Shown piece after piece: positions 1-11,616 of a DNA stretch of 11,616 nt; the first letter of the stretch is position 1; the number at the start of each line of letters is the position of its first letter. Under the pieces are notes generated by a model. That model saw nothing but the letters and a program-made list of their open reading frames with translations. It was not told the origin of the DNA and did not search any database. The DNA lies in the NCBI GenBank assembly GCA_963922445.1, contig CAWUJQ010000120.1:1-11616 (forward strand), in the 5' to 3' direction. Origin of the DNA: an uncultured bacterium (GTDB taxonomy: Bacteria; Chloroflexota; Anaerolineae; Aggregatilineales; Phototrophicaceae). The position numbers and the translations under genes are program-made.

Positions 1-64
1 GGACGCAGCAGGCTGCGTCCCTACAATTGGCAACGATATTCGTAGGGACGCGCAGAAGCGCGTC
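1..64. repeat. Two related GC-rich perfect hairpins. GGACGCAGC-ag-GCTGCGTCC lies at 1-20 and GGACGCGC-agaa-GCGCGTCC at 45-64, separated by a 24-nt spacer with CTAC...GTAG ends. They sit downstream of the minus-strand TPR gene
   Basis: Both inverted repeats are read directly from the sequence, and both stems are perfect. No U-tract follows on either strand, so the pair is not a canonical intrinsic terminator. The element may be truncated by the window edge. Confidence 0.35.
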
Positions 65-105
65 CGGTGGTGAACAACATGCGCTACAGGGCGTACCCGC
101 AACCC

Positions 106-2607
106 CTAGTTTGCCTGAGCGGTTGCGGTCGCGTTCTGACGCTCTTCAGCCAGCAAGTTATCCGCCCGCCGGATGCCCTCTACAGCCTCGCCTTGCAGTT
201 CCTGCGGCACCACCACCAACTGAGCCAGCGTCAGCACCCGTTCATATTCCAACAGCGCCTCAGCATAAGCCCCGCTCTCCTCAAAGATTTTGCCCCGCAC
301 CAACCGCACCCGCGCCGTCTCTTCCGCTGCCAGCGCGCTCTCAGCGTGGTTGAGCGCCACTTCCAGGTTGCCCTGCTCATAGTGAGCCTCTGCCCGCAGC
401 AAATTCGCCAACGGCTGCAACTCCGGCGGCAGCGTGCCAAAGCCGCCGTCAATCAGGTTAGCCACCTGGGAATAATCCCCGGTAGACAGGTTCTCACGCG
501 TCGCCAGGATGATGCGCGCTTCTAGCAGGCCCGCCTCGCCACCTGTGATTTCGCCCGCCTCACGCAGCGCTTCGGCCTGTTCGCGAACAGCGGTGTAATC
601 GCCCGCTTCAAACGTCAGGTACATGGCCCGCCGCAGCAAATCCCCGTCTTCGGTGATGGCAGCGGCAGCGGCCACATCTGCGGCGGCTAAAGCGTACTGG
701 CCCCGGCTTTCGTAGATGTCTGCCCGCGCCACATATGCGTCCAGGGCCAGCGGTTGAGTGGTGTTTTCACCGATCACAATCGCCTGCGTGTAGGCTTGCA
801 AGGCGAGACTGGTATTGGTTTCAAGCTCCCGCACCTGCCCTAGCATCTCCCAGCCCTCAACCACCAGTGGGTGATAGTAGAGGTACGTCTGCGCGAAGAT
901 GGACGCATCGCCCGCGTTGCCCTGAGCTAACGCAATTCGTGTGCGCAGGTCGTGCGCCTCGGCACTAATTGGATCGACGTAAAGCGCGACGAACGTCTCG
1001 TATGCGGCCTGATCGTAGTCCTCTTGCAGGAAGTAGATTTGGCCGCGCCGCACCAAAAAGCGCACGTCCTCTACCAATTCGCTGATTTCTAACACCTCGT
1101 CCAGGGCAGCGAGCGCATTGGTGTAGCGCTCCTGCAAAATCAGGCTGTCGATCAACGCGAGGCGCGGCGCAGCCCATTCTTCCTCAAACTGAATGGCTTC
1201 GTTGGCGCTCGTTTCTGCTTGACGCCAATAGCCAAGCGCGGCGTTGGTTGCGCCCCGCTGCTGCTCCTGGATGCCCAGTTCAACATACGTGAGCGCAAGC
1301 CCTGCTTGAATCACCGCCAGTGAGGTGGTGTCTTCGGCGCGGGTGCGTTCTTCACGGATTTGGTCGGCCTCTTCCAGTAGATCGAGCGCTTCTTCGGCCT
1401 CACCAATGTCGATCAACGCCAACGCCTCCGTGTAATAAGCGAGCGCGTCCACCGCGCTAAACGTCGTGGATTCCTGGTCGCGGCGGGCTTGCAGCGTCGC
1501 AATAGCCACATCAGCCTGGTTATCCTCAATCAGTTCGATGCCCCCGCGCACGGCCCGGTCTTCCAGGCCACCGGGTAAAAACACCTCTGTCGGCTCCACA
1601 AAGTTGATGTCCGGGTTACCGGGACGCAGCAAGCCAAAGACCGTGGCGGTTGGTGAAGCGGTTGGCACATTGGCATTTTCGGGCGGCGGGGTTGCAGTGG
1701 GCGAGGCCGTCGGCGTGAACCCTGGCGTATTGGTCGGCGTAGTGGGGGGCGTGGGCGTGGGCGTCAGGGTACGCACCTGGGCCACAAAGCTTTCCCCCTG
1801 GAGCAAGCCCTGGAAGAAGGGGGTGTTGTAAATGACATAACCCACCACACCCAATGGCAGCACAATAAACGTCAGGAACGCGGTGGCTGCGGCCAACCGC
1901 ACCACAACAATCTCGTTTTCGGCGGCACGGTTCTTTTCCTTTTTTACCCAGCGCACGCCCTGCGGCGGAACCGCCGGGGCGTTATAAGCCGCCACAATCG
2001 CATTCACCTCCTGAATCGCCTGCTCCAACCGCTCCTGGAAGGAGGCAGGGCGTGGTTCGGGGCGGGGCGGCTCGGTGGTGGGGGTCGCGTCCACTGGCTG
2101 AGCGGCGGCCAGCGGGTCGGCGTCATCCTCGTCTACAAGCGGCGGCGGTGGCTTGACCGTTTCTTCGGTGTAGGTCAGGTAATCCGGCGTTGATTCCTGT
2201 TCGGCTTCTTCGTCTTTTTGAAAGCTGAATAACGACCCCGCATCCGTTTGTTGGGGCGGGGCAGCGTCGGGTTCGCGCTCGGCTTCTTCTTCGGTGGCGT
2301 CGGCTGGCTCGTCTTTGGGCACCTGCTTCATCTGCGATGTTTGCAGCACTTTTTCCGGCGCATAGCCCAAATCACGGATCATCTTGACGGCCTGGGCATT
2401 TTTGGGGTCAAGTTCCAGCACTTTACGCAAGCACAGCAGCTTTTCCTTACGCGTTTCTGCAATGCTGGCGTACACCAACCAGGCCATCGTACTGGTGGGG
2501 TCTTTGCGGATGGACGCCTGAACGAGTTTACGCGCCGTTTCTAAGTCGCCTTTTTTGGTGACCTGGATGGCCTGCTTCAGGAGTTGCTGTGCGGTGGGTT
2601 CTGCCAC
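106..2607 (-). CDS. Bitopic TPR-repeat protein. It has N-terminal cytoplasmic TPR-like repeats, an acidic disordered segment, one transmembrane helix, a Pro/Thr-rich linker and a large C-terminal TPR domain
   Basis: The 833-aa ORF runs M-to-stop. Alternating acidic/aromatic TPR-like helices (AEALDLLEEA, ALAQGNAGDA, YYTEALALIDIGEAEEAL) repeat through the C-terminal ~500 aa. A hydrophobic segment AAATAFLTFIVLPLGVVGYVIY is preceded by a basic patch RWVKKEKNR, which by the positive-inside rule puts the N-terminus in the cytoplasm. The TPTPTPPTTPTNTPGFTPTASPTATPPP linker is typical of extracytoplasmic linkers. Antisense ORFs at 27-353 and 67-525 are shadows of this gene. Confidence 0.8.
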   Translation of the reverse strand: MAEPTAQQLLKQAIQVTKKGDLETARKLVQASIRKDPTSTMAWLVYASIAETRKEKLLCLRKVLELDPKNAQAVKMIRDLGYAPEKVLQTSQMKQVPKDEPADATEEEAEREPDAAPPQQTDAGSLFSFQKDEEAEQESTPDYLTYTEETVKPPPPLVDEDDADPLAAAQPVDATPTTEPPRPEPRPASFQERLEQAIQEVNAIVAAYNAPAVPPQGVRWVKKEKNRAAENEIVVVRLAAATAFLTFIVLPLGVVGYVIYNTPFFQGLLQGESFVAQVRTLTPTPTPPTTPTNTPGFTPTASPTATPPPENANVPTASPTATVFGLLRPGNPDINFVEPTEVFLPGGLEDRAVRGGIELIEDNQADVAIATLQARRDQESTTFSAVDALAYYTEALALIDIGEAEEALDLLEEADQIREERTRAEDTTSLAVIQAGLALTYVELGIQEQQRGATNAALGYWRQAETSANEAIQFEEEWAAPRLALIDSLILQERYTNALAALDEVLEISELVEDVRFLVRRGQIYFLQEDYDQAAYETFVALYVDPISAEAHDLRTRIALAQGNAGDASIFAQTYLYYHPLVVEGWEMLGQVRELETNTSLALQAYTQAIVIGENTTQPLALDAYVARADIYESRGQYALAAADVAAAAAITEDGDLLRRAMYLTFEAGDYTAVREQAEALREAGEITGGEAGLLEARIILATRENLSTGDYSQVANLIDGGFGTLPPELQPLANLLRAEAHYEQGNLEVALNHAESALAAEETARVRLVRGKIFEESGAYAEALLEYERVLTLAQLVVVPQELQGEAVEGIRRADNLLAEERQNATATAQAN

Positions 2608-2844
2608 GGCTGGTCTCTCTTTATTTGCTGCGGACGCCTGCCTATTATTGTAGCGTCAGTTGGCAGGGGTGCAAAACGCGAGAAACCCGTTGCAGGCGAC
2701 GGGTGCCCATCGCAGCTAGGGTTTGTTTGAAAAGTCTCGGACGGCATGTATGTCATCCCTACGGAACCCGCTGTTATCGCGTCCGCTGCCCAAAAACGCG
2801 GCTGGCAAAATCGTCAGATTTGTTTTCAAACACGCTGTCGTGAA

Positions 2845-3114
2845 TTAGACTACTAACATCACCAAAATCTCAGCAAAGTAAAAGCCGCCGTCTGCCTGCT
2901 GTTCACCCATCACGGCCACCTCCACCACATCCCCCTTGATGCTGGCGTCAATCACGATCCCGTCTGCATGGCCGCCGTCCGTGGCCGGGTGGGCCACGCC
3001 AGCAAAATCAATCTTCACGTGTGCCCCAGCCAGCAGAAGTTCGCCTGCGGTCGGTAGCTGGTGAACGTCGGGATCAAACAGTTCTGGCGCGATTGCAATC
3101 AAGTTCATCGCCAC
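2845..3114 (-). CDS. Small hypothetical protein (89 aa), no confident family assignment
   Basis: The ORF sits between the nucleotidase and TPR genes on the same strand. Its composition is protein-like (MAMNLIAIAPELFDPDVHQLP... GDVVEVAVMGEQ). It may be a stand-alone small beta-rich domain or a gene remnant. No signal peptide is evident. Confidence 0.35.
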   Translation of the reverse strand: MAMNLIAIAPELFDPDVHQLPTAGELLLAGAHVKIDFAGVAHPATDGGHADGIVIDASIKGDVVEVAVMGEQQADGGFYFAEILVMLVV

Positions 3115-3267
3115 GATACAGGGTGCTTTCTGGTTGTGGATTAGAGAGGCATTGTATCACGTTGGCGGCCTGTGACAGCCCAAGCAATGACGGGGATTTT
3201 AGGATGCGTGGGGGGAGTAGCACTATTGGTGGGGACGCCTTGCAGCGCCCCCAAAACAGGCAAAAGC

Positions 3268-5154
3268 CTATTCCATTTCGCCTTCGTCCAAACGGACGAC
3301 GTTCGGCTCAGCCGTTGGGTCTTCGATGTTGACCTCACCACCCAGTGCTTCGGTGATGTAGCTGATGAGAATCTCACGCTCACCGATGCCCGGGTCTTCG
3401 CTGCCGCGTACTTCAGCCGCCGCCGCCAATGCGGTATAGCCGTCACCGCCCGTCAGCAGGAAGCTGTTGGTCACGATGGTGAAGGTCTGTTCCAGGTCGC
3501 CTACAACCTCGCCCTCTTCAACCATAACCACTTCGCTGCCGTCAGCCATCGTAACGATGAGCGTGACAACACGGGTGGTTTCGGTCAGGCTCTCAGCGTC
3601 GCTCACGCCTTCAACGCTGGCGTCGTATTCCAGGTATACACCCGCCAACTGCGGGAAGCGGCCATCAGCAGCCGGAACGCGGCTTACAGCGTTTTCCATA
3701 ATCGCCAGCAGTTCGTCGCCGCTGACCTCAACCACAGCCATGCTGTTGTTGAACGCCAGAGCGGTACCAACGGTCAGCACGGTGATGTTCGGGCCGAGGA
3801 TGGTCGCACGGATACCGCCGCCGTTCTTCAGGGCGATGTCTACACCGTCTTCGAAGGTGTTGTTGGCCCACCACAGGGAGGACTCAGCAGCCAGCTTGCC
3901 CAGGTTGGTTTCACGGCCACGCACGTCAGCGCGAACGCCGTTCAGTTCGGTGGCGGTGGTGCCCACTACTTCAAGCTGTTCCATCAGCAGGTCGGTCGCA
4001 ACCAGGCCATCGTAAATGCTCTGAACATCTTCCGGTACGGCAACTTCAGCGCCGGAGAACTCTGCCAGGGCAGCGATCGCTTCTTCAGTGGAAGCAACCG
4101 GGCCGGCGGTTGCTTCATCGAAGCCAACAATCACGCCGTCAGCGTCGAATTCCACAATCACGTGGCCGATGTAGCGGTAGAGCTGCTCGGTGTTGACAAC
4201 CAAAACGGTGTTGCCGTCAGCGTCTTCCTGCACGACCGGGTAAACCTCGGTGCCGCTGTCGCCTTCGCGCAGCAGGTTGAACGGGCCGTTGGCTTCTTCA
4301 GCAGCGAAGAACCCAGTGGAACCCGCAGACACAATCACGTCAATGCCGCTCAGCGCGTCCGGGGTCAGCGGGTCACCCGTGAAGTCCTGGGCGTGGTCCA
4401 GCAGGATGATCTTGTTGATGCCCTGTTCTTCCAGCAGTGCAACCTGCTCAGCAACCTGGTCTACAGCAGAAACCAGCGGCTGGTTATCTTCAGCGTTGCG
4501 GCCACCAACAAAGTCCAGGCCAGGGATGGTTTCTTCGGGGTCTTCAATGACGTTGAAGAAGTCAGCCGGGGCGCGGCCAATCAAACCGATGCGCTCGCCA
4601 CCTACTTCAATGAAAGCGCTCTTGGCAACCTTACCCGCCAGGTCTTCGACGCTCTGGCCGTCTTCACCAATTTCGATAGCCGGGGTGCCTTCAGCCAGTT
4701 CAACCGCGCTGAAGTCCAGGTTTACAGCCAGGAACGGGTAGTCCGCAGCGGCCAGCATGGTCGCAAAGGAGTCGATACCCGCGTCGAACTCGTGGTTACC
4801 CGTGCCGTTAGCCGTCAGGCCCATTGCGTTGAAGAACGCGATGTCTGCCAGGCCAGCAGCGCCCAGGTCTTCAACCTCAGCGGAAGCCTCGAAGAACGGG
4901 TTCGGCAGCGTGTGGTCGCCAGCGGTGACGTAGATGCTGTTTGCGCCGTCGTTGGGAGCAAGGGTGCGCAAACCGCTCACGATGGCACCGTAGTTCAAGA
5001 TTTTCGGTTCCAACGTGTTCGGGTCCTGGAATGCGGACTCGTTGTCTGAGCTGTGCAGAATTTGTAGAGAGAAGCCTTCTTCTTGAGCGCTGACCGTGCT
5101 AACCAGCAGCAGCACGACGACAGCCATCAAAGTAGCCATAACGCGACGAGACAT
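3268..5154 (-). CDS. Secreted bifunctional metallophosphatase/5'-nucleotidase (UshA/5'-NT family)
   Basis: The N-terminal signal peptide is MSRRVMATLMAVVVLLLVSTVSAQEE. The calcineurin-like phosphoesterase motifs are LQILHSSDNES, YVTAGDHT and GTGNHEFD. The 5'-nucleotidase C-terminal domain motifs are NGGGIRA and VTNSFLLTGGDGY. A strong RBS is present: on the minus strand GAAAGGACACTT immediately precedes the ATG. The plus-strand 625-aa ORF 3172-5049 is an antisense shadow. Confidence 0.88.
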   Translation of the reverse strand: MSRRVMATLMAVVVLLLVSTVSAQEEGFSLQILHSSDNESAFQDPNTLEPKILNYGAIVSGLRTLAPNDGANSIYVTAGDHTLPNPFFEASAEVEDLGAAGLADIAFFNAMGLTANGTGNHEFDAGIDSFATMLAAADYPFLAVNLDFSAVELAEGTPAIEIGEDGQSVEDLAGKVAKSAFIEVGGERIGLIGRAPADFFNVIEDPEETIPGLDFVGGRNAEDNQPLVSAVDQVAEQVALLEEQGINKIILLDHAQDFTGDPLTPDALSGIDVIVSAGSTGFFAAEEANGPFNLLREGDSGTEVYPVVQEDADGNTVLVVNTEQLYRYIGHVIVEFDADGVIVGFDEATAGPVASTEEAIAALAEFSGAEVAVPEDVQSIYDGLVATDLLMEQLEVVGTTATELNGVRADVRGRETNLGKLAAESSLWWANNTFEDGVDIALKNGGGIRATILGPNITVLTVGTALAFNNSMAVVEVSGDELLAIMENAVSRVPAADGRFPQLAGVYLEYDASVEGVSDAESLTETTRVVTLIVTMADGSEVVMVEEGEVVGDLEQTFTIVTNSFLLTGGDGYTALAAAAEVRGSEDPGIGEREILISYITEALGGEVNIEDPTAEPNVVRLDEGEME

Positions 5155-5322
5155 AAGTGTCCTTTCGTAATGTGTTTGATTGAGTAGTTAGCCCCGTTTG
5201 GGGACACTCGTATTAGGACACAGCCGCATTAAGGCGATGTAAAATCGCGTTGAAATCCGTTAATCATACGCGTTAGATTTTCATCAGCGAGCAGTTATCC
5301 GTTGCCGTATGGAGGGGTACAG

Positions 5323-6108
5323 CTACACCGCAGGCCAAGGGTAATTGGGGCCGGGGCCGGGGTTCGGGTAGCGGCGGGTGCCCACAACACGATCCACACG
5401 GCGCTGAAAAGCGTCAATTTCGTAGGGTAACAGCAGCTCATCAAGCTGTTTGCGATAGTCGCTGTCGGCGTCTTGCAAGGTACCACACAGCATTTCCACA
5501 TCCTGCATAAATGGCTCCGGGATTTGCTGCCCGGCAAAGTCCCAGATGACAGTACGCAGCTTATGGTCTGCATTGAAGGTAATGCCGTGGTCAATGCCCC
5601 AAATTTGGTCGTGCGGGTCCAGCAGCAGGTGGCCGCCCTTACGGTCTGCATTGTTGACCAGTACATCAAACAGGGCCACCCGTGCCAACTGCGACGCGTA
5701 GCTGTCATCCAGCGTGAAGTAGTTCACATTGGGGTCGTGGTCAATGTAAAACTGTACCGACCCAATACCGTGAGCGCCATCGCGCAGGGCTGTTGGCGGC
5801 ACTACCCCCCACTCTAATAGCTGCGATGTGAGGAAAGCGGCACGTTCGCGGTTGCACAGCGTGCCATCGGGGAAGTCCCACAGTGGGCGTTCGCCCTTGC
5901 GCGGCTTATACACTGCCGGCACTTCCAGGTCATCCTTGCGCATGGTCACCAGGAAGGTGTAATTGGAACTGTAGCGCATCATCCCGTGCAAAGTGTCCAT
6001 CGCACCACAGTCCAGCGCATCAATCACCGTTTGAATCGTCAACTCAACCGCCGGTTGATCGTCTTCCTGTGGGGTTTGGGAATTGGGGGTTTGCGGCTCG
6101 TCTGTCAT
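5323..6108 (-). CDS. SCO1664-family protein (PI3/PI4-kinase-like fold, TIGR03843-type), third gene of the conserved cassette
   Basis: The kinase-like catalytic loop NNADRKGGHLLLD resembles the DRHxxN loop of PI3/4-kinases, and the metal-binding GIDHG resembles the DFG/IDFG loop. The ORF track starts at GTG 6120. An in-frame ATG at 6108 is preceded by GTGAGGCAGGTC, which supplies a GAGG Shine-Dalgarno at good spacing, so ATG 6108 (MTDEPQTP...) is the more likely start. It lies 80 bp downstream of the DUF3090 gene on the same strand. Confidence 0.75.
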   Translation of the reverse strand: MTDEPQTPNSQTPQEDDQPAVELTIQTVIDALDCGAMDTLHGMMRYSSNYTFLVTMRKDDLEVPAVYKPRKGERPLWDFPDGTLCNRERAAFLTSQLLEWGVVPPTALRDGAHGIGSVQFYIDHDPNVNYFTLDDSYASQLARVALFDVLVNNADRKGGHLLLDPHDQIWGIDHGITFNADHKLRTVIWDFAGQQIPEPFMQDVEMLCGTLQDADSDYRKQLDELLLPYEIDAFQRRVDRVVGTRRYPNPGPGPNYPWPAV

Positions 6109-6200
6109 GACCTGCCTCACTCACACTGGGTTACGAGTTATGTTGGTTGAGGGGCGGTCAGCATGCCCCTACAGATGACGGTTGACGGTTCGGTGTGTCG

Positions 6201-6686
6201 TTACGTCCAGTAGTATACCAGACGCCCGTTCTGCTTCGGGTCTGCCCGGCCTGCCTGCACCGTTTCGAGCGCGTGCATACTCAGGGCACGCATCTGATCG
6301 CGACTGCACCACATGCGAACCACACCGGGTTCGTCTGCTTCGGACTGAGGCACCATCTCCTGGGCCACCAGCACAATCATGCCGCGCTCTTCATCGTAGC
6401 CGATGCCCATCTGCGCCACGCGGAAAACCGGGCGGATCGGTTCGCGCAAGTCCATGTCCAGGTCGTTGATGTCGAAGGCGTTGAACTCAAATGATTCTTT
6501 GTCCAAGTCGTCAATCAGGTCGGTAATGGCTTCGCTGAGCGCCCACGCTTGTTCTTTTTCAATCACAAGCGAGACCAACTGCGTGCCCTGCCCCGCCTGC
6601 AAGTGGAACACCCGCTGCCCCTTAGGGCCAATGGTGCCAATGGTGACGAAGTCTACCGGGTTTAGTTCGATTTCTACTTTTGACAT
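6201..6686 (-). CDS. DUF3090-family protein (TIGR03847-type conserved hypothetical), middle gene of the cassette
   Basis: This is a 161-aa acidic protein. Its N-terminus, FVTIGTIGPKGQRVFHLQAGQGTQLVSLVIEKEQ, matches the characteristic DUF3090 signature (FxAGxxGxPGxRxFxLQA...V.LEKQQ) from memory. Near the C-terminus there is a single Cys (VVRMWCSRDQ). An excellent RBS is present: on the minus strand AAGGAGGGCGAACG immediately precedes the ATG. Confidence 0.7.
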   Translation of the reverse strand: MSKVEIELNPVDFVTIGTIGPKGQRVFHLQAGQGTQLVSLVIEKEQAWALSEAITDLIDDLDKESFEFNAFDINDLDMDLREPIRPVFRVAQMGIGYDEERGMIVLVAQEMVPQSEADEPGVVRMWCSRDQMRALSMHALETVQAGRADPKQNGRLVYYWT

Positions 6687-6737
6687 GCGTTCGCCCTCCT
6701 TACTAGCGGAAGTTGTCGATGAATCGGTGGAGTCCGT

Positions 6738-7391
6738 TTATGAGGTTTTGCCATTTTGTTCGGCTTTTTTTCGTTCTGTTTCCAGCGCTTGCACATGAGC
6801 GGTGTCGTTAACCGTGGTGATGAATGGGCGGCTGTGCCCCAGTTGAATGCCCGTGATGGACGCGGGTGAGATCACAATCCGCTGGAACACGTCCAGGTGC
6901 ATGCCCAGGTAGTGGGCCACCACCATCTTAATCAGGTCGGCATGGCTAAAGATGGCAATCGTGTGGGTCGGGTATTCCCGCGCCAACCGCTCGATTTCGT
7001 TTACCGCCCGCACCTGCACATTGCGCATGGTTTCGCCATTGGGGAAGTACGCCCGTGTGGGGTATTCCTGGATGACGCTCCACATTTTGCGCCCGCGCAA
7101 GCTGGAAATACTGGCCCCTTGCCAGTCGCCGTAGTCCACCTCGCCAATTTCGTCGTTCGTCTGGATTTGCAGGTGGGGATGGTATTGGGCTACAGCCTGT
7201 GCTGTTTCCTGCGTGCGGTCTAGCGGGCTAGAGATGATCTGGTGCAGTTTGCTATCGGCAAGGCGTTTGCCAAGGGCTTCGGCCTGTGCCTTGCCGTCGT
7301 CGTTCAAGTGGACGCCGGGCGTGCGGCCAGCGAGTTTGCCAGTTTTCACAAAATCGTTGACGGCGTGCCGGATAAGTAGGATGTGGGTCAT
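6738..7391 (-). CDS. Histidine phosphatase superfamily protein (phosphoglycerate-mutase-like; MSMEG_4193-type putative phosphomutase), first gene of the cassette
   Basis: The catalytic RHG-type motif is LLIRHAVND. The conserved SSPLDRTQETAQ motif is present. The second catalytic His sits in IAIFSHADLI. The length of 217 aa is typical for the family. Confidence 0.8.
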   Translation of the reverse strand: MTHILLIRHAVNDFVKTGKLAGRTPGVHLNDDGKAQAEALGKRLADSKLHQIISSPLDRTQETAQAVAQYHPHLQIQTNDEIGEVDYGDWQGASISSLRGRKMWSVIQEYPTRAYFPNGETMRNVQVRAVNEIERLAREYPTHTIAIFSHADLIKMVVAHYLGMHLDVFQRIVISPASITGIQLGHSRPFITTVNDTAHVQALETERKKAEQNGKTS

Positions 7392-7596
7392 AACTGCCGT
7401 TCTGGTGTGGGTCGCTGATAGATAGTGATATTGATCGGAGTGATTTGTGCGTAATTGCCAGCATCATATCACAAACACGGGGGCATTTCATTAAAGCTGC
7501 GTGCATTCTATAGAAACGCCTACGGAGTGGACTTGTGCGGATGTCATGGCCCGGTTCGCTATACAATGACACCAGTGTCGTTCAAAGGGGATGCTT
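7392..7596. promoter_or_regulatory. Divergent intergenic region between the phosphatase cassette (minus) and the paralog array (plus). It contains short direct and inverted repeats and a TATACAAT -10-like box
   Basis: AGTGAT occurs twice as a direct repeat (7424-7429 and 7439-7444). GTGATAT (7426-7432) forms an inverted repeat with ATATCAC (7466-7472). A TATACAAT box lies at 7560-7567. GACAC-ca-GTGTC (7569-7580) sits just upstream of the AAAGGGG RBS. No well-spaced -35 was found, so the promoter call is weak. Confidence 0.25.

Positions 7597-11616: not shown

Follow-up and report, generated by a model that had tools for sequence, protein, structure and literature searches.

The minus strand of the window, the whole 11,616-nucleotide stretch of DNA that was analysed, carries genes for a histidine phosphatase, a DUF3090 protein and a kinase. 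Together they form an intact instance of an operon that has long been listed for Actinobacteria and Chloroflexi. The cassette itself is known; this copy is distinct only by a DUF3090 protein without the family's zinc-binding tail, and the novelty is modest, a clade variant lacking the zinc ribbon. As a sequence finding, the correct assignment of families is ordinary, and its value lies in pointing to a functional question. Few uncharacterised operons of Actinobacteria, including M. tuberculosis, and of Chloroflexota are as widely conserved as this cassette, and a full-text literature search gave no functional study, in agreement with the preliminary description, which had called its function unknown. 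That description had also linked the trio to a catalogued cassette of high-GC Gram-positive and related genomes; the catalogued trio stands, and the host, a bacterium from a metagenome, belongs to the Chloroflexota (Anaerolineae-like) rather than to the high-GC Gram-positives. We tentatively suggest that the trio may be a self-contained kinase/phosphatase switch built around the DUF3090 protein. To learn what a PI4K-like kinase does in bacteria would add new biology for any class of substrate (protein, lipid or metabolite), and the predicted folds provide concrete, testable hypotheses.

Organization and conservation of the cassette

The features of the locus, in window coordinates, are as follows.

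6738..7391, minus strand: gene 1, histidine phosphatase of the MSMEG_4193 / Rv2135c subfamily, 217 aa
6201..6686, minus strand: gene 2, zinc-ribbon-less DUF3090 protein, 161 aa, pI 4.5, ending GRADPKQNGRLVYYWT
5323..6108, minus strand: gene 3, SCO1664-family kinase, 261 aa from the ATG at 6108
7463..7491, minus strand: sigma-70-like promoter candidate from a consensus scan, ATGAAA-17-TATGAT with an extended TG
6150..6170, no strand: 6-bp palindrome AGGGGC-N9-GCCCCT in the DUF3090-kinase spacer, probably functionless

Three minus-strand open reading frames with gaps of 51 nt (phosphatase-DUF3090) and 80 nt (DUF3090-kinase) had been described here, and they were found in place. The second gap is counted from an alternative GTG start of the kinase gene at 6120, which yields a product of 265 aa (5323-6120). 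The ATG at 6108, which has GAGG 6 nt on its 5' side and is the start chosen by gene callers on identical public contigs, is the likelier of the two, and it makes the gap 92 nt rather than 80 nt. Good ribosome-binding sites precede genes 2 and 3, that of the DUF3090 gene being a strong AAGGAGG, and gaps are short throughout the cassette. The promoter candidate lies ~70 nt 5' of the phosphatase start codon and is weak evidence, as the consensus scan saw two promoter-type sites where 1.6 are expected in 2.8 kb. No terminator-like site was found on the minus strand from 7800 to 5000, which is consistent with a single transcript, and the three genes are probably co-transcribed.

The palindrome is present exactly at 6150-6170, as described earlier; its proposed role as an intercistronic regulatory stem was rejected. 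Inverted repeats with arms of at least 6 nt number 39 in 2.4 kb, the palindrome among them, and folding of the intergenic RNA gains nothing over shuffles (z = +0.95; 166 of 200 shuffles at least as stable), which places it at chance level. The repeat is shifted in register or absent in the three closest relatives (L084, L086, and L088), and the DUF3090 stop and kinase start abut or overlap in most loci among the matches listed.

Loci were gathered by a kinase-alignment search (at least 600 matches), and synteny was read, among the matches listed, in 67 Chloroflexota and Actinomycetota loci with at least 2 kb upstream. Phosphatase, DUF3090 and kinase genes occur on one strand and in that order in 53 of these 67 listed loci, so the linkage anticipated in the preliminary description is borne out, and it is far beyond chance. 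Six of the 67 have DUF3090 and kinase genes without the phosphatase, and eight, of Dehalococcoidia type, have the kinase alone. Both groups, again among the matches listed, count against the switch model, and in the eight loci without an adjacent DUF3090 or phosphatase gene the kinase presumably acts without them nearby. The M. tuberculosis trio is probably Rv2135c-Rv2134c-Rv2133c, with Rv2134c and Rv2133c placed by gene order; in the model actinobacterium, MSMEG_4193 would be the phosphatase gene, MSMEG_4192, again by gene order, the DUF3090 gene, and MSMEG_4191 the kinase gene.

A conserved fourth gene was sought and rejected, the largest other neighbour cluster being an ABC ATPase in 19 of 81 loci among the matches listed. 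Response regulators, histidine kinases, GDP-mannose dehydratase and RarA near the trio are lineage-specific among these matches. Mycothiol-type genes 3' of the kinase, PIG-L in L084 and L085 and GNAT in L088 and L089, are not a general feature; an iterative search of all loci listed gave one further PIG-L, at a distance of 6.9 kb, and GNAT in none. The 5'-nucleotidase-like gene that lies downstream (3268-5154) was dismissed as a cassette member, being conserved in the nearest relatives only, as were the genes that separate DUF3090 and kinase in L014 and L015, which are insertions of Uma2-type endonuclease genes. A role in anti-phage defence was likewise discarded, the one PADLOC hit being a partial match, of 18 bits, between the kinase and the candidate model PDC-M66A.

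Family assignments and the DUF3090 variant

The gene 1 product belongs to TIGR03848 (224 bits, cutoff 203.85; profile positions 2-200 of 204), matches His_Phos_1 (158 bits) and has the catalytic residues R8-H9 (within an RHA motif, A10), R59, E84 and H150; from its sequence, phosphatase activity is predicted. Its ortholog Rv2135c, which also has the unusual RHA motif and an identical set of catalytic residues, is an acid phosphatase with no phosphoglycerate mutase activity, and was weakly active (Km about 10 mM) in assays on small molecules only (PMC3866925). The nearest solved relative is the phosphoserine phosphatase PspA (4ij5, E = 2.8e-18). The characterised proteins nearest in sequence are PspA, CobC and the Rv2228c C-terminal domain, with NCBIfam scores of 102-107 bits that are far under the cutoffs of those families (162-350 bits), and the window protein falls in the separate TIGR03848 subfamily. 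Equivalence to phosphoglycerate mutase, CobC or PspA was rejected on these scores and on the lack of mutase activity in Rv2135c. There is also a weak SixA match in the NCBIfam profile search.

The kinase scores 267.1 bits against TIGR03843 (SCO1664 family, cutoff 172.4) and 33.2 bits against PI3_PI4_kinase (PF00454, gathering score 27.1). Its motifs comprise a G-loop SSNYTF (47-52), K68, E88, the catalytic loop D155-R-K-G-G-H160, D173-H-G175, basic K183-L-R185 and a C-terminal PWPAV. The window protein has the lysine, glutamate, DRKGGH and DHG elements, none of which varies in 63 homologs, and the C-terminal PWP tail (PWP[PL][VI]) occurs in 80 of 80 loci from both phyla among the matches listed. 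A sequence search found no solved structures of the kinase. Its predicted fold is PI4K-type-II-like, the nearest solved structures to the model being type II PI 4-kinases and the next-best predicted neighbours protein kinases, in a set that includes lipid, protein and sugar kinases.

The gene 2 product matches Pfam DUF3090 strongly (PF11290; 111.7 bits, gathering score 27). The preliminary description had named TIGR03848, TIGR03847 and TIGR03843 for the three proteins; the outer two assignments hold above cutoff, and the DUF3090 protein, at 114.8 bits over profile positions 4-157 of 177, is 2.4 bits below the 117.25 cutoff of TIGR03847, so that one of the three models falls short under the refuting condition set in that description. 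This is not a false assignment: the score is low because the window's clade lacks the C-terminal zinc ribbon, and the core residues of the family are all present (G20, G23, R25, F27, Q30, E43, K44, G146, R147, N153, and G154). The usual C-terminal CxxC...HxC, described as a putative metal-binding motif (PMC9425974), has no match in the window protein, which has a single cysteine and the end given above, and the clade has an invariant ...QNGRLVYYWT tail in its place. CxxC...HxC is found in 47 of 58 diverse family members and, among the matches listed, in 50 of 70 DUF3090-bearing loci, with the YYW form in 16. Since a whole clade is without it, the zinc ribbon appears to be dispensable, which narrows the essential part of DUF3090.

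The family, for which 890 cluster representatives were found, is uniformly acidic (median pI 4.65, range 4.3-5.8; net charge about -12), and Lys and Arg are scarce on the strands. Position 39 is Ser or Thr in 95% of members, and Arg25 and Arg147 are both invariant or close to it. In secondary structure, four strands and a helix precede three strands and a second helix, with a weak internal-repeat signal (P = 6e-4), and the predicted fold shows the repeated strand-strand-strand-strand-helix arrangement that defines PUR / Whirly proteins. None of 58 members gave a PurA or Whirly Pfam match, even at E = 10, an hhalign comparison of DUF3090 with PURA (PURA sequence entered by hand) gave a probability of 0.3%, and no solved DUF3090 structures were found by sequence search. 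Natural His_Phos_1-DUF3090 fusions occur (P0275 and L072:8699-9880), which argues that the two proteins work in contact.

Possible functions of the trio

Encoded in one operon, the phosphatase, the DUF3090 protein and the kinase would constitute a self-contained phosphorylation/dephosphorylation module. In this scheme the SCO1664-family protein, with its modelled type-II-PI4K-like fold, would be a catalytically competent ATP-dependent kinase, and the MSMEG_4193-type phosphatase would strip the same phosphate via a phospho-His9 intermediate. The small acidic DUF3090 protein would be the dedicated partner of both enzymes, in the version we favour as a phospho-acceptor or switch protein whose state both enzymes set, and in a close alternative as a specificity or regulatory subunit that presents another substrate. 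We infer that the three proteins associate physically, and likewise which species is phosphorylated and what biological output follows. The switch model is supported by phosphatase and kinase scores above curated cutoffs, the strong Pfam DUF3090 match and intact catalytic motifs. Also in its favour are the phosphatase activity of Rv2135c, the synteny with no recurring fourth gene, the abutting or overlapping DUF3090 and kinase genes of most listed loci, the fusions, the Ser/Thr at position 39 with Arg25 and Arg147, and, in the window, the short gaps, ribosome-binding sites and lack of a predicted internal terminator. The phospho-transfer cycle proposed in the preliminary description, with DUF3090 as substrate or carrier, is plausible and fits both synteny and the phosphatase-DUF3090 fusions. 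Counting against a switch are the absence of any strictly invariant Ser, Thr, Tyr or His across the DUF3090 family, the fusions, which would suit an adaptor no less than a substrate, the weak activity of Rv2135c in assays on small molecules only, and the identity of the kinase's nearest structural neighbour, a lipid kinase.

A serious rival, which we consider unlikely, is a pathway in which the PI4K-like enzyme phosphorylates an inositol-containing lipid or metabolite (e.g. phosphatidylinositol, or a precursor of mycothiol or PI). The histidine phosphatase would then be a phosphatase or mutase for that compound, and DUF3090 an accessory or membrane-targeting subunit. Inositol lipids are made by Actinobacteria and many Chloroflexi, and the basic residues after DHG, invariant here as K183 and R185, occupy the place where PI kinases bind the head group. 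The type II PI 4-kinase neighbours also favour a lipid substrate, with a catalytic loop that can be aligned and a G-loop, SSNYTF, similar to that of PI4KII, and the C-termini, aromatic in both DUF3090 (YYWT) and the kinase (PWPxV), could anchor at a membrane interface. In actinobacteria, SCO1664 is reported to be invariably linked to mshC (PMC4255298), Rv2135c is reported from membrane fractions and hydrolyses small phosphoesters (PMC3866925), and the first bacterial PIP to PI phosphatase identified is a Bacteroides enzyme (bioRxiv 10.1101/2021.04.26.441525). However, inositol, mycothiol and phospholipid genes are not recurrent beside the trio in 81 loci among the matches listed, where PIG-L and GNAT, beyond two close relatives, are found in 1 and 0 of 80 loci, respectively. 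To our knowledge, Chloroflexi are not makers of mycothiol. No transmembrane or lipid-binding domain was detected in the cassette proteins, the protein kinases among the next-best modelled neighbours point away from a lipid, and the pathway offers no explanation for a dedicated acidic protein of 160 aa that some genomes fuse to the phosphatase.

If the substrate is a protein, the modified residue might be arginine or histidine. Tagging by N-phosphorylation, analogous and not homologous to McsB/McsA/YwlE, would fill the vacant slot of an actinobacterial arginine kinase and phosphatase, and we regard it as very improbable. The cassette content of a kinase, a small zinc-ribbon protein and a phosphatase parallels McsB (kinase), McsA (zinc-finger activator) and YwlE (phosphatase), and Arg25 and Arg147 are the only invariant or near-invariant side chains with a nucleophilic nitrogen in DUF3090. 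PGAM5 is a phosphohistidine phosphatase of the histidine-phosphatase superfamily, to which the weak SixA match also relates. Phospho-arginine and the pArg-binding ClpC1 exist in mycobacteria, where no arginine kinase or phosphatase had been identified up to July 2026 (PMC9604228, PMC13345244), and MSMEG_4192, the likely DUF3090 gene, is among the ClpC1 interactors, although that list is long and its signal is low (PMC10433963). Against these points, the parallel is pure analogy: homology to McsB, McsA and YwlE is absent, clpC and ctsR are unlinked to the trio in 81 loci among the matches listed, and the zinc ribbon is wholly missing in the window's clade. No enzyme of the PI3/4-kinase fold is known to us to make P-N bonds.

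Similarly improbable to us is a nucleic-acid module, in which DUF3090 as a single-strand binder of Pur-alpha/Whirly type (with a zinc knuckle) would bring RNA or DNA to the kinase and phosphatase for reversible phosphorylation of hydroxyls or end healing. The predicted strand-helix order with its weak repeat, the zinc-ribbon-like CxxC...HxC of most DUF3090 members and the presence of protein-kinase-fold RNA kinases (ArkI) among the modelled neighbours of the kinase are consistent with such a module. Transposon mutants of Rv2134c, in BCG the DUF3090 gene by gene order, are sensitised to rifampicin, as are those of rnhC and uvrA (PMC11329110), and RarA lies 5' of the operon in seven Anaerolineales loci among the matches listed. 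Nucleic-acid binding by DUF3090 is nevertheless disfavoured because of its uniform acidity, which is the reverse of what Pur and Whirly binding surfaces are known to show, and the absence of any sequence-level relationship to PurA; further, the RarA linkage is limited to one lineage, and the window's clade has lost the zinc ribbon.

Returning to the kinase/phosphatase switch, its most far-reaching statement would be that the trio is an unrecognised bacterial protein-phosphorylation switch, in which an acidic partner of Pur fold is the target or the intermediary of a minimal PI4K-II-fold kinase and a histidine-superfamily phosphatase. The boldest form would make it the missing arginine (N-)phosphorylation system of Actinobacteria and Chloroflexi, feeding ClpC1, and another form a true bacterial phosphoinositide kinase/phosphatase pair. 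We consider this extension improbable.

Comparison with known systems

The rsbU-rsbV-rsbW operon has the order phosphatase-substrate-kinase, which the phosphatase-partner-kinase order of the cassette matches, as analogy only. RsbU-RsbV-RsbW, SpoIIE-SpoIIAA-SpoIIAB and McsA-McsB-YwlE each resemble the cassette in that a kinase, an opposing phosphatase and a small partner are encoded together. However, no component is homologous: the cassette kinase resembles neither the GHKL type nor McsB, its phosphatase belongs to neither PP2C nor LMW-PTP, a STAS domain is absent, and sigma factor or Clp genes are unlinked in 81 loci among the matches listed.

Compared with PI4K2A and PI4K2B, the kinase has a Ser-rich G-loop, a DRxxxN-type catalytic loop and a DxG metal-binding motif that align, together with the Pfam PI3_PI4_kinase match above the gathering score. 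It differs in having only 16-18% identity, in being a 261-aa minimal domain without palmitoylation or membrane-binding inserts, and in replacing the catalytic-loop Asn with an invariant His (DRKGGH). The likeness of DUF3090 to the Pur-alpha PUR / Whirly-like fold comes with 5% identity and no profile-level similarity, and DUF3090 differs in being strongly acidic rather than basic, in having three strands rather than four in its second repeat, and in the C-terminal zinc ribbon added in most members.

The closest counterpart is the actinobacterial MSMEG_4193 / TIGR03847 / SCO1664 trio. The window differs from it in its Chloroflexota (Anaerolineae-like) host, in the YYWT tail that stands in for CxxC...HxC in DUF3090, in lacking an mshC or uppP neighbour, and in an unusually long spacer before the kinase (80-92 nt). 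It shares with that trio the same families, order, strand and tight packing, and a kinase with the family DRKGGH, DHG and C-terminal PWPxV.

Gene content and layout of the cassette

The preliminary description had recognized, from raw sequence, a minus-strand cassette for a histidine phosphatase, a DUF3090 protein, and an SCO1664-family kinase, an identification that family scores and synteny bear out. Its gaps of 51 and 80 nt between consecutive ORFs were also confirmed.

6738-7391, minus strand, gene 1, phosphatase ORF (217 aa)
6201-6686, minus strand, gene 2, DUF3090 ORF (161 aa)
5323-6120, minus strand, gene 3, kinase ORF (265 aa counted from GTG)

Two contigs were used for comparison, L002 (an 11.7-kb metagenome scaffold that the window reproduces in slightly trimmed form) and L001 (a near-identical NCBI MAG contig). 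In both, gene callers start the kinase at the ATG at 6108 (261 aa), which has GAGG 6 nt 5' of it and lengthens the second gap to 92 nt. The DUF3090 gene has a strong ribosome-binding site (AAGGAGG), a consensus scan found a weak sigma-70-like candidate ~70 nt 5' of the phosphatase gene, and no terminator-like sites were predicted on the minus strand within the cassette. Closely related contigs carry Chloroflexota, Anaerolineae, or Phototrophicaceae MAG annotations.

Family models place the phosphatase (TIGR03848, 224 bits, cutoff 203.85; His_Phos_1, 158 bits), the kinase (TIGR03843, 267 bits, cutoff 172.4; PI3_PI4_kinase, 33 bits, gathering score 27.1), and, by Pfam, the DUF3090 protein (112 bits) as proposed, but TIGR03847, the NCBIfam model for DUF3090, scores 114.8 bits, 2.4 bits below its cutoff. 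The phosphatase retains the catalytic residues R8-H9 (RHA motif), R59, E84, and H150, and the R8-H9/RHA-type pattern matches the description of the Mycobacterium tuberculosis ortholog Rv2135c (PMC3866925). Rv2135c, the only family member assayed, showed weak acid phosphatase activity and did not act as a phosphoglycerate mutase (PMC3866925); judged by sequence, the window phosphatase is intact and belongs to a subfamily with demonstrated phosphatase activity. The kinase is likewise intact: K68, E88, D155-R-K-G-G-H160, and D173-H-G175 are retained and do not vary among 63 homologs. Its catalytic loop corresponds in alignment to DRGNDN of PI4K2B and has His where Asn is usual. The predicted kinase fold does not discriminate between lipid, protein, and sugar as substrate. 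Throughout the best 80 loci, in both phyla and including kinase-only loci, the kinase ends in PWP[PL][VI] after a Pro/Gly-rich stretch; these residues are of low confidence in the window kinase model, and the ending looks like a docking or anchoring motif.

The palindrome AGGGGC-N9-GCCCCT, previously suggested to be an intercistronic stem, is indeed present in the DUF3090-kinase spacer (6150-6170), but a functional stem finds no case. There are 39 inverted repeats of that size in the surrounding 2.4 kb, the spacer RNA has no stability advantage over shuffled sequence (z = +0.95), and among the three closest relatives the site is a GC-rich, hairpin-capable stretch in another register in two and absent in one.

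Other genes in the window include four tandem paralogous ORFs (7591-9663, plus strand), all of which have a hydrophobic segment at the N-terminus and the invariant C-terminus WAFCVPG(G/E)xI(D/T)CE; none of the four has a Pfam match. L001 has two copies, so paralog copy number differs among close strains. A 458-aa protein (9762-11138, plus strand) combines SPFH/Band_7 and major-vault-protein shoulder domains with a weak vault-repeat match, a predicted vault-like architecture unusual for a bacterium. On the kinase strand, 168 nt downstream of the kinase gene, 3268-5154 (minus strand) encodes a 628-aa protein whose N-terminus resembles a signal peptide and whose C-terminal domain is of the 5'-nucleotidase type; only the nearest relatives keep the gene in this position. 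The 625-aa ORF antisense to it (3172-5049, plus strand) is almost certainly a GC-content artefact.

Gene neighbourhood across genomes

To survey related loci, we scanned with a kinase alignment, using one genome per species, and examined the best 80 of at least 600 matches. These represent Chloroflexota (Anaerolineae, Chloroflexia, Dehalococcoidia, and others) and Actinomycetota (Acidimicrobiia, Streptomyces, Geodermatophilus, Bifidobacteriaceae, and others). The trio was scored by ORF calling and purpose-built profiles in those 67 loci that extend 2 kb or more upstream of the kinase. The proposed linkage held, with phosphatase-DUF3090-kinase order on a single strand in 53/67, counting L039 and L075, in which the kinase ORF had been called too long and masked the DUF3090 match. 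Six of the 67 have DUF3090 and kinase without the phosphatase, and eight, all Dehalococcoidia-like, have the kinase alone (L042, L049, L051, L057, L060, L063, L070, and L079); a divergent CinA/PncC-like gene lies directly upstream of the lone kinase in L042, L049, L051, L057, and L070. Clustering of all neighbouring ORFs showed that any further family recurs in at most 19 of 81 loci, so the trio is a self-contained unit.

DUF3090 stops and kinase starts mostly abut or overlap in related loci; the 75- to 109-nt spacer of the window's clade is unusual for the family. Uma2-type (DUF820) endonuclease genes separate the two in L014 (one copy, 9335-9901) and L015 (two copies, 8696-9262 and 9334-9900). 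Among the closest relatives, L084 (4247-7430) encodes, downstream of the kinase, a PIG-L deacetylase, a LysM protein, and a TIR_2 protein, and in L088 a GNAT acetyltransferase gene (7350-7940) overlaps the kinase stop codon; neither PIG-L nor GNAT is general across related loci. His_Phos_1 is naturally fused to DUF3090 in two proteins (L072:8699-9880 and P0275), one from Candidatus Aquidulcis and one from a metagenome cluster, and another cluster contains a single Asp_Glu_race-DUF3090 fusion (P0309).

The DUF3090 protein and its C-terminal tail

Mainstream DUF3090 proteins end in GRPxCPxCGxPxDPxGHxCPxxNGH, which gives weak zinc-ribbon matches in Pfam and has been reported as CxxC..HxC (PMC9425974). 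The window protein has a single cysteine and ends in GRADPKQNGRLVYYWT; its low TIGR03847 score, from an alignment spanning only profile positions 4-157 of 177, reflects this missing ribbon. The tail is unchanged across 56 relatives at 68-93% identity. Among the 70 DUF3090-bearing related loci, YYWT-type tails occur in 16, exclusively Chloroflexota, and the ribbon in 50, including all from Actinomycetota. Brevefilum proteins (L073:6045-6584 and L077:9387-9941) are intermediate, keeping a ribbon-length loop with all Cys/His ligands substituted (GRPVWPSTGEPILPPGEFSPKNNGH); the phosphatase gene is not adjacent at either locus. The last ten residues, forming the YYWT tail, are predicted to be disordered yet are invariant, which suggests a docking motif.

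Position 39 is Ser/Thr (95% conserved), Arg25 and Arg147 are near-invariant, and the family is acidic throughout (median pI 4.65, net charge ~ -12). A nucleic-acid-directed module is improbable: a Pfam search of 58 members and hhalign with an approximate PURA query revealed no sequence-level relationship to PurA, and given this and the uniform acidity, we read the predicted Pur-like fold as structural scaffolding and not as an argument for nucleic acid binding.

Possible function of the cassette

The cassette is an already catalogued operon, and its description as being of unassigned function stands, since a full-text literature search by family, accession, and locus tag returned no functional assignment. 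Transposon mutants of BCG Rv2134c are sensitised to sub-MIC rifampicin (PMC11329110). MSMEG_4192 is listed in a dibucaine Tn-seq set and in a ClpC1 interactome list (PMC10433963); gene order suggests that Rv2134c and MSMEG_4192 are the DUF3090 genes. What is new here is the zinc-less, YYWT-tailed DUF3090 form marking this Chloroflexota clade, together with the fold assignments, quantified synteny, and DUF3090 fusions. The cassette offers a way into the role of PI4K-like kinases in bacteria and is of moderate interest.

A lipid or small-molecule pathway, for example an inositol-related one, is the main rival and somewhat unlikely. It would accord with the resemblance of the kinase to PI4KII, the membrane association reported for Rv2135c, and the linkage to mshC in actinobacteria, where SCO1664 is a signature gene with mshC always adjacent (PMC4255298), but lipid or inositol genes do not recur as neighbours and the dedicated DUF3090 protein is left unexplained. 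DUF3090 almost always stays with the kinase, in some cases it forms one protein with the phosphatase, and the trio is tight across two phyla. Our tentative preference, short of probable as a whole, is a module in which kinase and phosphatase would add and remove one and the same phosphate, with DUF3090 as the dedicated protein partner of both. In the favoured version DUF3090 would be a phospho-acceptor or switch protein; an adaptor or specificity subunit is nearly as likely. An N-phosphorylation (pArg) tagging system like McsA/McsB/YwlE is improbable, and of interest because mycobacteria have no known arginine kinase or phosphatase (PMC9604228, PMC13345244). For the kinase/phosphatase module with a DUF3090 partner, the gene order of the trio recalls the phosphatase-partner-kinase arrangement of partner-switch operons.
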